This document shows, piece after piece, positions 1 through 64,000 of a stretch of DNA of 64,000 nt. The notes below the pieces were generated by a model, which worked only from the letters and a program-made list of their open reading frames with translations, did no database searches and had not been told where the DNA came from. Every line of letters starts with the position of its first letter. Positions within the stretch are counted from its first letter, which is position 1. The translations under genes were made by a program, and so were the position numbers. Location of the stretch: sequence record OQ378934.1; one strand, 5' to 3'. The stretch is from Escherichia phage LH2.

Positions 1-81
1 GATTTAGAAAAATGCCAAAAGTTGCTTTCCACTCTTAAAGAACGTGGAACAACTCATATTAAAACTGTAATAGGTAAATAA
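1..81 (+). CDS. 3' end of an upstream ORF truncated by the window edge
   Basis: Open frame from position 1 to TAA at 79-81, same orientation as the downstream early genes. Confidence 0.3.
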   Translation, partial: DLEKCQKLLSTLKERGTTHIKTVIGK

Positions 82-390
82 ATGAAACTGACGACTGAGC
101 AAAAAGTAGCAATTCGTGAAATTTTGAAAACTAAATTGTCCATGGGTATTTCAAACGTGGTTTTTGAAAAGTCTGATGGTACTATTCGTACTATGAAAGG
201 CACCCGTGATGCTGACTTTATGCCAACTATGCAAACCGGTAAATTGACTGAATCTACTCGGAAAGAATCTACTGATATGATTCCGATATTTGATGTTGAA
301 CTCGGTGCATGGCGAGGTTTTTCTATTGACAAATTGATTTCCGTTAATGGCATGAAAGTTGAGCATTTGCTTCAATTTATTGGTAAATAA
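82..390 (+). CDS. hypothetical small protein (102 aa) upstream of gene 31
   Basis: ATG-initiated ORF; position matches the 31.x ORFs of T4. Confidence 0.5.
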   Translation: MKLTTEQKVAIREILKTKLSMGISNVVFEKSDGTIRTMKGTRDADFMPTMQTGKLTESTRKESTDMIPIFDVELGAWRGFSIDKLISVNGMKVEHLLQFIGK

Positions 391-391
391 A

Positions 392-416
392 TGCTTTAAG
401 AATTATTTGTTATTAT
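392..416 (+). promoter_or_regulatory. MotA-dependent middle promoter (TGCTTTA box, 12-nt spacer, TATTAT -10)
   Basis: Matches T4 middle promoter architecture; 31 bp upstream of gene 31; 29 nt identical to the copy at 57724. Confidence 0.55.
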
Positions 417-446
417 TAATTCATCTGTTAACAAAAAGGAAAAACG

Positions 447-782
447 ATGTCTGAAGTACAACAGCTACCAATTCGTGCTGTCGGTGAATATGTTATTTTA
501 GTTTCTGAACCTGCGCAAGCCGGTGATGAAGAAGTTACAGAATCAGGACTTATTATTGGTAAACGTGTCCAAGGTGAAGTTCCTGAACTGTGTGTAGTTC
601 ACTCTGTTGGTCCTGATGTTCCTGAAGGTTTCTGCGAAGTTGGTGATTTGACTTCTCTTCCAGTTGGTCAAATTCGAAACGTTCCTCATCCTTTTGTAGC
701 TCTGGGTCTTAAGCAGCCAAAAGAAATTAAACAAAAATTCGTAACCTGTCACTATAAAGCTATTCCGTGTCTTTATAAGTGA
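447..782 (+). CDS. 31: co-chaperonin gp31 (GroES-like), 111 aa
   Basis: Length and sequence ([22 protein letters not shown]...) match T4 gp31 as I recall it. Confidence 0.9.
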
Positions 783-790
783 TATAAATA
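783..790 (+). promoter_or_regulatory. late promoter box TATAAATA
   Basis: Exact T4 late -10 consensus about 140 nt upstream of rIII. Confidence 0.35.
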
Positions 791-929
791 ATAATATGAA
801 TTGGGTGTCGGAATAATAAGTTAACCGAACAATTCTATGTGGTAGTCTACAACTGAGAGATCTGTCGAAAGAAGATGAAATTCAGAAGAACGTGACTACC
901 GAGTTTTAATCTCTAACGAGAATTTTTAA

Positions 930-1178
930 ATGATTAAACAATTACAACACGCTCTTGAACTGCAACGAAACGCATGGAATAATGGTCACGAAAACTATGG
1001 CGCATCTATTGATGTTGAAGCCGAAGCTCTTGAAATCCTGCGTTATTTCAAACATCTGAATCCTGCTCAAACTGCATTAGCCGCTGAGCTTCAGGAAAAA
1101 GATGAACTTAAATATGCTAAGCCTCTGGCTTCTGCCGCACGAAAAGCAGTTCGTCACTTTGTGGTAACACTGAAGTAA
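930..1178 (+). CDS. rIII: rIII-like lysis-inhibition accessory protein, 82 aa
   Basis: 82-aa ORF immediately after gene 31; assignment by size and synteny. Confidence 0.6.
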   Translation: MIKQLQHALELQRNAWNNGHENYGASIDVEAEALEILRYFKHLNPAQTALAAELQEKDELKYAKPLASAARKAVRHFVVTLK

Positions 1179-1534
1179 TTTATTGGAGAGTCACTGCCTT
1201 AGTGTGAAGTTAAAACGAGGAGCCGTCGAACTGTCTGATTAATGATTTGCGAATCATTATAGTTTTAAGACCCCGGCAGTTTTACGGTGTACCTCTTGAA
1301 TGTTATTCTTATAGCGGCAAGTGCATGCTACCCCGAGGTGATGGCTAATCGGGAGTACGCCTCAAGGCCTATATATCCATCAGTATATATCTTATCCTCG
1401 AGAAATCGGACCCGGAACCTTTAAGCTAACGGTGTGCAACAGATAAGAGCTATAAGGTATGATGACGGGTTTATGGTTATCCTGGTCGTTAAATATTCAA
1501 AAACCTATGTTCCCCTTGAGGGCTTGCGCAGGCA
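1179..1534. other. ORF-free, GC-rich block; candidate structured RNA or decayed element
   Basis: Stops in all six frames; local GC about 50 percent versus about 35 percent for flanks; contains palindrome TAATGATTTGCGAATCATTA. Confidence 0.3.
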
Positions 1535-1576
1535 ATGCCAATAAGTCCTGCATTTTCATTTAAAAGAGAATTTATA

Positions 1577-1753
1577 ATGGCAAAACAAGCTAAAGCAAAG
1601 AAAGCAGTTGAAAAGAAAGTTGGTGATTCTAAACGCGCTGGTTACAAGCGTGGGTCGAACTCTCGTATCAATCAAACTGTTGAGAAGATCATGCGCCGAG
1701 CACGTGCGGTTCTTCGAGATGATGCTTCTCGTTTTGGTAAGCAGAAAGCATAA
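1577..1753 (+). CDS. small basic protein, 58 aa from ATG 1577 (72 aa if from ATG 1535)
   Basis: Lys/Arg-rich ORF ending at a strong terminator. Confidence 0.5.
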   Translation: MAKQAKAKKAVEKKVGDSKRAGYKRGSNSRINQTVEKIMRRARAVLRDDASRFGKQKA

Positions 1754-1757
1754 GTTA

Positions 1758-1787
1758 AGGACTCCTTCGGGAGTCCTTTTTTATTTT
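1758..1787 (+). terminator. rho-independent terminator
   Basis: Hairpin AGGACTCCTTCGGGAGTCCT followed by a T-run. Confidence 0.7.
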
Positions 1788-1806
1788 CCAAAGATTGCAC
1801 AAAGTT

Positions 1807-1855
1807 GTTTACAGTATGGTTCCTTTGTGATAGTATTATCTTACACAAACAAAGG
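1807..1855 (+). promoter_or_regulatory. early promoter (GTTTACA, 17-nt spacer, TAGTAT) overlapping a stem-loop
   Basis: T4 early promoter consensus; stem CCTTTG/CAAAGG overlaps the -10; same module layout recurs at 56858, 57191 and 60532. Confidence 0.5.
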
Positions 1856-1863
1856 AGAATAAA

Positions 1864-1914
1864 ATGAAAACGATTAATCGGGTTACGGTCATTGGGCTGA
1901 TGTTGAAATTATAA
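1864..1914 (+). CDS. 16-aa leader ORF
   Basis: ATG preceded by AAAGGAG Shine-Dalgarno; too short to be confident. Confidence 0.2.
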   Translation: MKTINRVTVIGLMLKL

Positions 1915-1923
1915 GTATTAAAG

Positions 1924-2382
1924 ATGTCTGAATTAGAGATTAGAAGCAATTTTAGATGGCCATCATGTGCATTAAGCAATTTCGCCCAATGGCCTTTCGT
2001 TATGGATGGTATCCAATTTGGAGGTCTCGAAGGATTCCTCCAAGGATGTAAGGTGAAAAATGTTGAACACCAACGTCGTATATTTGGGTTATCTGGGCTT
2101 GCCGCCCAACAAGCTGGAAGGTCTTATGCTAGAGCTCAGGACCGTGGCACGTTGTTCTGGCTTGGAACTCCGTTTTCAAGATACTCCTCAGCGTGGAAAG
2201 AATTATACACAAATGCATATTTTGAAGCAGCGTTCCAAAACAAGGGCTTTCGTGATGCATTACAAGTCTCGAAAGGAAAAGTTTTGAAGCACAGCATGGC
2301 TAGTGGTCTAACAAAAGATGATACAATACTAACCGAAGCTGAATTTATTGATGTGTTAAACCTATTAAGAGACTCTCTATGA
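1924..2382 (+). CDS. NADAR (YbiA/DUF1768)-like protein, 152 aa
   Basis: N-terminal stretch LSNFAQWPFVMDGIQFGGLEGFLQGCK resembles the NADAR signature as I recall it from E. coli YbiA; C-terminal half matches less well. Confidence 0.45.
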   Translation: MSELEIRSNFRWPSCALSNFAQWPFVMDGIQFGGLEGFLQGCKVKNVEHQRRIFGLSGLAAQQAGRSYARAQDRGTLFWLGTPFSRYSSAWKELYTNAYFEAAFQNKGFRDALQVSKGKVLKHSMASGLTKDDTILTEAEFIDVLNLLRDSL

Positions 2383-3242
2383 AGCCTACTATTTTAACTG
2401 ATATTGATGGAGTATGTTTAAGCTGGCAATCAGGTCTTCCTTATTTTGCTCAGAAATATAATCTTCCATTAGAACATATTTTAAAAATGATCCAAGATGA
2501 GAAATTTATTTCTCCGGGTAAACTCTTTAATTGTGATGAAGAACTTGGCGTCAAGTTAATTGAAAAATACAATCGTTCAGATTTTATTCGTTACTTGTCT
2601 CCGTATAAAGATGCCCTGTGTGTAATTAACAAATTAAAAGAAGATTATAATTTTGTAGCTGTTACAGCATTGGGTGATTCTATTGACGCTCTGTTAAATC
2701 GTCAATTTAATTTGAATGCTCTTTTTCCTGGTGCCTTCTCAGAAGTAATGATGTGTGGTCATGATTCTTCAAAAGAAGAGTTATTCAAAAAGGCAAAAGA
2801 GAAATATAACGTAATTTGTTATATTGACGATCTCGCTCACCACTGTGACCACGCGAGTGAAATATTGAATGTTCCTGTTTATTGGATGGCTCGAGGAGAG
2901 CGTGACAATATTCCAAAAACTGCGCAGCGAGTTTATACATGGAATGATGTAGAAAATAAGCTTTTTTCGCCGAAGGAAAATAAAGAAAGTTTTGATAGTG
3001 AAAAAGCTATAAAAGATGTAATTGAGAAGATGGTTAAAAACGATTCTTTTCGTTGGAACACTACCTGGAGAACTCCTGGATTTAATCCGTATAATCCATA
3101 TTATACACATCCATATAATCCATATTATACACACCCGTATCATATGAATCCATTCCATACGTGGAGTTATACTAAGCCTGGTGATGCAGGGTATTTTAAT
3201 AGATTTACTAGTGGTGATAATATTTTCCAAGGAGCATTCTAA
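2379..3242 (+). CDS. HAD-superfamily hydrolase-like protein, 287 aa, with repeat-rich Pro/Tyr C-terminus
   Basis: N-terminal motif ILTDIDGV fits HAD motif I (DxDG); ATGA overlap with the upstream ORF. Confidence 0.5.
   Translation: MKPTILTDIDGVCLSWQSGLPYFAQKYNLPLEHILKMIQDEKFISPGKLFNCDEELGVKLIEKYNRSDFIRYLSPYKDALCVINKLKEDYNFVAVTALGDSIDALLNRQFNLNALFPGAFSEVMMCGHDSSKEELFKKAKEKYNVICYIDDLAHHCDHASEILNVPVYWMARGERDNIPKTAQRVYTWNDVENKLFSPKENKESFDSEKAIKDVIEKMVKNDSFRWNTTWRTPGFNPYNPYYTHPYNPYYTHPYHMNPFHTWSYTKPGDAGYFNRFTSGDNIFQGAF
3091..3138 (+). repeat. tandem 24-bp direct repeat, two copies, inside the HAD-like gene
   Basis: ATAATCCATATTATACACATCCAT then ATAATCCATATTATACACACCCGT; encodes the repeated YNPYYTHP peptide. 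Confidence 0.8.
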
Positions 3243-3511
3243 TGTTTGTCGTTCACACTATTTATGAAAATGAAGGTAATACTACACGTGATTACGGTCA
3301 CGTAAATCAATTTTTTAGATGCAATCCAGAATTCCGAGCTCAAAAAGACGAACGAATTTTTAAAAAATGTGTAGAGCAAGGTTTCATTTACGTCAAGCAC
3401 TGGATGCAAGGAAATAAAGTTAGAACTACATATCATAAGTCTTTGCCTGAGCTTAATGATGAATTGATTTATAATAGAGCTGTAAATCAAACTCTGAAGG
3501 ATGAACAATGA
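3242..3511 (+). CDS. hypothetical protein, 89 aa
   Basis: ATG ORF overlapping the ligase start by 4 nt; position of T4 30.1. Confidence 0.5.
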   Translation: MFVVHTIYENEGNTTRDYGHVNQFFRCNPEFRAQKDERIFKKCVEQGFIYVKHWMQGNKVRTTYHKSLPELNDELIYNRAVNQTLKDEQ

Positions 3512-4968
3512 TTCTTAAAATTCTGAATGAAATAGCATCTATTGGATCAACTAAGCAGAAGCAAGCAATTCTTGAAAAGAATAAAGATAATGAATTGCTT
3601 AAACGGGTATATCGTCTGACTTATTCTCGTGGGTTACAGTATTATATCAAGAAATGGCCTAAACCTGGTATTGCTACCCAGAGTTTTGGAATGCTGACTA
3701 TTACCGATATGCTTGACTTCATTGAATTCACGTTAGCTACTCGGAAATTGACCGGAAATGCTGCAATTGAGGAATTGACTGGATATATCACCGATGGTAA
3801 AAAGGATGATGTTGAAGTTTTGCGTCGAGTGATGATGCGAGACCTTGAATGCGGTGCTTCAGTATCTATTGCAAACAAAGTTTGGCCAGGTTTAATTCCT
3901 GAACAACCTCAAATGCTGGCAAGTTCTTATGATGAAAAAGGCATTAGTAAGAATATCAAGTTTCCAGCTTTTGCACAGTTAAAAGCAGATGGAGCTCGGT
4001 GTTTTGCTGAAGTCCGAGGTGATGAATTAGATGATGTTCGTCTTTTATCACGAGCTGGTAATGAATATCTAGGATTAGATCTTCTTAAGGAAGAGTTAAT
4101 CAAAATGACTGCTGAAGCCCGCCAGATTCATCCAGAAGGTGTGTTAATTGACGGCGAATTGGTATACCATGAGCAAGTTGAAAAGGAACCAGAAGGCCTA
4201 GATTTTCTTTTTGATGCTCCTGAAATCAGTAAAGCTAAAGAGTTTGCCGAAGTAGCTGAATCTCGTACTGCTTCTAATGGAATCGCCAATAAATCTTTAA
4301 AGGGAACTATTTCAGAAAAAGAAGCCAAATGCATGAAGTTTCAGGTCTGGGATTATGTTCCGTTGGTAGAAATATACGGTCTTCCGGCGTTTCGTTTAAA
4401 ATATGATGTACGTTTTTCTAAACTAGAACAAATGACATCAGGATATAATAAAGTAATTTTAATTGAAAACCAAGTAGTAAATAACCTAGATGAAGCTAAG
4501 GTAATTTATAAAAAATATATTGACCAAGGTCTTGAAGGTATTATTCTCAAAAATACCGATGGATTGTGGGAAAATGCTCGTTCAAAAAATCTCTATAAAT
4601 TTAAAGAAGTAATTGATGTTGATTTAAAAATTGTAGGAATTTATCCTCACCGTAAAGACCCTACTAAAGCAGGTGGATTTATTCTTGAATCAGAGTGTGG
4701 AAAAATTAAAGTAAATGCAGGTTCAGGCTTAAAAGATAAAGCCGGTGTAAAATCACATGAACTTGACCGTACTCGCATTATGGAAAACCAAAATTATTAT
4801 ATTGGAAAAATTCTAGAGTGCGAATGCAACGGCTGGTTAAAATCTGATGGCCGCACTGATTACGTTAAATTATTTCTTCCAATTGCGATTCGTTTACGTG
4901 AAGATAAAACTAAAGCTAATACATTTGAGGATGTATTTGGTGATTTTCATGAGGTAACTGGTCTATGA
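3508..4968 (+). CDS. 30: ATP-dependent DNA ligase gp30
   Basis: 486 aa; active-site lysine motif KADGARC; near-identical to recalled T4 ligase. Confidence 0.95.
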   Translation: MILKILNEIASIGSTKQKQAILEKNKDNELLKRVYRLTYSRGLQYYIKKWPKPGIATQSFGMLTITDMLDFIEFTLATRKLTGNAAIEELTGYITDGKKDDVEVLRRVMMRDLECGASVSIANKVWPGLIPEQPQMLASSYDEKGISKNIKFPAFAQLKADGARCFAEVRGDELDDVRLLSRAGNEYLGLDLLKEELIKMTAEARQIHPEGVLIDGELVYHEQVEKEPEGLDFLFDAPEISKAKEFAEVAESRTASNGIANKSLKGTISEKEAKCMKFQVWDYVPLVEIYGLPAFRLKYDVRFSKLEQMTSGYNKVILIENQVVNNLDEAKVIYKKYIDQGLEGIILKNTDGLWENARSKNLYKFKEVIDVDLKIVGIYPHRKDPTKAGGFILESECGKIKVNAGSGLKDKAGVKSHELDRTRIMENQNYYIGKILECECNGWLKSDGRTDYVKLFLPIAIRLREDKTKANTFEDVFGDFHEVTGL

Positions 4969-5153
4969 AAGCTTACTTAGAAACAATTGTCATTGCTCAA
5001 AAAGAAGGTGGAGATGTTTCTACTTCTGTATCACAAATCGTTCTTGAATTTGTAGATGCATATGCTTATAATAAATTCACAGAAACATTTGATGCCTATG
5101 AAAAAGGTCCAAAGTTTGAAATATATCGTACTCTCTTACCATTAGATTATTAA
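4965..5153 (+). CDS. hypothetical protein, 62 aa
   Basis: ATG overlaps the ligase stop (ATGA); ends at a terminator hairpin. Confidence 0.45.
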   Translation: MKAYLETIVIAQKEGGDVSTSVSQIVLEFVDAYAYNKFTETFDAYEKGPKFEIYRTLLPLDY

Positions 5154-5174
5154 AGGCCTTCGGGCCTTTAATTT
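5152..5174 (+). terminator. rho-independent terminator
   Basis: Hairpin AAAGGCCTTCGGGCCTTT then AATTTT. Confidence 0.55.
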
Positions 5175-5182
5175 TATAAATA
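5175..5182 (+). promoter_or_regulatory. late promoter TATAAATA for alt
   Basis: Exact consensus 27 nt upstream of the alt ATG. Confidence 0.5.
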
Positions 5183-5208
5183 GAATAAGAATAAACACTA
5201 GAGAGGAT

Positions 5209-7266
5209 ATGATGGAACTCATTACAGAATTATTTGACGAAGATACTACTCTTCCGATTACAAACTTAAATCCAAAGAAGAAAATACCGCAAATTTTTTC
5301 AGTTCATGTTGATGACGCAATTGAACAACCAGGCTTTCGTTTATGTACCTATACATCTGGAGGTGATACTAACCGTGATTTAAAGATGGGCGATAAAATG
5401 ATGCATATTGTTCCTTTTACATTAACTGCTAAAGGTTCAATTGCTAAATTAAAAGGTCTCGGTCCAAGCCCAATTAATTACATCAATTCAGTTTTTACTG
5501 TTGCGATGCAAACGATGCGTCAGTATAAAATTGATGCCTGCATGCTTCGTATTCTTAAGTCTAAAACCGCTGGTCAAGCTCGACAAATTCAAGTTATTGC
5601 TGATAGACTTATCCGCAGTCGTTCAGGTGGCAGATACGTCCTTCTTAAGGAACTCTGGGATTACGATAAAAAGTATGCATATATTCTTATACATCGCAAA
5701 AATGTATCGCTAGAAGACATTCCAGGAGTTCCGGAAATTAGTACCGAGCTCTTTACTAAAGTTGAATCGAAGGTCGGCGATGTTTATATCAATAAAGATA
5801 CTGGAGCTCAAGTAACTAAAAATGAGGCAATTGCAGCATCTATTGCGCAAGAAAATGATAAACGTTCTGACCAAGCTGTAATCGTTAAAGTTAAAATTTC
5901 CCGTAGAGCAATTGCACAAAGTCAGTCATTAGAATCTTCTAGATTTGAAACACCAATGTTTCAAAAATTTGAGGCTTCAGCGGCAGAATTAAATAAACCC
6001 GCCGACGCACCTTTAATTTCTGATGCTAACGAATTAACTGTTATTTCTACTTCAGGATTTGCATTAGAGAATGCTCTTAGCAGTGTTACAGCTGGGATGG
6101 CATTCAGAGAAGCTTCTATAATTCCTGAAGATAAAGAATCCATTATTAATGCAGAAATAAAAAATAAAGCTTTAGAAAAATTACGAAAAGAATCTATTAC
6201 TTCAATAAAAACTTTAGAAACTATTGCTTCTATCGTCGATGATACTTTAGAAAAATATAAAGGTGCTTGGTTTGAAAGAAATATTAACAGACATTCGCAT
6301 TTAAACCAAGATGCTGCAAATGAGTTAGTACAAAATTCTTGGAATGCAATAAAAACAAAGATTATTCGAAGAGAATTACGTGGATATGCTCTTACCGCTG
6401 GATGGTCATTACATCCTATAGTCGAAAATAAAGATTCATCTAAATACACACCAGCGCAAAAACGCGGAATTCGTGAATATGTAGGTTCAGGATATGTAGA
6501 CATAAATAATGCTCTTTTGGGATTATATAATCCAGATGAGCGTACAAGTATTTTAACAGCACCTGAAATAGAACAAGCCATTGATAATTTAGATTCAGCC
6601 TTTAAAAATGGTGAACGATTACCAAAAGGTATTACTTTGTATCGTTCACAACGAATGTTACCTTCAATATATGAAGCAATGGTAAAAAATCGAGTTTTTT
6701 ATTTTAGAAACTTTGTGTCAACATCATTATATCCAAATATTTTTGGTACTTGGATGACTGATTCATCTGTGGGTGTTTTACCAGACGAAAAGCGTTTAAG
6801 TGTTTCTATTGATAAAACTGATGAAGGGCTTGTTAATTCTAGCGATAATTTAGTCGGAATTGGATGGGTTATTACTGGGGCTGATAAAGTCAATGTTGTT
6901 TTACCCGGTGGAAGTTTAGCGCCTTCAAATGAAATGGAAGTCATTTTGCCACGTGGATTAATGGTCAAAGTTAATAAAATAACCGATGCATCTTACAACG
7001 ATGGAACAGTTAGAACTAACAACAAGCTTATTCAAGCTGAAGTTATGACCACAGAAGAACTCACCGAATCGGTAATCTATGACGGAGACCATTTAATGGA
7101 AACTGGTGAATTGGTTGCAATGACAGGTGATATTGAAATAGAAGACAGAGTTGACTTTGCATCATTTGTTTCATCAAACGTTAAACAGAAAGTAGAATCA
7201 TCTCTCGGAATTATTGCGTCTTGCATAGATATTGCAAACATGCCTTACAAGTTCGTTCAAGGATAA
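5209..7266 (+). CDS. alt: Alt, capsid-packaged ADP-ribosyltransferase
   Basis: 685-aa ORF (T4 Alt is about 682 aa); assignment by size, recalled sequence and position next to gene 30. Confidence 0.85.
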   Translation: MMELITELFDEDTTLPITNLNPKKKIPQIFSVHVDDAIEQPGFRLCTYTSGGDTNRDLKMGDKMMHIVPFTLTAKGSIAKLKGLGPSPINYINSVFTVAMQTMRQYKIDACMLRILKSKTAGQARQIQVIADRLIRSRSGGRYVLLKELWDYDKKYAYILIHRKNVSLEDIPGVPEISTELFTKVESKVGDVYINKDTGAQVTKNEAIAASIAQENDKRSDQAVIVKVKISRRAIAQSQSLESSRFETPMFQKFEASAAELNKPADAPLISDANELTVISTSGFALENALSSVTAGMAFREASIIPEDKESIINAEIKNKALEKLRKESITSIKTLETIASIVDDTLEKYKGAWFERNINRHSHLNQDAANELVQNSWNAIKTKIIRRELRGYALTAGWSLHPIVENKDSSKYTPAQKRGIREYVGSGYVDINNALLGLYNPDERTSILTAPEIEQAIDNLDSAFKNGERLPKGITLYRSQRMLPSIYEAMVKNRVFYFRNFVSTSLYPNIFGTWMTDSSVGVLPDEKRLSVSIDKTDEGLVNSSDNLVGIGWVITGADKVNVVLPGGSLAPSNEMEVILPRGLMVKVNKITDASYNDGTVRTNNKLIQAEVMTTEELTESVIYDGDHLMETGELVAMTGDIEIEDRVDFASFVSSNVKQKVESSLGIIASCIDIANMPYKFVQG

Positions 7267-7269
7267 ATC

Positions 7270-7455
7270 GTGGAACTTATTACAGAATTATTTGACGGCG
7301 CTTCGGCGCCGGTTGTTAACTTAAATCCTAAGCATAAAATACCACAAATTTTTGCTATTCAAGCCGGCGAAGAAAGCGTGCTTCCTGGATTTAGATTTTG
7401 TACATACACCTCTGGCGGTGATACAAATAAAACGTTAAACCAGGCGACAAAATGA
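7270..7455 (+). CDS. paralog of the Alt N-terminus, fragment A (GTG start, 61 aa)
   Basis: MELITELFDGASAPVVNLNPKHKIPQIF... aligns to Alt residues 2 to about 60; frame ends where a 1-nt deletion relative to alt occurs. Confidence 0.4.
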   Translation: MELITELFDGASAPVVNLNPKHKIPQIFAIQAGEESVLPGFRFCTYTSGGDTNKTLNQATK

Positions 7456-7655
7456 TGCATATCGTAATGATAGGTGTTAATGAGAAACTATCATTAGTTA
7501 AGCTTAAAAACTTGGGTGGAAATCCAATTGGTGTCATTAATGCTGTTTTTGATACTGCTCTTCAAACAATGAAACAGTATAAAATCGACGCATGCCTATT
7601 ACGCGTACTAAAAAGTTCAAAATGTAGTTTACAAGTCCCTCGTGTTGTGTTATAA
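7452..7655 (+). CDS. paralog of the Alt N-terminus, fragment B (67 aa)
   Basis: MMHIVMIGVNEKLSLVKLKNLGGNPIGVINAVFDTALQTMKQYKIDACLLRVLKS aligns to Alt residues 65-130 in a shifted frame. Confidence 0.4.
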   Translation: MMHIVMIGVNEKLSLVKLKNLGGNPIGVINAVFDTALQTMKQYKIDACLLRVLKSSKCSLQVPRVVL

Positions 7656-7687
7656 TAATCTTACTGACATAACACGAGGAACACAAA

Positions 7688-7978
7688 ATGAAATCTTCTT
7701 TGCGCTTTTTAGGTCAAGAACTTGTAGTTGAAGGCGTTATTCCTGCTGATAATGCTTTTAATGAAGCAGTTTACGATGAATTTATCAAAATTTTTGGAAC
7801 AGATAAAAAGTTCGGAATTTTTCCTTCTGAAAATTTTTCAAAGCCAGAGCAGACTGAAAGTATTTTCCAAGGTGTAGTAACAGGTAAATTTGAGTCAGAA
7901 GCTCCGGTAAAAATTGAAGTTTATATTGAAGACAGTTTAGTTGCTTCAGTTGCTGCTTTTATTTCATTCCGTAAATAA
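7688..7978 (+). CDS. hypothetical protein, 96 aa
   Basis: ATG ORF ending at a convergent terminator. Confidence 0.5.
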   Translation: MKSSLRFLGQELVVEGVIPADNAFNEAVYDEFIKIFGTDKKFGIFPSENFSKPEQTESIFQGVVTGKFESEAPVKIEVYIEDSLVASVAAFISFRK

Positions 7979-7984
7979 AAATAT

Positions 7985-8002
7985 GGGGACCGAAAGGTCC
8001 CC
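7985..8002. terminator. bidirectional terminator hairpin between convergent transcripts
   Basis: GGGGACCGAAAGGTCCCC with A/T runs on both sides. Confidence 0.6.
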
Positions 8003-8006
8003 ATTG

Positions 8007-8972
8007 TTATATTGCTCCTAATATTTTACTTTGCGAGTTGACAATTCCCGTCATAGTATTAATGTTTGAAATGCTTCCTGAGGTTCCTCCTAGTCTACTA
8101 AGTCGTGAAAGCGAATTAGATAGTCCAGTAACACCTCCACTATTTCCGAGAACGCTTTGAATGCCATTTATAGCAGCAGATTCAAGCCACTCAAGCGCAG
8201 CTTGTCTATCAACCGACCCAGCCTGCATGACTCTATACGCAAAAGTAACATCAAATGTAGTTATTTGGTTATCTCCATCATATGATAACTCAGGAGCGCT
8301 CACTGACACTGGAATGCATCCGGTGAACATCACAGCAGTATGAGGTAATCCATTACGAGCATGAAGATTAACCTGAATGTCTGCTTCAACATCTTGCGGC
8401 AAAGCACGTAATCCAGTTACTGGGTCTTGAACAGCGTTAACCCAGTCTTGCATCGCACGATAATTACATGCTTCTGAATCCATCCTAAATGAAATAACCA
8501 AAGGGTCTAATTCTCTCCCAGTTATACGAATATTAGGAGAATTATAGTTCCAGTCAGTTTCATAGGATAATCTATTCTCTGGCATTTTTACAGAATATAT
8601 CATCAATCCAGATGAGTTATATGCCATGTTAAAGAAGTCAATTAAATATGTACCAACCGTAAATGAGCCTAATAAACTTTGAACTGTGCGTTGACTCATG
8701 GCACCAATAAGATATTTACTGACTCCTGATTTTCTTATTAGTTTTTGTGTGCCAGCTGTAATTAGCGTGGTAATTCCCTGATTAATATCACCTTGAGTTA
8801 ATCCTAACCAATTTGAATTTAGGCCCAAGTTATTATAAGAAAAGTTGCTAATTGAACTTATCAACGAAGAGCTTTTAGTTGATGGAGTTGTCGCAAAAAC
8901 GCAGCTAAACATATTATTACGTTGGAAATCTGCGTTTATTGCTTGATTATTAAATTCCTCTAAAGAATACAT
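8007..8972 (-). CDS. 54: baseplate tail-tube initiator gp54
   Basis: 321 aa; synteny 54-48-29-28-27-51 and T4 length. Confidence 0.85.
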   Translation of the reverse strand: MYSLEEFNNQAINADFQRNNMFSCVFATTPSTKSSSLISSISNFSYNNLGLNSNWLGLTQGDINQGITTLITAGTQKLIRKSGVSKYLIGAMSQRTVQSLLGSFTVGTYLIDFFNMAYNSSGLMIYSVKMPENRLSYETDWNYNSPNIRITGRELDPLVISFRMDSEACNYRAMQDWVNAVQDPVTGLRALPQDVEADIQVNLHARNGLPHTAVMFTGCIPVSVSAPELSYDGDNQITTFDVTFAYRVMQAGSVDRQAALEWLESAAINGIQSVLGNSGGVTGLSNSLSRLSRLGGTSGSISNINTMTGIVNSQSKILGAI

Positions 8973-10066
8973 TAAAAAGTCCCCGCATATAAAGAAGCAC
9001 GGTTTAACGTGATAATTTCTCTCATAGTAATCTCAAGAGTAAATGTACTAGAGAGGTTTGGAGCAATAGCTAATCCATTAAAGTTACCGTTAGGCGTTTT
9101 ATCAAATCTAATGCTCTGTATTTGACATGGGCCAAATATTTCCGTTTTTCCATCAAACTTAGATGTTGCACCAAAGTTTTTCACCATCCAAACTGTCGGG
9201 TTTGAAACTACTAGAACGTTCGTTAAACTTGCTGTCATTTTCTCAAATAGTGTTTTATTTTTAGCCGCGTCTTCCGGAGATAAAGGTTCAATTAACGTAG
9301 AACGATACCAATCATCCAAATACCCCTTTATTTCAGCAGCGTATTGAGATTTACCTGTTTCGCCATAAGAAAAATAGTTAAAATATTGATAGATATTAAT
9401 AATAGCCATTAAATCTTCTGTTGAACGTGGAGTCAAATCCCATGTAAACACTTTAGTTCTATTCTCAGCACCACCATACATACTTCTGGCTGTTGTATAA
9501 ATCTGTTCATTATTATCAGCCATTATACCTTGCGTTATACTTTCCAGTGCCCCAAACACTGCAGTTGAAGCAATATTACTTAGCACACCAGTAGCAGTAC
9601 CTCCGCCTCTGCTGATAAGACTTTCTTGAACATCATTAAATCTATGTGATGATGTATCAACGTCAGATTTAGATCTCGGCAAAAGAATATTTGCAACAGG
9701 TGCTTTACTTATTGTTCCTGAATTATTATCTGATATTAATCCATTTGATAGTTTTGATACTGTACTACTAATAGTGTTTCTGGCTGTACGTAAAATACTC
9801 GAAGATGAAGAAGAGTAGTTAGATCTCATCGATCTAAGACTTCCAGAATCCCTAGATGACATATTGTATGCAGTAAATAATAATCCATTCTTATATAGAT
9901 CTGTTACCTGGAAGTCCCCTGTAGTGTCATTACCACTAGCACGCCCAGTTGGAAACTGGGCAGTGTATGTTTTAGTTGCTACTTCTGATTTAGTACTCTG
10001 TCCGGCTGAAATTTTCTCACCGGACTTTTTAATTAAATCAGCAGTTATTTCTTTAACAATTGCCAT
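8972..10066 (-). CDS. 48: baseplate tail-tube junction protein gp48
   Basis: 364 aa as in T4; 1-nt stop/start overlap with gene 54. Confidence 0.85.
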   Translation of the reverse strand: MAIVKEITADLIKKSGEKISAGQSTKSEVATKTYTAQFPTGRASGNDTTGDFQVTDLYKNGLLFTAYNMSSRDSGSLRSMRSNYSSSSSSILRTARNTISSTVSKLSNGLISDNNSGTISKAPVANILLPRSKSDVDTSSHRFNDVQESLISRGGGTATGVLSNIASTAVFGALESITQGIMADNNEQIYTTARSMYGGAENRTKVFTWDLTPRSTEDLMAIINIYQYFNYFSYGETGKSQYAAEIKGYLDDWYRSTLIEPLSPEDAAKNKTLFEKMTASLTNVLVVSNPTVWMVKNFGATSKFDGKTEIFGPCQIQSIRFDKTPNGNFNGLAIAPNLSSTFTLEITMREIITLNRASLYAGTF

Positions 10067-10074
10067 ATTATTCC

Positions 10075-11847
10075 TTAATTAACTCCAGTCGCATCAAATA
10101 CACCAGGAGCAGTCGTGCTCGTTACAGGTGTCATATTATGAACGACAGTATTTTTCTTAATAACATTATTAGTATTATTGATCGAAGGAGATGCTTGTTG
10201 AACAGGAGCTTGCTGTGCTTTGTTCTTTTCTATTACCTGGACTTGTTTTGCTTCTGGCGATTTAGCAGAAGTTTCAGGTTTGGCATTAGGTTGATTTTTC
10301 TTGAGCTCTTGATAAGTAGCATCAATTTTAGAAAATCTAGCAGCAAGTTCTTTTTTAACTGCCGGTGAATTATTTAAATCCGGGTCATCCATCCGTTTTT
10401 TAAGGTCTTCATAGGCAGCTTCAACTGATTTAACCGTTGAGTCTTTACTCATATCAGCTGAATTAGCGTATTCATCAAAACGATTCATAGCAGCACGAGC
10501 TTCATTAGCTTTCATTAAAGCAATTTTAGCTTCCTCCGGAGAAAGTTGCTTTAATTTTTCTTCTTCCTCTGCTCTCTCTTCATCAGTCGTTAGTGCTTCT
10601 TTATTATCAACGCCACGAATCCAGTTAGATGCACGAGTTTTCCAGTTCGCAATCTTGTCTAACCCTTTTGCTATCGGACCAAGTTCTCCATTCATTCTTT
10701 TATATTGATAGTTTGCAACTTTTTCTTGGTCTTCTTTGTTAAGAGAAGCATTTGTAGTATTTTGGAAATTTTCTAGTGCTCTTCCTTCTACTTCATCAGC
10801 AGTATCCTTCATGCCAGGAATAACTCGAAGAATTGCCGCAGATAATTTAGCCATTCCAAGCTGAATAAGTTCTCCTAAATTATAAAGAACCTTTCCAAGC
10901 CCTTCTACAATAGCTACCGTCAAACCGCCCCAATCTCCCTCTTCCCAGAATTTTTTAATTTCATCAATAGAACTAAAGATGCTATGTAATAAAGGACCCC
11001 ATGTTCCGGTTTCGCTAGAGAATTTAGTAAAGTCTGTACTGAACAAATCCCAAGCCTGTGAAAATTTATCTGACCAATATTTAAAGTGAACCATCAGCAG
11101 GTCTATTCCGACAACAACAGCCAATATCATTGCTGTCATTTTAGCAGCTTCAATAGCAGCACTGACGGTATACTTAAATAACATGCTTGATATTTTATCA
11201 GTAATTGAAATGGATTTCTTAAATCCAAAATCAACAGTCTTTGTTAATTTATCTAAAGCTTGAGATAATTTTAAGTTAAATGCGTCTTTTTTCTGTTTTT
11301 CTTCTGGCGATTCTTGTTTGGGCTCAACTGGCTGAGGGGTAGGGAAAAAATCAGCATCAGGATCATTATTAACTGCTTCAGGAGCCGGTAATAAAGGACC
11401 CACAGATTCAGCTGTATCATCCTCAACAACTTTAACAGGAATAGCGCTTTCAACCGTGGCTAAACTGGTTCCTGTTTGTTGAATTCCAGCTGTCTGAATT
11501 TTTTGCTCTAGTAAACTTGTTAATTTATCTAATTTGCTCCCGAGTGATTCACCGATTTCTTTATTAATATTGTTGCCAATTTCAACAGTTTCAGCAATTA
11601 ACTCAGAACCGGCAGTAGTATCACTCACTGCGTTTTCTACGTTGTCAATTGCTCCAATTATTTCATTCGATTTTTCTTCGACAGTTTGAGCAATTAATTC
11701 AGAAGCAGCTTGAGCATCATCCAATTTCGTAGATATATCGTTAAGTCCAGATAAAGTGTTAGAAGCGGATTTAGCCGCTTCCTGTGTTGGTTTATTATCT
11801 GAAATAACTTTTCTACGCATCGTTTGCATTTCTTGTGGCTTTTTCAT
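10075..11847 (-). CDS. 29: tail tape-measure protein gp29
   Basis: 590 aa as in T4; coiled-coil-rich. Confidence 0.85.
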   Translation of the reverse strand: MKKPQEMQTMRRKVISDNKPTQEAAKSASNTLSGLNDISTKLDDAQAASELIAQTVEEKSNEIIGAIDNVENAVSDTTAGSELIAETVEIGNNINKEIGESLGSKLDKLTSLLEQKIQTAGIQQTGTSLATVESAIPVKVVEDDTAESVGPLLPAPEAVNNDPDADFFPTPQPVEPKQESPEEKQKKDAFNLKLSQALDKLTKTVDFGFKKSISITDKISSMLFKYTVSAAIEAAKMTAMILAVVVGIDLLMVHFKYWSDKFSQAWDLFSTDFTKFSSETGTWGPLLHSIFSSIDEIKKFWEEGDWGGLTVAIVEGLGKVLYNLGELIQLGMAKLSAAILRVIPGMKDTADEVEGRALENFQNTTNASLNKEDQEKVANYQYKRMNGELGPIAKGLDKIANWKTRASNWIRGVDNKEALTTDEERAEEEEKLKQLSPEEAKIALMKANEARAAMNRFDEYANSADMSKDSTVKSVEAAYEDLKKRMDDPDLNNSPAVKKELAARFSKIDATYQELKKNQPNAKPETSAKSPEAKQVQVIEKNKAQQAPVQQASPSINNTNNVIKKNTVVHNMTPVTSTTAPGVFDATGVN

Positions 11848-12377
11848 TCAAATAATCCAATAATATTGCCAATTCCGGTTATTGGACCATTAGGGCCAGG
11901 AATTGCTAAAGTTGTAAAAATATCATTTGCCCATTTTAAAACGAATGCTGGCATCTCAAGAAAATTAATTTCTTTAACTTCATCATTGACCTTAAGCAAG
12001 CACTTGGATAACATATCGCTCACCGTTAAAAATTGTTCAAATTTTCCAGGAGGTCTAAAATAAAATGTATTTCCTTGGTATTGAAATTCCAATCTTTGGC
12101 ATACATAAACATCATTAATGTCATAAGTATAACCATCTATTTCTTTACGAGATTTAATTTTTCCATTAAATTCCAATAAATGAATAGAAACGAAATCAAC
12201 TTCTGCCGGTGATAAATTTGGACAAATAGAATCAATAAGAAGTTTTAAATTTTCATCGGGTCCTTTAACATCTTTTAAAATGTTATAATGTTTAAGACCC
12301 ATTTTAGGAATAGAAACTTCTTTATTGCTTATTGGAAGAACTACTTTCTTCAGTGGTAGTATCAGATTTAAATTCAT
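11844..12377 (-). CDS. 28: baseplate hub distal subunit gp28
   Basis: 177 aa as in T4; ATG start overlaps the 3' end of gene 27. Confidence 0.8.
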
Positions 12378-13497
12378 TTTTAACCTTAACTGGGTCTATT
12401 GTTTCCAGTTTCGTTGCATTAGTGAACATATATAGATGAGTTACTGAATTATTATTGGATAATTCGTGGATAACTTCATCAACGTAAAATTCTGTTTTAA
12501 ATTGGTTTTTACTATCATTAAAAATAATTTTAACGCCAGGGGTTAAGTTAAAATTACCGACAGTAGAACATTTAGCATAGCCATCGTATTGTGCCATAGT
12601 TTGAAGACGAATAGCTTCTTCATATCCATTCCTATAAGTCATTTCAGAATAAGCACCTGACCTTGACACTACAATAGAGTTTTCGCCTTTTCCTGTAGTA
12701 ATCATTGGCAATGAAGAATCTAAAAATGAATGCGCATAGATAGTAGCGTTTTTCATTGGGTCGCGTTTGTGAGGATTCGATTTAGTCAACCAAACGAAAT
12801 CATATGCTAATGGATATTTTAATTCTTGGATGAATTGACCTATTAAAGATGGCTCACCGACAATCATTGGATACGGTTCTTGATTTATCATCATATCATA
12901 GTCCATCATGTTAACTCCCATGATGTCTTGCCATACAAATACAAATTTGTCACTTCCTACAGCTAGAGCAACTTCTCTGACATACGACAAATAGTTTTCA
13001 AATGTACTAGTCCACGGAATATCAGGAACATAAGCATTTATAGCATTTATCGCTGGAGTTAATAGCGTGCGGTCTTGATAAATGACACCAAGCATTTCCT
13101 TTATAGATTCACCTGCATCAGGGAAAAACGGTCTGCCAAATTTAAGATTTTCTATAGAATGAATAGTTCCCAATTCAATAGCAATGATGTTATCACCTTT
13201 TGAATCTACTGACACTGAAAAATGCTTACATCCATAAATTCTTGTTTTAACATTATTAATATCGTTTGCATTAGCTACAGAAATCTGAATTATTTCATTT
13301 CCATCCATTTTTGTATGGATATTTTTAGAATCATAAAACTGCAGCATTCCTTCATTTCGGCCATAAAGAGAATCCCGCATAGTTAATGTTGTAATAGTAG
13401 CAGCTAATTCAACAAATCTATTATTACTCCAAGCGTCGTAGCTATCAAACAATTTAACGCTGAGATTTGGATATCCTGGGCGTTGCAACATACTCAT
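12322..13497 (-). CDS. 27: baseplate hub protein gp27
   Basis: 391 aa as in T4. Confidence 0.85.
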
Positions 13498-14246
13498 TAT
13501 TGTTTATCCTTCTCAATCAGTTTTAATACGAATCCGCGCTCGGCAGGAATCATTTTCATTATTGAATTTAAGCTATAATTACTTTTTACGAGTGTGTGAT
13601 TAATTTGATAAAAAGTAAATATCTCATCTGGGTTAACTAATAGCTTAAACACATCTACTATATCAGTGTATTTTTTTACATACTTATCACAGCAGGACAT
13701 GTGTAGCGTTAAATTAATAGGATTCATTGCATCAAGAATTTTTTCTAATGTTTCTATCTCGATGGCATCAACAAGTTCTATTTGACTTGATTCACTAATT
13801 TCCTTCCAATCATACCATGTTTCATCTACTTGAACAGAATGAATATTTTCAGTAATCATCTTTGCTTTATTTTCATAAAACTCAGAAGGAAACTTTAATT
13901 TAATTTTAACATTAGCTACATCAAAAACAGGTTCCTTTAGTTCTTTTTGATATATTTCAAATGGAACTGTCTTTTCTTTTTTACATTTTGGACATACAAA
14001 TGTGACCGGTACTTTAGTTTTACCTATTGACCCTACAAATACCTGCAAAAATATAAATGGCTGCCAAGTCTTCGGATAGTCTCCAAAATAATCGGCAATT
14101 AAATCAGCAATTATTTCTTTTTGTTCTTGTGGTGACCGATGTTCTATATCGTTTCGAACTAACAAAAAATCTCGATAATCTTCTACCGTAAATGGTTTAA
14201 AACGATGAACACCATCTGGTAATTTACAACGAATAATGTTTGCCAT
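13497..14246 (-). CDS. 51: baseplate hub assembly catalyst gp51
   Basis: 249 aa as in T4. Confidence 0.8.
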
Positions 14247-14263
14247 AGATGCTCCTTTTATTC

Positions 14264-14271
14264 TATTTATA
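14264..14271 (-). promoter_or_regulatory. late promoter (TATAAATA on minus strand) for gene 51
   Basis: TATTTATA on plus strand, 18 nt upstream of the gene 51 ATG; shares 4 bp with the divergent gene 26 late promoter. Confidence 0.5.
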
Positions 14272-14275
14272 AATA
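14268..14275 (+). promoter_or_regulatory. late promoter TATAAATA for gene 26
   Basis: Exact consensus 22 nt upstream of the gene 26 ATG. Confidence 0.55.
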
Positions 14276-14296
14276 TGATAAATAAAGGAGCTAAAT

Positions 14297-14923
14297 ATGT
14301 ATGAATACAAATTTGACGTGAGAGTTGGTTCTAAAATAATCAACTGTCGTGCATTTACTCTTAAAGAATATCTAGAACTTATTACTGCTAAAAAGAACGG
14401 TTCAGTCAAAGAGATTGTTAAAAAGCTAATCAAAGACTGCACAAATGCAAAAGATTTAAACCGCCAAGAATCAGAACTACTGCTGATTCATTTATGGGCA
14501 CATTCTCTTGGAGAAGTTAATCACGAAAACTCCTGGAAGTGCACCTGTGGAACTGAAATACCAACCCATATAAATCTATTACATACACAAATAGATGCAC
14601 CAGAAGACCTCTGGTATACACTGGGTGACATTAAAATTAAGTTCCATTACCCTAAAATTTTTGATGATAAAAACATAGCCCACATGATAGTATCATGTAT
14701 AGAAACAATTCATGCTAACGGTGAAAGCATTCCAATTGAAGACTTGAATGAAAAAGAGTTGGAAGATTTATATTCTATCATCACAGAGTCAGATATTGTA
14801 GCTATAAAAGATATGCTTTTAAAGCCTACTGTTTATTTGGCTGTTCCAATTAAGTGTCCAGAGTGTGGAAAATCTCACGCTCATGTAATAAGAGGACTCA
14901 AAGAATTCTTTGAGCTATTGTAA
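14297..14923 (+). CDS. 26: baseplate hub protein gp26
   Basis: 208 aa as in T4. Confidence 0.8.
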
Positions 14924-15321
14924 TGGCAAATATTAATAAGCTTTATTCTGACATTGACCCAGAAATGAAAATGGATTGGGACAAAGACGTTTCCAGATCT
15001 CTTGGATTAAGGTCAATTAAAAATAGTCTTTTAGGAATTATTACAACCAGGAAAGGGTCAAGGCCATTTGACCCAGAATTTGGATGCGATTTATCTGATC
15101 AGCTTTTTGAGAATATGACTCCTCTTACGGCTGATACAGTTGAGCGTAACATTGAAAGCGCAGTAAGAAACTACGAGCCACGTATTGATAAATTAGCAGT
15201 TAATGTAATACCGGTTTATGATGATTATACTCTGATAGTAGAAATACGCTTTTCGGTCATCGATAATCCTGATGATATTGAGCAGATAAAACTGCAACTG
15301 GCTTCTAGTAACAGAGTATAA
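14923..15321 (+). CDS. 25: baseplate wedge/sheath-initiator protein gp25
   Basis: 132 aa as in T4; GPW/gp25 family. Confidence 0.85.
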   Translation: MANINKLYSDIDPEMKMDWDKDVSRSLGLRSIKNSLLGIITTRKGSRPFDPEFGCDLSDQLFENMTPLTADTVERNIESAVRNYEPRIDKLAVNVIPVYDDYTLIVEIRFSVIDNPDDIEQIKLQLASSNRV

Positions 15322-15347
15322 TGCTTCACGTGTAAACGTGGTATAAT
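15322..15347 (+). promoter_or_regulatory. MotA-dependent middle promoter upstream of uvsY (oriF-type position)
   Basis: TGCTTCA box, 13-nt spacer, TATAAT. Confidence 0.55.
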
Positions 15348-15387
15348 GAATCTAAGTCCATCCAATAACAATTGAATAGAGAACAAT

Positions 15388-15801
15388 ATGAGATTAGAAG
15401 ATCTTCAAGAAGAATTGAAGAAAGATGTGTTTATAGATTCGACTAAATTACAGTATGAAGCAGCTAATAATGTGATGTTATATAGTAAATGGCTTAATAA
15501 GCATTCAAGTATTAAAAAGGAAATGCTTAGAATTGACGCACAGAAAAAAGTTGCTCTTAAAGCTAAATTAGACTACTACTCGGGACGAGGAGATGGTGAT
15601 GAATTTAGTATGGACCGTTATGAGAAATCAGAAATGAAGACAGTTCTATCAGCTGATAAGGATGTTTTAAAAGTTGATACTTCATTACAATATTGGGGAA
15701 TTTTATTAGATTTCTGTAGCGGAGCTCTTGATGCTATTAAATCACGTGGATTTGCTATTAAGCATATTCAAGACATGCGAGCATTTGAGGCTGGAAAATA
15801 G
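15388..15801 (+). CDS. uvsY: recombination mediator UvsY
   Basis: 137 aa as in T4. Confidence 0.85.
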   Translation: MRLEDLQEELKKDVFIDSTKLQYEAANNVMLYSKWLNKHSSIKKEMLRIDAQKKVALKAKLDYYSGRGDGDEFSMDRYEKSEMKTVLSADKDVLKVDTSLQYWGILLDFCSGALDAIKSRGFAIKHIQDMRAFEAGK

Positions 15802-15812
15802 TGAGGTTAATT

Positions 15813-15917
15813 ATGAAAGAAAATATTAGTAAGATTCTTGATGAGATGGTGATTTCTGCTAATCGTATTACGGAAATCGTTAATGAAATGAAAGCCAGAG
15901 CAGCTGTTATGAAGGCT
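15813..15917 (+). CDS. small ORF, 34 aa
   Basis: ATG ORF with upstream GAGG; position of T4 uvsY.-1. Confidence 0.3.
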
Positions 15918-15948
15918 AATAAATAGATATATAATTCAGAGGAGACAA

Positions 15949-16095
15949 TCATGTCAGATAAGATTTGTGTTGTCTGTAAAACTCCAATCGATTCTGCATT
16001 GGTTGTTGAAACAGACAAAGGTCCTGTACATCCTGGGCCTTGCTATAATTACATTAAAGAACTACCAGTTTCAGAAAGTTCGGAAGAACAATTAA
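15949..16095 (+). CDS. small Cys-rich ORF, 48 aa (CxxC ... C)
   Basis: ATG ORF with GAGGAG Shine-Dalgarno; position of T4 uvsY.-2. Confidence 0.3.
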   Translation, partial: SCQIRFVLSVKLQSILHWLLKQTKVLYILGLAIITLKNYQFQKVRKNN

Positions 16096-16174
16096 ATGAA
16101 ACACAACTTTTGCTATAGTGTGACCTTTAGTCTATAGTTTTGGCCCTTCCTTTTTGGTTGGGCCTTTTTTTAAT

Positions 16175-16405
16175 TTAAAAGCTTTCTTCTACTTCATCGT
16201 CTGAATCTTCTAATTCAGCTCTTTTTCCTGCCAAAGCATCTCTCACAGAGATGTCATCAGTATCTTTTAATTCAGTTTCTTTAACTCTTTTCTTATAATA
16301 AGCTTCAAGTTCTTCTAGACCTTCTAATGTTTGGCAAGAGGCAATTTTACCCATAAATTCATCAATAGAAGCTTCATAAAGAAATTGTTTAAATTCTAGT
16401 AACAT
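16175..16405 (-). CDS. uvsW.1: UvsW.1, 76 aa from ATG
   Basis: ORF-track start at 16417 is TTG; the first ATG gives 76 aa and sits behind a GGAG. Confidence 0.65.
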   Translation of the reverse strand: MLLEFKQFLYEASIDEFMGKIASCQTLEGLEELEAYYKKRVKETELKDTDDISVRDALAGKRAELEDSDDEVEESF

Positions 16406-16430
16406 CTTTTTCTCCAAAGGGCCGAAGCCC

Positions 16431-17939
16431 TTATAAATTAACTGTTTTCATTACGTAATTAAATTTTTCATCTGCGTAGCGCTGAATACGATCAATGCCG
16501 TGTTTTAAAAGATAGTTCAAATGCGAGTATTTTTTAGAAGATGTTTTTGATTTAGAAACTACGCCCGCGTCATCTATGAGGTCCCAGACCGTTGCGATTG
16601 TTTTAGAACCATGCTTACGTAATACGCGACCTATTGTTTGCAATACAATAATTTTAGATTTAACACCGTGCGCTAAAACAACGTGATGCAGATTTTTAAC
16701 TGAAATACCAGTAGAAAATACACCATAACTCGCTACTATAATTATTCCTTTACCATTTTCAGCTAAGGTTTTCATTATATTGCGGGTTTCGGTATCAACT
16801 TCCCCTGATACGTAATAAACTTTATCGTATTCATTTTTAATTAAATCGAAAATAGCTTTACCGTGCGATACATGTTTAAACATGACAAAAGCGTTTTCAT
16901 CTTTTTGTGCAAGCTTAATAGCTAATTTAGCGATCCATTTATTTCTTTTACTGAGCCCAGTAATAATTTTTATTTCTTCTTGGTAAGTTTTTCCCTTTAA
17001 TTTAGTAGTGAACTCATCGGGATAGCGAAGAAAAATACTATTAATTTTTAGCTCAGTTACTTGTCCATCTTCCATTAATTTAGAAGTCGTTACTGGCTTA
17101 AATATTTCACCAAACATTCCAACATACTGCATGATATTGGCTTTGCCATCACGTAATGAACCGGACAAACCAAATTTAAACATGCAGTTATTTAAACCTG
17201 ATATGATAGATGAAATACTTTTTCCTGTAGCAAGATGGCATTCATCATTCATCATCATTCCAAACTGTGAGAACCATTCTTTCGGTTGTTTTACTACAGT
17301 TTGCCATGTACCAACAACGACTGGTGCATCATTTTTATATTTATCATCTTTTGATGCTCCACCACCAATTTTCTTTATCATTGCATGACTGAATAAACGA
17401 TAGTCAACAAAGTCATCAGCCATCTGAGTTGTCAGAGCAGTTGTTGGAACAATGATAAGAATTTTACCTTCATAATTTTCCAAATAATATCGAGCAAGCA
17501 AAGCTTGAATTAAGGATTTACCTGCGGATGTTGGAAGATTAAGAATTCTACGACGATTAACTAATCCTTCGAACACTGCATCTTTTTGATACCAATGCGG
17601 TTCAATTCTTTTATTTCCTGAATAGATTTCTAATTTAGAAAGCCATTCATCAAAATCTTTTCTTGATAATTCTTCTTTTTCGTTAATCTGTGGGTCAATC
17701 CAGGCTTTATAGCCAAAGTTATCACAGAACTTTTTAATTTGCCCGACTAAGCCGAATGGAAGAAGACGATTATAATCTAAAAGACGGATTCGTCCATCCC
17801 AGTTGCCATATCTGAAGCGAGGATTAAACCTATATCCATCGGCCTCAAACGAAAAGAAATCTCTTAATTCGTGGAACGTGCTCTCTTCACAATCGATGCG
17901 TACATGACTGAAGTCGTGAAAATGTACTTTAATATCCAT
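16431..17939 (-). CDS. uvsW: UvsW SF2 helicase
   Basis: 502 aa; Walker A-like GKS and a DECH box. Confidence 0.9.
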   Translation of the reverse strand: MDIKVHFHDFSHVRIDCEESTFHELRDFFSFEADGYRFNPRFRYGNWDGRIRLLDYNRLLPFGLVGQIKKFCDNFGYKAWIDPQINEKEELSRKDFDEWLSKLEIYSGNKRIEPHWYQKDAVFEGLVNRRRILNLPTSAGKSLIQALLARYYLENYEGKILIIVPTTALTTQMADDFVDYRLFSHAMIKKIGGGASKDDKYKNDAPVVVGTWQTVVKQPKEWFSQFGMMMNDECHLATGKSISSIISGLNNCMFKFGLSGSLRDGKANIMQYVGMFGEIFKPVTTSKLMEDGQVTELKINSIFLRYPDEFTTKLKGKTYQEEIKIITGLSKRNKWIAKLAIKLAQKDENAFVMFKHVSHGKAIFDLIKNEYDKVYYVSGEVDTETRNIMKTLAENGKGIIIVASYGVFSTGISVKNLHHVVLAHGVKSKIIVLQTIGRVLRKHGSKTIATVWDLIDDAGVVSKSKTSSKKYSHLNYLLKHGIDRIQRYADEKFNYVMKTVNL

Positions 17940-17941
17940 AA

Positions 17942-18559
17942 TTATGCCTTACTAAATTTGCCTTTAGAGTCTCTTTTCATGAGACGACCTTTAATAAATC
18001 CGTCGGGAATAATACCGTCTGGTTGTATTAATTTATTTATTGCTCCATTATTGACCCAAAAAGTTCCTGTGGTAGTCGGTTTGACTTTACATCCTTTTCT
18101 GGACTTTCTATTAAGATGAACCATCCCTTTTACAAATCCTTCTGGAACAAGTTCTCCAGGTTTAATAAAAATATTTTTAGTTCCATTAGTGTAACAAGTT
18201 GTACCTAATACCGTGCCCGGTGAGTTTTCAAATCTCTTAGCGGAAGATTCTTTCATCTTTGCTATAACCTCTGCAGTCATAACAATTCCACCAATTCCAC
18301 CAGGTTTCATATTATAATAATTTTTGCTTTTTATTAGTTCAGGAGTTATAATTTCTTCTTCATACATGTACGCTTCTTCGGAAGTTTTAAACTCTTTTAG
18401 TATTGTTCTAGAGAAATTCTTTTCACCATATTTCTTTATAGCCTGCTGAATTGCCTTACCGGAACCAAGGTAGCCATCATTCAAGTCATCAGTAGAGTGT
18501 TTTCCTATATACTTTTTACCATTTATTAGATTTGTCGTTTCATATACAAAGTGATACAT
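17942..18559 (-). CDS. segE: GIY-YIG homing endonuclease (SegE-like by position)
   Basis: N-terminal YETTNLINGKKYIGKH ... GYLGSG ... NMKPGGIGG; sits between uvsW and inh, which I recall as the T4 segE site. Confidence 0.7.
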   Translation of the reverse strand: MYHFVYETTNLINGKKYIGKHSTDDLNDGYLGSGKAIQQAIKKYGEKNFSRTILKEFKTSEEAYMYEEEIITPELIKSKNYYNMKPGGIGGIVMTAEVIAKMKESSAKRFENSPGTVLGTTCYTNGTKNIFIKPGELVPEGFVKGMVHLNRKSRKGCKVKPTTTGTFWVNNGAINKLIQPDGIIPDGFIKGRLMKRDSKGKFSKA

Positions 18560-18608
18560 ACTATTTTCCGAGTAATAAATATATCTATATTTATACTGAG
18601 GAAATATT

Positions 18609-19289
18609 ATGATAGATAAAGATTATATTGCAGAGCTGAAGGCTCTTGATGATAATAAAGAAGCTAAGGCTAAATTAGCTGAATATGCTGAACAGTTTGG
18701 TATAAAGGTCAAAAAGAATAAATCTTTTGATAATATCGTTATTGATATTGAAGAAGCCCTCCAGAAGCTCGCTAGTGAACCTATGCCAGAGACTGATGGG
18801 TTATCTATTAAAGACTTAATCAATGCTGCTGATGCCGCAGAGGGGTTAAAATATGACGATGAAGAAGTCAATCCAGAGGCAGCACTTCTGATTGATTCTC
18901 CGGTTAAATCTGATATTAAAATTGAAGTAGTCGAAACGGATAAAATTCCCGAAAATACCGATGTTTTGATTGAAGATACTCCTTTTGTTGAAGAAAAATT
19001 CGAACAGGCTATAACTGAGATTATTGAATCTGAAAAGCCGTCTGTATTTACTCTTCCGGAAAACTTTAGTCCTAATCTTCAGCTGATTGGAAAAAATCCA
19101 GGATTCTGCACTGTTCCTTGGTGGATTTATCAATGGATTGCTGAAACTCCGGATTGGAAATCTCACCCAACTAGTTTTGAACACGCGTCGGCACATCAAA
19201 CTTTATTTAGCTTAATTTACTACATTAACCGTGACGGATCAGTTCTAATTCGTGAAACACGCAATTCTTCTTTCGTAACATTAAAATAA
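18609..19289 (+). CDS. inh: Inh-like protein (inhibitor of prohead protease), 226 aa
   Basis: Size and position immediately upstream of hoc. Confidence 0.55.
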   Translation: MIDKDYIAELKALDDNKEAKAKLAEYAEQFGIKVKKNKSFDNIVIDIEEALQKLASEPMPETDGLSIKDLINAADAAEGLKYDDEEVNPEAALLIDSPVKSDIKIEVVETDKIPENTDVLIEDTPFVEEKFEQAITEIIESEKPSVFTLPENFSPNLQLIGKNPGFCTVPWWIYQWIAETPDWKSHPTSFEHASAHQTLFSLIYYINRDGSVLIRETRNSSFVTLK

Positions 19290-19298
19290 GGATAACTT

Positions 19299-20429
19299 AT
19301 GGCTTTTACAGTTGATATAACTCCTAAAACACCTACTGGAGTTATAGATCAGACCCAGCAGTTTACTGCTACACCCAGTGGTCAAACTGGAGATGGACCT
19401 ATTACATATGCTTGGACTGTAGATGATGTTCCACAAGATGGAGCTGAAGCAACTTTTAATTATGTACTAAAAGGACCTGCCGGTCAAAAAACTATTAAAG
19501 TAGTTGCAACAAACCCAGTTCCAGATACTGATGCTGAAACAGCAGAAGCTACTACAACTATCACAGTTCAAAATAAGACACAGACAACTACCTTGGCAGT
19601 AACTCCTGCTAGTCCTGCTGCTGGAGTGATTGGAACTCCGGTTCAATTTACTGCTGCCTTAGCTTCTCAACCTGATGGAGCGTCTGCCACGTATCAGTGG
19701 TATGTAGATGATTCACAAGTTGGTGGAGAAACTAACTCTACATTTAACTATACTCCAACTACAAGTGGAGTAAAAAGAATTAAATGCGTAGCCCAAGTAA
19801 CTGCAGAAAATTATAATGAAAAGGAAGTTACTTCTAATGAAGTATCACTGACTGTTAATAGGAAGACAATGAATCCACAGGTTACATTGACTCCTCCTTC
19901 TATTAATGTTCAGCAGGATGCTTCGGCTACATTTACTGCTAATGTCACTGATGCCCCGGAAGAAGCGCAAATTACGTATTCATGGAAGAAAGATTCTTCT
20001 CCTGTAGAAGGATCAACTAATGTATACACCGTTGATACATCATCTATTGGAAGTCAAACTATTGAAGTTACTGCAACTGTTACAGCAACTGACTATGATA
20101 GCAAAACTATTACAGCAGAAGGTCAAGTTCAGGTAACTGATAAAGTTGCTCCGGAACCGGAAGGTGAATTGCCTTATGTTCATCCTCTTCCACATCGTAC
20201 TTCAGCTTATATCTGGTGCGGTTGGTGGGTTATGGATGAAATCCAAAAAATGACTGAAGAAGGTAAAGATTGGAAAACTGACGATCCAGACAGTAAATAC
20301 TACCTGCATCGTTACACTCTCCAGAAGATGATGAAAGACTATCCAGAAGTTGATGTTCAAGAATCGCGCAATGGATACATCATTCATAAAACTGCTTTAG
20401 AAACTGGTATCATCTATACCTATCCATAA
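19299..20429 (+). CDS. hoc: Hoc, outer capsid decoration protein with Ig-like repeats
   Basis: 376 aa as in T4; internally repeated Thr/Val-rich beta modules. Confidence 0.85.
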   Translation: MAFTVDITPKTPTGVIDQTQQFTATPSGQTGDGPITYAWTVDDVPQDGAEATFNYVLKGPAGQKTIKVVATNPVPDTDAETAEATTTITVQNKTQTTTLAVTPASPAAGVIGTPVQFTAALASQPDGASATYQWYVDDSQVGGETNSTFNYTPTTSGVKRIKCVAQVTAENYNEKEVTSNEVSLTVNRKTMNPQVTLTPPSINVQQDASATFTANVTDAPEEAQITYSWKKDSSPVEGSTNVYTVDTSSIGSQTIEVTATVTATDYDSKTITAEGQVQVTDKVAPEPEGELPYVHPLPHRTSAYIWCGWWVMDEIQKMTEEGKDWKTDDPDSKYYLHRYTLQKMMKDYPEVDVQESRNGYIIHKTALETGIIYTYP

Positions 20430-20432
20430 TCT

Positions 20433-20458
20433 TAGGGGCTTCGGCCCCTTTCTTCATT
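20433..20458 (+). terminator. rho-independent terminator after hoc
   Basis: Hairpin AGGGGCTTCGGCCCCT followed by a T-rich run. Confidence 0.65.
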
Positions 20459-20517
20459 TTGAAAGCACACAAAACACAATCAGAAAATGATGTATATAAT
20501 GGCACCAACTCGATAAC

Positions 20518-20733
20518 ATGAGATTGATTATGAGAACTGAGGTTGTGGTGTTTACTCTTCATGAGTCTGGAAAGTCATTCATTGAAATTGCTCGTGAATT
20601 GAACTTACAGGCGAAAGAAGTGGCTGTATTATGGGCTCGAGCTATGACTGCTAAAAATAAATTTGAGACTCGAGAAAAAGTTGTCTATAGAAAAAGACAT
20701 ATTAATAAAAAGGTGAAAAATGGAACAGTATGA
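20518..20733 (+). CDS. hypothetical protein, 71 aa
   Basis: ATG ORF; position of T4 24.3. Confidence 0.45.
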   Translation: MRLIMRTEVVVFTLHESGKSFIEIARELNLQAKEVAVLWARAMTAKNKFETREKVVYRKRHINKKVKNGTV

Positions 20734-20998
20734 TCTTTATGAAAATGAATCTTTTGCTAATCAATTACGCGAAAAAGCACTTAAAAGTAAACAGTTTAAA
20801 CTAGAGTGTTTTATTAAAGATTTTTCGGAACTTGCTAATAAAGCAGCTGAACAAGGTAAAACATATTTTAGTTATTATTGCACTACTCGCGATAAATTGA
20901 TTACTGAAGAAATTGGTGATTGGCTGAGAAAAGAAGGATTTAGCTTTAAAGCCAATAGTGATCAGCGTGATGGTGATTGGTTAGAAATTACATTTTGA
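20720..20998 (+). CDS. hypothetical protein, 92 aa
   Basis: ATG ORF; position of T4 24.2. Confidence 0.5.
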   Translation: MEQYDLYENESFANQLREKALKSKQFKLECFIKDFSELANKAAEQGKTYFSYYCTTRDKLITEEIGDWLRKEGFSFKANSDQRDGDWLEITF

Positions 20999-21007
20999 GG
21001 ATTAATT

Positions 21008-22012
21008 ATGTTTAAAAAATATAGCAGTCTTGAAAATCATTACAATTCTAAGTTCATTGAAAAACTTTACAGTTTAGGATTGACTGGCGGCGAATGGGTA
21101 GCTCGTGAAAAGATTCATGGCACAAATTTCTCACTGATTATTGAACGCGATAAAGCAACTTGTGCTAAACGTACTGGACCGATTCTTCCTGCTGAAGATT
21201 TCTTTGGGTATGAAATTATTCTAAAGAATTACGCTGATTCCATTAAAGCAGTACAAGATATTATGGAAACTTCGGCAGTTGTATCTTATCAAGTCTTCGG
21301 CGAATTCGCTGGACCTGGCATTCAGAAGAATGTCGATTATGGTGATAAAGATTTTTATGTATTTGACATTATTGTTACTACAGAAAGTGGTGATGTGACT
21401 TATGTCGATGATTATATGATGGAATCATTCTGTAATACATTCAAATTTAAAATGGCTCCACTTTTGGGTCGTGGTAAATTTGAAGAACTTATTAAATTGC
21501 CAAATGATTTAGATTCTGTCGTCCAGGATTATAATTTTACAGTAGACCATGCTGGATTAGTTGATGCAAATAAATGCGTTTGGAATGCCGAAGCAAAAGG
21601 CGAAGTATTTACTGCTGAAGGATATGTATTGAAACCTTGTTATCCTTCTTGGATGCCTAATGGCAATCGTGTCGCTATTAAATGCAAGAACTCTAAATTT
21701 AGCGAAAAGAAAAAGTCTGATAAGCCTATTAAAGCTAAAGTTGAGTTGTCAGAAGCTGATAATAAATTGCTGGGAATTTTAGCTTGCTACGTTACACTGA
21801 ACCGAGTAAATAATGTTATTTCTAAAATTGGCGAAATTGGTCCAAAAGATTTTGGAAAGGTGATGGGACTAACTGTTCAAGATATTTTGGAAGAAACTTC
21901 TCGTGAAGGTATTACTTTAACTCAAGCGGATAATCCTTCTTTGATTAAAAAGGAATTAGTTAAAATGGTACAAGATGTACTTCGTCCGGCTTGGATTGAA
22001 TTGGTAAGTTAA
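21008..22012 (+). CDS. rnlB: RNA ligase 2 (Rnl2)
   Basis: 334 aa; adenylylation motif KIHGTN near the N-terminus. Confidence 0.9.
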
Positions 22013-22019
22013 ATAAAAA

Positions 22020-22035
22020 GGGACCTTTCGGTCCC
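22020..22035. terminator. bidirectional terminator between rnlB and gene 24
   Basis: Hairpin GGGACCTTTCGGTCCC flanked by A and T runs. Confidence 0.6.
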
Positions 22036-22041
22036 TTTGTT

Positions 22042-23325
22042 TTATTCATCAACGATAATTTTTGGTAGTTTAACACCTAATAAAACAGACAAATCTGAAC
22101 GACCCGCCATTTTATCCATGTCTCCACCATCAATTATTCTTGCTTCTTTTTCATCTTTTGCTACAGTGTAAGGATTTGCAGATAAAGCATATCTAACCAA
22201 TAAACCGATAGATGGCTGCAAACTTTCTGGATCAACTACAACTTTAAATGCACCTACATGTTCAGGGTCATCTAAGTCAAGACCTTCTGTATACGGAGCA
22301 TAGAAAATTGATCCAACAATTTCTTTTTCGCCAATATTTTCTACCACACCAACGATTACATAATCTAATGGGCTGTTAGTATCGCAATAAAGCGGTAAAC
22401 CATTAGCTAAGAACCCGTAGGCATTTTGTGAAAGATATTTATCATCTTCTGGTTTATGTTTTAACCAACCTGATGCAGCAAGAATCGCAGCGGCACGAGC
22501 TGAAGCAACACAGAACGTTGCTGTATAAGTTGATTCTTTTTGGATATGCGAAACCATTTCACACACCATTCGATATAATGAACGACCAGCTTCAGGCGCA
22601 GATGCATAACTCAAATCAATGAATCCAGTATCAGTAATTCCTGTAACTTTATAGCGTTTTGACACTGTAATCAAAGACTGCAGAATATCTTTATTGATTT
22701 CATCCGCCATTTCAGTTGCAAGCAAATCTTCCAAGAAATTAGGAGCATCGAATCCATTTGCTTCTAAATCTTGTGCTAATTCAACTGTGATGCCAGTTTT
22801 AAGTTTACGAGATTTAACTGCGGTTTGCCATTTATTAATCTGGAATCTAGCATCCGCAATTTCGCTATCAGAGCTTTCAAATTTGCTTGTTGATGCTGCA
22901 TCAGAAAATAGACGAACCTTTAAAAGAACAATTGCAATCTGAAGAGCTAATTCTAAATCGCTTTCTTCAATATCAGCAAATGGTGTATCTTCTAATACTT
23001 TATAAACGATATTATTATATTTGAATAAATCGCCTTTATTGAGAGTTAATTTAGACTCTTCTGTTAATTCTGTGATTTGTTCTCGGTCTACGTACCCAGC
23101 TTCGCCAGCGTAAGTAGCACCAGTTTTAAATGTAAATTCGTTATCTGGGTTAAGGTATTTGATACCATAAAAAGCAGCAACAGGTTGATTAGTTCTTTGC
23201 GTTGCTACAATGTCAGAATATATTAATTTAGTGGTAGCGCGAGTCAAAGCAACGAGATTTGGGCGACCGATTGAGTTGCTATTCGTTGTGGTTGATTCGC
23301 GCAGAAGTTCGTTGATTTTAGCCAT
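22042..23325 (-). CDS. 24: head vertex protein gp24
   Basis: 427 aa as in T4; paralogous to gp23. Confidence 0.9.
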   Translation of the reverse strand: MAKINELLRESTTTNSNSIGRPNLVALTRATTKLIYSDIVATQRTNQPVAAFYGIKYLNPDNEFTFKTGATYAGEAGYVDREQITELTEESKLTLNKGDLFKYNNIVYKVLEDTPFADIEESDLELALQIAIVLLKVRLFSDAASTSKFESSDSEIADARFQINKWQTAVKSRKLKTGITVELAQDLEANGFDAPNFLEDLLATEMADEINKDILQSLITVSKRYKVTGITDTGFIDLSYASAPEAGRSLYRMVCEMVSHIQKESTYTATFCVASARAAAILAASGWLKHKPEDDKYLSQNAYGFLANGLPLYCDTNSPLDYVIVGVVENIGEKEIVGSIFYAPYTEGLDLDDPEHVGAFKVVVDPESLQPSIGLLVRYALSANPYTVAKDEKEARIIDGGDMDKMAGRSDLSVLLGVKLPKIIVDE

Positions 23326-23352
23326 TGCGCTTTCCTTTTGGTTTATATGATT

Positions 23353-23360
23353 TATTTATA
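23353..23360 (-). promoter_or_regulatory. late promoter for gene 24
   Basis: TATTTATA on plus strand, 28 nt upstream of the gene 24 ATG. Confidence 0.5.
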
Positions 23361-23375
23361 CCATAAAAACAACTA

Positions 23376-23395
23376 AAGGGACCCGAAGGTCCCTT
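23376..23395 (-). terminator. terminator downstream of gene 23
   Basis: Hairpin AAGGGACCCGAAGGTCCCTT with a T-run on the minus strand. Confidence 0.6.
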
Positions 23396-23408
23396 AAATC
23401 GTCAAAGA

Positions 23409-24974
23409 TTAGATACCTTTAACATATACACGGCGGAAGTAAGCGTTTTTACCAAGGCTATTCAGAATAGAAGGCATACCGCTCTGGATGCGAGAAGCCG
23501 GAGCTTGAGCAGCGGATTCTGCAAATGGGTTGATACCGATACCGTAACGAGTTTTGAATCCCATTACTGGTTGGAAGTTCTTCGGATCGGAACCACGCAG
23601 CGGAGTCAGAGCTACATATGGAGCATAGTAAATACCAGCATCCATTTCGTTCGGACCTTTATAACCTACAGTGAAATAATCCTGTTTAGCATACTGGTCG
23701 ATATATACACGGTATTTACCACCCAGAACACCAGCAAATACTGACTTGGTAGTATCAGTGTTAAAGCCGGTAGCCAGACCCTGTGCAGCATAAGAAATGC
23801 CAGTATCAACTGAAGCCAGAACGTTAACTACGTTACGGGAAGCGATAATGAAGTTACCTTCACCACGACCGGTCTGACGAGCAATTTCAACTGCTTCTTT
23901 GTCAATCTGGAACAACAGAGCTTTAAAGGATTCACCCGCCCAGCGAGCACCACGAATATCAATCGGATCCTGGAAGTCAAATACACCAGCTTTAGAACCT
24001 GGAGTCAGGGTCATACCAGATTTACCAACCTGAGCCGAGTAGTTAATCCAATCAACAACTTCACGGTTGATTTCCAGCATGATTTCGGTAGCCAGAATAC
24101 CAGACAGTTCGGCATCAGCATCCATACCGTGAACAGCGCGGAGGTCTTGTGCTAATTCGATAGAGTAAGCAGCTTTCAGCTGGCGAGATTTAGCTTCGAT
24201 AACTTGTTTATCGATACGGAAGCCCATTTCATTCCATGGGTTATCGGTAGAACCGTTGAAACCTTCCTGGAGTTCAGCGATAGAAGTAGCCATACCTTCA
24301 GCGATTTCTACCAATGCACCAGCTTCCATTTGTTTCTTAATTTCAGCATCTAATTTAGCTGCATCAGTTGCGCTTGCACTAATTGTTACTTGAGCAGAAG
24401 CCTGCAGATACACAGTACCAGTGTCCTGGAAGAAGTGAGTATAGATATCACCTACTGTGGTTTCTGTGCTAGCAGCCAGAGCCGGGAATTTCTTAGCAGC
24501 ACCCTGACCAGAGAACATTGCATCTGGGCCATACATTGGGTGGAATGCTTCTTTAGCACCGGAAGCGATTGGGTCTTTACCATATACTGCGCGCAGTGCG
24601 AATACCTGGCCAGTCGGGCTGTTCATCGGCTGAACACCGCAAATATCGAAAGCAATCAGGTTAGGAATAGCACGACGTACCATACCCATAACAGCTGGGC
24701 CAATCTGAGTTACTGCGCCAGAAGTCTGACCAGCAGCGATGTTAGTAGCATTGTAACCGTGGTCACCACCGATTTCAGCTTCTGTTAAGAAAGAACCGAA
24801 CGCCTGAGCGATTTTTTCGTCTTTGTACTCTGGAGCTGTCTGGAAATCTTTTTCCTGGTTTTCAAAGATTTTAGCGATAATCGCTTGTTTGCTATTAGCA
24901 ATTTCCGGTAAACCTTCACCTTCCAGTAATGGCTTCCATTTGTTCAAAAGTTCAGCTTTAGTTTTGATAGTCAT
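23409..24974 (-). CDS. 23: major capsid protein gp23
   Basis: 521 aa; matches recalled T4 gp23 sequence. Confidence 0.95.
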   Translation of the reverse strand: MTIKTKAELLNKWKPLLEGEGLPEIANSKQAIIAKIFENQEKDFQTAPEYKDEKIAQAFGSFLTEAEIGGDHGYNATNIAAGQTSGAVTQIGPAVMGMVRRAIPNLIAFDICGVQPMNSPTGQVFALRAVYGKDPIASGAKEAFHPMYGPDAMFSGQGAAKKFPALAASTETTVGDIYTHFFQDTGTVYLQASAQVTISASATDAAKLDAEIKKQMEAGALVEIAEGMATSIAELQEGFNGSTDNPWNEMGFRIDKQVIEAKSRQLKAAYSIELAQDLRAVHGMDADAELSGILATEIMLEINREVVDWINYSAQVGKSGMTLTPGSKAGVFDFQDPIDIRGARWAGESFKALLFQIDKEAVEIARQTGRGEGNFIIASRNVVNVLASVDTGISYAAQGLATGFNTDTTKSVFAGVLGGKYRVYIDQYAKQDYFTVGYKGPNEMDAGIYYAPYVALTPLRGSDPKNFQPVMGFKTRYGIGINPFAESAAQAPASRIQSGMPSILNSLGKNAYFRRVYVKGI

Positions 24975-24992
24975 TTGTGTTAACCTTTAAAA

Positions 24993-25802
24993 TTAGAAAC
25001 GAGATGCGACTTTCGCATATACACTTACAATATCTTCTGCACCAGGTGCAGCTTTATCTTCTACAGCTTCAGTGACGAAATTCAGTCCGGCTGCTTCAGT
25101 ATCAGGAGTATTTATACCCTCAGTAATAGTGCTTTCATCTTTATTAGACTTCTTCACCATTTCTACGATGGCACTCAATTTACTTGAGAATTCATCTGAA
25201 TAATCCATACCTTCGACCAGAGCAGAGACTTTTTCTTTTTGAGACTCAGTCAGATCTTTAGTACTTTCGCTCAATGCCACTTCACGCTGCACATAATTGA
25301 TATATGCGTCACGCTTATTGAGTTCTTCGAACAGACGAGCTGATTCTTCTTTATGTTCTTGCAGCTCTTCTTCCATTTCAGCTACAACATCAACTGATTC
25401 TTCTGGAACAACAACGTTGTGTTCAACAAAGAGCTCTTTTAATCCACCAAGCATGGATTCAAACAGTTCGGCTTTGATGCCTTTATCAACTGCTAATTTA
25501 TTTTCAGCGAGCCATTCTTTTGCAAGATGGTCGATGAATTTAGAAGCTTGCTCAGCGATTTTCTTCTCAGCTTTTTCTTCGGCTTCTTCTTTATTTTTTT
25601 CTACTTCTTCTTCTGCTTTTTCAGCAATTTTAGCGATATGAGATTCAGCTAATTTAACGGCGTGCTGCTTGACGGTAGCTTCGAATACAGTGCCGAAAGT
25701 TTCTTTTGCTTCCGGAGAAATATTAACTGATTCGAAAATACTATCAAGAGCAACGGAAGCATCAATTTTTTGCGCTTCAGCAATCAGTTGTTCTTTAAGC
25801 AT
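24993..25802 (-). CDS. 22: prohead core scaffold protein gp22
   Basis: 269 aa; acidic coiled-coil. Confidence 0.85.
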   Translation of the reverse strand: MLKEQLIAEAQKIDASVALDSIFESVNISPEAKETFGTVFEATVKQHAVKLAESHIAKIAEKAEEEVEKNKEEAEEKAEKKIAEQASKFIDHLAKEWLAENKLAVDKGIKAELFESMLGGLKELFVEHNVVVPEESVDVVAEMEEELQEHKEESARLFEELNKRDAYINYVQREVALSESTKDLTESQKEKVSALVEGMDYSDEFSSKLSAIVEMVKKSNKDESTITEGINTPDTEAAGLNFVTEAVEDKAAPGAEDIVSVYAKVASRF

Positions 25803-25832
25803 TTTGTAGTCCTGTTGTTTAGATAATAATAT

Positions 25833-26471
25833 TTATAACGCTTTTTTCATGGCCTCTGCGAGAGCCATATAGGCGTCATCGGCACTTGTATCGGCTTCCG
25901 CCGTCTGTGATTCGGTAATTTCCTTAGGAGTTACCCATGCATCTGGAGCACTTGGACCCCATACTGCATCAACACCTACAGTTAATTTGAATCCTTCGTT
26001 TACGATACGATAACCTTTATTTGTGTCAGTCAATGAACCTAATCCACGAGAAGAAACTCCTGGAATCCATCCGGCACGAATATTAGCTGCTAATTTATCT
26101 CCAGGACCATGGTCACCTTCAATAACACGAGCTCGTCCGTATACGTCATTTCCTTTCCACCACATATCTTCTATAATGATAGCGGCTTGCATCGGGTCAA
26201 CATTAGCGCGTGGAGGATGATTTAATTCTCCGAGAGCTTGTTTAGTTAAAACTTGCTCATTGATATAGTCTTTTACCGCTTTTTCTAATATGCGTTTTGG
26301 ATAAAGACGTTTATTTCTATTGACGACTTCCGCTTGCATGAATATTCCTTCGATGTATAAACCAGGTTTTAAACCTAAGTCTTTTCCATCATGGGATTCA
26401 AGCATTGGCACGCCATCAATAATTTCGCCAGGTTGACCCCAAGTTTCAATTAGTAATTGGGGTTCATTCAT
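25833..26471 (-). CDS. 21: prohead protease gp21
   Basis: 212 aa as in T4. Confidence 0.9.
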   Translation of the reverse strand: MNEPQLLIETWGQPGEIIDGVPMLESHDGKDLGLKPGLYIEGIFMQAEVVNRNKRLYPKRILEKAVKDYINEQVLTKQALGELNHPPRANVDPMQAAIIIEDMWWKGNDVYGRARVIEGDHGPGDKLAANIRAGWIPGVSSRGLGSLTDTNKGYRIVNEGFKLTVGVDAVWGPSAPDAWVTPKEITESQTAEADTSADDAYMALAEAMKKAL

Positions 26472-26896
26472 TAGCTTAATCCTAATGCTTTACGGCGTTT
26501 AAGAGCTTTTTTACGCTTACGCTGAGCACGAGATTGACCTGCTGGATTGGCAATCTTCGTTTTGGTAGCTTTGCGAGCAATTTGTCTACGTTTTGCTTTA
26601 GACAGCCCAGTGGTTTGAAATGCATTACGTTCGCGCGTTTTGCGGTCTTTAGTACGTGTAATTTCACCACGAGCTGAAACATGCTTAACAATGAATTCAT
26701 TTAACGGCATATTTTCATTAATAGAAGCTAATGCAACTGCTAAATCAGTTTCATCATCAAGCATATTCTCGATAATTGTATTTATATCGTCTTTATTTAA
26801 AGCAGAAGACAATTCGTCAAAGCGACCCTGTGCTTCAGGAATAAGTGCTTCGACATTCTCGAGAACTAATTCATGAGTTTCAGGGATCAGAAGCAT
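26471..26896 (-). CDS. 68: prohead core protein gp68
   Basis: 141 aa; synteny. Confidence 0.7.
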
Positions 26897-27137
26897 TATT
26901 CATCATCCTCGTCTTCGTCATCTTCGTCAGAGTCTTTGTCTTTTTTGTCGTCTTTATCATCACCGTCTTCGTCATCATCCTCGTCTTCAGGTTCTTCACC
27001 TTCGATTAAGAAATTACGAGCGATAGCGATTTTTTCTTCTTTAATTAAATCAATCGTTCTTGCAGCCATGGCTTCAGCAAATAATTTACGAGCGGCTACG
27101 AGGTCGTTTGATTTAATAGCTTCAATTAAACCTTCCA

Positions 27138-27138
<1 letters not shown>
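26896..27138 (-). CDS. 67: prohead core protein gp67 (strongly acidic C-terminus)
   Basis: 80 aa; synteny. Confidence 0.7.
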
Positions 27139-28763
<1,625 letters not shown>

Positions 28764-28795
28764 TTAAGCAGGATGGGGATTTCTCCCCATTCATT

Positions 28796-29287
28796 TTATT
28801 CCCAATAATCGAGAGCAAGAGTTACTTCAAATGTTTGGATTTCATTGTTTGAATCCCAATCTAATTGAAGTTCACCCACGTTAGTAGGCCACAGGCCTTT
28901 AATTTCGACTTCTTTTGTTACAGTTTTAGCGTCACGAGCATATTGGCGAACAACAGCGCTCTTTTTATACTCTGCTGGTTTTCCACCAGTAATTTCGTTC
29001 CCTTGCCCAGCAGCAATGCTTTGCCAATCAACAAACTTCTGGCGAGCATCATGTGCCTCATCGTTCATTACTGTAACAGTCCAGTCATCGAATGTACGAT
29101 CGCCTGCTACGTTAATTTTACGGTTCATAAATCCGACTGGAATTTTTTCTACAATACCAGCTGGTAAAGCAGTGGCTTTACATTGAAACGTAAAATTTTG
29201 TCCAAGATAAGAAATTTCTACTTGGAATAAGTTAGGTCGAGCAAAATCACCAGATTCAAACGCTCGTGTTACATCATCTACAAACAT
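28796..29287 (-). CDS. 19: tail tube protein gp19
   Basis: 163 aa as in T4. Confidence 0.9.
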   Translation of the reverse strand: MFVDDVTRAFESGDFARPNLFQVEISYLGQNFTFQCKATALPAGIVEKIPVGFMNRKINVAGDRTFDDWTVTVMNDEAHDARQKFVDWQSIAAGQGNEITGGKPAEYKKSAVVRQYARDAKTVTKEVEIKGLWPTNVGELQLDWDSNNEIQTFEVTLALDYWE

Positions 29288-29301
29288 ATTAGCCTCTGTA
29301 G

Positions 29302-29309
29302 TATTTATA
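29302..29309 (-). promoter_or_regulatory. late promoter for gene 19
   Basis: TATTTATA 15 nt upstream of the ATG; a second copy at 29361-29368. Confidence 0.45.
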
Positions 29310-29403
29310 TCCCTATGTTTAACCTAGGGCATATAGAATTAAAGAATTAAGGATATAGTGTATTTATATGGCCTGCCGAAACAGGCCTTTAGAATGCACC
29401 GTA

Positions 29404-31383
29404 TTAACCTGCAAGACCAGTTAACTCATCGAAATCTGCACCAGTAGCAGTTGCTACGAAGTTCAAGGTAATGTAGTTAATGCTTCTAGCCGGTTGGATG
29501 TAGAATGTTGCAACAAACTCATTTCTATCAATTACTGACGGAGTGTTATTTGTTGTATCGCAAACTACACGATATTCATAAATTCCACCGAGAGCTTTAA
29601 TTCCCTGTAAGTATTGGGCAGTTTCTGTGCGGAATGATGAACGAGTAAACGCGTTGTTTAATTCGAACAAACGATATTTTGAACTACGTCCGATATTCGT
29701 TTTCAACATATTAAACAGACGACGAACGTTAATACGATCAAATGGAGAAGGAACAGAAGTAGCTGTTTTATCACCATACAATACGTAACCATCACCACCT
29801 GTACCAGTTACTGGGTTGATAGCTTCTTGATATAAACGGTCGCGCTGAGCTTGGCGAGTTTCAATAGCAAGTTTAATAACGTTAAGAATCTGGCCACGAT
29901 TATAACCAGCTGGAGACATCCAAGTCTGAGAAACGTTATCGGTTCTCGCGCATAAACCAGCAATATCAGCTGCTAATGGAACCCAACGATTCACATCATT
30001 ATATTTGTCATACTGATACTTGTAGTTACCATCGATTGCTGCATAGGTTGAACTGATATTAAAGTTGTTATCAGTGTATGAACCTGCTGCAGTTCTCCAA
30101 TTGACTAAGTTATCAACAGCACGAGTTACAGGAATTCCAACTACAGTTTCACGCGGTGGTGAGCATAATACTAAGCAATCTTGGCGAGCATCACCAATTG
30201 AAACGACGTGTTTTTGGACAGTAGATGCTGTTTCTAAAGATTCGCCAGCGCAAGAACCCGCAATAAACAACTGAACGTCAACAGATTCACGGTCAGCAAA
30301 GAAGTCCCAGGCTTCCATCAAATCTCCTGCTGTTACTTCAGCATTTGACGATAATCCACCAGACAGAGTTAAAATTCCGGAGAAGCCTTCTGGCCAGTTT
30401 TGTGCAGTTGCAAAAATATATTCTGAACCACCTTTTGCGAAAAAGTCATCAATATAGATGTTACTATCGTAAATATCTTTTTCGCCACGCTTTGTTGAAA
30501 GAACAATACTTTGAACAATAGCATCATTACGGCGAACTATAATAGCGTATTGTGAATCAGTTTGTGGTCCATATCCAAACACTGCTTTGGCAGTAGATGC
30601 GCGTGTGCCGCCACCTGGATAAATTGGAAGTAATGCAGAAGCACCTTTTGCGTAGTCAGCTTTAGATACGATTTCAATTTCGATTTTATCGCCCAACTCG
30701 CCTGGATAAAGAGCTACTACTCCTGGAATTCCATATTTTTCGAGATTTGCTTGAAAGCCAACCTCTGTCATAGCAGCTTCAGCATTTTCAATTTCAGCTA
30801 ATAAAATACCAGAATCAGTAATAATTTTTCCAAGGGTTATTACTGCAGCTAAACCAGAGGAAGATGAAGAAATTTCCGCAGTCCAGCTAGGACCTAATTC
30901 CGGATATTCACCGACTTCTTTAGCTTTAGCGATAATTTTTGCAGTAGGAATATTAATTTTCTTAATTTTTCCATCTGTGTCTACTTCAGTAATTTTACCT
31001 TCAGTTTCAATAGCATCTGAAACATATTTGACCGTGATTTTATCTCCAACTGCGTAGTTACTACCTGGGGTAGAAATTGTGTATTCAATATTACCGGCAA
31101 TCGGAGATGAGTTTTTAGCGGTATCTCTATCAACAGCACGAACTACTCGTAAGTCATTTCCGTACTGCAAGAAATTCATCGCAGACATAAAATAGTCAGC
31201 AGTTTCAGCGGTTGGTTGACCAAAAGTATTAACTAAATCTACTTCATTTGTAACCTGTTTAATCTGAAAAGCAGGACCCCACTGGAATTTACCGGCCAAA
31301 GCTGCTGTACCAGTAGAGTTATTAACCACGGTGCTTTGAACCGTAGTTTCTTTGAGCTCAATGCCCGGAGATAATAAAGTCAT
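29404..31383 (-). CDS. 18: tail sheath protein gp18
   Basis: 659 aa as in T4. Confidence 0.9.
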   Translation of the reverse strand: MTLLSPGIELKETTVQSTVVNNSTGTAALAGKFQWGPAFQIKQVTNEVDLVNTFGQPTAETADYFMSAMNFLQYGNDLRVVRAVDRDTAKNSSPIAGNIEYTISTPGSNYAVGDKITVKYVSDAIETEGKITEVDTDGKIKKINIPTAKIIAKAKEVGEYPELGPSWTAEISSSSSGLAAVITLGKIITDSGILLAEIENAEAAMTEVGFQANLEKYGIPGVVALYPGELGDKIEIEIVSKADYAKGASALLPIYPGGGTRASTAKAVFGYGPQTDSQYAIIVRRNDAIVQSIVLSTKRGEKDIYDSNIYIDDFFAKGGSEYIFATAQNWPEGFSGILTLSGGLSSNAEVTAGDLMEAWDFFADRESVDVQLFIAGSCAGESLETASTVQKHVVSIGDARQDCLVLCSPPRETVVGIPVTRAVDNLVNWRTAAGSYTDNNFNISSTYAAIDGNYKYQYDKYNDVNRWVPLAADIAGLCARTDNVSQTWMSPAGYNRGQILNVIKLAIETRQAQRDRLYQEAINPVTGTGGDGYVLYGDKTATSVPSPFDRINVRRLFNMLKTNIGRSSKYRLFELNNAFTRSSFRTETAQYLQGIKALGGIYEYRVVCDTTNNTPSVIDRNEFVATFYIQPARSINYITLNFVATATGADFDELTGLAG

Positions 31384-31411
31384 TTTTAATCCTCTTTAAT
31401 ATGCTTTAATA

Positions 31412-34552
<3,141 letters not shown>

Positions 34553-34593
34553 GATTTCTCCTAATCTGGGCTTTAATTAGTTTATAATATTTA

Positions 34594-36295
<1,702 letters not shown>

Positions 36296-36308
36296 TTAAA
36301 AATCCTTT

Positions 36309-36324
36309 GGGGCCTTGCGGCCCC
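36309..36324 (-). terminator. hairpin terminator between wac and gene 13
   Basis: GGGGCCTTGCGGCCCC followed on the minus strand by a T-run. Confidence 0.45.
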
Positions 36325-36327
36325 ATG

Positions 36328-37791
36328 TTATGCTGGTGATAAAAAGGTAGAAAGTAATACCCATTCGCCGTCTTTACGAACGTAAGCTTGACCATCTTTT
36401 GGAGCTTCAGGAATATAACCTGCTTCTTGTAGAGCTTGAACATCACCTTGCAGAGAAGATATACTACCTTTGGCTGTATTCACTTCTTGTGTAACTGATG
36501 CAATGTTGGTTTCGTTAGCTTTTATTGAATTGGTTAATCCACGTTCTTCGACAGTTGAACCGTTTGGATTAGTTCCATTTACTAAAGTATTTAACGCTAC
36601 AACTTGCCCTTTAATTCCTGTGCTGTTATTACCAATCTCTACTTGTAGGTTCTGAACATCGTTGTTCAAGCTTGAAACAGAAGTTTCAATTGTAGAAACT
36701 CGGTTTAAAAGAGACCCAGGAGGAGAAGGTTGTCCACCGCTAGAATCAGTTCCAACAATTTGGTTTAACCACGAAACATTCGCTCTTAAACCGGATGAAG
36801 TGTTTTCACCGACGATTCCATTTAGAGCTTCGATTGAAGTTTTATTATCTTTGATTTGGCCTTTAATACTCGAAGGAATATCATCTGAACCAATAGAAGT
36901 TTCAATAACGGTTAAACGCTGTTTAATACCTCCACTTTGATTTAGCTCTAAATTGATAGATGCAATATTATTAGTGTTTGTATTAACACTCGTAATAATC
37001 GAATTATTTCCTGGATATCCTATTGAGGTCTTAATAGCACTAATGTCAGATTCAACTGTTGTCTGTTTAGTGTCAATTTCATTTAAGCGGCTGTAAACGG
37101 TTTGTGAAAACGATGGTGGTTTTGGTCCAAGCTCTTCACGAAGATTACCAACTTCAATAGTTAAAGAACCTACATCAGATTCAATAAATTTTGTTTCTAA
37201 TTCGCTTAAACGTATTCCCTGTGAAGTGATGACATCAGTATTATTAATAATGCGATGCTTCATTCCTGTGCTAGGATTTCCTACAACAGGAAGACCATTA
37301 ATATCTTGGCCTGTATATTGCCCAAGTTCACGCTTTATCCACAGTAAATCATTTCTGATCGTTCTGTATACAGAGTTGGCCTCGGAGTTAAATGGACCAA
37401 TATCAGCAAGAATGCTGTCAACCGTACTATTAGTTCCATTTAATATTTCTGTATGTTCACTGGTTAGCGTTTTAAGGTCAGAAATATCCTTTTTATTGAT
37501 ACTTATTTGGGCCAAAGCTTCAATATCACCAGATACATCTAAGATGCCCTGAATTGTTTTAATATCGCTATTCGCGGATTCTAAAGATGTTTTAAGTATT
37601 CCAATGTTTTTATCAAGAACTTCAACATTTCTTAGTATAGAAACTGTAGGTCTATTCATTGAGCCTTCACTTCCATACTGTGTGTCAGCTCCTAATATTT
37701 CTTCGCCGTTTTTAATCCAGGAAATGCGGCTCTGGCCCTCTGCAGGAGGGCCGTCAACGAATGGTAAGTCATTCAGTACAATATCTGTCAT
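36328..37791 (-). CDS. wac: fibritin (whisker antigen control)
   Basis: 487 aa; heptad-repeat coiled coil with foldon-like C-terminus ([27 protein letters not shown]). Confidence 0.9.
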
Positions 37792-39371
37792 TCTTTTACC
37801 TTAATTATGTAGTTTAAAGAAATGTTCCATGGACGTGTTTCATTTCCAATTAATTCAGGACGATTTAGTGTATATTTGGAATTTCGTTGTGATGCTGGGT
37901 CGATTTCATATCCATCATTGGTGAAGTATGAACGGTTATCCCAGTCAAGTCCTTTACGAGTACCAACAAAGTTTGAACGACGAGTATTACCAAATGCACC
38001 GGAATCGTCACCTTCACCAAAACCGCCAGCATGCTTATGATATGACATCTGTTGTTTTTGCACTTCACCAACATATCCACCGGTACAACCTACCGCCAGA
38101 CGAGGCTTACCGAATTGGTCATTACCATTAACATTAGGGTTAGTTAAATGGATACCACGACCTGAGCCGCGAACAAATAATCCACGCATATCAGGCAAGC
38201 CTGGGTTAGAAGAACTACCACCATATCGTGTCCCAATTCTGGAAGCATATAATGGGCAATCCGACGCAGAAACAGTTCCGCCATGACAGAAGCGCCAAGC
38301 ATCACTAGGAAGACTATCTGCCGCCCACATCATAATAGCTCCGACAGGAATAGTTCTATCTATTTCATTCTGTGTTACAACACGCTTACCTTGAATATAA
38401 CCACCGGTCATGTTAACTGTTCCGGTAATATTTGCTCCACCTGAAGCTATTGTAAGCGTATTATTAATGCGAAGTGTTCCATTAATCGTTTGACCACCTC
38501 TTTGGTGGATAACATCAGCATTCCAAGCTAATGCTGATGAAGAATCACCTCCACTCTGTGAGCCGGCGGTTGTAGTTAATTTAACTACGCCTCTCATTGA
38601 CGTTGTAGAACCACGACCATTAAGAGTTGCGCCAGTAACCGCAACAGAAGCATTATTCGAGTTAACTTCTGATTGTGTTCCTAATTTAATTACGCCTTTA
38701 TATTCTTCAGTAGCAGATGAATTCATAAACGTATAAGGAGAAATTGCATAGCCTTCTCTCAAAGTTCCCTGACGAACCTGCGCTACTGTTGCTAATTGAA
38801 CAACACCTTGGTCCGATTCGGTAGCTGTGGTTTCAGAAGGAGCAATTTGCGCAATTAATTTAATAGCTAACTGCTGTGTTTTTAATGGAGTCATTGCAGT
38901 AGTATCATCTGCACCAGCTAATGCTTGCGGTAGAGATGAAATTTTAATAACACCATTCGAGGATTCAGTTGAAACACGAGTTTCAAAAGCATTATTAAGA
39001 GCAACAGTAAATTTAGCTGGAGTTATAGAAGATTCATTATTAACTCCGGCAATGGCTTCATCATTGGTTGAATATCTTGTTAATCCGTAAACAGTTTCAG
39101 TTGCATTTGGATAAGATAATCTTGTTGCCAACGTTGCTGGTGTAACTGCTTTGGTATTATTAGTTCCATCTATAACTTCCTGTTCAGTGGCAAGAAATAA
39201 AATTCCCTTTGTTGTTGACGATGCATCAGGAACTCCATTTACGCCAGCAGGAGAAATGGCTGCTATAGCAGCCTGAACATCAGTAATCTCTGGTGGAAAA
39301 TTCGTATCAGTAGGATCAAATTTTACATAACGAGATTCATTAGAAACGTGTTGGTATGTATTATTACTCAT
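37788..39371 (-). CDS. 12: short tail fibre gp12
   Basis: 527 aa as in T4. Confidence 0.85.
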
Positions 39372-40027
39372 GCTGTTCTCTCAAAATGATAAAGTACTAT
39401 TGGAGTTTGCTGATTATCTAAAGTTACAGTTTGTGCACCAAGCAAATTCCATGTGCCATATCCAGGCTTAGATTCTGAAATAATTTCTTGGGAAATAGTT
39501 ATTCCATATGTGGAATATGTGCTTAATACATGTTTTTGATTATCTAAATAAGTAACTTCTAATTTACTACCATCGGTTGGATGGTCTTTATATGAATTGA
39601 TAGCAGTAAATGACGCAATAGCTTCTTGCAAGGCAACACGAACTTTGGCGACAAACTCAATAGCTGTCATTCCAGTTGTTGCTGAAACTGGAAGACCGAA
39701 TACTAATACAGTAACAGGAGAACCAGGAGGAAGCGAATCATCTGTCACAGTTCCTGAAAATGCCCAATAATCAGTTTGAGAAACACCCTCAGGAGAAACA
39801 CCAGTTTTATTAGTAATAATTGTACCAACGTCTTTTATAGAAAAATTATGAACATCATTAATAGCTGATTCTACATTTGGTTCATAAAATCCTTTCGCTA
39901 ATTGAGAAATTGTCACTGACCCAACTGATTGACGATTCATTACATCGATGTCGCCAGTTTTAGGTCTAAAACCAAGAAAATCGGCTAAGCGGGAAATAAC
40001 TCCCGCTTTATTATTAAGTAAACTCAT
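39368..40027 (-). CDS. 11: baseplate wedge protein gp11
   Basis: 219 aa from ATG; ORF-track extension to 40045 is a 5' over-call; start overlaps the gene 10 stop (TAATG). Confidence 0.8.
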
Positions 40028-41835
40028 TATGCAATCCTTATCCAACGATAAACTGTAATATATGGTTGAATGTTAGTTATTGATGTTGGCGGAGTGTGAG
40101 TAGAGTTAGTAGATGCTTTAGCTTCACGGTATTTCGTGTAAACTGGACCGGATTCATCTGGATCGTATTGACATCCACCAACAATGACTGATCCATTTTC
40201 ATCAACTATTAGAACTTCTTCATCTGTTTCAGTTGCAGGAAGATTAGCATTTTCCAATGTAACAGAAGTAGAACCACCTGTTCCACCTGCAGTATGTGAA
40301 GGATTTCCACCCGAATCTAAATCGTTGTTATTTAGAGCAAAGTTAGGGTCCGAAATATCTTCATTCCATCCAACTAAAACTTTTCCTTGCCCAAATAATT
40401 TCCATGAGCCGAATCCCATATATGTAACAGGGTTATTTGGATTAACAGCGTTTTCATATATAGTTCCGATAGGATAAATCGTATCAAAGATATTTGAAAC
40501 AGCGTTAAATTCGCGTTGATAGGATTGAACTGCTTCTACATTTGGCCAACCAATTTTATCGAAGTCTGTTAAATTTACATCGCCAGAAATATCTACTCCT
40601 GGTCCTTGCGATACATAGAGATTATCAGTTTCATCAATAATCTCATCTTTTGTTAATAATGTGCCTAAATCATTATTAAACCAGGTGATATTGATAATGT
40701 CGCCATGCTCAAATACTCTATCGAAATGTAAAATTTCTGGTATGCCGTTTTCATCAGTTTCAATTGAATAATCGGTATGAGATTGTTCCCAAGTTCCACC
40801 TAAAACAGAGCATTCTACTTCGTCGTCTGAATCAGCACCAACACAATGAAATAATGGCATTCCAACTGTTCCAGCCAATTCTTGTAAAATTCCATTAAAA
40901 CGGACCTCAAGAGAATTAGGATTAATAGGTTCACCTGGAATTAATCCAAAAGCTGAAAATGGAATTGATTTCATTGTTGATAAATCAGTAACGTAAATGC
41001 TTCCTTCTAAAGAAGTTTTTGACGTTAATTTTGAATCTAACAATCTAATTTGACGTCTTGTATATGAACTTCTCCATTGTGATACACCATCCATAAATGT
41101 TTCAATTTGAACAGTGTCACCAATATTACAAGGCTGTCTTAATCGAATATTAAATCCATCAAGAGGAACTAGTTCTCCTTCATTTTCGCCCGGAGAGCCA
41201 AAATCGCTGTTTTCACTAAATACATCGCCATAATACAATTCGTTACCACGATGTTTTACTCTGATGTTATTTACATTATAGCTAGTTCCACGGAAAACAT
41301 CTAAAAAGTCTGTTTGTCCTTGGACTTCAACTAAAAATTCTTTACGAGCTACATTACTAATGTCTGAACTGGTAATTTTGTCAATTTGCTTATTTTTGAC
41401 ATATTCCCAACGTCCTGGGGCGCAATACACTAATTCCAAATCACTGAATTGAACATTAATTTCAACTGGTACTGCAGACCCTTTAATCGTATCACCAGAA
41501 GCAGCTACTAATGTAACTGGGTTGACGTTCCATGTAGCAAATACGTCTCTAGCTCTAATTACCTTGTTGTAATCATTAACTGTTCCTTTTGGAAGATTTA
41601 TAGTCACTCTTCCAGAAGAGGTATTAATAGCGTATGATTTTCCCCATTCAGCTTTTAGTGTTTGCCCAGATGAAGCATCATAAGTTTTCCAGGCACCAGC
41701 TGAATATGGAACGTCTCCATCACCGAGCTCGTAATAAAGCTCATCAAAGTTTTCATTTATTTTTATACCACCTTTACGCAGGTAGTCACCGGTACCATCA
41801 TCTACAACATTACCGATATTAATATTTTGTTTCAT
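40027..41835 (-). CDS. 10: baseplate wedge protein gp10
   Basis: 602 aa as in T4. Confidence 0.85.
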
Positions 41836-42701
41836 TATTGAGCCACCCCGATTTTCTGCGTAGCGATAACTTTAACTGCTGCTCTCATACCGACAGTTGA
41901 AGAACTTATAGTCGCCGTTACATAGTTTTCTTTAATACTAAATGCAATATTAGCGATTTCGTCTTCTTCGGTTTCATTCCCAACTCGCATGACAGCATAT
42001 TCAGAAGAAATGACCTCTGAATTGACAGTATCCACAAGAATATTTATTTCTGCCGTTTTAATTTTTCTTCCATCTACTGATTGGCACGTAACTAGCAATT
42101 TAGCCATATTGTATTCAGTACGATGAAATAGTGGAATATCAACTGATCCGGATGTAGAAATATTCCATGTACCTTCAGCTGGTGATTCCTTTTGTCCAAA
42201 CATACTTTCAATAGAATAATTCCAAACCGATGTAGAATTATCAGATGAAATACAGCGTAAAGTTACTTTACTATATGGGCTAGTTACTACCAAATTACCT
42301 GAAACGCCTTTAATTGAATCAATAGCTTGAATTGTCAAAGGATTAGTAACTGATATTGATCCATTAGAGTTAATGAATTCAACACAGTCGCCAAGTTCGC
42401 CTCTTTCAATGATAACTTTAACACCTACAGTAGAGGTATCAATATCATGCCTAGTGCCAACTTTTACTGGAGTTGCATACTCTGCGATAGTGTGTTTTTG
42501 ATAATATCCAGTAGCATGGATAATTTGACCATCTGCTCCAGTGCCATTTGCTACTGCCATTTTACGCTGATCGCCAAACGCATTATAAATTGCGTTAAAA
42601 TCACTATTAATTTTATTACCACCGTCGAATAAGATATCACCAGTAGAAGCGTTACCAATTTCGCCGGTATCAATCAATTTCTTTGGTTCTTGAATGAACA
42701 T
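41835..42701 (-). CDS. 9: baseplate wedge / long-tail-fibre socket protein gp9
   Basis: 288 aa as in T4. Confidence 0.85.
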   Translation of the reverse strand: MFIQEPKKLIDTGEIGNASTGDILFDGGNKINSDFNAIYNAFGDQRKMAVANGTGADGQIIHATGYYQKHTIAEYATPVKVGTRHDIDTSTVGVKVIIERGELGDCVEFINSNGSISVTNPLTIQAIDSIKGVSGNLVVTSPYSKVTLRCISSDNSTSVWNYSIESMFGQKESPAEGTWNISTSGSVDIPLFHRTEYNMAKLLVTCQSVDGRKIKTAEINILVDTVNSEVISSEYAVMRVGNETEEDEIANIAFSIKENYVTATISSSTVGMRAAVKVIATQKIGVAQ

Positions 42702-42725
42702 AGCGGTTTCCTTATGAGTTTATAG

Positions 42726-42733
42726 TATTTATA
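42726..42733 (-). promoter_or_regulatory. late promoter for gene 9
   Basis: TATTTATA on plus strand, 25 nt upstream of the ATG. Confidence 0.45.
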
Positions 42734-42740
42734 AAGAAAA

Positions 42741-42760
42741 AGGGAGCCCATGGGCTCCCT
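42741..42760. terminator. palindromic hairpin between gene 8 and gene 9
   Basis: AGGGAGCCCATGGGCTCCCT, a perfect palindrome. Confidence 0.5.
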
Positions 42761-42764
42761 TAAT

Positions 42765-43769
42765 TTAAAATGTAAACAGAATATTGATTTCTTCTGTTTG
42801 ATCCATTGCCATGATAATAGGTGGCCTATTTTCCATATAAATCATTTCGCCCGAATGCCTCATTAAATCTTCCGGATCATAATAATCCTTTTCAGCTTTA
42901 ACGTTTGGGTCATTTGGATGAGCTTTAGCTTCAAGAGGATTCGTGATTATTGATATTTGTCTAAATCCTTTATTTCCTGGCAATGCAGCTTCAGGAAAAT
43001 AAACTGAATCTAAATATGCTTTAAAACGGATAGTATTTGCCTTAACACGGTAAATTAATCCAAAATCATCTTGTTGCCAAGTGAGATTATCTTCATACCC
43101 CCATCTAGTCGGGTCTTCTTTTAATTCCTCAGGCCAAGGAACCACGATATATTCATTTGTGCATCTATTTATAGATACATCAGGCGGAATCTCAAATAGA
43201 TATTCCCACACATACCCGTCTCCTGGTTCAATTGTTCCTTCAGCATCTCCTCGGCCTTCAGGCGGAGTCATTGACCTAGCAGAAGGAGTCCATTTTCCAC
43301 CTAACTTAAGGCATTCATCTTTATCAGTTAAAGATGCGATTGAACACATTCCGGTATCAGGAACATCTAAACAGCGATATACTAACCAGCCTGCGCCTGA
43401 TTCAGTAGCGTTGTAAGGAGCTGAGTTACACACTACAATGTCATTAATTCTAAATGTGTATGGATCAGGATATCGAGTATCTCCCCAATCTCTACGAGGA
43501 ATAACTGCATCAAGCATTGATGGAAGAACTTTTACTGTTCCCATCATATGCGTCCACATGTCAGTTACACCTAATACAGAATCAGTGGGATAAGGCGGGG
43601 CAAAGCCCGCCTCATTTTCATTTGATGACCACGGTTCTGATCTTCCAAATGTGATAAAGATAGTGTTTTTATCCGGACCACTTCCAATTGAATTATAAAA
43701 ATTCAACATTTTTTCTGTTCTAAATTTTGAAGTAACTATCGCACGATAGATAACACTTGAATCATTCAT
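42765..43769 (-). CDS. 8: baseplate wedge protein gp8
   Basis: 334 aa as in T4. Confidence 0.85.
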   Translation of the reverse strand: MNDSSVIYRAIVTSKFRTEKMLNFYNSIGSGPDKNTIFITFGRSEPWSSNENEAGFAPPYPTDSVLGVTDMWTHMMGTVKVLPSMLDAVIPRRDWGDTRYPDPYTFRINDIVVCNSAPYNATESGAGWLVYRCLDVPDTGMCSIASLTDKDECLKLGGKWTPSARSMTPPEGRGDAEGTIEPGDGYVWEYLFEIPPDVSINRCTNEYIVVPWPEELKEDPTRWGYEDNLTWQQDDFGLIYRVKANTIRFKAYLDSVYFPEAALPGNKGFRQISIITNPLEAKAHPNDPNVKAEKDYYDPEDLMRHSGEMIYMENRPPIIMAMDQTEEINILFTF

Positions 43770-46700
43770 CTATTTTAACCTGTGTTGGATTTTCAGGGTC
43801 TCTTGGATTTCCTATATTATCTTTTAGACGTTTATTAACTAAATCTCTAAATTGCGCAAATGTTGTTCCAGATGCATCAAATAAAGGACTCATTAATTTA
43901 CGTCGTTCAGACGGCAATTGACCTTGAAATATTGAATTATTATTTTCAGCATTATAGTCATCAGGAAGAGGATATTTTACGCCAGCCATTGGGCCAGGCT
44001 CATAAATTGCTTCGCCTGTTACTGAATCATGCTCAATTTCGCCAGTTGGAGTCAATTTAGCTACTCTATCAGCGTATTCAGTAGGCAATCCAGAATCCCA
44101 TTTATAGTTTTTGTATTTATTAATTATAGTCTCTGTATGTTTAAGAGTTAAACCGACATTAATAAACATTGTTAAAAGGGTAATTGCTATAAATCCAAAT
44201 CCTACTGGATGAACAAAACGAATAACGTCAGATTTCCAGCGGGAAGAAGGTAAATTGGATTTAATTTTCATTACATAGTATGATCTACTTCTATTAATAT
44301 AGTCTATATTGTTTTGAAGCAAATCCTTTCCTTTAACGCCACGAATAATTTCGCCTTCAAAACCAGGGAGTCTTTCTGCTTTAACTTCTTGACCAGCAAT
44401 TAATCGTCCCAAAAGATTATGAATAGTTACGGTCCATTGCAATTTACCATTAGAATAGCTTCTTTCTATATAAGTAACATTACATCTTCCTGTAGCTGTA
44501 TAAATCGTTTGTCCTACTAAGTCTTCAGTCAAAGAATCAGATTGAACGATTATATCATATTCAGTACCAGCCCCAGATTCAATTTCAATTTCAACCTCTT
44601 CATTATAAAGAACTTTAAAAAGAAATTTGTATGATGCTTCAATTCCTTTAGTTGAATAAAAATCATAGCTACGTGATTCGAAAAATCTTGCAACAGCATC
44701 ACGTTTGTCAGCATTTAAATAAATGTTTCTTTTATATATCTCTGACCACAAATATTCCCACGCATGCTCTTCTCGTGGATATTTGTTACGAATTAAATTT
44801 CGTAAATTATTATACTGAGTTCCATATCCATCAGAAAGATATTGAATATATGCTTCGCAAAATGCCTCAAAATTCGAATCCTGTAACAAATAAGAATCAG
44901 GCATCATTGTGCCAATCAATGGTCTTAAATCAGGGTCAGCTAATCCACGCTCTTCTTCAGGCGACCAAGGGGTTTCATGCTCTTGGTTTTGTAAAAATGC
45001 TTTTAAAAATACTTCAGTTGGCTTCCAAATAATTTCTACTGTATCTCTCACACGATAGTTAAAATCATAGTAAGAAATTATTTCACCAGAAGCTTTATAG
45101 AAAAGCATCCCAGATGCATATTTTTTAAATCCAGTGAATTTAACATTTGGCATTACTATCGTGCAATCGCCATCGTCCCAATATTCATGAACTAATCTAT
45201 CTGGTGATGTTTCCGGAATATTTTCTATAACTTTAGTGTATTTTAAATCAGCATAAACTACTACAACCCTATCAGAGTTGTTTATCCAACAACGTGTGTT
45301 AGATTTTTTAGACCAGTTAAAGAATGGTTCAGCGTAGTATTTCATCGGCTGAGGAGTAAAAGTTTCCCAATCAGACTTTTCATCTGCTATAAATGCCATC
45401 ATATGATAATGCTTATCAGCTAGCCATTCACGAGGAAATTCATATTTAACAGCGCCAATTAACTGGTATTTTGCTGCAGTTTCAGGGTCATTAACAACAT
45501 TATCACTTAAAAATTTAAAATTACTCGAAGACAGAGAAACTAATTTACCGTCAGTTGACATATTCGCATATCCGGGTTGAATACGTCTTCTTTCTTCTTC
45601 GGTATTACCAAAAACTCTTTTCCATGTTTTTTCGTCATGATTTAAAACATATATTCCTTTATCAGCGGAATCAATTATTTTTGATGTTCTAGGATTAGCA
45701 TTTAATGTTTCAACTTCACCAATAATAAGAGCAAAAACTTTATCACCAACAGAATCCATTTTATAGCATACTGCTTTAGGATTTCCGGTTATAGTCATTG
45801 TGTCAGGTTCAAAAAGTCTTTCCGAATATGTTGGAGATAATGGGTCAGAATCTATAGGTGCATTACTCGTTTTTATGTATCTAACTTTGTCTCTGGCTAC
45901 AACGTAAATGTAATCATCGGTGCAAGTAATAGCTTCTGCAATGCGGTATACATTCGCTGGCAAAGTCGCGTAAGTGGCAAAAATTTCTACATCAAATCCT
46001 AAATGTAACTGGTCGCCAAGTTTAGCAAATGTTATATCCTGTGAACTGAATCTGACATCATCTGCTGACCATCTAACGTCAGTCGATTTACGGCCATAGA
46101 AGACCTTGTCGTATCCTAGAACGTATGTTGTGTTCGCAGATTGGTAATATACAGTCTTAGATAAAGGATATCCTACGCGGTCATTGAAGAGCTTTACGGC
46201 TTTCCAGGTTTGTCCTTTATCATTAGATACTTTAACTACGGGTTGATAGCGCTCAAAAAGATATAGAATCCCTTCTGATTCCATCAAATAAACTCGGTTA
46301 ATATCCTTACATACTTGCTGAATAGAACCTTGTATTTCATGATACTCATTTTCACCAATAATAAAATTACTTATTGATGAAACATCAACATACGATGGGC
46401 TGAATTGAAATGATTCATTCATCAATGCAGCCATTATAGTGTCATTATTAAAATTAACATAATCAGAATTATTAAGAGTAAATTTTTCCTGAATGAATTT
46501 ATTAGCTAATTGCATTTCAATCATGTTTTGAAATGTATAAGCATTTGTAGCAAAAGTTTCAAACTCTTCTGTATAAACCCAATCAGATTGCTCAAAATCT
46601 TGTACAGCTGTAGCTACTCTAATGATGTATGATGTTAGTGGATCAGCATCATCAAAAAAGAAACTATTATTTGCTGTATATCCTAAATTAATCCAACGAT

Positions 46701-46860
46701 ATTGATCGCTCGGGAGATTTTCCCCCGAGTCTGTTTTTGTCTCAGCGATTTCTACAAAATAGTAGAAATTAGCACCAACGTCATCCCAGCGTACTTGCAC
46801 CTGATTTGCGGATAACTTGGAAATTCTGAGACTAGTGACTGAAGGTGCTTTTACTGCCAT
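43762..46860 (-). CDS. 7: baseplate wedge protein gp7
   Basis: 1032 aa as in T4. Confidence 0.85.
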   Translation of the reverse strand: MAVKAPSVTSLRISKLSANQVQVRWDDVGANFYYFVEIAETKTDSGENLPSDQYRWINLGYTANNSFFFDDADPLTSYIIRVATAVQDFEQSDWVYTEEFETFATNAYTFQNMIEMQLANKFIQEKFTLNNSDYVNFNNDTIMAALMNESFQFSPSYVDVSSISNFIIGENEYHEIQGSIQQVCKDINRVYLMESEGILYLFERYQPVVKVSNDKGQTWKAVKLFNDRVGYPLSKTVYYQSANTTYVLGYDKVFYGRKSTDVRWSADDVRFSSQDITFAKLGDQLHLGFDVEIFATYATLPANVYRIAEAITCTDDYIYVVARDKVRYIKTSNAPIDSDPLSPTYSERLFEPDTMTITGNPKAVCYKMDSVGDKVFALIIGEVETLNANPRTSKIIDSADKGIYVLNHDEKTWKRVFGNTEEERRRIQPGYANMSTDGKLVSLSSSNFKFLSDNVVNDPETAAKYQLIGAVKYEFPREWLADKHYHMMAFIADEKSDWETFTPQPMKYYAEPFFNWSKKSNTRCWINNSDRVVVVYADLKYTKVIENIPETSPDRLVHEYWDDGDCTIVMPNVKFTGFKKYASGMLFYKASGEIISYYDFNYRVRDTVEIIWKPTEVFLKAFLQNQEHETPWSPEEERGLADPDLRPLIGTMMPDSYLLQDSNFEAFCEAYIQYLSDGYGTQYNNLRNLIRNKYPREEHAWEYLWSEIYKRNIYLNADKRDAVARFFESRSYDFYSTKGIEASYKFLFKVLYNEEVEIEIESGAGTEYDIIVQSDSLTEDLVGQTIYTATGRCNVTYIERSYSNGKLQWTVTIHNLLGRLIAGQEVKAERLPGFEGEIIRGVKGKDLLQNNIDYINRSRSYYVMKIKSNLPSSRWKSDVIRFVHPVGFGFIAITLLTMFINVGLTLKHTETIINKYKNYKWDSGLPTEYADRVAKLTPTGEIEHDSVTGEAIYEPGPMAGVKYPLPDDYNAENNNSIFQGQLPSERRKLMSPLFDASGTTFAQFRDLVNKRLKDNIGNPRDPENPTQVKIDE

Positions 46861-48839
46861 TGTGATATAGGCTCCAAATCGATAGTTAAGTATTGTGGAC
46901 GTAAGTCATTTTCAAATACAATCAGTGAACCATCGCGAGTAAAGATAACATCATCGGTTGGGTCAGAATATAATTCAATAGTCTGAACTTCAAATTTTTC
47001 AGATGTTAAATTAATTTTAGCGATATTCCAATAAATCACATCAGCTGGATAATTTATTTCACCGATAACATAGTATTTGTCGCGTCCATCAGAATTTGCT
47101 AATTTGTTAAAATCATTGCCTGTATACGGCTGAATGTTTTCATTTTCTGTAACATCGCCAGAAGCAAATGGACCAATAATAACTTTACCAATTCCTTTAG
47201 AATCTCGGTCTGTTGATACTATACGAACGTCATATAATACATCTTCTTCTAAACCAGTATCAGGATTTACAACCTTTCGTCCAGAATTAAATGAAAACGT
47301 ATTAGATTCCATAGAACGATCTTTTATTTGATTATTGTATTTAATACCTGCTTCAGGCGTTTTATAGAAGTTTTGTACTTCACGAACAATTTGAATTGTC
47401 GCTGATGAACCAATGATAGAATGATCTGCATCATCTACATATGTCAACATCTTAGACTTAGCAAAAGACGAGTTAAAAATTTCTACATCTTCGGTATAAT
47501 AACGATCAATTTTATCAATTATTTGACCTTCGAGCCACTGTTCGGATTCTTGCAGTTTATTTAAAGCATATGTGACTTTTAAATTAGTCTTAATAAAAAG
47601 ATAATTAGGAGAAATAATTGATGGCGTAATAGGAGCTAAATTATAGTCTTTGAGATAATTTTTAATATCTTCACGTTGCACAGTAGTTAAATACAATCCT
47701 GATTTAGGTTTAGCAGCAATAAATGCATACCCAGGTTTAGTAGAATCAGTGAAAGTCTGAACAGCTTGAATAATAGAACCAAATCTCTCTGAAACAAATG
47801 TATCGTAGTCAGTCGCAGTTACGCAGCGTTGCTGGGTTTCGCGTTTAATAGTACCCAATTCGCGAATACGCTCAATATCTTCTGGATCACCGCCGCCATC
47901 TGCTCCGACAAAATCTGGGTCGTCGTTTGGATTTTCATTAATATTGATGACAGTTATATTTGTTAATGTATCTGCATATGAAAATCCGACTGCGCCATTC
48001 GCATCAGCGCCATTAGTACTGATGTATTCAATAACAATCGTAGAGTTCTGAGTAGGTTTAAGACCTCCGATATAATTAGCGGTCAAAGCTCCTTCAGAAG
48101 CATTAACAGAAATTTCACCTTCACCAAAATAGAATTCAGTGTTTCCATCAATAGTTTCACGCATATAGTAAATCGTTGATGTTGAACCAGCATGAACCAT
48201 TGACTTTCTCGTCCAGTTAATCCATTCCGCTCCATCAACATATAATTTAACCTGGTTTCTATCAATATTTTTATCATAAATGATAATAGGTGTTAATTTA
48301 TCATAAATGATTTCAGTTCTTACTATACGTCCCTGGGCCAATTTTAAACGTGGAAAATATTGGTTATTTTTATCACGAATAGCAATAACGTCTTCGGTAG
48401 AAACGAAGTTATATGGATTAACAGAAGTATCTTTTGCATATGCTAAAAAGCGAGTTCCGCGAGGAATAGTAATGTAATTCCTATTCAATGCGTCGGTGCA
48501 TGTTAACATAATTTCGGTCTGCGCAGCGGATTTTGAAGTAGGTAAATATCCGTTATCTTGTGCAGCTTGAACAACTGAACTTCGTAAGTTAGCAGTACGC
48601 ATAAAGCTTTCATACACAGCAGCATTACCAAACTGCTGAATGTACAACGTATTATAAGCCAAAAGGTCACACAGAACGTTTAATCTTGAGCCTTCAAAAT
48701 CATAATCCAAAAATTCATTTTGGCCATTAAGCCATTCAATGAGGTTTTGTTTTATTTCAGCAAACGTACCCCCGACGAATATCTCGGGAATAGCATTTGC
48801 TGTTCTTGTTAATTGATAATTTACAGGGGTATTTGCCAT
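46851..48839 (-). CDS. 6: baseplate wedge protein gp6
   Basis: 662 aa (T4 about 660). Confidence 0.85.
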   Translation of the reverse strand: MANTPVNYQLTRTANAIPEIFVGGTFAEIKQNLIEWLNGQNEFLDYDFEGSRLNVLCDLLAYNTLYIQQFGNAAVYESFMRTANLRSSVVQAAQDNGYLPTSKSAAQTEIMLTCTDALNRNYITIPRGTRFLAYAKDTSVNPYNFVSTEDVIAIRDKNNQYFPRLKLAQGRIVRTEIIYDKLTPIIIYDKNIDRNQVKLYVDGAEWINWTRKSMVHAGSTSTIYYMRETIDGNTEFYFGEGEISVNASEGALTANYIGGLKPTQNSTIVIEYISTNGADANGAVGFSYADTLTNITVININENPNDDPDFVGADGGGDPEDIERIRELGTIKRETQQRCVTATDYDTFVSERFGSIIQAVQTFTDSTKPGYAFIAAKPKSGLYLTTVQREDIKNYLKDYNLAPITPSIISPNYLFIKTNLKVTYALNKLQESEQWLEGQIIDKIDRYYTEDVEIFNSSFAKSKMLTYVDDADHSIIGSSATIQIVREVQNFYKTPEAGIKYNNQIKDRSMESNTFSFNSGRKVVNPDTGLEEDVLYDVRIVSTDRDSKGIGKVIIGPFASGDVTENENIQPYTGNDFNKLANSDGRDKYYVIGEINYPADVIYWNIAKINLTSEKFEVQTIELYSDPTDDVIFTRDGSLIVFENDLRPQYLTIDLEPISQWQ

Positions 48840-48847
48840 TTTAAATC

Positions 48848-49141
48848 CTATTTAATGAATACTTTAGATGATGCCTGAGCCACAGTATCACCGCATGATA
48901 TTGGATCAGCCATTTGAACAGCTTTCTTTCCAGTGACATATACCTTAGAAGTTCTAGGTTGTGTCACTCCGCCATGTGTTTCATACGGCTTTTTAATTTC
49001 TGTATGTTCTGTAATTGGATCACCTGCTACGAGAACAGCAATTCCTCCGGTGAATACTTTACTTTGTGTGGCATTCACAACTGTTGGAGGCCATGCTTCA
49101 TGGCCAGCAGTAACACACTTATCGTAACTTAATCCTGACAT
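48848..49141 (-). CDS. 5.4: PAAR-repeat spike-tip protein gp5.4
   Basis: 97 aa; PAAR-like Gly/Val repeats. Confidence 0.8.
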
Positions 49142-49719
49142 TTATAATACCCCGCTTTAACTCGCCCCTTTAAGGTACTATAATTTATATTAAGAGCTTT
49201 AGCTGCGATTTTAATACTTTTATATAAAACGCCGTTGATAATAATAGATTTAGCATTAGGGGCTATTTTGCCATACATTGGGTTATTGGCGCCGCACATC
49301 TTCGGAGTTTTACCTCTAGGCCCTCTAGGCCCTCTTTTTCTAGACGATTTAATGCTAATTTTCAATCTAGTTTCACGCGAATGAGATTTACCGTAAAATC
49401 CATTTTTAACACCCGCTGTGCTATGTTTTGGGAAGCCACCGATACCACCTAGTTTCATATTATAAGTTTTCTCAGATTTAACAAATTCCTCTGTGACTAT
49501 TTCTGCCTCTGCGTCATACATAGCTTTTTCAGATTCAAAGAATTTTATAATATGCTTATAAAAATTATCTATGCCATATTTTTTAATGGCATTTTTAATG
49601 GCAACGCCAGAACCCATATACCCATCATCCAAATTTGAAGTTTTATGGACACCTACATAAATTTTTCCCGTTGTTTTATTAGTTATTGAATACAAATAAA
49701 AATATTTATGGCCTCTCAT
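49129..49719 (-). CDS. GIY-YIG homing endonuclease, 196 aa
   Basis: [18 protein letters not shown] ... DDGYMGSG ... NMKLGGIGG; paralog of the segB-like and segE-like genes; NUMOD-like motif [13 protein letters not shown]. Confidence 0.75.
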
Positions 49720-50224
49720 ACACGTAGCTTCTCAATTTATTAGCCCAACGACTCCAATTTCCAACTATAGTTTTTGTGTAATTTTTAACAAGAGTTTTTC
49801 TTATTGGAGCTGGAGGATTCGTCGGTTCAGTAGTATCAGAAGATGACCTAGAATTACTGCCAGAACCTCCAGATTCGCTTTGTTCTTGGTAGTCATATAT
49901 TAATGTTACTTCGTAAGTGAATGTCTTCTGGAGGTTTTGAGGAGCTTTCCATAGATATAACTGAGTATTAGAATCAGTTGGAAGGTCTTCCCATGAAGCA
50001 GCGGTTTTAAATTCATTATCTAAACGATATTTCAACGCATCATTTCCAAATCCAAATACAGATTCATACGTTCCATATAAACGATTTTCTTCTACTAAAA
50101 CCCCAGGAGTTTCTTCGTAACTAGTTATATTTATAGATACTAACGTTTCACCTGTTTCTAATTGAGCGGTAAAGGTGACGTCGATAGAAGAACCTTCCAT
50201 GGATTCTCCTAAATCAGCGCTCAT
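49706..50224 (-). CDS. hypothetical protein, 172 aa from ATG
   Basis: ORF-track start at 50242 is TTG; acidic N-terminus and Ser-rich linker; sits between the two endonuclease genes. Confidence 0.45.
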   Translation of the reverse strand: MSADLGESMEGSSIDVTFTAQLETGETLVSINITSYEETPGVLVEENRLYGTYESVFGFGNDALKYRLDNEFKTAASWEDLPTDSNTQLYLWKAPQNLQKTFTYEVTLIYDYQEQSESGGSGSNSRSSSDTTEPTNPPAPIRKTLVKNYTKTIVGNWSRWANKLRSYVYERP

Positions 50225-50234
50225 TGGAAGTATA

Positions 50235-51101
50235 TTAGCCAATTGTTGAATTCTCTAATGATGTAAATTTATAATCACATTTTTTCAACGCTTTTAAAAT
50301 TGCGTTATAACTTACATCCGGGAGGTCGTGTTCAATTGCTTTTTCTCTAAACCATTTGTATTTCTGTGGATGTGGTTTTCCCAAATCCTCCCAAAGTTTT
50401 TTGACTTTTTCTATACTAATCCAAGGTTCAACTGATCTTAGTTTTTTATTTCTAGCATCTAATCTCGATTTTCTTATCAAAGGATCATTCCATGATTGTT
50501 TCGTTCCTTCTATTTTTCCTGGATGATTGATTAATTTGTTTCTATATTCATCGGATTTCCATAAAGATTTAACGGTATTAGAAATACGAATTTTTAATGT
50601 TGGATCATTTTCAAAAGCAGTTTTCATCGCATTACTCATTTTCTTTCTATATTCTGGCGATGCGCATCTTTCTTTGTTTATTTTAGATATTTTCTCTGAA
50701 AATTCTTTAGTTGACGTTGATTTAGCTAATGCCTTCAATTGAGCTTTCCTATATTCAGGATTAGACCACATTCTCTTCAAATCTTCGGATGAAAAACCAT
50801 CACCGCCGGATTTTATATTGGTACATAGAATATCAGATGATTTATATTTCGAAATCCAATATCTTTCTCTTGAATTGAGGATTTCATAAGTAGAAACAAA
50901 TTCAATTATTTCAAAATCTATTTTATAACCAGGTTTATTACGTATCTTTTTAATATAATCACCGGAACCTCTATACTTATCATTTTCTAAATCAAAATAT
51001 CTAGATTCATGTTTACCAATATAAACCCGTACTAATCCTTTCGGATTAGTAACGGTTGTTTTATATATGTATCTAAATTGAACAGTGTTAGATTTTTTCA
51101 T
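50235..51101 (-). CDS. GIY-YIG-type homing endonuclease with three NUMOD-like repeats, 288 aa
   Basis: RYIYKTT...VRVYIGKH...YRGSG... then repeats SNPEYRKAQ / ASPEYRKKM / KSDEYRNKL. Confidence 0.6.
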   Translation of the reverse strand: MKKSNTVQFRYIYKTTVTNPKGLVRVYIGKHESRYFDLENDKYRGSGDYIKKIRNKPGYKIDFEIIEFVSTYEILNSRERYWISKYKSSDILCTNIKSGGDGFSSEDLKRMWSNPEYRKAQLKALAKSTSTKEFSEKISKINKERCASPEYRKKMSNAMKTAFENDPTLKIRISNTVKSLWKSDEYRNKLINHPGKIEGTKQSWNDPLIRKSRLDARNKKLRSVEPWISIEKVKKLWEDLGKPHPQKYKWFREKAIEHDLPDVSYNAILKALKKCDYKFTSLENSTIG

Positions 51102-51119
51102 AATTCACCTCTGAATTAT

Positions 51120-52850
51120 TTATAAACCTACGTCTATACGGCTACCATCAATTGTGTATTGACCAGATGAAATAGAACTCATAGATGCCATTTTTTCTGT
51201 CCAATCACCACCAACGTCCCAATCAACTGTCCCAGCAACTTTCCAAGAAAGATTTCCATTTACTGTGTTAGTTTGATTTCCTTCAACTAAAGTGGTAGCA
51301 TCTCCTTTAACTGTAATGTCAGCATTACCTTCAACTACAATAGTAACATTACCTTTTACTAGGATAGTTCCATTACCTTCAACTGTCTTGGTTTCATCGC
51401 CACGCACAAATATTGTGTTGCTTCCATCTATTTGGTGAAGACGATTATCCATGTTGTAATAAATTTCTGATCCACCGACGTTAGTCTTTTTATCGCCGGC
51501 TACCAAAAAATTACCATCAGCATTTGTTATATCATACAAATTATCAACAGTTTTTCTTGTTCTTCTTCCTGATGGTGATACTTCCTCATACGTTCCAGTC
51601 GGATGAACTAATCTGTATCGCTCTTGCCCAGGGGTATCATCAAATTCCTGAATATGACCGCTTTCAGTTTCCATTGTGTGAACATACGGATACTCACCTT
51701 TATATGAAGAAACAGGTTCTTTGAATAAAATTCTCGAATCATTCGGAATAGGAGGGTCAGCCGGGTCAGAAGACTTTGCTACAGTAGCAGCCATTGCAGA
51801 CAAAGACCTAGCTGGTGTTTTCACTTCAATACCGTATGATTCCAAATTGCCTGTAAGAATAATCATGGTAACACGGGATGCACGGCCTTTTGTTTGTTGA
51901 TACCACAATGAATCACGACCGGCTTTATATGCTTTTTCCCAATCTCCGGCTAACATAGCAGTTAACATTGTGTTAAATTTAGCTACACCGCCAACACCCA
52001 TCTGAAATGCCATATTTTCTAATGCCATTTGACGAGAACGATTAACTGCTTTCCAAACTGGGCCAACTTTAGAATGTGATTTAATGTCACGTTGCATATC
52101 AGCTAAATCACGTTCAAATAAAGTTACCGCTTCTTCCATTGTAATAGAACCTGGATTTCCGGTAATTTCACGACCAACTTGTTTTGATAAAACTTTATTA
52201 ATTTGGGCCATATCACGAACTGGCTGCTTCATGATAAGATGACCAATACCAATTGTCGGATATCCTTCTGTATCCCAATAAACTTTTAGTCTTAATCCTT
52301 CATCACGGCGAAGCATTTCAGCCATTGACATATTTGGATTATCATCAGTTGGAATTTCTGATAATGGTCTATCATCAGGATTTATCGCAGTGTCTAGATT
52401 GCTATCTTGGATAATATTAGAAGACGAATCATATCCTACTTCTCCGCCTTGGTTTAATACGTTAGTATCATTTCCTAGACGTCTAGGATACTGCCCAGTT
52501 GGGTCAGAAAATCCTTCAAGTCTATTAGGTTTTTCGCGAACTATCCCACCATACGTGCCAAGGACAATTCCGTTAGTTTTCCATTTGTCTAAAAAATGAC
52601 CATAAACTCTAGTTCCTTCTACCGGACCAGTAACGGAGCCTCCAATTCCAGACATTGCTGCAGAAGTTATAGGTTGAATAACTGACATCCATGGTAATTT
52701 ATCAGTTGGAATACCCATTACGTCGCCTTGTGCTCTTTGAGGTGGATGCAGACCAACTACACGAACACGAACACGACCTAATTTTAATGGGTCCATTCTA
52801 TCTTCAACAACACCAACAAACCAATTAAGATTATTACTTATCATTTCCAT
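51120..52850 (-). CDS. 5: baseplate hub and tail lysozyme gp5
   Basis: 576 aa; central lysozyme domain (DEGLRLKVYWDTEGYPTIGIGHL) and C-terminal beta-helix repeats. Confidence 0.9.
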   Translation of the reverse strand: MEMISNNLNWFVGVVEDRMDPLKLGRVRVRVVGLHPPQRAQGDVMGIPTDKLPWMSVIQPITSAAMSGIGGSVTGPVEGTRVYGHFLDKWKTNGIVLGTYGGIVREKPNRLEGFSDPTGQYPRRLGNDTNVLNQGGEVGYDSSSNIIQDSNLDTAINPDDRPLSEIPTDDNPNMSMAEMLRRDEGLRLKVYWDTEGYPTIGIGHLIMKQPVRDMAQINKVLSKQVGREITGNPGSITMEEAVTLFERDLADMQRDIKSHSKVGPVWKAVNRSRQMALENMAFQMGVGGVAKFNTMLTAMLAGDWEKAYKAGRDSLWYQQTKGRASRVTMIILTGNLESYGIEVKTPARSLSAMAATVAKSSDPADPPIPNDSRILFKEPVSSYKGEYPYVHTMETESGHIQEFDDTPGQERYRLVHPTGTYEEVSPSGRRTRKTVDNLYDITNADGNFLVAGDKKTNVGGSEIYYNMDNRLHQIDGSNTIFVRGDETKTVEGNGTILVKGNVTIVVEGNADITVKGDATTLVEGNQTNTVNGNLSWKVAGTVDWDVGGDWTEKMASMSSISSGQYTIDGSRIDVGL

Positions 52851-53424
52851 AAGATTTCTCCATTATACGTATAAGGTCGTTCATAAATGAATTGATGTCT
52901 GATTTTGCTATTATTTTTATTTGACGAAGTTTTTCATTTTCAAGAACAGCAGCTTCATACGTATCGACCGCAGCAAGTGCTCCTTCATATTGAGGATATT
53001 TTCTAGCTTTATCACCTTTGTCATACCAAACATATGGATTATCATCGTATGATATTAAATTATAAAATTTTTCACCGTTCTCATTCACATGATATACTAT
53101 TTGGTCTCCACCTACATTTTTGTATTTTTGTATAGATGCTTGATAAGCAGCTTCTTGTGAAGTAATCCATCCATAATACGGGTCATAATTATCATTACAC
53201 ATCAATAAAACCCAATACAGCTGTGGATTTCCATATATAGCATTTGCTAATTCTTCCGGGCGTGGTGAACCTTTAATATAATAAGTACGTAAGCGGTATC
53301 CCGCAAGAGCGCGTTTAAAATAGTCTTTATAGTTTCTAAAAATATCTGTCATAGGAATAGTCGGCGCGTTTTTATTCACTGTTTTGGCCGCATATTCAAT
53401 CGGATCAAAAAATGTAAAGAGCAT
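52834..53424 (-). CDS. 53: baseplate wedge protein gp53
   Basis: 196 aa as in T4. Confidence 0.85.
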   Translation of the reverse strand: MLFTFFDPIEYAAKTVNKNAPTIPMTDIFRNYKDYFKRALAGYRLRTYYIKGSPRPEELANAIYGNPQLYWVLLMCNDNYDPYYGWITSQEAAYQASIQKYKNVGGDQIVYHVNENGEKFYNLISYDDNPYVWYDKGDKARKYPQYEGALAAVDTYEAAVLENEKLRQIKIIAKSDINSFMNDLIRIMEKSYGNDK

Positions 53425-53437
53425 GGGCCCTCCTGTT

Positions 53438-53445
53438 TATAAATA
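53438..53445 (+). promoter_or_regulatory. late promoter TATAAATA for gene 4
   Basis: 27 nt upstream of the gene 4 ATG. Confidence 0.5.
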
Positions 53446-53452
53446 TATTATC

Positions 53453-53460
53453 TATTTATA
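53453..53460 (-). promoter_or_regulatory. late promoter for gene 53 (divergent)
   Basis: TATTTATA on plus strand, 29 nt upstream of the gene 53 ATG. Confidence 0.5.
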
Positions 53461-53471
53461 AGGAGAATCCA

Positions 53472-53924
53472 ATGGCATATTCTGGAAAATGGGTTCCTAA
53501 AAATATATCAAAATATAGAGGTGACCCTAAAAAAATTACGTATAGATCAAATTGGGAAAAATTCTTTTTTGAATGGTTAGATAAAAATCCAGAAATTATT
53601 GCATGGGGTAGTGAAACAGCAGTAATTCCTTATTTTTGTAATGCAGAAGGGAAAAAACGTAGATACTTCATGGATATTTGGATGAAAGATTCTTCTGGAC
53701 AAGAATTTTTTATTGAAATAAAACCTAAAAAAGAAACACAACCACCAGTTAAACCAGCACATCTAACGACCGCAGCGAAGAAAAGATTTATGAATGAAAT
53801 TTATACATATTCTGTTAATACTGACAAATGGAAAGCAGCGCAATCTTTAGCTGAAAAGCGTGGAATAAAATTTAGAATTCTAACAGAAGATGGATTACGA
53901 GCTCTTGGCTTTAAGGGGGCATAA
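53472..53924 (+). CDS. 4: head completion protein gp4
   Basis: 150 aa as in T4. Confidence 0.85.
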
Positions 53925-54748
53925 TGGCTATTTTTCAAATAATTAATGAAAGCACTCCCCAAGTTCCAAAGGTTAAGCAATCATTAAACGAAAAGAAATG
54001 GATTCAGATAGGTCTTGAATATAAAAAGGCCAAAGCAAAAGGAATGACAGGAAAGCAATTTGCTGAAGAAAGAGGAATTAAATACTCTACGTTTACTTCA
54101 GCAATGTCAAAATATGCTTCAGGAATTAAAACAGCTGAAAAGATTCAAAAGCTTGAATCAAAACCAATGAATAAACTCAATAAGCAAGAAAGACAACTGC
54201 TTATGATAAATTCATTCAGACAAACATTGCGCGATAAAATTCGTAATGAAGGTGCAGCAATTAATAATAAAACCAGAAAGTGGTTTGCTGAAACTATTAA
54301 GCAGGTAAAAGGACATAAAGTTGTTCGCCCGCAGCCGGGACGAATATATGCTTTTGCTTATGATGCTAAACACAAAGAAACTCTTCCTTATTGGGATAAA
54401 TTTCCTTTGATAATTTACCTCGGTTTAGGTAAACATAATTTAATGTACGGATTGAACTTGCACTATATTCCACCTAAAGCTCGTCAGCAATTTCTAGAAG
54501 AGCTTTTAAAGCAATATTCGAATACACCTACTATTACTAATAAAACGAAATTAAAAATTGATTGGAGTCAAGTGAAAGGATTTAGGGGTGCAGACCAAAT
54601 GATTAAGGCATATATACCCGGTAATATTATGGGTAACCTTGTTGAAATCGCCCCGAAAGACTGGGCGAACGTTGTATTAATGCCACTCCAAAGCTTTTAC
54701 TCCAAAGGAAAACGTTTCTCTGCAAACAAAGTTTGGTCAAATATCTAA
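53924..54748 (+). CDS. 2: DNA end-protector protein gp2
   Basis: 274 aa as in T4. Confidence 0.85.
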
Positions 54749-54854
54749 TTCTATTATCTTCCATTCTTTTCTATTGTTTGTTCTAATTGGAATTGAATGG
54801 AAGGGACTTAGACCCATTATACCATCAACATTTATGAAGCATTATGAGGAATAT

Positions 54855-55385
54855 ATGTCGCAAGCACTACAACAAATTTTTAACCAAGCAAATACAACTA
54901 ACTTTGTAGTATCAATACCACATAGTAATACTACATCTGCTTTTACTTTAAATGCTCAGTCAGTTCCTATTCCGGGAATTAGGATACCTGTTACTGATAC
55001 CGTGACTGGGCCGTTTGGACTAGGCCGAGCACAGCGTCCAGGAGTTACATTTGAGTACGACCCACTCATCGTGAGATTTATAGTTGATGAAGAGCTTAAG
55101 TCGTGGATAGGAATGTATGAATGGATGCTAGGAACTAGTAACTATCTTACAGGCGAAAATACTGCCCAAAAAACAGGTCCTGAATACATTACGCTTTACA
55201 TTTTAGACAACAGTAAAACTGAAATCGTGATGTCAATAAATTTTTATAAGCCTTGGGTTTCTGACCTGTCTGAAGTAGAATTTAGCTACACGGAAGATTC
55301 AGACCCAGCTTTAGTATGTACAGCAACGATTCCTTATACGTATTTTCAAGTAGAAAAAGATGGTAAAATTATAGCAGAAGTTTAA
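54855..55385 (+). CDS. 3: tail completion/sheath stabiliser gp3
   Basis: 176 aa from ATG 54855; ORF-track start at 54774 is TTG. Confidence 0.75.
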   Translation: MSQALQQIFNQANTTNFVVSIPHSNTTSAFTLNAQSVPIPGIRIPVTDTVTGPFGLGRAQRPGVTFEYDPLIVRFIVDEELKSWIGMYEWMLGTSNYLTGENTAQKTGPEYITLYILDNSKTEIVMSINFYKPWVSDLSEVEFSYTEDSDPALVCTATIPYTYFQVEKDGKIIAEV

Positions 55386-55409
55386 TGCTTCAGTTTCATG
55401 TGTTATAAT
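55386..55409 (+). promoter_or_regulatory. MotA-dependent middle promoter for gene 1
   Basis: TGCTTCA box, 11-nt spacer, TATAAT. Confidence 0.5.
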
Positions 55410-55434
55410 CTTAACTAAATTTGAGGAGAAACAT

Positions 55435-56147
55435 ATGAAACTAATCTTTTTAAGTGGTGTAAAGCGTAGTGGAAAAGATACTACTGCAGATTTTATCATG
55501 AATAATTATTCTGCAGTTAAATATCAACTTGCTGGTCCTATTAAAGATGCATTGGCTTATGCATGGGGCGTATTCGCAGCAAACACTGACTATCCTTGCT
55601 TAACTCGTAAGGAGTTTGAAGGAATTGACTATGATCGTGAGACTGATTTAAATCTGACTAAATCAGAAGTAATCACGATTATGGAACAAGCATTTTGCTA
55701 TCTTAACGGTAAAAGCCCAATTAAAGGTGTGTGTGTTTTTGATGACGCAGTTAATTTCGTAGCATTTAATAAGATTATTGACGTTATAAATAATATTGAA
55801 GATCAATGGTCAGTCCGTCGTCTGATGCAAGCCCTAGGTACGGATTTGATTGTTAATAACTTCGACCGCATGTATTGGGTAAAATTATTTGCTTTAGATT
55901 ATCTTGATAAATTTAACTCAGGTTATGATTATTATATCGTTCCTGATACTCGTCAAGATCATGAAATGGATGCGGCTAGGGCGATGGGTGCTACAGTAAT
56001 TCATGTAGTTCGTCCTGGTCAAAAATCCAATGATACACATATTACAGAAGCTGGATTGCCAATTCGTGATGGCGATTTAGTAATTACAAACGATGGTTCT
56101 CTTGAAGAACTTTTTTCTAAAATTAAAAATACACTAAAGGTACTATA

Positions 56148-56148
<1 letters not shown>
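55435..56148 (+). CDS. 1: deoxynucleoside monophosphate kinase gp1
   Basis: 237 aa; P-loop GVKRSGKDT. Confidence 0.85.
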
Positions 56149-56845
<697 letters not shown>

Positions 56846-56857
56846 TTTCACAAAGTT

Positions 56858-56894
56858 GTTTACACGTTGATGAGGTAGTGATACTATTACCTCA
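56858..56894 (+). promoter_or_regulatory. early promoter (GTTTACA, 17 nt, TACTAT) with embedded stem-loop
   Basis: Stem TGAGGTA/TACCTCA around loop GTGATACTAT; same loop as the module at 57191. Confidence 0.5.
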
Positions 56895-56917
56895 TCAAAA
56901 TTAATTAGGAAAATAAA

Positions 56918-57190
56918 ATGAAAACTTTCAAAGAATTTATCGTTGAATCTGCTCTTAATGAAGAAGTAAAAATTAGCAAAGCTGTCAAGACTATGATTGC
57001 TGACATCAATTACCTATATGGTATTGATTTAACTGACTATGTAACAGTTGGTAACAAACGTAACTATTTCGTGTTTGACATCTCTGAACTTGACCAGAAT
57101 CAAATTAACAACATTGAGCGTTTTGCTAATGATAAGGGTCTTCGACACGAGCCTGGTGGCTATAAAAAATACGCAATTTATTTAAAATGA
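56918..57190 (+). CDS. internal-protein-like protein with capsid-targeting-sequence-like N-terminus, 90 aa
   Basis: N-terminus MKTFKEFIVESA resembles the T4 internal-protein targeting sequence (MKTYQEFIAEA, from memory); lies in the ipI-equivalent locus. Confidence 0.55.
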   Translation: MKTFKEFIVESALNEEVKISKAVKTMIADINYLYGIDLTDYVTVGNKRNYFVFDISELDQNQINNIERFANDKGLRHEPGGYKKYAIYLK

Positions 57191-57229
57191 GTTTACTTTT
57201 AGATAGGGTAGTGATACTATTACCCTATC
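57191..57229 (+). promoter_or_regulatory. early promoter (GTTTACT, 17 nt, TACTAT) with embedded stem-loop
   Basis: Stem GATAGGGTA/TACCCTATC around the same loop GTGATACTAT. Confidence 0.5.
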
Positions 57230-57248
57230 AACTACAGAGGAGAATAAA

Positions 57249-57431
57249 ATGAAACGTTGTGAATTAATTCGAAATGTTGCTATTGCAATTTCTGCTTCCG
57301 CTTTTAGTTTTTCAATGTTTGTTGGATTTATATGCGGATTATTAACTACAGCAGAAAATGTGTTTTCACTTGTAGTAGCATTTTTAATTGGTTTAATCGC
57401 TATCGTTATGGATAAAATTTCTAAAGGTTAA
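57249..57431 (+). CDS. small hydrophobic (membrane) protein, 60 aa
   Basis: ATG ORF with GAGGAG Shine-Dalgarno; two hydrophobic segments. Confidence 0.45.
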   Translation: MKRCELIRNVAIAISASAFSFSMFVGFICGLLTTAENVFSLVVAFLIGLIAIVMDKISKG

Positions 57432-57433
57432 TA

Positions 57434-57721
57434 ATGATTCTTTATGCGAAAGTATCATCCATTGAAAATGGATATAAATATGATCAAGATGCGGCTAAAG
57501 CCTTGATTGATGATTATGGCATTTTAACGTGTTTTGAAGTTGAAAAGGTTTACATTGACCGCTCATCTTCTCAGGTTAAATTAGTGAATGAAGACCGTAA
57601 ATTTAATACAGTAAATTTTGATTTCTTTATTGAAACAGAAAAAGGTCCTCTTGAATATGATATTTTCAAGAATCCTTTGGGTCTTGAATGCATCGTAAAT
57701 ATGTATTATCATAAATGGTAA
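57434..57721 (+). CDS. hypothetical protein, 95 aa
   Basis: ATG ORF; stop codon abuts the tRNA middle promoter. Confidence 0.5.
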   Translation: MILYAKVSSIENGYKYDQDAAKALIDDYGILTCFEVEKVYIDRSSSQVKLVNEDRKFNTVNFDFFIETEKGPLEYDIFKNPLGLECIVNMYYHKW

Positions 57722-57724
57722 ATA

Positions 57725-57749
57725 TGCTTTAAGAATTATTTGTTATTAT
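57725..57749 (+). promoter_or_regulatory. MotA-dependent middle promoter for the tRNA cluster
   Basis: TGCTTTA, 12 nt, TATTAT; 29 nt identical to the gene 31 promoter at 391. Confidence 0.55.
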
Positions 57750-57818
57750 TAACTCATATCTCACTGATTAATACCCTCTATCATCAAGGGTTCTTGCTTG
57801 AGAGCCTTTGTTAATAAT

Positions 57819-57891
57819 TGGGAATTAGCCAAGTTGGTAAGGCATAGCACTTTGACTGCTAGATGCAAAGGTTCGAGTCCTTTATTCCCAG
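57819..57891 (+). tRNA. tRNA-Gln (anticodon UUG)
   Basis: Cloverleaf folded by hand: acceptor TGGGAAT/ATTCCCA, anticodon loop CTTTGAC, T-arm AAAGG-TTCGAGT-CCTTT. Confidence 0.85.
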
Positions 57892-57892
57892 C

Positions 57893-57979
57893 GCGAGAAT
57901 GGTCAAATTGGTAAAGGCACAGCACTTAAAATGCTGCGGAATGATTTCCTTGTGGGTTCGAGTCCCACTTCTCGTACCA
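57893..57979 (+). tRNA. tRNA-Leu (anticodon UAA), type II, CCA encoded
   Basis: Acceptor GCGAGAA/TTCTCGT, anticodon loop CTTAAAA, long variable arm, T-arm GGGTTCGAGTCCC. Confidence 0.85.
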
Positions 57980-57985
57980 AAGTTT

Positions 57986-58057
<72 letters not shown>

Positions 58058-58069
58058 AAATTTAATTTA

Positions 58070-58143
58070 CTCCGTGTAGCTCAGTTTGGTAGAGCGTCTG
58101 CTTTGGGAGCAGAATGTCGTAGGTTCAAATCCTGCCACGGAGA
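58070..58143 (+). tRNA. tRNA-Pro (anticodon UGG)
   Basis: Acceptor CTCCGTG/CACGGAG, anticodon loop TTTGGGA, T-loop TTCAAAT. Confidence 0.85.
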
Positions 58144-58145
58144 CT

Positions 58146-58232
58146 GGAGGCGTGGCAGAGTGGTTTAATGCACCGGTCTTGAAAACCGGCAGTCGCTCCG
58201 GCGACTCATAGGTTCAAATCCTATCGCCTCCG
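58146..58232 (+). tRNA. tRNA-Ser (anticodon UGA), type II
   Basis: Acceptor GGAGGCG/CGCCTCC, anticodon loop CTTGAAA, long variable arm. Confidence 0.85.
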
Positions 58233-58239
58233 TAATTTC

Positions 58240-58312
58240 GCTGATTTAGCTCAGTAGGTAGAGCACCTCACTTGTAATGAGGATGTCGGCGGTTCGATTC
58301 CGTCAATCAGCA
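58240..58312 (+). tRNA. tRNA-Thr (anticodon UGU)
   Basis: Acceptor GCTGATT/AATCAGC, anticodon loop CTTGTAA. Confidence 0.85.
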
Positions 58313-58318
58313 TATCAA

Positions 58319-58390
58319 GGCCCTGTAGCTGGAAGGTTCAAGCAAGCGACTCATAATCGCCAGATGGTGGTTCAATTCCACCCAGGGCCA
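58319..58390 (+). tRNA. tRNA-Ile (anticodon CAU, presumably lysidine-modified)
   Basis: Acceptor GGCCCTG/CAGGGCC, anticodon loop CTCATAA; T4 carries an Ile tRNA of this type. Confidence 0.75.
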
Positions 58391-58431
58391 TATTTTGGGA
58401 ACATAAATATTCTTAGAAATAGGAGATATTT

Positions 58432-59097
58432 ATGTTCCATTACATTTATAAAATAACAAATAAAATTAATAATAAAATCTATATAGGCGCTCATTCTACC
58501 GAAAATTTAGATGATGGATATATGGGTTCTGGTAAATTATTAAAAAGAGCCCAAGACAAGTATGGTATAGAAAATTTTTCTAAAGAAATATTAGAGTATT
58601 TTGATGATAAAGAATCTATGCTTGAGTCAGAAAAGAATATTGTGACTGAAGAGTTTTTAAAGCGCCCTGATGTTTATAATTTGAAATTAGGTGGTGAAGG
58701 TGGTTGGGACCATTTAAACACTAAAGAATATTTGGATAAAAAGAAAGAAGCTTCCTTAAAAGGGGCTGCTGCTTTTAAAACCAGATTTGAGAACGACCCA
58801 GACCTTAAAGAAAAATATCGTAAAATGGGTTCAGAAAGGTTTAAACAGCTTTGGGATAATCCTAAGTATAGAGAGAAATTTTTAAATATTAAATCTTTCT
58901 TGGGTAAGACCCATACTCCTGAAACTATTAATAAAATGAAAGAATCTCACGCCAGAAATAAACACCAACAGGGCGAAAAGAATTCCCAATTTGGTATGAT
59001 GTGGATTCATTCATTAGATGAAAAAGTTTCTAAACGTATTAAGAAAACTGACCCAATTCCAGAAGGATGGTTTAAAGGTCGAAAAATGAAATTTTAA
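58432..59097 (+). CDS. segB: GIY-YIG homing endonuclease inside the tRNA cluster (SegB-like)
   Basis: 221 aa; YIYKITNKINNKIYIGAHS ... DDGYMGSG ... NLKLGGEGG; sits between tRNA-Ile and tRNA-Arg as segB does in T4. Confidence 0.8.
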   Translation: MFHYIYKITNKINNKIYIGAHSTENLDDGYMGSGKLLKRAQDKYGIENFSKEILEYFDDKESMLESEKNIVTEEFLKRPDVYNLKLGGEGGWDHLNTKEYLDKKKEASLKGAAAFKTRFENDPDLKEKYRKMGSERFKQLWDNPKYREKFLNIKSFLGKTHTPETINKMKESHARNKHQQGEKNSQFGMMWIHSLDEKVSKRIKKTDPIPEGWFKGRKMKF

Positions 59098-59100
59098 TTA

Positions 59101-59177
<77 letters not shown>

Positions 59178-59179
59178 AA

Positions 59180-59487
59180 CAAGAAACCGGGTCGCTACCG
59201 GTAAGTCGTCGGACTGATGTTCCCTGGAGTATAGTTTCTCCCACAGTTTTACTGTGTTCTGATTCTTTACTATCACAACAGAAACGGCGCACCGAATTAT
59301 CGATTCGAGGAAATATCTTTGCCGTAAGCCGAGTAGCGTTTTTGACGGAACGTTCGGATATGGTCGAGATATGGCCTTTTAAAAATATTGAGTAGCGTCA
59401 ACTGCTTAATAACCGGGTTCAAATCCCGGCGTTTCGTACAAACACTTGCCTTAGCAGGTGGAACCCCGACAAGATTGCCGCAAGGCT
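59180..59487 (+). ncRNA. stable-RNA region (T4 rnaC/rnaD-like), boundaries not resolved
   Basis: About 300 nt ORF-free and GC-rich, directly after tRNA-Arg, ending at a terminator; contains a tRNA-like T-arm CCGGGTTCAAATCCCGG. Confidence 0.4.
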
Positions 59488-59488
59488 T

Positions 59489-59516
59489 AGCCCCACCCGA
59501 AAGGTTGGGGCTTTTT
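59489..59516 (+). terminator. rho-independent terminator, copy 1 of a duplicated terminator
   Basis: Hairpin AGCCCCACCCGAAAGGTTGGGGCT plus TTTTT. Confidence 0.7.
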
Positions 59517-59518
59517 GG

Positions 59519-59526
59519 TATAAATA
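59519..59526 (+). promoter_or_regulatory. late promoter TATAAATA
   Basis: Exact consensus 40 nt upstream of the ORF at 59566. Confidence 0.5.
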
Positions 59527-59565
59527 TAGTAGTATATTAAATCACGAATTAAAACAGGAAATAAG

Positions 59566-60024
59566 ATGAAATCATATGCTCAATTTTTAAATGAAGCATC
59601 CGCTTCAGATGTTCGCGCTGTAGCAACTGCTGCTATTAAAGCTGGTAAATATTCTTATAAAGATGCTTCTGACGAATCTCGGTACAAGTTCTACGACGAT
59701 ATGAGAGCTGAAGGCTTTGTGGGTAACTATGTTACCACCGCCTGGAAAAGCCTGGTTGCTACTGGTGCGGCTTTCGAAAAACCTTCCGGTAAACCTGCTC
59801 CTAAGGCTGACCCTAAAGCAGCACAAGAGAAAAATATTGCTAAAGGAATTATCTCTAGGTATGAAGCAATTCTTAAAGAACTTTTGGTAATTAAGACCGA
59901 AGGCCAGAAACTTGCGCGAGCTCATAGTTTCAAAGATAACCCACATGCTCATGACCTAGAGTATGTTGAAGATCTCCAAAAAATCATCAAAGACCGCATT
60001 TGGTCTGCTAAACAAATCAAATAA
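59566..60024 (+). CDS. internal-protein-like protein with capsid-targeting-sequence-like N-terminus, 152 aa
   Basis: N-terminus MKSYAQFLNEASA resembles the T4 internal-protein targeting sequence; driven by a late promoter; flanked by duplicated terminators. Confidence 0.55.
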   Translation: MKSYAQFLNEASASDVRAVATAAIKAGKYSYKDASDESRYKFYDDMRAEGFVGNYVTTAWKSLVATGAAFEKPSGKPAPKADPKAAQEKNIAKGIISRYEAILKELLVIKTEGQKLARAHSFKDNPHAHDLEYVEDLQKIIKDRIWSAKQIK

Positions 60025-60031
60025 CATTCTT

Positions 60032-60059
60032 AGCCCCAGCCGAAAGGTTGGGGCTTTTT
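60032..60059 (+). terminator. rho-independent terminator, copy 2 of a duplicated terminator
   Basis: Hairpin AGCCCCAGCCGAAAGGTTGGGGCT plus TTTTT; one mismatch versus copy 1. Confidence 0.7.
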
Positions 60060-60193
60060 GGTATCTAGGCCTTTCTGGATCTCTCTAGGCATCATTTAGT
60101 TTCTACCTTTTATAATATATTATCCTATCCTTTAATTGCCCCTCCCTGCCCTAGAATTCCCTAAAACTTTTTAAAAAATTTTTTCACAAAACT

Positions 60194-60223
60194 GTTTACA
60201 TCCCTGTTCTTCCATGGTACTAT
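60194..60223 (+). promoter_or_regulatory. early promoter (GTTTACA, 17 nt, TACTAT)
   Basis: T4 early promoter consensus upstream of the ORF at 60268. Confidence 0.45.
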
Positions 60224-60267
60224 ACAACTATCAACTACTGATACAGAAAAACAACTTGGAGAATGAA

Positions 60268-60531
60268 ATGGATAATTACGGCGAACTGTTCAACTTCTTT
60301 ATGAAATGCGTTTCAGAAGATTTCGGTCGTACAGTGAATGATATTAAAGTTATCGGTCCTGATCATCCGATGTTTGAAACTTACGCAGTAATGGGTAATG
60401 AAGATGGTCAGTGGTATACTGTAAAGGTTGTGATTAACATGTTCACTGCTGAAGGTTATGTTAAACTGTCTTCTAAAGTTTACCATGATAACGACGAAAT
60501 CGCAGAAGAATATTTTAATAATATGAAATAA
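60268..60531 (+). CDS. hypothetical protein, 87 aa
   Basis: ATG with GGAGAA Shine-Dalgarno; the ORF-track start at 60214 lies inside the promoter. Confidence 0.5.
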   Translation: MDNYGELFNFFMKCVSEDFGRTVNDIKVIGPDHPMFETYAVMGNEDGQWYTVKVVINMFTAEGYVKLSSKVYHDNDEIAEEYFNNMK

Positions 60532-60567
60532 GTTTACATAGGCTCATGATTGAGATATTATGAGCCT
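60532..60567 (+). promoter_or_regulatory. early promoter (GTTTACA, 17 nt, TATTAT) with embedded stem-loop
   Basis: Stem AGGCTCAT/ATGAGCCT overlaps the -10. Confidence 0.5.
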
Positions 60568-60586
60568 ATAATTTGAGGAAACTGTT

Positions 60587-61105
60587 ATGCCTCTTTATAC
60601 CGAACTGAATGAAACTTCCGAAAAATCTTTTGATGGTATCTTATCAATAATGCAAAAGCAGGTATTAGAACAGCTTAGTGAAGCCGCAAGCAACGGACAT
60701 AAGGCTTGTCGAATCCCAAGCCCACATCGTCGCCTGTATGAACGCCCTCTTATTAATTGGCTAGAAAGCGAAGGTCTTACAGTTAAGATTTGTCCTGCCA
60801 AATTTGATGTCCCACGTATTCTTAATATTTACTGGGATAAACCGATTGAGAAAAGTGAACCTTGGGTTGTCAATGTAAAAACATATGATAATGGATGCTC
60901 ACTTGAGGTGTCTGCTGTAATTAAAGGCACTCACGGTGAAAAATCGTGGGGTTGGCCTGGTAAAGATAAAGAAATCGTGTTAAGTGTAAAAGCTACTAGT
61001 ATTAGTACTCCTATAGCTAAAAGCATTATCGCCGCCGCTGTTGAAGAAGCTGAACGAATTTGTAAAATTAAAAATAGTTTACATCTCTTAAATAGCATGA
61101 TATAA
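60587..61105 (+). CDS. hypothetical protein, 172 aa
   Basis: ATG ORF downstream of the early promoter module. Confidence 0.5.
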   Translation: MPLYTELNETSEKSFDGILSIMQKQVLEQLSEAASNGHKACRIPSPHRRLYERPLINWLESEGLTVKICPAKFDVPRILNIYWDKPIEKSEPWVVNVKTYDNGCSLEVSAVIKGTHGEKSWGWPGKDKEIVLSVKATSISTPIAKSIIAAAVEEAERICKIKNSLHLLNSMI

Positions 61106-61148
61106 TTCTTCCACAGATTTTAATTTTTAATCAACCTAAGGAAATACT

Positions 61149-61742
61149 ATGAACACACTGAAGAAAATTGTTGAGTTTATTCGCACTAAACTTGGTTCTG
61201 CTATGGCTAAAAATCTATCTGCTGAAGAACAGTATACTGCTGCAGCAGCAAAACTTCTTGATAAAATTAAAGACCTAAAAACTGCTTCTGTTAAATCTAT
61301 TAATGAAGAAAAACGTATTCGTGAACTTGTTATCGAAAAGAATCGACAAGCCGAATCAAAAGAGCGTGAAATTCGCAAACTTCTTTCCGAAGGTCAAGAT
61401 GTAACAATGCATGCTAAGCTCGGTTTACTATATCGTCGAACAGCTGAGCAGTTGACTACTAAAGCTGATGGTTATGCTGAAATGCGAATTGAAATCGCCA
61501 AGAAAGTAGTTGAGTTAGATGATGCTCGTCAAGAACTTGCAGTTAAATTGGAATATATCCGTGAAACTCGTGCGGCAAATGCCCTTGGAATTAGTACTGC
61601 TGATGATGTAGTTGAAATCGCAGCGCTAACTAAGGTTGATATTGAAGATACTCTTGCTCGAGTTGAAACCTTTAACGGTAATATTTCCGGGGTTGAAACT
61701 ACCTCTGCCGATGTTCAGGAATACATTAATTCTCTGAAATAA
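61149..61742 (+). CDS. coiled-coil protein, 197 aa, possibly PspA/IM30-like
   Basis: Almost entirely alpha-helical heptad-type composition; PspA-like call is a weak impression from pattern only. Confidence 0.45.
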
Positions 61743-61746
61743 TGAT

Positions 61747-61764
61747 AAGGGGCTTCGGCCCCTT
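61747..61764 (+). terminator. hairpin, probable terminator
   Basis: AAGGGGCTTCGGCCCCTT; weak T-run. Confidence 0.4.
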
Positions 61765-61783
61765 ATACTTGGAGTAAATAGGA

Positions 61784-62398
61784 ATGAAAATGAAAATGCA
61801 AAGTGATTTCAATTCAATGTTTGAAGAGTTCCAAAGACAGGTTGATGTTCCAGACCAATTACTAAATGCTCTTAAACGTATGGCAGAAGGACGTAATTAC
61901 TATTGGGGGTCTTCATATGAAACTGATGAAAGTCTTTCTGGAAGATTTTCTAGAGGTAAAAAGTCTTTAATACGTCCTGGAATACTCATTAACAGTATTG
62001 AATCAATTCATTCATTGACGTGTGATTTTGATGTTGAATTTACTGATTTCATTTCTCCTGAATGGACAGTTTGTTATTTAAATGACGATTATGATTATCT
62101 TGGCGTTTATAGTTTAAGTGACGCATGGTTTAAACGTAATTTACAAAAGTCAAATTTGTTCTATATTGATACTACGGTAAAATTTCAGGGAAAGAAATAT
62201 TTCTTTACTCTTATAGTTGATTCTGAAACAAAGCATGAAAATAAACGTATTCTTAGTAAAAAGAATATCTTAACTATTGTTGATGATCTTTTTGATAAAT
62301 TCGTGGAAAATCCTAATTTTGAAAGCGATTTATTATTAGAAAAATTTGTTAAGGAATGTAGAGAATATGTCAAAGCCATCATTATACCTTCCAAGTAA
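61784..62398 (+). CDS. hypothetical protein, 204 aa
   Basis: ATG ORF with GGAG Shine-Dalgarno. Confidence 0.5.
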   Translation: MKMKMQSDFNSMFEEFQRQVDVPDQLLNALKRMAEGRNYYWGSSYETDESLSGRFSRGKKSLIRPGILINSIESIHSLTCDFDVEFTDFISPEWTVCYLNDDYDYLGVYSLSDAWFKRNLQKSNLFYIDTTVKFQGKKYFFTLIVDSETKHENKRILSKKNILTIVDDLFDKFVENPNFESDLLLEKFVKECREYVKAIIIPSK

Positions 62399-62759
62399 AC
62401 CTGTGAAGTATGAACTAAAGCGTCAGCTAATTCCTACTGATGTATTAATAGGTCCTGTGACAGCTATATCATTTGTAATTCTATTGATTGTTGGAATGGT
62501 TATAGACTTTATGACTGATATTGAATCTGGCGTAATATTTTTGTTAGTATTAATTCTTCCATTAGTAGTTCCATTTTTATTGGTACCTGTAAATTGGGTA
62601 GGATATTGGTATCAAGGAAGGCATTATCGTAAACGTGTACGTGAATGGAAAGCTCAGTGTAAAAAGATTAAAAAGGAACACCAGCTTAAACTAAATATGT
62701 ATGAATTTAATGAAATTATGAAATTTGTTAAGGAATCACGATGCAAAAGCCAAAACTAA
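62367..62759 (+). CDS. small membrane protein, 130 aa from ATG
   Basis: ORF-track start at 62346 is TTG; two strongly hydrophobic segments then a basic tail. Confidence 0.45.
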   Translation: MSKPSLYLPSKPVKYELKRQLIPTDVLIGPVTAISFVILLIVGMVIDFMTDIESGVIFLLVLILPLVVPFLLVPVNWVGYWYQGRHYRKRVREWKAQCKKIKKEHQLKLNMYEFNEIMKFVKESRCKSQN

Positions 62760-63034
62760 ATAAAGTCAAATATTCGTTTCCTGAGGCACTATTAATTCTT
62801 GCCGTGTCAGTATTTGCAGCTCCTGCTGGTAGTCTTATTGGATTAATGATTGACTGTTTTATTTTAAACATCGATAGTTCAGCAATTATAACAGAGGTTT
62901 GGAGTGAACTTCGTTTTACTATAGCGATTTCATTATTTTCATTCTTTGGCACCATGCTATATTTTCATTATGATAATTTTAAAATAAATTGGCAAAGAAA
63001 AAAAGGATTACAAAATACAATTAAAAGAATATAA
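62741..63034 (+). CDS. small membrane protein, 97 aa
   Basis: Two hydrophobic segments; overlaps the previous ORF. Confidence 0.45.
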   Translation: MQKPKLNKVKYSFPEALLILAVSVFAAPAGSLIGLMIDCFILNIDSSAIITEVWSELRFTIAISLFSFFGTMLYFHYDNFKINWQRKKGLQNTIKRI

Positions 63035-63100
63035 TAACTACATGTCTTATATTGAAAATGAATCAATGAAAGAGTTTGTGAGTGATTGTAGGAAAATTAA

Positions 63101-63589
63101 ATGATTTTAAAAACTCGCTGGTATGATTTAGATGATGGGGATGATGGCATTCCAGTTGATAGAGTTGACTGGAATGGTTGTTCCGAAGATACAAAGAAAC
63201 GATTAATTAGGGAGTTTAGAATGGGATATCAAGCAGCTAAGCCATTTACTGTAACAGATGATAAATTCGTGTGTATTCAAAATGGTCGCGCTAAGTTAAC
63301 AAATGCTGATTGGTTCACAGATAAGAAGGTTCTTCTGTGGTATATCATTAGTCTTCCTATATCATCATTCGTATTTTACTTTTTTATAAAAAATCCAATG
63401 GACAGAATAGGCGATTGGATTCTTTTAACTATACTTGTTAATATTTTTACAGCAGCAGTATTATCAGGAATATGGCGTATGTTCATTGAAATGCCGTGGC
63501 GTTTACGCAGACAACAAAAGATTTTTGATGAAAAGAAATATACTCAAAATTTAAATAACTTTATCACTGAATGCAGGAAATTAAAATGA
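63101..63589 (+). CDS. membrane protein, 162 aa
   Basis: Soluble N-terminal domain followed by two hydrophobic segments. Confidence 0.5.
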   Translation: MILKTRWYDLDDGDDGIPVDRVDWNGCSEDTKKRLIREFRMGYQAAKPFTVTDDKFVCIQNGRAKLTNADWFTDKKVLLWYIISLPISSFVFYFFIKNPMDRIGDWILLTILVNIFTAAVLSGIWRMFIEMPWRLRRQQKIFDEKKYTQNLNNFITECRKLK

Positions 63590-64000
63590 AAACACTATCA
63601 GCTGGTATTATCTTTATGACAGAAGATAAAGATTTATTTATGGGTCGGGTTACTGGTTCTCGTAAGCCTGGAATGATGGCACATCGCTGGGATATTCCAA
63701 AAGGCCGTGTAGAAAATTCTGATTTAAACGCACTAGATGCAGCACGAAGAGAATGTTTAGAAGAGACTGGTTTTAGCAATTATAATCCAGACCTTCTAGA
63801 AGACCTAGGTGTATTTAAATATTCTAGTAATAAAGACCTTCAGTTATTTTATTATACGATTCCAGTAGAGCATGAGATGTTTAGAAATTGCCATTGCGAG
63901 TCTTATTTTGAAAATAAAGATGGTGTTATGATTCCAGAGATGGATGCTTTTGCTCTTATTCCTCGTACTCAGTGGCAATATGTGATGGGTCCTTCACTTT
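63586..64000 (+). CDS. nudE: Nudix hydrolase (NudE-like), 3' end truncated by the window
   Basis: Nudix box GRVENSDLNALDAARRECLEETG; ATGA overlap with the previous ORF. Confidence 0.8.
   Translation, partial: MKTLSAGIIFMTEDKDLFMGRVTGSRKPGMMAHRWDIPKGRVENSDLNALDAARRECLEETGFSNYNPDLLEDLGVFKYSSNKDLQLFYYTIPVEHEMFRNCHCESYFENKDGVMIPEMDAFALIPRTQWQYVMGPSL

Follow-up and report, generated by a model that had tools for sequence, protein, structure and literature searches.

A conserved structured RNA in the rIII–30.9 spacer of T4-like phages that is missing from phage T4

The spacer between genes rIII and 30.9 of Escherichia phage LH2 (OQ378934.1), analyzed within a window of 64,000 nucleotides, consists of successive RNA modules that each fold on their own and are transcribed on the plus strand within the message running from rIII to 30.9, and is neither junk nor a decayed gene. 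One of these modules, a 143-nt element here designated RNA X (1311–1453, plus strand), is a conserved RNA structure under selection on that strand; it represents a well-supported new structured RNA family and is almost certainly functional as a structured RNA. X is a self-contained module that changes position relative to the other modules and has entered an unrelated phage, and phages can do without it, as its absence from T4 and most Escherichia isolates shows. T4 possesses every spacer module except the 153-bp block that bears X and, being the reference for the phage group, its lack of the block may explain why X stands unannotated in hundreds of therapeutic and model phages. RNAs that combine a multi-helix junction, a tertiary loop–loop pair and invariant junction bases are often riboswitches, ribozymes or the cores of ribonucleoproteins, and the occurrence of X in strictly lytic phages of Enterobacterales would provide a testable entry point to RNA-level control or counter-defence during infection. 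X is small and modular, and near-isogenic phages occur naturally with and without it, which makes its deletion, transplantation and compensatory mutation straightforward.

The window preserves the T4 gene order cd-31-rIII-30.9…30, with the strand reversed relative to the T4 record, and its nearest database records are Tequatrovirus phages, such as ECP2301 (99.4% across the block by blastn). The locus comprises (i) gene 31 (447–782, from the ORF list); (ii) rIII, encoding the lysis inhibition accessory protein (930–1178, plus strand, stop codon at 1176–1178; an ORF matching phrog_1457 with E = 4.7e-44 and syntenic with T4 rIII); (iii) gene 30.9, encoding a very basic 58-aa protein (1577–1753, plus strand; phrog_1427, E = 2.3e-31, and T4 annotation); and (iv) the DNA ligase gene (3508–4968, from the ORF list). 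The first-pass annotation had singled out an ORF-free block at 1179–1534 between rIII and the next gene; this placement holds, and the true spacer extends to 1576, since 30.9 starts at 1577, as annotated in T4, for a length of 398 bp, the T4 spacer measuring 244 bp. The block contains stop codons in all six frames, as had been noted, with a longest open stretch of 51 codons, and is the longest part of the 64-kb window without any ORF of at least 50 aa, comparable gaps being found only within the tRNA cluster at 57.7–59.6 kb. Its GC content, previously put at about 50%, is 43.8%, against a window mean of 36.2%, and 3.8% of 356-bp windows reach this value. The spacer between gene 31 and rIII (783–929, 147 bp) is the next longest non-tRNA gap at the 50-aa cutoff.

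Scans of 1179–1576 for sigma-70-type promoters and for terminators returned none, and inspection by eye across genera revealed no consistent late (TATAAATA) or MotA-type promoter before X. A T4 late-promoter motif of the same sequence is located at 783–790, at the start of the gene 31–rIII spacer, and an intrinsic terminator identified by a terminator scan (1757–1786, plus strand) closes the rIII–30.9 transcription unit, with an early-type promoter on its 3' side (1808–1836, promoter scan). This arrangement, together with the lack of any promoter or terminator inside the spacer, indicates that X is transcribed within the rIII–30.9 message. Further downstream, the segment 1864–3511 comprises 30.3 (1924–2382, PF08010), a 287-aa ORF and a DUF3045 protein, ahead of the ligase gene, and T4 genes 30.8 to 30.4 are absent from the window between 30.9 and ligase. 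ECP2301, the closest match to the spacer, retains 30.8, followed by three or more additional ORFs, which indicates that the region is recombinant.

The 153-bp block that carries X (1304–1456, plus strand) is delimited by alignments with T4 and phage 107, which match the window almost exactly on either side and have no counterpart of 1304–1456; across the junction, the T4 sequence reads GAATGT/GAATGATGACGG, the stroke marking the site. X itself was defined from an RNAalifold consensus and its covariation, and the corresponding covariance model matches 1309–1455 with 180.7 bits. The fold, all on the plus strand, comprises (i) the closing stem P1 (1311–1315/1449–1453); (ii) P2 (1316–1318/1367–1369), separated by an internal loop from P2a (1327–1336/1349–1360); (iii) P3 (1370–1376/1383–1389); (iv) P4 (1390–1396/1442–1448); (v) P5 (1398–1401/1406–1409), capped by a GAAA loop of the GNRA type, replaced by GUAA in some relatives; and (vi) P6 (1410–1414/1430–1435). 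P1, P2, P3 and P4 abut in a four-way junction with zero unpaired bases, and a three-way junction is also present. In addition, UGAUGG in the P2a loop (1339–1344) pairs with CCAUCA (1377–1382), which constitutes the entire P3 loop, forming a kissing loop. Conservation is highest in unpaired sequence: AAGNGCAU within the internal loop of P2, the loop of P6, and GCAACA at the junction. The most conserved unpaired segment, 1415–1441, spans the P6 loop GAACCUUUAAGCUAA, the P6 3' strand and this junction; GCTAAYGGTGNGCAACAGAT is invariant in 27 of 27 distinct members, the most divergent included. The segment 1415–1441 is a candidate binding or active surface.

The RNAalifold consensus, calculated on 19 sequences, contains 44 pairs, 19 of them changed on both sides; the loop–loop pairing was spotted by eye and then added before pair counting. 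In a MAFFT alignment of 19 sequences, 98.4% of the cells are paired and 22 of the 47 pairs are double-changed, compared with 7.5 ± 1.6 in shuffles and 3–7 in slid controls. A model-based alignment of 27 distinct sequences, which includes the divergent copy of Yersinia phage fHe-Yen9-01 and is fitted to the nested structure of X, displays 99.1% paired cells and 29 of 47 double-changed pairs, with 9.8 ± 1.9 in shuffles and 3–7 in slid controls, the shuffle controls overstating the significance in that the sequences are interrelated, the signal coming from no more than about eight lineages that are clearly distinct. Each of the eight helices shows at least one pair changed on both sides among the 27 sequences; P6, otherwise invariant, replaces A-U by U-A in Cronus and G-C by A-U in fHe-Yen9-01. 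Three of the six kissing-loop pairs are double-changed, with 98.8% of the cells paired, and the variants include UGAUGG/CCAUCA in LH2, CGAUGG/CCAUCG in Klebsiella phages, CUAUGG/CCAUAG in two contigs, and CAAUGA/UCAUUG in Cronus, EcS1 and fHe-Yen9-01. The kissing-loop pairs are not part of the covariance model, and their support is therefore independent.

The paired cells of X contain 43 G:U and no A:C combinations, an asymmetry that assigns the structure to the plus strand and speaks against either a cruciform in the DNA or transcription from the minus strand; the same excess weighs against a DNA-level protein-binding site, one of the explanations offered for the block by the first-pass annotation. 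The structured RNA that it also proposed is strongly supported by comparison, given that eight helices, the kissing loop among them, covary over 27 distinct sequences, and the compensatory changes that it had suggested seeking in related phages are present in the X helices. The two clues that had been advanced, on the other hand, do not carry the case: the palindrome proves to be an apical hairpin confined to certain lineages, and covariation is lacking for the long-range pairing, as described below for the flanking modules. Minimum-free-energy folding, likewise recommended, yields z-scores of −0.4 to −0.6 for X on both strands and for the whole spacer, no better than shuffled sequences, so that thermodynamics alone would not flag the region; folding of the leader of phage PKM.Lu.22.1 and of 1440–1590 was equally uninformative.

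A blastn search of the block against 50,697 phage records found some part of it in 1009, with 179 covering most of it, and the 153-bp block alone occurs in 407 phage records, at 408 places, in several T4-like genera. The carriers include (i) essentially all Klebsiella T4-like phages (161 records); (ii) most Enterobacter, Yersinia and Serratia T4-like phages; (iii) Citrobacter phage Merlin, Erwinia phage Cronus, EcS1 and a Karamvirus; and (iv) only 130 of 580 Escherichia records. In IMG/VR, X is present in 20 of 47 contigs that encode rIII, in each case on the same strand as rIII and just past that gene, and motif scans of that resource gave nothing beyond the same T4-like contigs. Identity to the Klebsiella, Karamvirus and Erwinia versions amounts to 92, 82 and 79%, respectively, for X, to 74, 71 and 67% for rIII, and to 87, 70 and 59% for 30.9. 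X is mostly inherited vertically and is conserved as well as its neighbours or better, so that the simplest history would place it in the ancestor of the phage group, with loss by T4-type lineages. A filters-off search of T4-like loci devoid of X returned only noise below 10 bits, which indicates that X is genuinely absent there and not just diverged. Outside phages, no match was returned by exact and degenerate motif scans of 185,579 species-representative genomes of bacteria and archaea, or by blastn of X against 5,426 E. coli genomes and 72,556 plasmids; a single metagenome scan yielded 14 T4-like copies and two chance matches, with no new context. The 248-kb 'Enterobacter phage SonariX', considered as a second context outside the T4-like phages, was rejected, its locus being an ordinary T4-like cd-31-rIII-30.9. 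The record PP212877.1, 'Aeromonas phage PS49' (L005), is classed in Karamvirus, a genus of Enterobacter phages, and its X and flanks resemble Enterobacter-phage versions; the stated Aeromonas host may deserve checking.

The one unrelated carrier is PKM.Lu.22.1, a 76-kb phage of the Grimontviridae, in which X, at about 85% identity, begins 8 nt after an unrelated 257-aa gene and is followed by two hairpins, a canonical intrinsic terminator and a sigma-factor gene. In the stretch between X and that gene (L008, 1652–1736), the strong terminator, CCCCUCUUCGGAGGGG with a U tract, follows X by about 75 nt and precedes the sigma-factor start by about 30 nt, too little space for a promoter, so that expression of the sigma factor must come by read-through. 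The other Grimontviridae records gave no match to X, which points to a transfer of X alone into PKM.Lu.22.1. Part of the segment L008 1652–1736 gave a second blastn piece against phage vB_EcoM_VR26.

The covariance-model scan proposed by the first-pass annotation for known RNA families and ribozymes gave no Rfam 15 match over X. At gathering thresholds, the 4227 models recognize in the whole window only 8 tRNAs, at 57.8–59.2 kb; over 1311–1453, with relaxed filters and E up to 10, no match was obtained, and 1305–1535 gave only two chance matches of 12–13 bits. Models of self-cleaving ribozymes (hammerhead, hairpin, twister, twister-sister, hatchet, pistol, HDV-like and glmS) found no match at E up to 10, ARAGORN identified no tRNA or tmRNA at 1100–1650, and the X model disclosed no relative or paralogue in the tRNA and stable-RNA region of the window. 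Likenesses to the RNase P 3' region, the B12 box, the 11-nt GAAA receptor and loop B of the hairpin ribozyme, seen by eye, are superficial and were discarded, with no support from models. No description of an RNA between rIII and 30.9 was found in the literature, the T4 omics paper and the RIII paper make no mention of the rIII–30.9 spacer, and a literature search found no expression data for phages that carry X.

It is tentatively proposed that X is an autonomous, trans-acting RNA that binds a partner. X would act as an autonomous binding module, either released from the polycistronic transcript or working inside it, in the manner of the T4 tRNAs and stable RNAs; its invariant unpaired surface would bind a conserved partner of host or phage, a protein or a small molecule; and the benefit would be accessory, for instance in host takeover or counter-defence, and not needed for expression of 30.9. 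The close competitor, which we consider quite possible, is a cis-acting leader, namely a riboswitch-like aptamer, a protein-binding operator or an antitermination RNA, in which folded or bound X decides transcription or translation into 30.9 in T4-like phages, or into the sigma factor in PKM.Lu.22.1. X always lies upstream of, and on the same strand as, a downstream gene, within a transcribed spacer, and its lack of a promoter and a terminator of its own fits a leader equally well. Moreover, a leader would account for the hallmarks of an aptamer displayed by X (a weak covarying P1, a multi-helix junction, a tertiary loop–loop pair and invariant junction nucleotides), for the terminator directly before the next gene in PKM.Lu.22.1, the classic layout of a cis-acting attenuator, and for the covarying hairpin, U-rich tail and putatively sequestered ribosome-binding site just before 30.9 in T4-like phages. 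Nevertheless, the attenuator argument comes from one genome and the two downstream genes are unrelated; in T4-like spacers, the modules between X and the putative platform, a stable pseudoknot among them, differ and reorder from genus to genus, and no conserved pairing alternative to the 3' strand of P1 was seen. What inclines us to the autonomous reading is that (i) T4 keeps modules A, B and C, hence the same platform, and gene 30.9 without X; (ii) the order of X and module B flips, and X lies anywhere from about 87 to 180 nt ahead of the 30.9 start, with differing modules between; (iii) X hugs the upstream stop codon, beginning 5–8 nt past it in several lineages and in PKM.Lu.22.1, and not the downstream start; and (iv) an unrelated phage acquired X by itself, and the genes around it there are unrelated to its usual neighbours. 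The two readings are close, and we favour the autonomous RNA over the leader and over a ribozyme; searches for a bacterial counterpart of X or for target complementarity found none. More speculatively, and with some doubt, X might be the sensing or binding domain of an undescribed RNA class of virulent phages, either a riboswitch aptamer that reads the state of the infected cell or a decoy or sponge against host defence, held in a cassette of about 150 nt that is traded between unrelated phages.

The remaining explanations fit the data less well. A self-cleaving or catalytic RNA, or a processing signal, that cuts the rIII–30.9 transcript and uncouples the stability of its halves is unlikely: the perfect four-way junction, in which neighbouring arms touch, is reminiscent of the natural hairpin and twister-sister ribozymes, the invariant junction nucleotides would fit an active site, and T4-type phages extensively process their polycistronic RNAs, but the likeness is topological only, none of the Rfam 15 ribozyme models matches and no cleavage site can be deduced. 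The first-pass annotation had also raised a decayed mobile element or an intron remnant, and a recently spread passenger of this type with no RNA function (MITE-like, a homing-endonuclease cassette or an intron fragment) would explain the presence/absence polymorphism within one genus, the sharp borders at 1304–1456, the occurrence in an unrelated phage family and the short inverted repeat formed by the ends, that is, P1. It is very improbable, however, given that X occupies 408 places in 407 records, one copy per genome and no dispersed copies, that the T4 empty site shows no target-site duplication, and that the terminal inverted repeat of 5–7 bp covaries as an RNA stem, as do all the internal helices, with G:U but never A:C. 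In addition, its divergence follows that of the neighbouring genes across genera, conservation being equal to or higher than that of the flanking genes in three of the four genera compared (the exception is EcS1), there is no endonuclease signature, and group I and group II intron models over X found no match, rIII and 30.9 being intact here and in T4. Finally, some records annotate short hypothetical proteins over the block and a 45-codon GTG ORF overlaps it in LH2; yet a frameshift-decayed ORF is refuted, and an unannotated small protein gene, or a set of features that arose by chance, is scarcely credible, when every member has stops in all six frames, when members of 144, 147, 148 and 156 nt differ by indels of 1, 3 and 9 nt, not all multiples of three, so that no frame is conserved, and when the variation is concentrated in compensating pairs.

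Comparison with known systems highlights both shared and distinct features. Large riboswitch aptamers resemble X in (i) a size of about 100–180 nt, with a closing P1 and a junction core containing invariant unpaired nucleotides; (ii) a loop–loop pair of neighbouring arms, here of 6 bp and Watson–Crick, with an internal loop in one arm that could kink; and (iii) placement ahead of a gene, within a transcribed spacer. The lysine riboswitch displays an L2–L3 kissing loop, the cobalamin riboswitch a four-way junction and an L5–L13 kissing loop, and SAM-I a four-way junction with a pseudoknot. The structure of X is conserved and supported by covariation, as expected of an aptamer. As to an expression platform, a terminator follows X in PKM.Lu.22.1, and in the T4-like spacers no conserved platform was seen beside P1. 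Unlike those aptamers, X matches no covariance model and precedes genes that give no metabolic clue. The likeness is architectural and does not constitute a test.

The pRNA of the phi29 family carries complementary, covarying loops that pair between molecules and build a ring (PMC4201828). Like X, it is phage-encoded, of similar size and equipped with two complementary covarying loops, and the kissing pairs of X, by analogy, could equally be intermolecular. Unlike pRNA, X is dispensable in many close relatives, and the two RNAs share no similarity in sequence or model; T4-type packaging motors are not known to require RNA. ROOL and GOLLD are complex phage-carried RNAs whose loop–loop contacts can be intermolecular (bioRxiv 10.1101/2024.12.08.627333). 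They share with X the covariation support, the phage-borne location, the loop–loop contacts and their orphan status, but they measure 500–800 nt and are included in Rfam, whereas X comprises 143 nt, matches neither, and is confined to virulent phages, mostly of Enterobacterales hosts.

The T4 tRNAs and the stable RNAs C and D are non-coding RNAs made from polycistronic transcripts. They resemble X in being non-coding and locally GC-richer than the genome but occupy another locus (57.7–59.6 kb in the window), and we know of no function for RNAs C and D either. In PeSL elements, an early promoter (TTTACW-N17-TAYWAT for the T4 group) comes after a stem-loop that resembles a terminator (PMC4122927); these elements mediate modular shuffling in T4-type phages (PMC2839356, PMC4122927). 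As with the spacer modules, which are reshuffled between genera, they are small non-coding units tied to insertion, deletion and reshuffling; nevertheless, X has neither a terminator-like stem-loop nor an early promoter, no promoter- or terminator-like site being present in 1179–1576, and the PeSL-like element of the window lies at 1757–1836, after 30.9.

Upstream of X, module A (1179–1303, plus strand) is a hairpin-rich leader common to T4 and nearly identical in T4 and phage 107. Its putative structure comprises a small hairpin (about 1192–1205, plus strand) and a long imperfect stem, CGAGGAG..CCGU/ACGG..CCUCUUG, which appears in the minimum-free-energy fold and which, in the T4-type version, is capped by a hairpin with an 8-bp stem and a TGCG loop (1240–1259, plus strand). 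This hairpin is the element that had been described as a perfect palindrome at 1239–1258: the 8-bp inverted repeat TAATGATT/AATCATTA exists, one position further on, and its perfection is broken by the non-palindromic loop. Present in T4, it is absent from relatives of the L062 type, L062 keeping the basal stem without the apical part, and a G-to-A change in T4 converts a U-G pair of the module into U-A.

Downstream of X in LH2, module B (1457–1510, plus strand) is a conserved H-type pseudoknot composed of GUAUGAUG, stem 1, a loop, CGUUAAAUAU.CAAAAC and stem 2, and is a second uncatalogued conserved element, common to T4, with no Rfam match and no description found. It occurs in nearly every T4-like rIII–30.9 spacer examined, preceding X in Klebsiella-type phages and following it in the others; in T4 (NC_000866) it corresponds to the complement of about 130607–130660, and it is thus open to study there immediately. 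Its ten pairs show 86% paired cells, against 24–51% in slid controls, in an alignment that is imperfect for the subtype of the window itself.

A small hairpin, CCC-CUUGA-GGG followed by CUUG (1512–1522, plus strand), contains CCTTGAGG; it is also present in T4, is placed upstream of X in EcS1 and PS49, and preserves its stem across genera while the loop varies. The first-pass annotation had proposed that CCTTGAGG (1514) pairs over a long range with CCTCAAGG (1360): both octamers are located where it placed them, but the pairing shows no covariation and was set aside. T4 keeps the CCTTGAGG hairpin yet has no CCTCAAGG partner, the hairpin loop differs among relatives (UUGA, UUCGA, UUA, UAGA, UCGA and UUUGA) while CCUCAAGG is constant, and other relatives display CCUCAUGG or CCUAUGG with no corresponding change. 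Module C (1528–1576, plus strand) comprises the hairpin GCAGG/CCUGC (1528–1551), a U-rich tract and the ribosome-binding region of 30.9. Its stem covaries between lineages, as GCAGG/CCUGC, GGGAGC/GCUCCC, GAGAG/CUCUC and GGGAAC/GUUCC, and the ribosome-binding region can pair with the U-rich tract, which suggests, on sequence grounds, that the Shine–Dalgarno sequence may be sequestered.

At the position of X, phages such as vB_Eco_Solly carry a recurrent small cassette (..AUGCGUCAGCAAAAGGUUAGCUGU..) that looks like a hairpin module and is found at L004 1540–1590, in the L046, L050 and L064 spacers and in EcS1 (L007, about 1690–1730); some records annotate a hypothetical protein over it. Elsewhere in the window, the segment 57722–59565 holds 8 tRNA genes, at 57819–58390 and 59101–59174, followed by ORF-free, GC-richer DNA (59175–59565) that probably contains the T4 stable RNAs C and D, and a further ORF-free gap of 189 bp is located at 60025–60213.

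Follow-up and report, generated by a model that had tools for sequence, protein, structure and literature searches.

Here, we describe the segment of Escherichia phage LH2 (OQ378934.1) that carries genes 30.3 (adfN) and 30.2, located within a stretch of 64,000 nucleotides (hereafter the window). By megablast, positions 1500-3600 match 770 T4-like records, 497 of them covering at least 80% of this interval, which identifies the window as T4-like (Tequatrovirus). The first 8 kb of the window contain, on the plus strand, 31.1, 31, rIII, 30.9, 30.3, 30.2, 30.1, 30 (ligase), alt.1 and alt, and the map of the segment agrees with the annotated T4 and G50 records (features in Table 1). A first-pass annotation, made from the sequence alone, had proposed a NADAR-like gene (ORF 1924-2382) and a HAD-like gene (ORF 2379-3242) next to ligase and Alt. 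Both ORFs are confirmed on the plus strand at these coordinates, and relatives of their products occur in 1510 (gp30.3) and 1438 (gp30.2) phage records; by sequence comparison, both are genuine conserved genes rather than fortuitous ORFs. Ligase (PF01068, 1.8e-32) and Alt (PF03496, 1.4e-34) both lie downstream, Alt being an exoenzyme-type ADP-ribosyltransferase (ART) 3' of the pair. No DarT1 gene is found beside adfN, whose neighbors are 30.9 and a deletion scar upstream and 30.2 downstream, and Alt is the sole nearby ART. The adfN gene is an orphan NADAR gene and not a member of a DarTG1 operon, as published for AdfN.

Table 1. Features of the 30.3-30.2 segment and its flanks in the window
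Feature	Coordinates	Strand	Evidence
Intrinsic-terminator-like hairpin (1757-1778) and T-run, past gene 30.9	1757..1788	+	9-pair stem, then TTTTATTTTC
Promoter-like site: TTTACA, 17 nt, TAGTAT, with TG	1808..1836	+	Consensus match only
16-aa ORF, deletion scar	1864..1914	+	Alignment to both sides of the G50 locus
adfN (T4 gene 30.3), predicted phage-type NADAR DNA ADP-ribosylglycohydrolase, 152 aa	1924..2382	+	PF08010, T4 identity, model, literature
Gene 30.2 catalytic domain, predicted HAD phosphatase with C1 helical cap, NT5C-like	2379..2966	+	Motifs I-IV
Gene 30.2 C-terminal tail, ~90 residues	2967..3242	+	Model disorder, homologue comparison
Tandem repeat of a 24-nt unit (2.3 copies), coding for the PYNPYYTH repeats of the gp30.2 tail	3085..3140	+	90% matches, score 98
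Gene 30.1 (DUF3045), next in the chain of overlapping genes	3242..3511	+	PF11243, 5.6e-63
Gene 30, ATP-dependent DNA ligase	3508..4968	+	PF01068, 1.8e-32

Genes 30.3 and 30.2 overlap by ATGA, with the ATG at 2379-2381 and the TGA at 2380-2382. This overlap had been read as a sign of co-translation; it is present and is not distinctive, being one link of a longer chain in which 30.2/30.1 (TAATG), 30.1/ligase (ATGA) and ligase/alt.1 (ATGA) also overlap, so that four consecutive overlaps run from 30.3 to alt.1. Across the window, 19 such start/stop overlap junctions are found among ORFs of at least 50 aa. The ATGA overlap was rejected as evidence of a dedicated pair because overlaps run through five genes (30.3, 30.2, 30.1, ligase and alt.1), which would be transcribed and translated as one chain. 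The chain is conserved synteny of T4-like phages and not the sign of a dedicated two-gene module.

Upstream of adfN, the hairpin past gene 30.9 stands at a site that carries a terminator annotation in phage G50, and the promoter-like site, which in T4-like phages precedes gene 30.8, lies here 88 nt upstream of adfN. A 16-aa ORF follows, preceded by a strong Shine-Dalgarno site (AAAGGAGAA) and with a stop codon that ends 9 nt ahead of the adfN ATG. The first-pass annotation had called this ORF a leader; the ORF and its Shine-Dalgarno site exist, but the ORF is the scar of a 1.43-kb deletion. It is made up of the Shine-Dalgarno site, ATG and first five codons of gene 30.8, joined in another reading frame to 3'-terminal sequence of 30.4, with the junction at approximately 1879/1880 and a 30.4 remnant of the last ~35 nt. 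The window lacks 1,428 bp present in T4 and G50, comprising 30.8, 30.7, 30.6, 30.5 and most of 30.4, and the 2,101 bases of positions 1500-3600 extend over 3,529 bases in G50 and related records. Of 563 matching phage records, a single one (CJY920) crosses the junction without a break. The strong Shine-Dalgarno site and the closeness of the stop codon to adfN could suggest a leader peptide that regulates the pair, but the ORF starts on the 30.8 start codon, its final nine sense codons and stop are out-of-frame 30.4 sequence, and T4 lacks it, as do all the related records but one; we rejected this candidate and regard the reading as scarcely credible. Ribosomes ending at the ORF might nonetheless aid initiation of adfN in this phage, and the deletion has placed the promoter-like site and the strong ribosome-binding site of 30.8 just upstream of adfN.

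The product of adfN is identical to T4 gp30.3 at 146 of 152 residues (96%) in an alignment of all 152 residues, the six substitutions being (window residue first) H49Q, T82V, S89P, F104I, V115A and M125I. It matches the Pfam family Phage_30_3 (PF08010) at 1.1e-67 with 226.6 bits (cut-off 36). The pattern that had suggested a NADAR domain is seen at residues 18-43 (S18-N19-F20, W23-P24-F25, D28-G29, F32, E36, F38, Q40 and K43). The protein has no direct match to Pfam NADAR (PF08719) at E≤1; 25 of 68 gp30.3 homologues do match this family (best 1.5e-07), and several homologues are labeled YbiA/DUF1768 in their source databases. The sole PDB sequence match is E. coli YbiA, at E 0.99 with the single sequence and E 0.0085 with a profile of the 68-sequence family, and the single-sequence alignment pairs SNFA-WP-DG-E-F-Q-K. 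An AlphaFold model of gp30.3 (pLDDT 93.3, pTM 0.89) was compared with the PDB using Foldseek, and the top three matches were 2b3w (YbiA; 5.4e-05, TM 0.67), 8bau (Phytophthora NADAR) and 8bat (Geobacter NADAR), with all others at E>2; these three NADAR structures are the only credible PDB fold matches of the model. The catalytic residues E36, K43 and H123 are all kept, with E36 and H123 invariant and K43 conserved in at least 90% across the 68 homologues. In the model, H123 is located in the last strand (120-123) and the C-terminal helix is intact (residues 138-151); residues 126-152 are identical to T4. The Phage_30_3 match, the homologues in PF08719, the YbiA profile match, the NADAR-only fold matches and the E36/K43/H123 set bear out the NADAR assignment, and transitive sequence links together with the predicted structure place gp30.3 solidly in the NADAR superfamily. 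The conserved catalytic residues, together with the intact C-terminal helix, lead us to predict an active AdfN.

The function of this protein is known from T4, in which gene 30.3 has been renamed adfN, for anti-DarT factor NADAR (Johannesman et al., 2025, Nat Commun; PMC11825919). Deletion of adfN renders T4 sensitive to DarTG1, so the knockout on DarTG1 hosts suggested by the first-pass annotation is already published, and RB69, whose own adfN copy is 15 residues short and less active through loss of the C-terminal helix, is rescued by ectopic, plasmid-borne adfN alone (PMC11825919). Purified T4 AdfN takes ADP-ribose off DarT1-modified DNA in vitro, and the protein is weakened by E36A, by K43A and by removal of the C-terminal helix (PMC11825919). 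In an independent study, T4 gp30.3 cleaved guanosine-ADPr and not thymidine-ADPr (PMC11125620). The proposal that the window protein counters DarT by guanine de-ADP-ribosylation has accordingly been demonstrated experimentally for the 96%-identical T4 AdfN (PMC11825919, PMC11125620); for the window adfN, guanine-ADPr removal and DarTG1 resistance would follow from orthology. The window AdfN would cleave the N-glycosidic linkage that joins ADP-ribose to guanine in DNA and would thereby erase host DarT1 marks from replicating phage DNA, allowing growth on DarTG1 hosts. T4 AdfN gives no protection to uninfected cells or to unrelated phages (PMC11825919, PMC11125620); therefore, an extra in vivo requirement is indicated, and a link to a neighboring gene is conceivable. 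AdfN is fully active only in T-even infections, and another T-even protein may be required (PMC11825919).

In comparison with T4 AdfN, the window protein shares E36, K43, H123, the C-terminal helix and the position of its gene upstream of 30.2. It differs by the six substitutions and by its 5' context, where expression signals are not those of T4 because 30.8 to 30.4 are deleted. The NADAR antitoxins of the DarG1/BC4488 type (e.g., Geobacter lovleyi 8bat) and YbiA (2b3w) resemble gp30.3 in their fold and in the Glu/Lys pair of the active site, and likewise hydrolyze guanine-ADPr (PMC11125620). Compared with DarG1-type NADARs and YbiA, the window gp30.3 is shorter, is an orphan without DarT, and has a His on the last strand, the position being His in phage NADARs, Glu in YbiA and Asp in DarG1-type NADARs (PMC11125620, PMC11543638). 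Unlike the DarG1 type, the T4 orthologue is incapable of acting as an antitoxin in uninfected cells.

ORF 2379-3242 encodes a 287-aa protein that is identical to T4 gp30.2 at 260/288 positions (90%). The HAD motif I reported earlier, LTDIDGV, is present at residues 6-12, and the full motif set consists of I (D8-x-D10, TDIDGV), II (T96), III (K132) and IV (D150-D151). Alignment of 57 gp30.2 homologues reveals a conserved N-terminal domain of ~195 residues in which D8, D10 and K132 are invariant and T96 and D150-D151 nearly so. D151 is invariant in close and distant relatives, T96 is conserved in at least 90% of both, and D150 in at least 90% of close relatives. Among relatives of 22-40% identity, D8, D10, R108, N111, K132 and D151 are invariant and G11, V12, W16, T96 and W188 nearly so; the family-specific conserved residues are W16, R108, N111 and W188. 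When 1.84 billion representatives were searched in full by HMM, 1353 gp30.2 relatives were recovered, 622 of them at ≤1e-10, and most of the 1353 are ~190-215 aa long and correspond to the catalytic domain alone, without the tail. No extra domains were recognized in the longer 30.2-family proteins (P0252, P0303, P0205, P0245 and others).

The model of gp30.2 has a confident domain with a Rossmann-like HAD core and a four-helix C1 cap that is inserted past motif I and closes the active site. The protein has no match at E≤1 to Pfam and NCBIfam models, including the HAD profiles PF00702 and PF13419, and weak matches to curated HAD profiles are found only in some relatives (13 of 57 close, 11 of 46 distant); from these comparisons, the phage gp30.2 clade appears too divergent for the PF00702 and PF13419 models. 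The HAD assignment of the first-pass annotation therefore stands on the four intact motifs and the C1-capped model, and not on a direct match to a curated profile. Neither placement, NADAR for the first gene or HAD for the second, was overturned, and catalytic residues are present in both ORFs. Among PHROGs, gp30.2 belongs to the unknown-function family phrog_420 (3e-89) and weakly matches polynucleotide kinase (PNK; E 0.0012). The sole PDB match of the single sequence, RanGAP, is spurious. The close-family profile matches the deoxyribonucleotidase cdN (2jao) at 0.028, and the broad-family profile matches deoxyribonucleotidase-like 3bwv at 4.4e-05, spanning 3bwv entirely. Pfam NT5C (PF06941) is matched by 21 of 46 distant and 10 of 57 close relatives, and not by the window protein itself. 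These sequence profiles point to the 5'(3')-deoxyribonucleotidase (NT5C) branch as probably the nearest to gp30.2.

With the NT5C family (mouse/human cdN and mdN, 2jao, 1mh9; S. epidermidis 3bwv), gp30.2 shares the HAD fold with C1 cap and the DxDGV, T, K and DD motifs. In the profile alignment, the aromatic position eight residues past the nucleophile is W16 in gp30.2 and Phe in the DGVLADF motif of cdN. In contrast to that family, gp30.2 has the family-specific invariant residues R108 and N111 and a disordered tail of ~90 residues; identity is only 16-21%, and the window protein falls below every Pfam threshold. With high confidence we regard gp30.2 as a catalytically intact member of the HAD superfamily, and with moderate confidence as a nucleotidase-like phosphomonoesterase whose substrate would be a small molecule of the nucleotide type. 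It would most likely be an Mg2+-dependent phosphomonoesterase that forms an aspartyl-phosphate intermediate at D8, and during infection it would dephosphorylate a substrate of the nucleoside monophosphate type.

In the C-terminal tail of gp30.2, a single short helix is followed by a disordered stretch with a high content of Pro, Tyr, Asn and His, and the tail varies across phages. The model shows residues ~200-287 as largely disordered; pLDDT is <50 at residues 228-231, 250-257 and 259-287. An extra copy of the PYNPYYTH repeat is absent from T4, and this tandem repeat makes the window gp30.2 nine residues longer than its T4 counterpart. Tail classes differ by phage group, with recurring motifs GTGIEY..QPT, LRAYY and LLNKV..NDS. 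Sequence variation of this kind suggests that the tails are interchangeable docking modules, and the disordered tail would probably tether the enzyme to a partner.

The proposal that adfN and 30.2 work as a dedicated pair is not supported, as each gene occurs without the other alongside. No Phage_30_3 gene was found near the 30.2 homologue in the stretches examined at loci L003, L007/L008 and L014 (diverged T4-like contexts), and no 30.2-like neighbor of the adfN homologues was detectable in two families of non-T4-like contigs. Two neighbors of distant adfN homologues, of 254 aa (L009) and 199 aa (L012), were rejected as hidden 30.2 relatives, with hhalign probabilities of at most 0.2% and no Pfam matches. 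The most constant neighbor of 30.2-like genes is the DNA ligase gene, which lies directly 3' of the 30.2 homologue in L003, L005 and L007/L008 and two genes upstream of it in L014. Thus adfN and 30.2 are probably not an obligate pair. The dependence of AdfN on the T-even infection context makes neighboring 30.2 the obvious first candidate for a helper, and since AdfN fully works only in that context, a helper role of gp30.2 is retained as a low-probability idea. A functional module, in which gp30.2 helps AdfN in vivo or processes its product (free ADP-ribose or breakdown products), could draw on the adjacency and ATGA overlap of the genes, their near-identical distribution over T4-like phages, their adjacency in an Acinetobacter phage, and the suggestion that full AdfN activity may need another T-even protein (PMC11825919). 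Across T4-like phages, each of the two is a near-core gene, and host genera are similar for the 1510 gp30.3 and 1438 gp30.2 records, but the shared distribution is accounted for by synteny within one virus family, and either gene is found without its partner beside it, as above. Moreover, AdfN by itself acts on DNA in vitro, and RB69 is rescued by plasmid-borne adfN alone, although this rescue is compatible with a helper, as 30.2 may come from RB69 itself. Nucleoside monophosphates are the substrates of NT5C-type enzymes, for which action on ADP-ribose is not known. We consider such a module quite unlikely.

The proximity of ligase raises another reading, in which gp30.2 is an end-healing 3'-phosphatase that readies nicks for the adjacent DNA ligase, like the HAD domain of T4 polynucleotide kinase/phosphatase (PseT). 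A 30.2-like gene adjoins or lies near a ligase gene in every distant T4-like locus examined, and the weak PHROG match to PNK leans the same way. Like gp30.2, PseT is a phage-encoded HAD protein of the T4-like early-gene region. The best profile matches of gp30.2, however, are to nucleotidases rather than to PNK. The phosphatase of PNK lacks a cap and works on nucleic-acid 3' ends, whereas gp30.2 is modeled with a four-helix C1 cap covering its active site; a closed helical (C1) cap is typical of HAD enzymes that act on small molecules, and macromolecule-directed HADs are capless. As T4-like phages already carry a nearby PNK/HAD phosphatase, and adjacency within a syntenic block carries little weight, an end-healing role for gp30.2 seems very unlikely. 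It is unlikely, too, that gp30.2 is a counter-defense or AdfN-supporting enzyme and not a housekeeping nucleotidase, either as the T-even-specific factor for AdfN or as a destroyer of nucleotide alarm molecules, with the tail docking on a partner. Were this so, the targets could be modified dNMPs (m6-dAMP) freed by degradation of the host chromosome, and the variable disordered tail would dock on a phage or host partner. Modified dNMPs such as m6-dAMP are sensed by at least one defense system, and no link to 30.2 was found in the paper that describes it (PMC12871103). For AdfN, it could be supposed that the main in vivo substrates are soluble ADP-ribose derivatives (immune signals), or protein/RNA targets of the phage's own ADP-ribosyltransferases Alt, ModA and ModB, and not DarT1-modified DNA; against this stand the DarTG1 sensitivity of T4 upon loss of adfN and the stripping of ADPr from DarT1-modified DNA by the purified protein, which leave this highly improbable. 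AdfN may nonetheless have an additional substrate.

We therefore favor, with considerable confidence, the reading that the region is the Tequatrovirus 30.3-30.2 segment, with adfN and a HAD nucleotidase-like 30.2 in a syntenic chain, no dedicated module, and a 30.8-30.4 deletion. The main finding is already known as AdfN, and the HAD gene is the orthologue of the uncharacterized T4 30.2. That a phage NADAR defeats DarT via guanine de-ADP-ribosylation has been known since 2024-2025 from T4 AdfN, and the window adds one orthologue. No paper in the library searched mentions gp30.2, and the gene stands out as a near-core T4-like gene that encodes, on sequence grounds, a clearly intact HAD phosphatase for which no published function was found. 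The deletion from 30.8 to 30.4 indicates, in addition, that a natural isolate can do without these five small genes.

The genes from adfN (gene 30.3, encoding the NADAR protein gp30.3) to alt.1 are joined by four start/stop overlaps in unbroken succession (coordinates of all features in the table below), a sequence arrangement which implies that they would form a single block with translational coupling. Upstream of adfN, a natural deletion relative to T4 and the related phage G50 has removed the stretch from gene 30.8 to 30.4, and among the 563 matching records this deletion is common to phage CJY920 only. Several database proteins (P0014, P0015, P0017 and P0054) consist of a Phage_30_3 fragment joined to fragments of the 30.4, 30.7 or 30.8 families, which suggests that the 30.8-30.4 stretch is a recurrent site of deletions.

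Features of the adfN-alt region of phage LH2
Feature	Position	Strand	Details
Deletion of genes 30.8 to 30.4	1864-1924		1,428 bp vs T4 and G50; junction ~1879/1880
Overlap chain	1924-5153		30.3/30.2 ATGA; 30.2/30.1 TAATG; 30.1/ligase ATGA; ligase/alt.1 ATGA
ORF within adfN	2060-2287	+	75 aa; other reading frame
gp30.2 C-terminal tail	2967-3242		Disordered; Pro/Tyr/Asn/His-rich
Tandem repeat in gp30.2 tail	3085-3140		24 nt; 2.3 copies (T4, one fewer)
Two short ORFs	7270-7655	+	61 and 67 aa; both repeat the Alt N-terminus (MELITELFD...)

The ORF inside adfN is the counterpart of T4's annotated 30.3', described there as 'internal translation in a different reading frame', and the two short Alt-like ORFs match T4 alt.-1 and alt.-2, a pair that the annotation attributes to an old duplication of part of alt. 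At 152 aa, the window protein has the same length as T4 gp30.3, whereas a published 'E. coli T4 phage NADAR (gp30.3)' construct is given in the methods as residues 1-208 (PMC11125620).

The tails of homologues of gp30.2, the probable HAD-type phosphatase encoded next to adfN, fall into several motif classes unrelated to each other. T4 gp30.2 carries the widely conserved motif GIEY..(N/Q)(R/Q)PT, whereas the window protein has the changed form DAGYFNRFT. In distant T4-like contigs (L003, L005, L007/L008 and L014), a DNA ligase gene lies directly downstream of the 30.2-like HAD gene or at most two genes away, and this proximity is kept even without 30.1 and adfN; in L014, the genes around the HAD gene include uvsY, uvsW and a Tad2-like gene. 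An adfN homologue, P0038, is found outside T4-like phages on a 308-kb contig and its relatives (L009-L011), and the contig carrying it looks like that of a jumbo phage. With a NUDIX gene ~2.6 kb away on the opposite strand and a Thg1-like gene farther out, the surroundings of P0038 may represent another ADP-ribose or RNA-repair neighbourhood.

Follow-up and report, generated by a model that had tools for sequence, protein, structure and literature searches.

Positions 7270-7655 of the DNA analysed here (the window, 64,000 nt of Escherichia phage LH2, OQ378934.1) are very probably the relic of a second, full-length tandem paralog of alt, the gene known as alt.-2 in RB14, RB32 and RB51. The relic is the counterpart of the two small reading frames alt.-1 and alt.-2 of T4 taken together. 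Three observations mark it as a pseudogene: (i) an intact homologue stands at the same position in relatives; (ii) disabling lesions are independent across lineages; (iii) selective constraint is relaxed. We infer that the relic has no protein function and is decaying.

This history is already known and annotated for T4. According to the GenBank record of T4T, the two genes 'together reflect a deletion and further frame shift in the second copy of gene alt'. In Nolan et al. 2006 (PMC1524935) both appear among the paralogous duplications of alt. The record of phage fPS-2 labels its ORF at this locus 'putative pseudogene'.

Genome setting and gene map

The LH2 window comes from a T4-type phage about 98% identical to T4. 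A 501-nt query over the 7270-7655 region matched 502 phage records at 90-99% identity, nearly all of them Tequatrovirus, with T4 at 98%. Across alt.-1, alt.-2 and alt.-3 the T4T record and the window share about 98% nucleotide identity, and the ORF map and the public annotation of the region are concordant. Upstream lie the DNA ligase gene (gene 30, 3508-4968) and alt.1 (4965-5153, 62 aa), the latter 'hypothetical' in T4T. The whole length of the alt.1 product matches a recent Pfam family, PF24647 'Phage blade protein' (E=9e-30). The plus-strand gene at 5209-7266, alt in T4T, encodes the Alt ADP-ribosyltransferase, with PF03496 (ADPrib_exo_Tox) at residues 375-615 (E=1.4e-34); it is the functional copy and the paralog of the relic. 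The start of T4 alt corresponds to the second ATG of the window ORF, at 5212.

Downstream of the relic, and on the same strand, alt.-3 (7688-7978, DUF5498; Pfam PF17602, E=1.4e-64) is intact and provides the right-hand landmark of the deletion described below. The baseplate genes 54 and 48 follow on the opposite strand. Between the convergent genes alt.-3 and 54, positions 7983-8004 form a perfect 9-bp GC-rich hairpin (ATGGGGACC gaaa GGTCCCCAT), which scores as terminator-like on both strands and is probably a bidirectional terminator.

The relic itself contains the two plus-strand ORFs that the original prediction had placed there: alt.-1 (7270-7455, GTG start, 61 aa) and alt.-2 (7452-7655, ATG start, 67 aa), which overlap in ATGA. 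Both are annotated in T4T, and the interval 7270-7655 corresponds to T4 coordinates 123065-123450. Minus-strand ORFs of 33-49 aa across the same interval were rejected as unsupported; T4T annotates nothing there.

Similarity of the relic to alt

The idea of a tandem, alt-like copy interrupted by a 1-nt gap was borne out by nucleotide alignment. Positions 7270-7616 are collinear with alt 5212-5565, with 234 of 345 aligned positions identical (68%) and a single 1-nt gap. The alignment score of 98 lies far beyond chance, 200 shuffles giving -59 +/- 7. At the protein level, the frame-restored relic is 62% identical to Alt residues 1-117 over 117 residues (E=1e-49). The PHROG profile phrog_802 (Alt-like) is matched by alt.-1 at profile positions 2-61 and by alt.-2 at 64-120; the frame-restored 128 aa match it with E=5.5e-51, which establishes homology to the Alt family.

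The extent of the similarity had been overestimated. It had been thought to reach Alt residue 130 or so and ends at about residue 117; nor is the second ORF Alt-like to its end, as had been supposed, its last 12 codons (SKCSLQVPRVVL) being unrelated to Alt. They derive from the final codons of the ancestral second copy, read in a shifted frame, and from the intergenic promoter beyond them. The 1-nt deletion held to end the first ORF could be placed in a run of adenines at 7429-7432 (plus strand), where A5 has become A4. The first frame, alt.-1, thus keeps the ancestral frame for its first 54 codons; 7 codons in the shifted frame follow before TGA. The second, alt.-2, carries ancestral codons 62-116 of the second copy (MMHIV...LRVLKS) and 12 new codons across the deletion junction. 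The ATGA in which the two overlap comes from the ancestral AAA ATG ATG, which both frames now read.

A Pfam search of the 128-aa remnant matched no family, and the ADP-ribosyltransferase catalytic domain is absent from it. That domain occupies residues 375-615 of alt and 416-620 of the second copy in RB14, inside the 1,699 bp that the window lacks.

A full-length second Alt paralog in relatives

When the frame-restored protein was used in tblastn, many close relatives matched residues 1-116 in one piece, at about 99%, inside a gene annotated as Alt-like. A search of related phages for an intact copy, as the original prediction had advised, thus found a 685-aa second Alt paralog at the same site. 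In RB14 it is the gene 'alt.-2' (2,058 nt), between alt and alt.-3, and it has an ART domain of its own (PF03496, E=9e-20). Its product and Alt align collinearly for about 683 residues, with 41% identity. A 2,058-nt gene is found at this position in RB14, G50, GiZh, SHFML-26, RB6, sb2, KK4 and others. A complete, collinear second paralog with its own ART domain in relatives implies that the ancestral state was two complete tandem paralogs rather than a partial duplication. The suggestion of a pseudogene derived from a partial duplication is therefore right as to the pseudogene and wrong as to its source.

The two paralogs are not equally similar along their length: residues 1-116 are 62% identical, residues 117-250 71%, and later segments 23-40%. 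The block common to both is thus the N-terminal part of about 250 residues, and truncation at residue 116 cuts inside it.

A separate pattern is seen when the first copies are compared. Window Alt and RB14 Alt are 97-100% identical over residues 1-250 and 96% identical at the C-terminal end, with only 31% identity over about 251-400 and 62% over 401-620. The central part of alt looks like a cassette that is swapped or hypervariable between close relatives.

Deletion and frameshift

BLAST of the window against RB14 returned two segments, 7200-7616 and 7608-8000, which overlap by 9 nt and between which 1,699 bp of RB14 have no counterpart in the window. The window follows the RB14 second copy with a 96% match up to 7616, and the match resumes from 7608. 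The 9-nt overlap is CTAAAAAGT. RB14 has two copies of it, one at each end of the missing segment; the window has a single copy, at 7608-7616 on the plus strand, the deletion junction. A loss of 1,699 bp, which is not divisible by three, takes the truncated frame through the final codons of the old gene in the wrong register; the frame runs past the ancestral TAG and ends at a TAA within the -10 box of the next promoter, which is the stop of alt.-2. The adenine run is AAAAA in full-length second copies, RB14 among them, and in truncated copies with an unshifted frame (N2, SG1 and others); it is AAAA in the window and in T4T. Phage N2 has the deletion without the frameshift and a single 128-aa ORF.

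The sequence comparison shows a history in three steps. An old tandem duplication produced two Alt paralogs, now about 41% identical overall, both of which most Tequatrovirus phages have kept. The lineage of T4 and the window then lost 1,699 bp between the 9-bp direct repeats, and codons 1-116 were joined, in a shifted frame, to the very end of the gene (its final few codons) and to the region of the alt.-3 promoter. The product was a 128-codon ORF of the kind still present in N2. The loss of 1 nt in the A5 run split this ORF into frames of 61 and 67 codons.

The reverse order of events would make the relic a duplication of the 5' part of alt only, and the long second copy of the RB14 type the result of a later insertion. 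The GenBank record of GiZh is worded in this sense ('apparent insertion in alt.-2'), but the long form is a complete Alt paralog that remains collinear to the C-terminus of alt and brings its own ART domain, and it is the majority state among matching records. The direct repeat, flanking the missing segment in the long form and present as one copy in the short form, is the signature of a deletion. In addition, the short form reads across the last codons and the stop of the long form out of frame. We consider an insertion exceedingly improbable, and deletion from a complete second copy remains the preferred history.

Census of relatives

A 165-nt query centred on the junction matched 499 phage records, and 90 of these cover the junction in one piece. 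The remaining records among the matches listed align on one side only (the right half), and those that were fetched hold a full-length second copy. Judged from the lack of the junction, the full-length second paralog would be the state in roughly 400 of some 500 related records. The census is based on the GenBank phage collection, the yield from IMG/VR being too small: the exact junction pattern was present in only 2 contigs there, and a protein-based search for the locus gave 8 loci, only 2 with full-length second copies.

The truncated copies themselves differ in reading frame. The best 60 tblastn rows, all of which bear the junction, comprise 17 copies in one frame, 42 that are frameshifted and 1 with a further indel. 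Among the rows listed, an intact 128-codon ORF was found only in N2, SYGD1, AV121, FL23 and FL44 (the last inferred from its tblastn row). The codon-6 change of GAA to TAA was searched for with a specific 30-mer, which is present in 45 records; almost none of these has a CDS annotated over the site. This stop is present in about half of the truncated copies.

In many GenBank records, relic fragments that have no catalytic domain are nevertheless annotated 'RNA polymerase-ADP-ribosyltransferase' or 'ADP-ribosyltransferase exoenzyme'; examples are SG1 (L002 3179-3457), F25 (L016 301-707) and SYGD1 (L007 301-687). These enzyme labels are an annotation error spread by homology transfer.

Lesions and selective constraint

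Nineteen truncated copies (the window and 18 others) were compared with 11 full-length second copies over the 116 codons that they share. The A5 to A4 frameshift is present in 7 of the 19. The codon-6 stop, at the equivalent of window position 7285, is present in 10 (loci L002, L010-L015, L017-L019) and is found on both A5 and A4 backgrounds. Further lesions are a 9-nt deletion in the truncated copy of phage F1 and a second 1-nt deletion, inside the junction repeat, in phage F25. The GTG start of alt.-1 (7270) is private to the window, the start being ATG in the other 18 truncated copies and in each of the 11 full-length ones. Stop and frameshift alleles occur in all four combinations, which points to recombination among relic alleles or to recurrent slippage in the A-run.

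The protein in the ancestral frame is nearly invariant across the copies, which taken alone would suggest selection on the relic. The distribution of variants indicates otherwise. Those private to truncated copies comprise 11 replacements or lesions and 4 synonymous changes, and those in, or shared with, full-length copies comprise 3 and 39 (Fisher p=2e-6), in a modest sample of 19 truncated and 11 full-length copies in which variants scored as private, such as F111L, may occur in other full-length copies. The neutral expectation for relic sequence is 78% non-synonymous. As the private changes are mostly replacements or lesions and the synonymous variants are shared with full-length copies, the synonymous diversity of the relic would be inherited from functional alleles. 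Changes that arise within the relics look unconstrained on this comparison. The conserved-looking relic protein would then have come down from full-length alleles by shared ancestry or recombination, and the relic DNA presumably persists mainly because it is young and adjoins the promoter and hairpin of alt.-3.

Expression and possible products

Some translation of alt.-1 and alt.-2 is likely: an AAGGA Shine-Dalgarno sequence lies 7 nt upstream of the alt.-1 start and is usable, and the ATGA overlap could permit coupled translation of alt.-2. In a time-resolved study of T4 infection (Wolfram-Schauerte et al. 2022, PMC9697503, Table S2), transcripts of both were found and classed as middle. Neither protein was detected in T4-infected cells in that data set, in which the Alt.-3 protein was detected; shotgun proteomics readily overlooks proteins as small as these (6.6 and 7.4 kDa), and their non-detection is weak evidence for a pseudogene.

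On a rival reading, alt.-1 and alt.-2 would be two functional small proteins that reuse pieces of the Alt N-terminus, alt.-2 being coupled at the ATGA, with capsid targeting or competition with Alt for a partner as example roles. Transcription of both frames in T4, the AAGGA site, the overlap and the near invariance of the ancestral-frame sequence are all compatible with this. So is the retention in alt.-1 of the first six residues, MELITE, which we take to resemble the short propeptide that the T4 prohead protease cleaves from the N-terminus of Alt. Against this, the invariance is accounted for by synonymous variants common to full-length copies, private changes being mostly replacements or lesions. 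The alt.-1 frame is closed at codon 6 in the 45 records with the stop, and 17 rows among the best 60 from tblastn do not show the two-ORF arrangement. The cut at residue 116 lies within the block of about 250 residues common to the paralogs, and residues that are new through frame-shifting number 7 out of 61 in alt.-1 and 12 out of 67 in alt.-2. With neither protein detected in T4 (PMC9697503), the pair of small proteins sharing an Alt N-terminal module, one of the readings first put forward, becomes quite improbable.

The third reading put forward was a substrate for programmed frameshifting. In that case a -1 shift, for instance through tRNA-Lys slippage at A AAA UGA (7449-7455), would yield a fused product of about 127 aa from the two frames. 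The second frame is indeed -1 relative to the first and open only from 7431, and where A AAA adjoins a stop codon a single tRNA could slip at a low level. Direct reading of the 7431-7452 overlap nevertheless reveals no heptamer of the form X XXY YYZ. From 7429 to 7455 the zero frame reads AAA ACG TTA AAC CAG GCG ACA AAA TGA, in which the only conceivable site is a single-tRNA one, A AAA UGA. The string AAAATGATG represents the ancestral K-M-M codons and is also present in full-length copies. No significant stimulatory RNA structure was found downstream: the 86 nt at 7445-7530 fold at -15.5 kcal/mol (z=-1.77), a value equalled by 12 of 200 shuffles. In relatives the region is in one frame (17 of the 60 best rows) or the upstream frame is closed at codon 6 (45 records). 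The two-frame arrangement is not kept among relatives and is thus not under selection. Lacking a heptamer, a significant structure (z=-1.8) and conservation, the site is given almost no credence as a programmed frameshift signal. A run of four adenines is far too short for transcriptional slippage, and this possibility, considered for 7429-7432, was rejected.

There is a very slight chance that pieces of the Alt N-terminus with the MELITE leader are made and active in the T4-type lineage, the candidates being alt.-1, alt.-2 or a fusion of about 127 aa made by occasional -1 slippage at A AAA UGA. Possible roles for such Alt N-terminal fragments are head packaging, or competition with Alt for a packaging or scaffold partner. 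A decaying pseudogene, probably with some translation, remains our reading of the locus.

The alt.-3 promoter and hairpin

A promoter-like site lies at 7628-7656 on the plus strand (TTTACA, 17 nt, TATAAT, with TG upstream of the -10 box). It overlaps the end of alt.-2 and falls outside the relic proper. With 11 of 12 consensus positions it is the best match in 5100-8050, and a promoter is annotated at the equivalent place in phage Lutter. An early-type promoter for alt.-3 fits the early class assigned to alt.-3 at both transcript and protein level (PMC9697503, Table S2).

The hairpin that had been noticed at 7639-7677 is real, with different limits: it spans 7638-7679 on the plus strand, with about 16 pairs. 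Its folding energy is -23.2 kcal/mol (z=-5.8), and the GAGG Shine-Dalgarno sequence of alt.-3 (7676-7679) lies in its 3' arm. RNA beginning at 7662, roughly the predicted start of the promoter, folds at only -2.4 kcal/mol; this internal promoter is predicted to start transcription beyond the 5' arm, and RNA made from it cannot fold into the stem. Base pair 7642-7675 of the stem varies between phages: G-C in the window, G-U in T4T, A-U in RB14. A stable stem that contains the Shine-Dalgarno sequence, together with a promoter whose transcript lacks the 5' arm, is the arrangement of T4-type hairpins that hide a ribosome-binding site. An Rfam search of 7000-8100 gave chance-level matches far below the gathering scores, with the hairpin covered by no known RNA family.

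Significance and comparison with known systems

Copies of alt.-1 and alt.-2 labelled 'hypothetical protein' or 'ADP-ribosyltransferase' are best read as one decaying pseudogene, and not as enzymes or new small proteins. The importance of this is small beyond correct annotation. The locus offers a worked example of gene loss in T-even phages, in which a deletion between 9-bp repeats is followed by homopolymer slippage and then by scattered point lesions, whilst recombination with intact alleles keeps the relic looking conserved. Biological interest shifts to what the undamaged second Alt paralog does in most T4 relatives, where it has been kept.

That paralog, annotated 'alt.-2' or 'Alt-like RNA polymerase ADP-ribosyltransferase' in RB14, RB32, RB51, RB6 and further phages, occupies the same site as the relic, between alt and alt.-3. 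Its first 116 codons and the relic share 96% nucleotide and about 99% amino-acid identity. The full-length paralog has 685 aa and an ART domain, whereas the window lacks codons 117-685 and is frameshifted. The closest counterpart is T4, in which alt.-1 (6.6 kDa, P39495) and alt.-2 (7.4 kDa, P39494) have the same locus, deletion junction and A4 frameshift as in the window. The window differs from T4 in the alt.-1 start (GTG, not ATG), in residue 60 of alt.-1 (T60, not I60) and in the -10 box at the end of alt.-2 (TATAAT, not TATAGT).

Established frameshift sites, such as E. coli dnaX (A AAA AAG) and the G/GT sites of phage tail chaperones, resemble the window in having overlapping -1 frames and, here, an A-rich overlap. 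Unlike them, the window has no slippery heptamer and no stimulatory structure, and its arrangement is not conserved in close relatives.

In T4, hairpins of genes e, soc, 49 and I-TevI have an internal promoter and mask the ribosome-binding site on transcripts that read through from upstream (Uzan and Miller 2010, PMC3014915). The hairpin at 7638-7679 looks like one of this type, by analogy of its layout: across 7628-7679, as in these genes, the Shine-Dalgarno sequence lies in the 3' arm and an internal promoter lies inside the structure. The difference is in the class of promoter, which is an early, sigma-70-type promoter in the window and the late TATAAATA promoter in the e, soc, 49 and I-TevI type.

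Follow-up and report, generated by a model that had tools for sequence, protein, structure and literature searches.

The closest described systems are the free-standing GIY-YIG homing endonucleases of phage T4. Among these, SegC is listed as active, with its insertion at 5.1/5.3 (PMC2988022, Table 1), and is reported to be preferentially inherited in T4 x T2 crosses (PMC2988022). The T4 Seg enzymes (SegB and SegE, and also SegA, SegD, SegF and SegG) share a catalytic domain of the form YIY...VYIGKH...Y-GSG...E...N-GG, and their genes are free-standing, lie between genes or at gene ends, and are oriented as their neighbours. In the intronless homing with target-site polymorphism of SegF (gene 56), SegG (gene 32) and MobE (nrdB) of T-even phages, the endonuclease gene adjoins a conserved essential gene. 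Carrier and empty genomes differ in these cases by clustered, mostly synonymous changes in the neighbour gene, and flanking markers are inherited together (PMC2988022). I-TevI is encoded by an intron, that of T4 td.

We analysed a 64,000-nt window of Escherichia phage LH2 (OQ378934.1), a T4-like phage belonging to Tequatrovirus. Three open reading frames, all on the minus strand, were confirmed in the baseplate operon at the coordinates given by a first-pass annotation. They lie between gene 5 (51120..52850, minus strand), an ORF of 576 aa that encodes the baseplate hub and tail lysozyme of the cell-puncturing spike and is annotated as gp5 in T4T and relatives, and gene 5.4 (48848..49141, minus strand), which encodes the PAAR spike-tip protein (PF05488, 39 bits; annotated as 5.4 in relatives). 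The ORF of the baseplate wedge gene 6 (46851..48839, minus strand) follows. The analysis shows which genes these are, how their junctions are built, in which genomes they are present or absent, purifying selection, and the mosaic nature of the flanks. The locus is best explained as two independent free-standing GIY-YIG homing endonuclease genes at two different insertion sites flanking the resident gene 5.1 of a T4-like phage, a reading to which we assign a probability of roughly 80%. Two sites already known to receive insertions are here occupied together, which is rare but no new kind of system. The biology of the locus is ordinary and largely known, and the current understanding of homing endonucleases is unchanged by it; its junction anatomy is neat. 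The annotation is corrected to segC for the 196-aa gene, to gene 5.1 for the "unknown ORF" and to a Seg-type endonuclease for the 288-aa "hypothetical" protein.

The 196-aa gene (49129..49719, minus strand) is the orthologue of T4 segC, with 95% amino acid and 97.9% nucleotide identity and with junctions matching those of T4 and T4T. Its product matched the Pfam models SegE_GIY-YIG (27.0 bits; cutoff 25) and NUMOD3 (32.4 bits; cutoff 20.4) as well as the I-TevI_DNA-bd domain, the same domain set as in T4 SegC. The 564-nt insertion (49140..49709, minus strand) is bounded by a 6-nt direct repeat, ATAAAT (49704-49709 and 49140-49145), whereas the empty site has one ATAAAT and the stop of gene 5.1 abuts the ATG of gene 5.4. 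As in T4, the segC start codon lies within resident 5.1 sequence and the stop lies within gene 5.4, giving overlaps of 14 nt with the end of gene 5.1 and 13 nt with the start of gp5.4. The Pfam match and the 13-nt overlap bear out the initial description of a GIY-YIG gene whose stop overlaps the gp5.4 start. Unlike in T4, the window segC is joined to a T2/T6-type 5.1 3' end instead of the diverged T4-type end, which differs from it in 8 of the last 20 nt, and its ORF begins at the second of the two ATGs of T4T segC. The window allele carries 9 amino acid substitutions relative to T4, resulting from 12 nucleotide changes; the dN/dS of about 0.45 rests on small counts and is compatible with relaxed constraint. 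In the T4 reference record, segC is split into segC and 5.3. A literature search for the SegC cleavage site ("ets1") yielded nothing useful.

The 288-aa gene (50235..51101, minus strand), which is also carried by T6, was identified by paralogue BLAST, family profile and fold comparison, and the GIY-YIG type first proposed for it is retained. BLASTP aligned its product with the SegB variant of the window over the whole catalytic domain (E 7e-13, 30% identity), and the protein matched PHROG 314 "homing endonuclease" (1e-25) and PADLOC HEase (6e-7). Its GIY motif is F-R-Y-I-Y (Y11 and Y13) and its YIG motif is V-Y-I-G (Y27 and G29); Y13, Y27, G29, E79 and N95 were invariant in an alignment of 16 family members. 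Moreover, the family profile matched the I-TevI catalytic domain (1LN0; E 2.8e-7) with the Tyr/Tyr/Glu75/Asn90 positions aligned, E79 and N95 falling in the columns of I-TevI E75 and N90. I-TevI R27 lies in an insertion relative to the Seg-type profile, and the 288-aa family has no invariant Arg. An alignable R27 equivalent is likewise missing from SegB, SegC and SegE, all of which are reported to be active. The N-terminal domain of the AlphaFold model shows the beta-beta-alpha-beta-alpha catalytic fold (pLDDT about 80-87); the whole model is of modest confidence (pLDDT 68.7, pTM 0.35) and gave no significant Foldseek match.

The curated models performed differently on this protein and on its relatives. 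For the 288-aa protein, no GIY-YIG, PF19835 or NUMOD3 (PF07460) match was found in Pfam at E<=0.1, no NCBIfam model scored above threshold (TIGR01453: 19.7 bits vs a cutoff of 56), and a single-sequence phmmer search against the PDB returned only noise. Its 35% identical homologue P0008 passes PF01541 and contains four NUMOD3 units (100 bits), PF19835 matches 11 of the 16 aligned family members, and the SegB paralogue passes PF01541. From these comparisons, we place the 288-aa protein among the Seg-type GIY-YIG endonucleases, although the curated family models fail to detect it. A defence-system reading was rejected; PADLOC gave only generic "HEase" models.

The catalytic domain occupies residues ~9-104 of the 288-aa protein and is followed by five NUMOD3-like helical repeats (residues 105-225) and a possible helix-turn-helix or winged-helix region (residues ~228-275). 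The repeats were found by pattern, a [NSD][PD]x[YLIT][RKL]-type motif that occurs five times (residues 114, 148, 165, 183 and 206), and align with the NUMOD3 units of P0008; the original count of three NUMOD-like repeats was too low. The protein shares the Seg catalytic motifs and, with SegB, a WxNPEYR/ENDP repeat, and its gene has the Seg type of position and orientation. It differs from the T4 Seg enzymes in its greater length, its five repeats, a 5-aa insertion in the GIY-YIG hairpin and the lack of a DDGY motif. The gene has no name, and GenBank lists it as "Seg-like" or, mostly, "hypothetical". Only 13 relatives were found at E<=1e-3 among 5.8 billion proteins, and the literature searched contained neither a biochemical or genetic study of the protein nor any mention of an endonuclease between genes 5 and 5.1. 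The gene is under strong purifying selection (dN/dS 0.054 vs vB_SsoM_113 and 0.09 vs F2), and each of the 32 records with a full-length copy has it intact.

Comparison of the window with T4T, T2, RB9, ime09, fPS-90, pSe_SNUABM_01 and KRT47 delimited the insert with the 288-aa gene as 901 nt (50244..51144, minus strand) replacing 13 nt, ATCGAGGATTGAC, of the empty T4/T2-type allele. The insert brings its own recoded 3' end of gene 5 (51120..51144, minus strand; GGT AGC CGT ATA GAC GTA GGT TTA TAA), where T4 gene 5 ends with GGA TCG AGG ATT GAC ATT GGC TAA. The first G of the recoded tail (51145) belongs to a shared GATGG, so the insert itself begins at 51144. The gp5 tail reads GSRIDVGL in the window and GSRIDIG in T4, and the window gp5 is therefore one residue longer. 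Because the tail carried by the insert is synonymously recoded, gp5 remains intact. All of the 288-aa-gene-positive and scar genomes examined have the recoded tail, compared with 0 of 7 empty genomes. The codons with which gene 5 originally ended (ATT GGC TAA, stop included; 50235..50243, minus strand) now close the 288-aa ORF. The junction illustrates how a free-standing endonuclease gene can settle at the end of a structural gene that is essential and leave it undamaged, via recoded last codons and a borrowed stop.

The insert also contains TATAAATA (51117..51124, minus strand), a match to the T4 late-promoter consensus that spans the stop of gp5 and lies 15 nt upstream of the ATG of the 288-aa gene. 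It is followed by the Shine-Dalgarno sequence GAGGTGA and is absent from the empty gp5/5.1 junction; we infer that it acts as a late promoter. In four records, a scar allele was found in which an 851-nt deletion at the 8-nt direct repeat TTATAAAT has removed the 288-aa gene. The upstream copy of the repeat lies at 51118..51125 and the downstream copy, inside the 3' end of the 288-aa gene, lies at 50267..50274 (both minus strand). The arrangement resembles the SegF, SegG and MobE cases in the conserved essential neighbour, its clustered recoding and the linked flanking markers. Unlike in those cases, the recoded patch covers 8 codons at the tip of gene 5 and is physically within the insert, and the endonuclease ORF stops at the original stop codon of the host gene. 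Unlike I-TevI, the 288-aa gene is not in an intron, and the gp5 frame is kept by a recoded duplicate of the last codons instead of by splicing.

The middle ORF can be read from three starts (49706-50242, 49706-50224 and 49706-50200), giving 178, 172 and 164 aa, respectively. The shortest version (49706..50200, minus strand) is the most likely, because AGGAG precedes the ATG at 50200, in agreement with the T4 annotation, and no Shine-Dalgarno sequence accompanies the 172-aa start at 50224. The ORF originally described as a 172-aa protein of unknown function is thus present at the place reported, but it is T4 gene 5.1 (95% amino acid identity to T4 gp5.1) and most likely encodes 164 aa. It is a resident conserved gene outside both mobile elements, found in 489-492 phage records whether either endonuclease is present or absent. 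In genomes that are empty at both sites, among them T2, RB9 and ime09, its immediate neighbours are gp5 and gp5.4. The protein matches PHROG 1168, labelled function unknown, and had no match in PDB, Pfam, NCBIfam or PADLOC.

Among about 490 records, the 288-aa gene was present in 32, segC in 36 and both in 4, and the large majority had neither. The 288-aa gene is therefore found in about 6% of genomes and is absent from about 93% of close relatives. In other Tequatrovirus genomes, either endonuclease gene can be found without the other, and each has insertion junctions of its own; the junctions of both genes are identical in all carriers, and the empty sites are conserved. This presence/absence variation goes against the refuting condition set with the first-pass annotation, and acquisition of the two genes in sequence, as suggested there, or independently is well supported. 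The empty gp5/5.1 junction was found at >=99% identity in 479 records, and subtraction of roughly 35-40 half-length matches from carriers of the 288-aa gene leaves about 440 uninterrupted empty junctions; six sampled genomes were empty at both sites. The insertion point has nearly invariant flanks, with variable sites at 1/56, 0/43 and 3/100 positions vs 11-16/100 elsewhere. In carriers, the empty-site sequence is replaced or recoded by the 288-aa gene, or split by segC. Of interest to phage genomics and engineering, the T4 baseplate operon tolerates insertions at two places that are used recurrently, the end of gene 5 and the 5.1/5.4 junction.

Gene 5.1 is of T6 type in the window, CJY920 and SP21535: T6-type alleles outnumber T4-type ones by 24 to 5 in the first two and by 18 to 11 in SP21535. 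Within a few nucleotides of the segC boundary, the window switches from T6-type to T4-type gp5.4/gp6 (47 T4-type vs 3 T6-type alleles), and the T4-type alleles of the 5' half of gene 6 are linked to segC. The same half of gp6 is a mixture in CJY920 and SP21535 (28 vs 21-22). In Manna and T4_ev151, gp5 and 5.1 are of T4 type, and ~340 bp of T6-type sequence surround the 288-aa gene. The flanking alleles indicate that double occupancy arose on at least two different backgrounds. Across 14 genomes, no flank polymorphism was fixed between carriers and non-carriers, either as a co-conversion tract or as a cleavage-site mark, so the case for co-conversion depends on a few genomes.

Under the preferred reading, each enzyme would, during co-infection with an endonuclease-free relative, cut the DNA of that relative in or near the highly conserved empty site, and the carrier genome, with its own site split or recoded, would be protected. 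Through recombinational repair, the cut genome would then acquire a copy of the endonuclease gene along with flanking markers over a variable length, and later loss by microhomology deletion would leave a resistant scar. In the window, segC and the T4-type gp5.4/gp6 markers may have entered a T6-type genome that already had the 288-aa gene. A more specific proposal, on which we are evenly balanced, is that the 288-aa gene is an active homing endonuclease targeting the invariant 3' tip of gene 5, which specifies the spike tip docking the PAAR protein gp5.4. The cassette would then be self-contained, combining an "immunity patch" of 8 recoded gp5 codons with a late promoter and an ORF reusing the host stop, and the four scar alleles would represent the loss phase of a natural gain-immunity-loss cycle. 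Together, the scar allele and the two backgrounds of the double carriers would form a small natural record of gain, immunity and loss.

Alternatively, both genes might be endonucleases whose patchiness and double occupancy came from ordinary homologous recombination of co-infecting T-even phages instead of homing. T-even phages recombine freely enough to produce such mosaics without an endonuclease cut, and the gp5, 5.1 and gp6 allele tracks are finely mosaic in every genome compared. Furthermore, the lack of a fixed flank polymorphism fits this account, as does the number of double carriers, 4 among about 490 vs roughly 2 expected if the genes were independent. On the other hand, the allele switch in the window lies at the segC boundary, the short T6-type tract in Manna and T4_ev151 is centred on the 288-aa gene, and SegC has been reported to be active and preferentially inherited (PMC2988022). 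Strong purifying selection on a gene found in only ~6% of genomes is also the pattern of a self-propagating element. We therefore consider recombination without homing unlikely, although it deserves serious attention.

Homing might instead have ended for the 288-aa gene, which the phage would now retain to its own advantage as a domesticated or repurposed nuclease or DNA-binding protein. It might then serve as a regulator, in inter-phage exclusion or as the source of a late promoter for 5.1-5.4. This seems doubtful, since most close relatives are functional without the gene, four phages have deleted it cleanly, and it sits in otherwise T4-type backgrounds with a short linked tract; patchy presence, clean deletion and a short linked tract are typical of a selfish element. 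We hold it just as improbable that either gene, or both, has lost its activity and survives only as a remnant of an earlier invasion. Such decay would be in keeping with the scores of the 288-aa protein below all curated family thresholds, the 9 amino acid changes from 12 nucleotide changes in SegC and the split segC of the T4 reference record, but both ORFs are full length and have kept the invariant GIY/YIG tyrosines, Glu and Asn, contrary to what mutated catalytic residues would imply, and the 288-aa gene is both constrained and uniformly intact. Only the position of the middle ORF between two endonuclease genes speaks for the earlier suggestion that it is cargo of one composite element. 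This idea was rejected and is given very little credence: 5.1 was found in 489-492 records vs 32-36 for the endonucleases, it keeps the same place in genomes without either, and also in Mosigvirus, and the endonuclease genes occur separately with their own junctions.

An N-terminal block of ~91-96 aa is common to SegC and the proteins encoded at 17942-18559 (52% identity) and 58432-59097 (53% identity), so the three-locus paralogy noticed at first stands. It is not evidence of recent seeding, as the catalytic domains of SegC, SegE and SegB have only 59-64% nucleotide identity; the latter two are the long-known T4 segE and a segB variant. Nucleotide alignment of the paralogues detected no recent transfer, the longest shared exact run being 14 nt, and the same was concluded for all four paralogues (47-64% nucleotide identity, again with no exact run above 14 nt). 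SegC, SegE and SegB are, judging from this divergence, old paralogues and not recent copies. segE (17942..18559, minus strand) was recognized by its 97.9% nucleotide identity to T4, its Pfam match and its context, and adjoins uvsW. The segB variant (58432..59097, plus strand), with 84.8% nucleotide identity to T4 segB and a Pfam GIY-YIG match of 28.4 bits, lies inside the tRNA cluster with tRNA genes on both sides.

The window comes from the genome of a T4-like phage (Tequatrovirus), and its region 48800-51200 matched four GenBank phages (CJY920, SP21535, T4_ev151 and Manna) over the full length with 97.5-99.0% identity, while partial matches were found in 522 phage records. On the minus strand lie gene 5 (51120-52850), a 288-aa ORF (50235-51101), gene 5.1 (49706-50200), a 196-aa ORF (49129-49719), gene 5.4, encoding a PAAR protein (48848-49141), and gene 6 (46851-48839). 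The coordinates and overlaps in the first-pass annotation were correct; the 196-aa ORF shares 13 nt with 5.4 and 14 nt with 5.1. Comparison of the interval across T4-like genomes revealed presence/absence variation, with the 288-aa gene in 32 records, the 196-aa gene in 36 and 5.1 in 489-492. The suggestion that the ORF between the two endonuclease genes might be cargo was thus rejected. This ORF is gene 5.1 (95% identity to T4 gp5.1), a resident gene mistaken for cargo, which holds the same place in genomes without either endonuclease, immediately flanked by genes 5 and 5.4 in T2, RB9, ime09, fPS-90, pSe_SNUABM_01, KRT47 and a Mosigvirus. An AGGAG precedes the ATG at 50200 (164 aa; the annotated start in T4), and no ribosome-binding site was found upstream of the 172-aa start proposed earlier. 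The protein gp5.1 belongs to PHROG 1168 and had no match in PDB, Pfam, NCBIfam or PADLOC.

Based on 97.9% DNA identity to T4 segC and 95% protein identity to T4T SegC, the 196-aa gene was identified as SegC, an already known gene, at the same site as in T4. Pfam searching returned SegE_GIY-YIG (27.0 bits; cutoff 25) and NUMOD3 (32.4 bits; cutoff 20.4), with the I-TevI DNA-binding domain slightly under threshold. In their review, Edgell, Gibb and Belfort list SegC among the active free-standing GIY-YIG endonucleases, give its insertion point as between 5.1 and 5.3, and describe it as a cassette without a promoter (PMC2988022). The insert comprises 564 nt with the direct repeat ATAAAT at both ends, whereas the empty site has one copy (...GAGAGGCC ATAAAT GTCAGG...) and the 5.4 ATG abuts the 5.1 stop there. 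The T4 reference records AF158101/NC_000866 annotate segC and a separate 5.3, and their alignment to 49129-49719 is one nucleotide shorter. Because T4T, RB55, RB59 and the window have a single intact segC ORF, gene "5.3" seems to stem from a frameshift or a sequencing artefact in the T4 reference.

The 288-aa gene, found in 32 database genomes including T6 and mostly labelled "hypothetical protein", is classified from alignments and a structural model as a divergent GIY-YIG endonuclease of the Seg type, so far uncharacterised, within a known family. Alone, the protein reached no Pfam or NCBIfam threshold, and phmmer against PDB gave only noise. It matched PHROG 314 "homing endonuclease" (1e-25), a PADLOC homing-endonuclease model and the SegB-type protein of the window (30% identity, E 7e-13), the last alignment spanning the entire catalytic domain and some of the repeats. 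Only 13 relatives were found at E<=1e-3 in a search of 5.8 billion proteins; aligned with the three Seg paralogues (16 members), they share invariant Y13, Y27, G29, Y43, G45, S46, G47, K56, E79, N95, G99 and G100. SegE_GIY-YIG was matched by 11 of the 16 members and GIY-YIG by 7, and the homologue P0008 passed PF01541 and carries four NUMOD3 units. The family profile matched the I-TevI catalytic domain (1LN0; E 2.8e-7), aligning its two tyrosines, Glu75 and Asn90, whereas Arg27 of I-TevI lies in an insertion without equivalent in this family or in SegB, SegC and SegE. In the AlphaFold model (pLDDT 68.7 on average, ~80-87 in the N-domain), the order is beta-beta-alpha-beta-alpha. Strong purifying selection is indicated by dN/dS values of 0.054 in comparison with the vB_SsoM_113 copy and 0.09 in comparison with the F2 copy, which is 82% identical. 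The F2/ZQ3 copy (F2 1501-2364) is mosaic, with ~70% DNA identity to the window copy over codons 1-151 and 91-97% over codons 152-288, which suggests recombination within the endonuclease gene, the catalytic half being swapped and the DNA-binding half retained.

In empty genomes, the end of gene 5 reads ...ACAATTGATGG ATCGAGGATTGAC ATTGGCTAA TATACTTCC..., and in the window 901 nt (51144-50244) replace the 13 nt ATCGAGGATTGAC. The insert starts with a recoded gene 5 end, GGT AGC CGT ATA GAC GTA GGT TTA TAA (GSRIDVGL versus GSRIDIG in the empty allele), followed by ATAATTCAGAGGTGAATT and the 288-aa ORF, whose end is formed by the old gene 5 codons ATT GGC TAA. Through the recoding, the T4 late-promoter consensus TATAAATA arises 15 nt upstream of the 288-aa ATG, and the diverged F2 copy has the same layout. 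Across 14 genomes, the immediate flanks of the insertion point hardly vary (variable sites: 1/56, 0/43 and 3/100, versus 11-16/100 elsewhere). The empty gene 5/5.1 junction was found at ≥99% identity in 479 records, half-length matches from carriers included, and uninterrupted in ~440. Two exact TATAAATA matches occur on the minus strand of the interval, one made by the insert at the gp5 stop (51117-51124) and one within gene 5.1 (50128-50135), also present in T4; the whole window has 22 versus 9.9 expected. The gp5 end (51120-51144) reads ...IDVGL (576 aa) in carriers and in the deletion (scar) phages described below, and otherwise ...IDIG (575 aa); therefore, the mobile element has changed the very C-terminus of the spike protein, where the PAAR protein gp5.4 docks.

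A scar was found in ESh36, 215Ecol030PP (L004, 1990-2080), LF73P3 and LF73P1, consisting of the recoded gene 5 end and the final 34 nt of the 288-aa gene. Deleting 851 nt between the two 8-nt copies of the repeat TTATAAAT (51118-51125 and 50267-50274) yields exactly this sequence. The scar is a trace of endonuclease loss in nature, and it presumably leaves the site resistant.

Each endonuclease gene was present in ~6-7% of 5.1-carrying records and both in four, compared with ~2 expected under independent assortment. Alleles were scored at sites where T4T differs from the T6-type phage vB_SsoM_113. T6-type alleles predominated in window gene 5 (56 versus 19 T4-type) and 5.1 (24 versus 5), T4-type alleles in 5.4 and the 5' half of gene 6 (47 versus 3), and the switch lay no more than a few nucleotides from the segC boundary. 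CJY920 and SP21535 have a T6-type 5.1, a segC identical to that of the window and a mixed gene 6 5' half (28 versus 21-22). Manna and T4_ev151 have T4-type gene 5 and 5.1, with a T6-type tract of ~340 bp on the side of the 288-aa gene that faces gene 5. The last 20 nt of 5.1 (49720-49740), just upstream of segC, carry eight substitutions in T4, Manna and T4_ev151 relative to all other genomes examined, and in the window, CJY920 and SP21535 segC is joined to the common T2/T6-type end; these T4-type differences could be polymorphisms that give immunity at the target site and are missing from the window lineage. Together, the allele tracks and 5.1 ends indicate that double occupancy arose on at least two backgrounds, one via segC gain and the other via gain of the 288-aa gene. 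The 18-nt spacer between the gp5 stop and the 288-aa ATG has a 1-nt insertion in Manna and T4_ev151 (AATTCCAGAGG versus AATTCAGAGG), which would mark these phages as one insert lineage, separate from that of the window and T6.

The analysis itself shows the gene identities, the junctions, their distribution, the selection and the mosaic flanks, and the mechanism is inferred from what is known of free-standing endonucleases in T-even phages (PMC2988022). When a relative without the insert co-infects, each enzyme would cut that relative's empty allele within or close to the conserved site. The carrier genome would be protected by its own split or recoded site, and repair would copy the gene with flanking markers. 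Late expression of the 288-aa gene might be driven by the TATAAATA motif. Similar mosaics could also arise by ordinary homologous recombination, so an endonuclease role in the observed transfers is only probable. The finding is real but ordinary, and the junction design and scar are neat details rather than surprises.

The N-terminal block reported to be common to the 196-aa protein and two paralogues was confirmed (52-53% aa identity over 91-96 residues), but recent seeding of three loci by one family did not hold at the nucleotide level, where the catalytic domains share 59-64% identity and the longest exact run is 14 nt. The catalytic domain of the 288-aa gene showed 47-52% nucleotide identity to those of the paralogues. 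The segE-like locus is T4 segE (97.9% nt identity), adjoining uvsW, and the segB-like locus is a segB variant (84.8% nt identity to T4 segB) within the tRNA cluster. The paralogy is that of the long-known Seg family, with no recent burst of copying. Many phages matched only the first 287 nt, the catalytic half, of the segB-type gene (58432-59097) at ~90%, which again points to mosaicism of Seg genes at the level of domains.

Follow-up and report, generated by a model that had tools for sequence, protein, structure and literature searches.

What does an inverted repeat do when it is threaded through an early promoter, and why does such a promoter recur beside the small accessory genes of a T4-like phage? 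Both questions are raised by the internal-protein (IP) locus of Escherichia phage LH2, which extends from 57B to tRNA.4 in the 64,000-nt stretch of a Tequatrovirus (T4-like) genome analysed here (OQ378934.1; hereafter the window). A first-pass annotation had claimed four modules in which a promoter overlaps a hairpin, at 1807, 56858, 57191 and 60532, and had stated that cassettes of this kind are described as recombination hotspots in T4-type phages. All four modules are present, and the statement on the literature is accurate: the cassettes are the PeSLs of Arbiol 2010 (PMC2839356) and Comeau 2014 (PMC4122927). We conclude that the repeated promoter and hairpin modules are genuine and that they mark swap sites of small accessory genes in LH2. 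They are already known in kind, since such elements were reported from this locus in 1994 and the name PeSL dates from 2010; in agreeing with Repoila 1994, Arbiol 2010 and Comeau 2014, they are an ordinary finding.

The strict motif GTTTAC-N18-TANNNT occurs seven times in the window, compared with 0.84 expected, and none of 100 shuffles reached seven. All seven matches lie on the + strand, which is the coding strand, and the whole-window scan found no strict-motif module in the late-gene block at 8-54 kb. This window-wide search added three modules that had been missed earlier, at 7627, 60194 and 61077. Written as TTTAC[AT]-N17-TAnnnT, the motif fits all seven; the 17-nt spacer claimed in the annotation holds when the -35 is taken as TTTACA/T. 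A TAYWAT -10 fits six modules, the exception being 1807 with TAGTAT. The annotation had given the -10 as TA(C/G)TAT, which is right for 56858 and 57191 (both TACTAT) and for 1807 and wrong for 60532 (TATTAT), where the leader is also GAGGAAACTGTTATG and not of the claimed GAGAATAAAATGAAA type. TGn is found in six of the seven modules, and the 25 nt upstream of the modules have an A+T content of 68-92%, compared with 64% window-wide. The modules are intergenic, and each ends in the Shine-Dalgarno (SD) sequence and initiation codon of the ORF that follows. The PST/T4 PeSL consensus is TTTACW-N17-TAYWAT (Comeau 2014, PMC4122927), and T4 early promoters have been characterised in the literature as being of the 'UP/-35/TGn/-10' type; the T4 GenBank records have no promoter features annotated over the IP-locus region. 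The modules and their surroundings are listed below, where the hairpins of 56858, 57191 and 60532 form class A and those of 1807 and 7627 form class B.

1807-1866, + strand: module 1807 (class B); -10 TAGTAT at 1831-1836; predicted +1 near 1843; ATG at 1864
1821-1828 with 1849-1856, + strand: hairpin arms of module 1807, the 5′ arm in the promoter spacer and the 3′ arm over the SD AAGGAG (1852-1857)
7627-7690, + strand: module 7627 (class B), upstream of alt.-3; -10 TATAAT at 7651-7656; predicted +1 near 7663; ATG at 7688
7638-7646 with 7671-7679, + strand: hairpin arms of module 7627, the 5′ arm in the spacer and the 3′ arm over the SD GAGG (7676-7679)
Downstream of module 7627, + strand: alt.-3; Pfam DUF5498
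56858-56920, + strand: module 1 (class A), between 57B and the IP gene; -35 GTTTAC at 56858-56863
56867-56877 with 56888-56898, + strand: hairpin arms of module 1, 11 perfect bp
56879-56887, + strand: TGn and -10 of module 1, TGA-TACTAT (TGATACTAT); predicted +1 near 56894
56907-56911, + strand: SD AGGAA of module 1; ATG at 56918
56918-57190, + strand: internal head protein gene, 90 aa, Ip9-like; phrog_7673 'internal head protein', E 3.5e-54
57191-57251, + strand: module 2 (class A), upstream of tRNA.4; -35 GTTTAC at 57191-57196
57202-57210 with 57221-57229, + strand: hairpin arms of module 2, 9 perfect bp
57212-57220, + strand: TGn and -10 of module 2, TGA-TACTAT (TGATACTAT); predicted +1 near 57227
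57237-57242, + strand: SD GAGGAG of module 2; ATG at 57249
57249-57431, + strand: tRNA.4 homologue, 60 aa, conserved, downstream of module 2; phrog_1692, E 2.6e-34
60032-60055: intrinsic terminator ahead of module 60194
60194-60270, + strand: module 60194, promoter only, upstream of e.8; hairpin absent
60532-60589, + strand: module 60532 (class A), upstream of the 172-aa ORF; -35 at 60532-60537; -10 TATTAT at 60556-60561; predicted +1 near 60568
60538-60547 with 60560-60569, + strand: hairpin arms of module 60532; SD at 60575-60579; ATG at 60587
60587-61105, + strand: accessory ORF, 172 aa, flanked by modules 60532 and 61077; phrog_6869
61077-61151, + strand: module 61077, promoter only, upstream of e.6; TTTACA-17-TATAAT with TGn; hairpin absent

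RNA folding gives a significant hairpin in five of the seven modules (z from -2.1 to -5.8), with z values of -4.57 for 56858 (-18.1 kcal/mol), -3.43 for 57191, -4.55 for 60532, -2.11 for 1807 and -5.78 for 7627 (-23.2 kcal/mol). Modules 60194 and 61077 have no significant hairpin (z +0.61 and +1.05) and correspond to the degraded or '1/2' PeSLs of Comeau 2014 (PMC4122927). The annotation had placed 7-bp stems around a shared loop, GTGATACTAT, in modules 1 and 2. Pairing is indeed kept, but the stems were understated in length, and G·U pairs extend the 11 and 9 perfect pairs to 14 bp (56858) and 12 bp (57191) in RNA folding. The loop is common to both modules and is merely the extended -10 (TGn plus hexamer). 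Module 2 is a 41-nt direct repeat of module 1, 80% identical, and the stems differ at two adjacent, fully compensated pairs (GA/TC versus AG/CT). The covariation claimed from these two copies thus consists of just two compensated pairs, and it is the relatives that supply the real support.

The 3′ arms of the three class A hairpins stop 6 to 9 nt short of the SD, and in modules 1 and 2 the predicted +1 falls within the 3′ arm. The dyad axis of 60532 lies 3 nt upstream of its place in those two modules. Class B loops measure 20-24 nt. The hairpin claimed at 1807 is present, but its loop spans 20 nt and the SD itself forms its 3′ arm, an arrangement found in 16 of 138 unique modules, including the window's 1807 and 7627. 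A T-run is missing after 56898, 57229 and 60569, where no G/C-rich hairpin passes directly into a U-tract, and the terminator scan called no promoter-overlapping hairpin in the window terminator-like; canonical T-run terminators lie elsewhere in the window (1757-1785 and 60032-60055). An Rfam covariance search of 56000-62000 with E up to 1 returned tRNAs and sub-threshold chance matches only, with no hairpin family.

To assess selection on the stems, we pooled the early-promoter modules of the window with those of 36 related contigs, T4 and RB32, which gave 118 unique modules. Of these, 43% contain a perfect inverted repeat of 8 bp or more, compared with 2.2% of dinucleotide shuffles, an approximately 20-fold excess. 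A control motif, GTTTAC-N14-TGATACTAT (16-nt spacer; the window has N15), carried hairpins in ~0 of 84 instances in unrelated viral contigs and in 10 of 23 in T4-like genomes. The annotation had named a lack of hairpin conservation in relatives as evidence against it; the hairpins are in fact kept, with differing stem sequences: TAGGGTA/TACCCTA, TGAGGTA/TACCTCA, AGGGCTAT/ATAGCCCT, AGGGTTAT/ATAACCCT, GGTAGGACTA/TAGTCCTACC and GTGTAGGGATA/TATCCCTACAC. Among 43 unselected IP-locus promoters, the window's register has 60% paired cells, compared with 33-47% in slid registers, and its covariation score is 0.232, compared with 0.07-0.167 in slid registers; none of 500 shuffles reached 0.232. Compensated changes occur among orthologues in three different pairing registers. 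Orthologues of 60532 have the compensated stems CAGGCTCAT/ATGAGCCTG and GGGCTCAT/ATGAGCCC, and those of 61077 (e.6) in other clades have hairpins of their own (GAGGAC/GTCCTC, GGGAAC/GTTCCC and GAGAGC/GCTCTC). The T4 ipI promoter has the stem of module 1 except for the outermost pair (10 perfect bp, TGATGAGGTA/TACCTCATCA), and its spacer reads ATACTG where module 1 has ACGTTG (two positions). The orthologues of 7627, five close relatives and too few for statistics, form a G-C, G·U, A-U series at one pair.

Isolated stem positions that depart from Watson-Crick pairing are G·T or T·G in 11 cases and A·C in one (p=0.006), as would be expected if the sense strand folds. The bias fits top-strand single-stranded DNA as well as RNA, and shows only that one strand folds. 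The hairpin is dispensable, because two of the seven window modules and about half of those in relatives lack it. Chimeric modules with mismatched arms also occur in relatives (L026 at 10470 and 10803; L019 at 11175). Counted per instance, modules behind a canonical terminator rarely have a hairpin (2/17 versus 49/101, p=0.007), an effect that disappears once orthologues are grouped (2/6 versus 21/45, p=0.68); on account of this grouped value, we did not use the notion that the hairpin substitutes for an upstream terminator as evidence.

Do the modules coincide with the edges of variable genes? Of 20 breakpoint clusters relative to five close relatives, five fall in module zones, which make up 5.3% of the compared sequence (p=0.003); the remaining 15 lie away from modules. 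The absence of any association with variable gene boundaries, which the annotation had likewise named as counting against it, is thus not what we observe. The Ip9-like gene at 56918-57190 is an accessory cassette between modules 1 and 2. Its N-terminal leader MKTFKEFIVE aligns with the MKTYQEFIAE-type leaders of T4, RB32 and other relatives, its DNA and the RB32 Ip9 region are 87% identical, and homology to all five close relatives stops at 56938-56953, within the leader codons. The placement of the IP locus between 57B and tRNA.4 is syntenic with T4 and RB32, some 880 Tequatrovirus records match the region, and the LH2 locus equals the RB32 arrangement 57B-Ip5-Ip9-Ip7-tRNA.4 less Ip5 and Ip7. 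Relative to RB32, the two crossovers map to the GTTTACTTTTA...GTGATACTATTA core and to leader codons; module 2 is chimeric relative to the RB32 Ip7 and tRNA.4 modules.

A similar picture emerges at the 172-aa ORF, which stands in place of T4 e.7 (the RB32 annotation reads 'replaces e.7'), has no Pfam match and finds no aligning homologous DNA in T4 or in three related contigs (L003, L033 and L034). Homology to the same four genomes stops at 60576-60589, in module 60532. On the far side of the ORF, the hairpin-less module 61077 is a breakpoint in four relatives (61110-61132), and the breakpoint association therefore does not need the hairpin. The ORF downstream of 1807 is a 16-codon remnant adjoining a 1.43-kb deletion, and in many Tequatrovirus records homology breaks off at about 7608, near module 7627.

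These observations suggest how a module may work. It is an intergenic unit of ~60-90 bp in which an inverted repeat accompanies a strong sigma-70 early promoter, with A/T-rich sequence upstream and an SD-ATGAAA leader at the end. Judging from the consensus and the T4 literature, host RNA polymerase would fire each promoter right after infection, and each small accessory ORF would therefore have its own promoter. By their position in the sequence, the arms fill the only unconstrained parts of the promoter, namely the spacer and the bases between the -10 and the start site. The module's own transcript is predicted to begin inside or after the 3′ arm and therefore cannot contain the hairpin, which would consequently act only in read-through RNA from upstream promoters. 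There it may serve as a boundary element. In class A it would attenuate read-through, protect the 3′ end of the upstream mRNA, or both; in class B it would occlude the SD, so that only promoter-proximal transcripts would be translated. Finally, the modules have 40-70 bp in common (-35, extended -10 and leader, plus the capsid-targeting codons in the case of IP genes), and T4 homologous recombination therefore crosses over within them, as the comparison with relatives shows. A crossover between two modules would delete, insert or swap the enclosed ORF and leave the expression of its neighbours undisturbed. A literature search for T4 5′- and 3′-end maps returned nothing usable.

The closest precedent is the earliest one. 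In EMBO J in 1994, Repoila, Tétart, Bouet and Krisch reportedly described a ~70-bp repeat on both sides of the IP ORFs, in which a palindrome overlaps a T4 early promoter. These ORFs are said to have a common 11-residue leader, and the repeats were reportedly proposed to shuffle the IP genes. The LH2 modules have the same locus (57B, IP genes, tRNA.4), the same design and the same proposed role in IP-gene shuffling; an IP ORF with a capsid-targeting leader lies between 57B and tRNA.4, at the ipI locus, and the stem of the T4 ipI promoter differs from that of module 1 only as described above. Nothing essential is different, although the IP complement of LH2 is its own (one Ip9-like gene). Arbiol 2010 (PMC2839356) and Comeau 2014 (PMC4122927) credit Repoila 1994 with PeSL-like sequences at T-even IP loci, without a detailed mechanism.

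The PeSLs of RB49/phi1, PST/T4 and nt-1/KVP40 have the same composite order (A/T-rich stretch, -35/-10, stem-loop, SD, ATG) and, like the LH2 modules, lie in hyperplastic regions beside differential ORFs. The window has the early promoter, the A/T-rich upstream stretch, the stem-loop (in five of seven), the SD/ATG end and the association with variable ORFs, and it matches the PST/T4 consensus. Stem-loops over the -10 or between the -35 and -10 are published subclasses (PMC2839356, PMC4122927), and chimeric modules occur at deletion junctions in both systems. RB49/phi1 PeSLs have Gn-loop-Cn stems and sigma-70 hexamers that are nearly perfect, and their terminator activity has been demonstrated: the phi1 stem-loop cut lacZ expression as strongly as rrnB T1. 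A PeSL promoter reached about 13,000 Miller units, in vivo activity having been shown for phi1 elements only. The LH2 stems, unlike these, are A/T-richer, and their terminator role is putative; because they have no T-run, terminator activity is not simply transferable to them from the G/C-rich phi1/RB49 stems. Arbiol 2010 (PMC2839356) itself regards the T-even IP elements, with their weaker, A/T-richer stems, as analogues and not homologues of PeSLs. In the published PeSL accounts, each stem-loop counts as a terminator or attenuator, and an arrangement with the SD as the 3′ arm is not set apart.

That arrangement resembles the translational gating of T4 genes e, soc, 49 and I-TevI by a hairpin with a promoter inside it (reviewed in PMC3014915), and may follow the same logic, with long transcripts closed and proximal transcripts open. 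Pairing of the SD with a segment upstream of the start site is found at 1807 (1821-1828/1849-1856) and 7627 (7638-7646/7671-7679), and not at 56858, 57191 or 60532. In the T4 genes, the embedded promoter is a late one (TATAAATA) that delays translation, whereas the promoters embedded in LH2 are of the early sigma-70 type; the effect would therefore be insulation from upstream early transcripts, not temporal delay. A more distant likeness is to integron attC sites, which are also structured, imperfect palindromes with covarying stems that flank promoter-dependent gene cassettes, and circular cassette intermediates have been reported for PeSLs. Unlike in integrons, no integrase is invoked, sequence homology explains the recombination, each cassette brings its own promoter, and hairpin-less modules recombine too.

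Taken together, the modules are probably the T-even version of PeSL cassettes, acting as read-through boundary elements and crossover sites. The likeliest competing account, that the hairpins are ordinary, efficient intrinsic terminators of the upstream gene that overlap the next promoter through tight spacing, draws on their start 11-24 nt past the upstream stop codon, on the rrnB T1-like performance of the phi1 stem-loop and on the term 'promoter-terminator motifs' in Comeau 2014 (PMC4122927). We consider it unlikely: none is followed by a T-run or called by the terminator scan in a window that does hold canonical T-run terminators (1757-1785, 60032-60055), and the class B loops of 20-24 nt ending in the SD suit translational occlusion rather than termination. 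The hairpins might instead be functionless by-products of recombination or template switching between similar promoters, with only the promoters under selection. Although about half of the modules lack a hairpin, orthologous promoters gain or lose one (for example e.6) and chimeric modules with imperfect stems are viable, a frequency of inverted repeats of 8 bp or more that is 20 times that of shuffles, their absence at the 16-nt-spacer control motif in unrelated contigs, and compensated substitutions with G·U intermediates in several independent registers and loci make this quite improbable.

Two further readings assign the palindrome to DNA. As structure-specific recombination signals, the repeats would target exchange either as cruciforms cut by endonuclease VII or as attC-like hairpins in top-strand single-stranded DNA. 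Stems that covary while their sequence varies, as in attC sites, modules that flank cassettes and coincide with breakpoints, and DNA folds that are significant on both strands (z -2.5 to -5.2) all fit; Arbiol 2010 (PMC2839356) likens the cassettes to integrons and speculates on a stem-loop-binding recombination protein, and the G·T excess could reflect folded top-strand DNA. A cruciform, which involves both strands, predicts no asymmetry between G·T and A·C, yet the ratio is 11:1. Recombination junctions also lie at hairpin-less 61077 and at a plain 36-nt terminator repeat (59486/60029), and common sequence alone therefore suffices. Crossovers also fall outside the palindrome, in leader codons, relatives retain recombinant modules whose stems are broken, and Arbiol 2010 (PMC2839356) found no integrase or dedicated recombinase in RB49/phi1 beyond the usual T4-like machinery. 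We thus regard such signals as very improbable. A combined role, in which the palindromes are both RNA boundary elements and strand-specific folded-DNA signals for an integron-like exchange of anti-defence IP genes with no dedicated integrase, is a long shot; if true, T-even phages would run integron-like cassette exchange for their injected IP genes. The idea that the repeats are operators, bound across the -10 by a dimeric phage or host protein that shuts off early promoters, is scarcely credible. In 29 of the 62 modules that bear a hairpin, the dyad axis does sit on the two leading bases of the -10 hexamer, and early transcription of T4 is switched off within minutes, by means that, according to the literature, are incompletely understood. 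We rejected an operator nonetheless, as the half-sites covary instead of being conserved and the compensated substitutions keep pairing, not a recognition sequence. Other pairing registers exist (-5 and +10 to +12), tolerance of G·T but not A·C is a property of a folded single strand, and half of the early promoters have no repeat at all. The fixed axis was likewise rejected as a sign of a protein: the arms just fill the two unconstrained stretches beside the 10-nt extended -10.

The reading of the modules as PeSL-type boundary elements and crossover sites adds modestly to the literature: quantitative evidence of selection on the stems, support for the sense strand as the one that folds, the observation that a module's own transcript cannot hold the hairpin, and a subclass with an anti-SD in the promoter spacer. 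IP proteins inhibit particular GmrSD type IV restriction enzymes (PMC12373910). The cassettes account for the way in which T4-like phages exchange small injected anti-restriction genes and accessory ORFs with their neighbours undisturbed, which is relevant to host-range evolution and to phage engineering by gene insertion at 'safe' sites.

The region 56000–58000 matched 883 phage records, nearly all Tequatrovirus (top identity 98.8%). Gene order follows that of T4 and RB32 (gene 1, 57A, 57B, internal protein (IP) genes, tRNA.4, tRNA.2, tRNA cluster, segB, e.8 and e.6), with all genes from gene 1 to e.6 on the + strand in the window. The phage is therefore T4-like, and module 1 (56858, between 57B and the IP gene) and module 2 (57191, upstream of tRNA.4) belong to its 'hyperplastic' ipI locus. 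The four early-promoter modules reported in the first-pass annotation were recovered, at the positions given there, by a search of the whole window for GTTTAC-N18-TANNNT, which returned seven copies against 0.84 expected, a number reached by 0 of 100 shuffles. All seven lie on the + strand in intergenic surroundings of 68–92% A+T and are closed by a Shine–Dalgarno sequence (SD) and an ATG; six carry the extended −10 element TGn.

Early-promoter modules in the window, by start coordinate
1807, + strand, perfect inverted repeat of 8 bp, 1821-28/1849-56, RNA fold z = -2.1
7627, + strand, perfect inverted repeat of 9 bp, 7638-46/7671-79, RNA fold z = -5.8
56858, + strand, perfect inverted repeat of 11 bp, 56867-77/56888-98, RNA fold z = -4.6
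57191, + strand, perfect inverted repeat of 9 bp, 57202-10/57221-29, RNA fold z = -3.4
60194, + strand, RNA folding no better than shuffles
60532, + strand, perfect inverted repeat of 10 bp, 60538-47/60560-69, RNA fold z = -4.6
61077, + strand, RNA folding no better than shuffles

By geometry, the hairpins fall into two classes. Class A modules (56858, 57191 and 60532) have arms that close on both sides of the extended −10. The loop GTGATACTAT, said to be shared by the IP-locus copies, is present but is simply this extended −10; likewise, the stems of modules 1 and 2 are compensated as proposed, but differ at only two adjacent pairs. In 29 of 62 cases the dyad axis falls on the first two positions of the hexamer; we read this as use of the sole unconstrained sequence that a 70-bp intergenic space offers. 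Class B modules (1807 and 7627; 16 of 138 unique modules) have their 5′ arm after the −35, and the SD forms their 3′ arm, as in ATCTCCATTTG...CAAATGGAGAT and TTCTCCTCATG...CATGAGGAGAA. No Rfam family matched the hairpins in 56000–62000 at E up to 1. None is followed by a T-run or appears among the terminator-like calls, yet real terminators of the same stretch were called.

Perfect repeats of at least 8 bp occur in 43% of 118 unique modules (from the window, 36 related loci, T4 and RB32), compared with 2.2% of dinucleotide shuffles; the 36 contigs were taken around 57B, at 74–100% protein identity. As a control, we used chance matches in unrelated viral contigs to a closely related promoter-like motif with a spacer one base shorter: 4 of 88 had such a repeat, all four being T4-like sequences, and the figure in recognized T4-like genomes was 10 of 23. 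The hairpin is also conserved in relatives, the tRNA.4 promoter keeping a stem whose sequence differs by clade: TAGGGTA/TACCCTA, AGGGCTAT/ATAGCCCT, AGGGTTAT/ATAACCCT, GGTAGGACTA/TAGTCCTACC, GTGTAGGGATA/TATCCCTACAC or GGGATA/TATCCC. In T4, the same 3′ arm is paired by a displaced 5′ arm (ATAGGGT beside the −35).

Covariation was assessed in 43 IP-locus promoters aligned without reference to pairing, the alignment being gap-free because it was anchored on the promoter. In the window's register 60% of cells are paired (33–47% in slid registers) and the covariation score is 0.232 (0.07–0.167 slid), values to be read with the register originating from a set member and the sequences being kin. Both sides changed in 10 of 14 pairs, and 0 of 500 shuffles reached the observed values. 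Isolated non-Watson–Crick stem positions comprise 11 G·T/T·G, one A·C and three of other types (p=0.006), three of the G·T cases involving fixed promoter bases; among module 7627 orthologues, one stem position is G-C, G·U or A-U. On this sequence evidence, the asymmetry and the series indicate that a single strand, the sense strand, folds. Neither a two-strand cruciform nor a duplex protein site fits the excess of G·T over A·C.

Predicted start sites lie within or past the 3′ arm, so the promoter's own RNA would lack the 5′ arm and the structure could form only in transcripts that come in from upstream. Tequatrovirus has the class A form of the tRNA.4 promoter and other clades have the class B form, which makes a stable helix between two cistrons in read-through RNA the common denominator. 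Class B shares the arrangement that gates genes e, soc, 49 and I-TevI (PMC3014915) and would gate in the same way, with an early promoter. In JS98-like contigs (L061, L065, L069, L094 and L107), many early promoters with 16-nt spacers carry a TCTCC-type anti-SD directly 3′ of the −35, which pairs with the downstream GGAGA SD over 9–12 bp.

The modules had been proposed as recombination hotspots beside accessory ORFs. When the window was compared to T4, RB32 and three closely related contigs, homology ends clustered at 56938-56953, 57184-57254, 60576-60589 and 61110-61132. Five of 20 breakpoint clusters fall in module zones, which cover 5.3% of the sequence (p=0.003); the other 15 lie away from modules. 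As had been claimed, two modules flank the IP ORF (phrog_7673, internal head protein), and two flank the 172-aa e.7 replacement. By three-way alignment, the IP locus is RB32 57B-Ip5-Ip9-Ip7-tRNA.4 less Ip5 and Ip7. Module 1 matches the RB32 Ip5 module up to and including ATGAAAACTTTCAAAGA, and Ip9 thereafter. Module 2 takes its Ip9-side flank from the RB32 Ip7 module and its downstream half from the tRNA.4 module, which places a crossover inside GTTTACTTTTA..GTGATACTATTA. RB32's annotation already records 43-bp direct repeats here. Among relatives' modules, some are chimeric with mismatched arms, and one (L019:11175-11260) contains the −10 and 3′-arm segment (GATACTATTACCTCATCAA) twice, as a slipped tandem duplication, consistent with recombination or slippage within the module core. 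Junctions also occur at the hairpin-less module 61077 and at a 36-nt terminator repeat, which argues that the recombination substrate is shared sequence, not the hairpin.

That intrinsic terminator (GGGGCT plus T-run) is a direct repeat at 59486-59521 and 60029-60064 (97% identical), annotated in RB32 as a '34 bp imperfect direct repeat'. It brackets a 152-aa ORF at 59566-60024 that matches no Pfam family. T4 lacks the ORF and has a single copy of the terminator, so repeated terminators serve as cassette borders too. At 57422-57437, tRNA.3 (411 bp in T4) is missing between tRNA.4 and tRNA.2; flanking alignments overlap by ~10–16 nt in 5 of 5 close relatives, suggesting a deletion between short repeats, away from promoter modules. 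Near module 1807 (1864-1914 and 1879-1884), ~1.43 kb present in phage 236Ecol005PP is gone, with five small ORFs annotated as homologues of the T4 12.9, 14.1, 10.8, 7.3 and 8.1 kDa proteins, probably the gene 30.x cluster. Its left edge lies 15 nt past the ATG and its right edge away from any module. A 16-codon remnant ORF remains downstream of the module, and an intrinsic terminator with a C(UUCG)G tetraloop (1757-1785; GGACTCCTTCGGGAGTCC plus T-run) lies immediately 5′. At ~7608, 19 nt 5′ of the module 7627 GTTTAC, many Tequatrovirus records lose homology; there alt itself lies directly upstream of alt.-3, and alt.-2 appears to be absent. Further breakpoints against close relatives fall at 49142-49706 and 54736-54746, the latter where RB32 has, between genes 2 and 3, a mobB-like homing endonuclease gene that the window lacks.

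Promoter-early stem-loops (PeSLs) were defined by Arbiol et al. 2010 (PMC2839356), who demonstrated promoter and terminator activity of the phi1 elements and mini-circles between adjacent PeSLs. In the account given there, PeSL-like sequences at both T-even IP loci are credited to Repoila et al. 1994 and described as built on early promoters of T4, their stems being weaker and richer in A/T. The PST/T4 consensus is TTTACW-N17-TAYWAT (Comeau et al. 2014, PMC4122927). Both studies match the cassettes that the first-pass annotation ascribed to T4-type phages; its observation is thus confirmed and its interpretation supported, and the promoter–hairpin cassette is an already known phenomenon. Only the bias toward folding of the sense strand and the subclass with an anti-SD arm were not found in the accessible literature, and may be described outside it; they represent small extensions of known principles.

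Follow-up and report, generated by a model that had tools for sequence, protein, structure and literature searches.

The 90-codon open reading frame (ORF) at 56918-57190 on the + strand of the window (the whole stretch of DNA analysed, 64,000 nucleotides) is almost certainly the gene for Ip9, the orthologue of Ip9 in phages RB15 and RB32. The best explanation of the sequence is that the encoding phage is a Tequatrovirus and that the gene product is an Ip9-family internal protein. The reading we favour as a whole is that Ip9 is packaged, injected and blocks a host defence, and its probability is put at about 0.6. Ip9 is no new kind of element: publications already cover the variable internal-protein loci, the leader that these proteins have in common, the flanking recombination cassettes and the idea of an anti-defence role.

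Identity and setting of the gene

The ORF starts with ATG and its product begins MKTFKEFIVESA, as given in a preliminary description of this DNA. A profile search, proposed with that description, matched the product over 90/90 positions to PHROG 7673, "internal head protein" (E 3.5e-54), and tblastn found the Ip9 gene in 194 phage records. Because of the full-length match, the number of records and a dN/dS of 0.29 against RB32 Ip9, the ORF is taken to be a real gene and no chance ORF. The window protein shares 78/90 residues with RB32 Ip9 (86.7%) and is 84% identical to that of RB15. The RB32 orthologue is annotated [quoted passage not shown], and "internal head protein" is the annotation of Ip9 in many genomes. 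According to the GenBank notes and citing papers, Ip9 was named in 1994 by Repoila et al. (EMBO J 13:4181), to whom the RB32 record is also attributed. The gene was presented in the preliminary description as divergent; it is in fact already known, being a member of a named and widely annotated family.

The gene order leading to Ip9 is gp2 (53924-54748), gp3, gp1 (55435-56148), 57A and 57B (56390-56845). Downstream are two small ORFs, eight tRNA genes split by segB (58432-59097), and e.8-e.3-like genes. This is the T4 order, 2-3-1-57A-57B-ipI-trna.4-trna.3-trna.2-tRNAs-segB, with Ip9 in the ipI slot between 57B and trna.4. Over the 1.5 kb around Ip9, identity to Escherichia phage BYEP01 is 98.6%, and 835 phage records, most of them Tequatrovirus, match this region. 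The immediate neighbours are as follows.

56390-56845, + strand: 57B, directly upstream of Ip9; Pfam Acb1 (anti-CBASS nuclease), E 2.6e-60
57249-57431: trna.4, 60/60 residues identical to T4
57434-57721: trna.2, 90/95 residues identical to T4

The two small ORFs had been counted as part of the variable island; judged by these identities they are conserved T4 genes, outside its cargo. The trna.3 gene (136 aa in T4) is missing at 57431-57434, so that trna.2 lies directly 3' of trna.4. Phage sutha carries Ip9 plus a gene at the trna.3 position. Since 57B matches Acb1, a known anti-defence gene adjoins the internal-protein slot; in many records 57B is still labelled "RNA ligase" or "hypothetical protein".

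The Ip9 proteins of RB15 and RB32 belong to the same family (84-87% identity over 90 residues), at the same locus and with the same flanking repeats. They differ from the window gene in position: RB15 and RB32 have three or four consecutive ip genes, of which Ip9 is the second, whereas in the window it stands alone in the slot, directly after 57B. The two internal-protein loci are described as highly variable, with a conserved leader and promoter/stem-loop flanks, in the work of Repoila (1994) as reported in PMC2839356, PMC3012670 and PMC12373910.

Flanking cassettes and the capsid-targeting leader

Two copies of a 41-nt element, 80% identical, bracket the gene.

56858-56898, + strand: upstream internal-protein-locus cassette (promoter scan, fold, alignment with T4 and RB32)
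56907-56910, + strand: ribosome-binding site AGGA, 8 nt upstream of the Ip9 ATG
57191-57231, + strand: downstream cassette copy (repeat, fold, alignment with T4 and RB32)

The upstream copy contains a T4-early-type promoter, with TTTACA at -35 (56859-56864), a 17-nt spacer and TACTAT at -10 (56882-56887), overlapped by a 14-bp stem-loop (56867-56880 / 56885-56898; dG -18.1 kcal/mol, z -5.5). The stem of the downstream copy lies at 57202-57213 / 57218-57229 (dG -16.4 kcal/mol, z -3.9), and this copy is the promoter for trna.4. Each copy has the form TTTAC(A/T), 17-nt spacer, TACTAT, and both fit the T4/PST-type PeSL consensus TTTACW-N17-TAYWAT (PMC4122927). Compared with the PeSL mobile regulatory cassettes (Arbiol 2010, Comeau 2014; PMC2839356, PMC4122927), which place the same promoter and an AT-rich stem-loop on both sides of a variable gene, there is nothing unusual here; the two stems (12-14 bp) differ by compensatory changes, with pairing kept. 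By alignment, a near-identical cassette lies upstream of T4 ipI and RB32 Ip5, and cassette elements are also found 5' of trna.4 in T4 and of Ip5, Ip9, Ip7 and trna.4 in RB32. The AGGA is contained in a 17-nt repeat, AGGA(A/G)AATAAAATGAAA, common to the starts of Ip9 and trna.4. The late promoter TATAAATA is absent directly upstream of Ip9; its nearest + strand match is at 55785, and late synthesis of Ip9 therefore needs read-through. T4 ipI has the same promoter arrangement, with no adjacent late promoter. A promoter-proximal motif, AAAAT..TTTCACAAA..TGTTTACA, at 56839-56864 has a second copy, 85% identical, at 60175-60200, upstream of the e.8-like gene at 60214.

The leader, the body that it precedes and the proteins expected to act on the leader are listed below; a stroke marks the predicted cut.

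56918-56947, + strand: capsid-targeting sequence (CTS), codons 1-10, MKTFKEFIVE; predicted gp21 cut after Glu10 (IVE/S)
56948-57190, + strand: mature Ip9 body, residues 11-90, and stop codon (AlphaFold2 model, physicochemical values, PHROG 7673)
25833-26471, - strand: gp21 prohead protease (Pfam Peptidase_S77, E 1.5e-111), expected to cleave off the Ip9 leader
24993-25802, - strand: gp22 scaffolding core protein (Pfam T4_CASP, E 3.8e-90)

The first seven residues, MKTFKEF, are identical in window Ip9 and T4 IPI. The (L/I)xE site reported earlier is borne out as I8-V9-E10 followed by Ser11, and it is kept, like the leader as a whole, in 12/12 full-length Ip9 sequences aligned. Mutagenesis of the IPIII leader by Mullaney & Black, as related in PMC9026906, assigns targeting mainly to residues 4 and 7 and processing to 8 and 10, with Asp at position 10 stopping cleavage. 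The Ip9 leader has the residues that this pattern calls for (F4, F7, I8 and E10, with Glu and not Asp at 10), and T4 IPI also has F4 and F7. The prohead core formed by gp22 is thought to be the target of the leader (PMC9026906). Both the cognate prohead protease and the scaffolding core are encoded in the window, as are gp20 and gp23. Ip9 combines a CTS with a variable internal-protein locus that has early-promoter/stem-loop repeats on both sides, and a CTS-like start occurs in only two ORFs of the 64-kb window.

From the biology of T4 IPI-IPIII, the 10-residue leader would guide the Ip9 precursor to the prohead, into its gp22 scaffolding core, and gp21 would cut it after Glu10. The mature protein of roughly 9.3 kDa would then remain in the DNA-filled head and be ejected into the cell with the DNA. 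By this analogy we consider it likely that Ip9 is packaged and injected.

The leader of window Ip9 is the variant found in 57B-proximal genes (T4 ipI and RB32 Ip5), whereas the second-position Ip9 proteins of RB15 and RB32 start with MKTYQEF. One recombination junction would therefore fall inside leader-coding DNA, which fits the cassette-shuffling model of Repoila and Arbiol. The same observation could be turned against packaging: Ip9 might be an early cytoplasmic protein that never enters the head, its leader persisting only as part of the recombination homology of the cassette. The early-type promoter directly upstream, the lack of an adjacent late promoter and the exchange of MKTYQEF for the leader of the 57B slot, with the junction in leader-coding DNA, are all in keeping with that proposal. 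However, T4 ipI shares the promoter arrangement and yet is packaged (PMC9026906). Moreover, leaders are retained in remote Ip9-like proteins found by profile search (MKSFKEYLTE/S, MKSFKEFVTE/S and MKTFQEFLNE/A; body matches E 5.5e-11 to 5.6e-4). In P0043, the one remote protein measured, 31-38% identical to Ip9, leader and (L/I/V)xE site are kept at the protein level, and DNA homology could not explain that persistence. Retention at such a distance argues for selection on the leader as a peptide, and not at the DNA level only, and an unpackaged Ip9 seems to us barely credible.

The mature protein, its relatives and its possible target

Beyond the leader, no similarity was found between mature Ip9 and T4 IPI*, the best local alignment with IPI being limited to the leader region. 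The core of the preliminary description, a T4 capsid-targeting leader joined to an IPI-unrelated body in the ipI slot, thus holds. T4 IPI (Ip1), the injected inhibitor of GmrSD from E. coli CT596, resembles Ip9 in its slot, its upstream cassette, its first seven residues and the approximate size of the mature protein (8.0 vs 9.25 kDa). In charge the two differ: IPI* has a pI of 9.0, and mature Ip9 a pI of about 6.5, with 11 K+R vs 11 D+E.

AlphaFold2, run on a 20-sequence alignment, gave a model of Ip9 with pLDDT 79 and pTM 0.65. The predicted fold is (alpha-beta-beta)x2, with helices at 21-34 and 60-72 and strands at 42-44, 50-54, 76-81 and 84-88; the leader is modelled as a low-confidence helix. 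As modelled, this is an alpha/beta sandwich of a generic kind and gives no hint of a target. The invariant residues cluster in GNKRN (45-49) and NxxRFA...GLRxE (65-78). No credible family came from Pfam or NCBIfam, PDB sequences searched with a profile yielded no match (best E 1.3), and Foldseek gave no match in the PDB at E <= 0.001. A structure search of BFVD returned uncharacterised viral proteins only.

Among 1.8 billion representative proteins, a profile search picked out only 22 relatives of Ip9, some with and some without the leader and none (0) annotated. Compared with cultured phages, the distant members P0043, P0049 and P0053 returned almost only known Ip9 genes, plus weak partial matches such as that in Klebsiella phage vB_kpnM_D1; the source phages of these three are therefore placed outside the cultured-phage collection. 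In the literature examined, no description of relatives of the Ip9 body outside T-even phages was found.

Two groups of phages outside the T-evens carry the body. In Kagunavirus siphophages there is a stand-alone leaderless protein of 72 aa, 50% identical to Ip9 and starting exactly where the Ip9 body starts. It follows an intergenic region of roughly 500 nt and opens a series of small genes that diverges from the replication genes, and is the first gene of an early operon. This placement suggests that the family acts in the cytoplasm, where IPIII is active when made from a plasmid without its leader (PMC9391042). In Kuttervirus (Ackermannviridae) the Ip9-like domain forms the last ~80 residues of a 964-aa protein, most orthologues of which align only over residues 1-863 or 1-881 and are without the domain. 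In Salmonella phage allotria this protein is gp082, with the start MAIPSFLNFLEE. Its N-terminal part is conserved and its C-terminus variable, the Ip9-like domain being present in a minority of phages. The proteins downstream, gp083 and gp084, have the CTS-like starts MKPFIEYFKE and MKGFKDFLTE, and the run gp082-gp084 (367-4152 of the allotria sequence L004) suggests an internal-protein-like locus in Ackermannviridae.

The 77-aa "ip7 protein" of Escherichia phage OLB35 (P0017) is a leaderless chimera, its N-terminal part like the middle of Ip7 and its last 35 residues Ip9-like (FNNIQRFANDKGLRHEPGGYKKYAIYLK). It suggests that recombination may also occur inside gene bodies, besides the flanking cassettes.

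These relatives, and the composition of the protein, bear on whether Ip9 could be a mere structural filler of the head, serving as a DNA counter-ion or in core assembly and having no role after injection. Internal proteins were historically viewed as basic DNA-associated proteins, and head assembly is aberrant in IPIII mutants (PMC9026906). However, basic character is lacking in mature Ip9; the locus is dispensable and its content swaps between phages, and leaderless homologues stand in the early operons of phages whose heads are not of the T4 type. We consider the filler role very unlikely.

On the reading preferred here, mature Ip9 would bind and block a first-response host defence in the cytoplasm, and by analogy a modification-dependent (type IV) restriction enzyme, in one of its variants, would be the likeliest target. 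Because it joins the T4 leader to an IPI-unrelated body in the ipI slot, Ip9 is a candidate injected anti-defence effector, which is how the literature views these loci (PMC3012670, PMC12373910). Of the many internal proteins, four have an identified target, which in every case is a type IV restriction enzyme. Ip1, Ip2 and Ip3 each inhibit a distinct GmrSD-type enzyme, with no cross-protection (PMC12373910), and Bas37_0260, from the ipI locus of phage KarlGJung, inhibits McrBC (bioRxiv 10.1101/2025.11.20.689424). It is because of this record (4/4) that anti-restriction is the best guess for Ip9. An anti-defence role appears probable on these analogies, and type IV restriction as the target has, in our estimate, somewhat less than an even chance. 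No experiments on Ip9 were found in the searchable literature, where "Ip9" appears only in unrelated uses of the term.

Bas37_0260 (77 aa) has the same locus, leader type and similar size as Ip9, and the identity of the two was considered and rejected. Its body is unrelated, blastp aligning the first 12 residues only, and its neighbour is Ip5. As the leader is all that the two have in common, the functional analogy rests on locus and leader and not on homology.

Ip9 may also be injected, or made early, and act on something other than a type IV enzyme, ie another defence or a host-takeover function common to phages of very different DNA chemistry. The Kagunavirus genome examined has no hydroxymethylcytosine (hmC) or glucosylation genes, so an enzyme specific for glucosyl-hmC is an unlikely common target of the family. 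The same proposal is favoured by the occurrence of the body in Kuttervirus, as a C-terminal module that a large protein may or may not carry, and by the near-neutral character of mature Ip9, unlike IPI*. It is countered by the uniform type IV targets of the four characterised proteins (PMC12373910; 10.1101/2025.11.20.689424), and by the one methyltransferase of the Kagunavirus genome. This enzyme has a weak, sub-threshold match to C5-cytosine methylases (E 0.005), so Kagunavirus DNA could also be a type IV substrate. On balance we judge this alternative unlikely.

A broader proposal, which we advance tentatively as a possibility, treats the Ip9 body as a portable effector module with three routes into the host cytoplasm. 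T-even phages would inject it with the leader attached, Kuttervirus would deliver it as an optional C-terminal domain within a large and probably packaged protein, and Kagunavirus would make it without a leader from its first early gene. In that case the target, a defence or a host factor, would be shared by enterobacterial phages that differ in their DNA modifications, and would not be a glucosyl-hmC-specific enzyme. Being widespread (194 sequenced phages) and having leaderless relatives in unrelated phages, Ip9 is a convenient candidate for another inhibitor-enzyme pair, and is suited to asking whether internal-protein loci hold only anti-restriction proteins.

A second ORF with a CTS-like leader

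The other CTS-like start in the window belongs to a 152-aa ORF at 59566-60024 on the + strand, which begins MKSYAQFLNE/A and has an LxE site. A late-promoter match, TATAAATA, lies upstream at 59519-59526, and a 36-nt direct repeat, lying within 59486-59526 and 60029-60064, flanks the ORF and forms a GC hairpin with a T-run after it. The ORF has tRNA-Arg on one side and the e.8-like gene on the other, at the place taken by rnaC and rnaD in T4, and so lies outside the two classical internal-protein loci. It occurs in 511 phage records, nearly all as "hypothetical protein" (RB32ORF133c; PHROG 2280, function unknown). Its leader is kept in a Klebsiella phage homologue that is only 44% identical (MKFKEFLIE/A), and the ORF may encode an unannotated internal protein.
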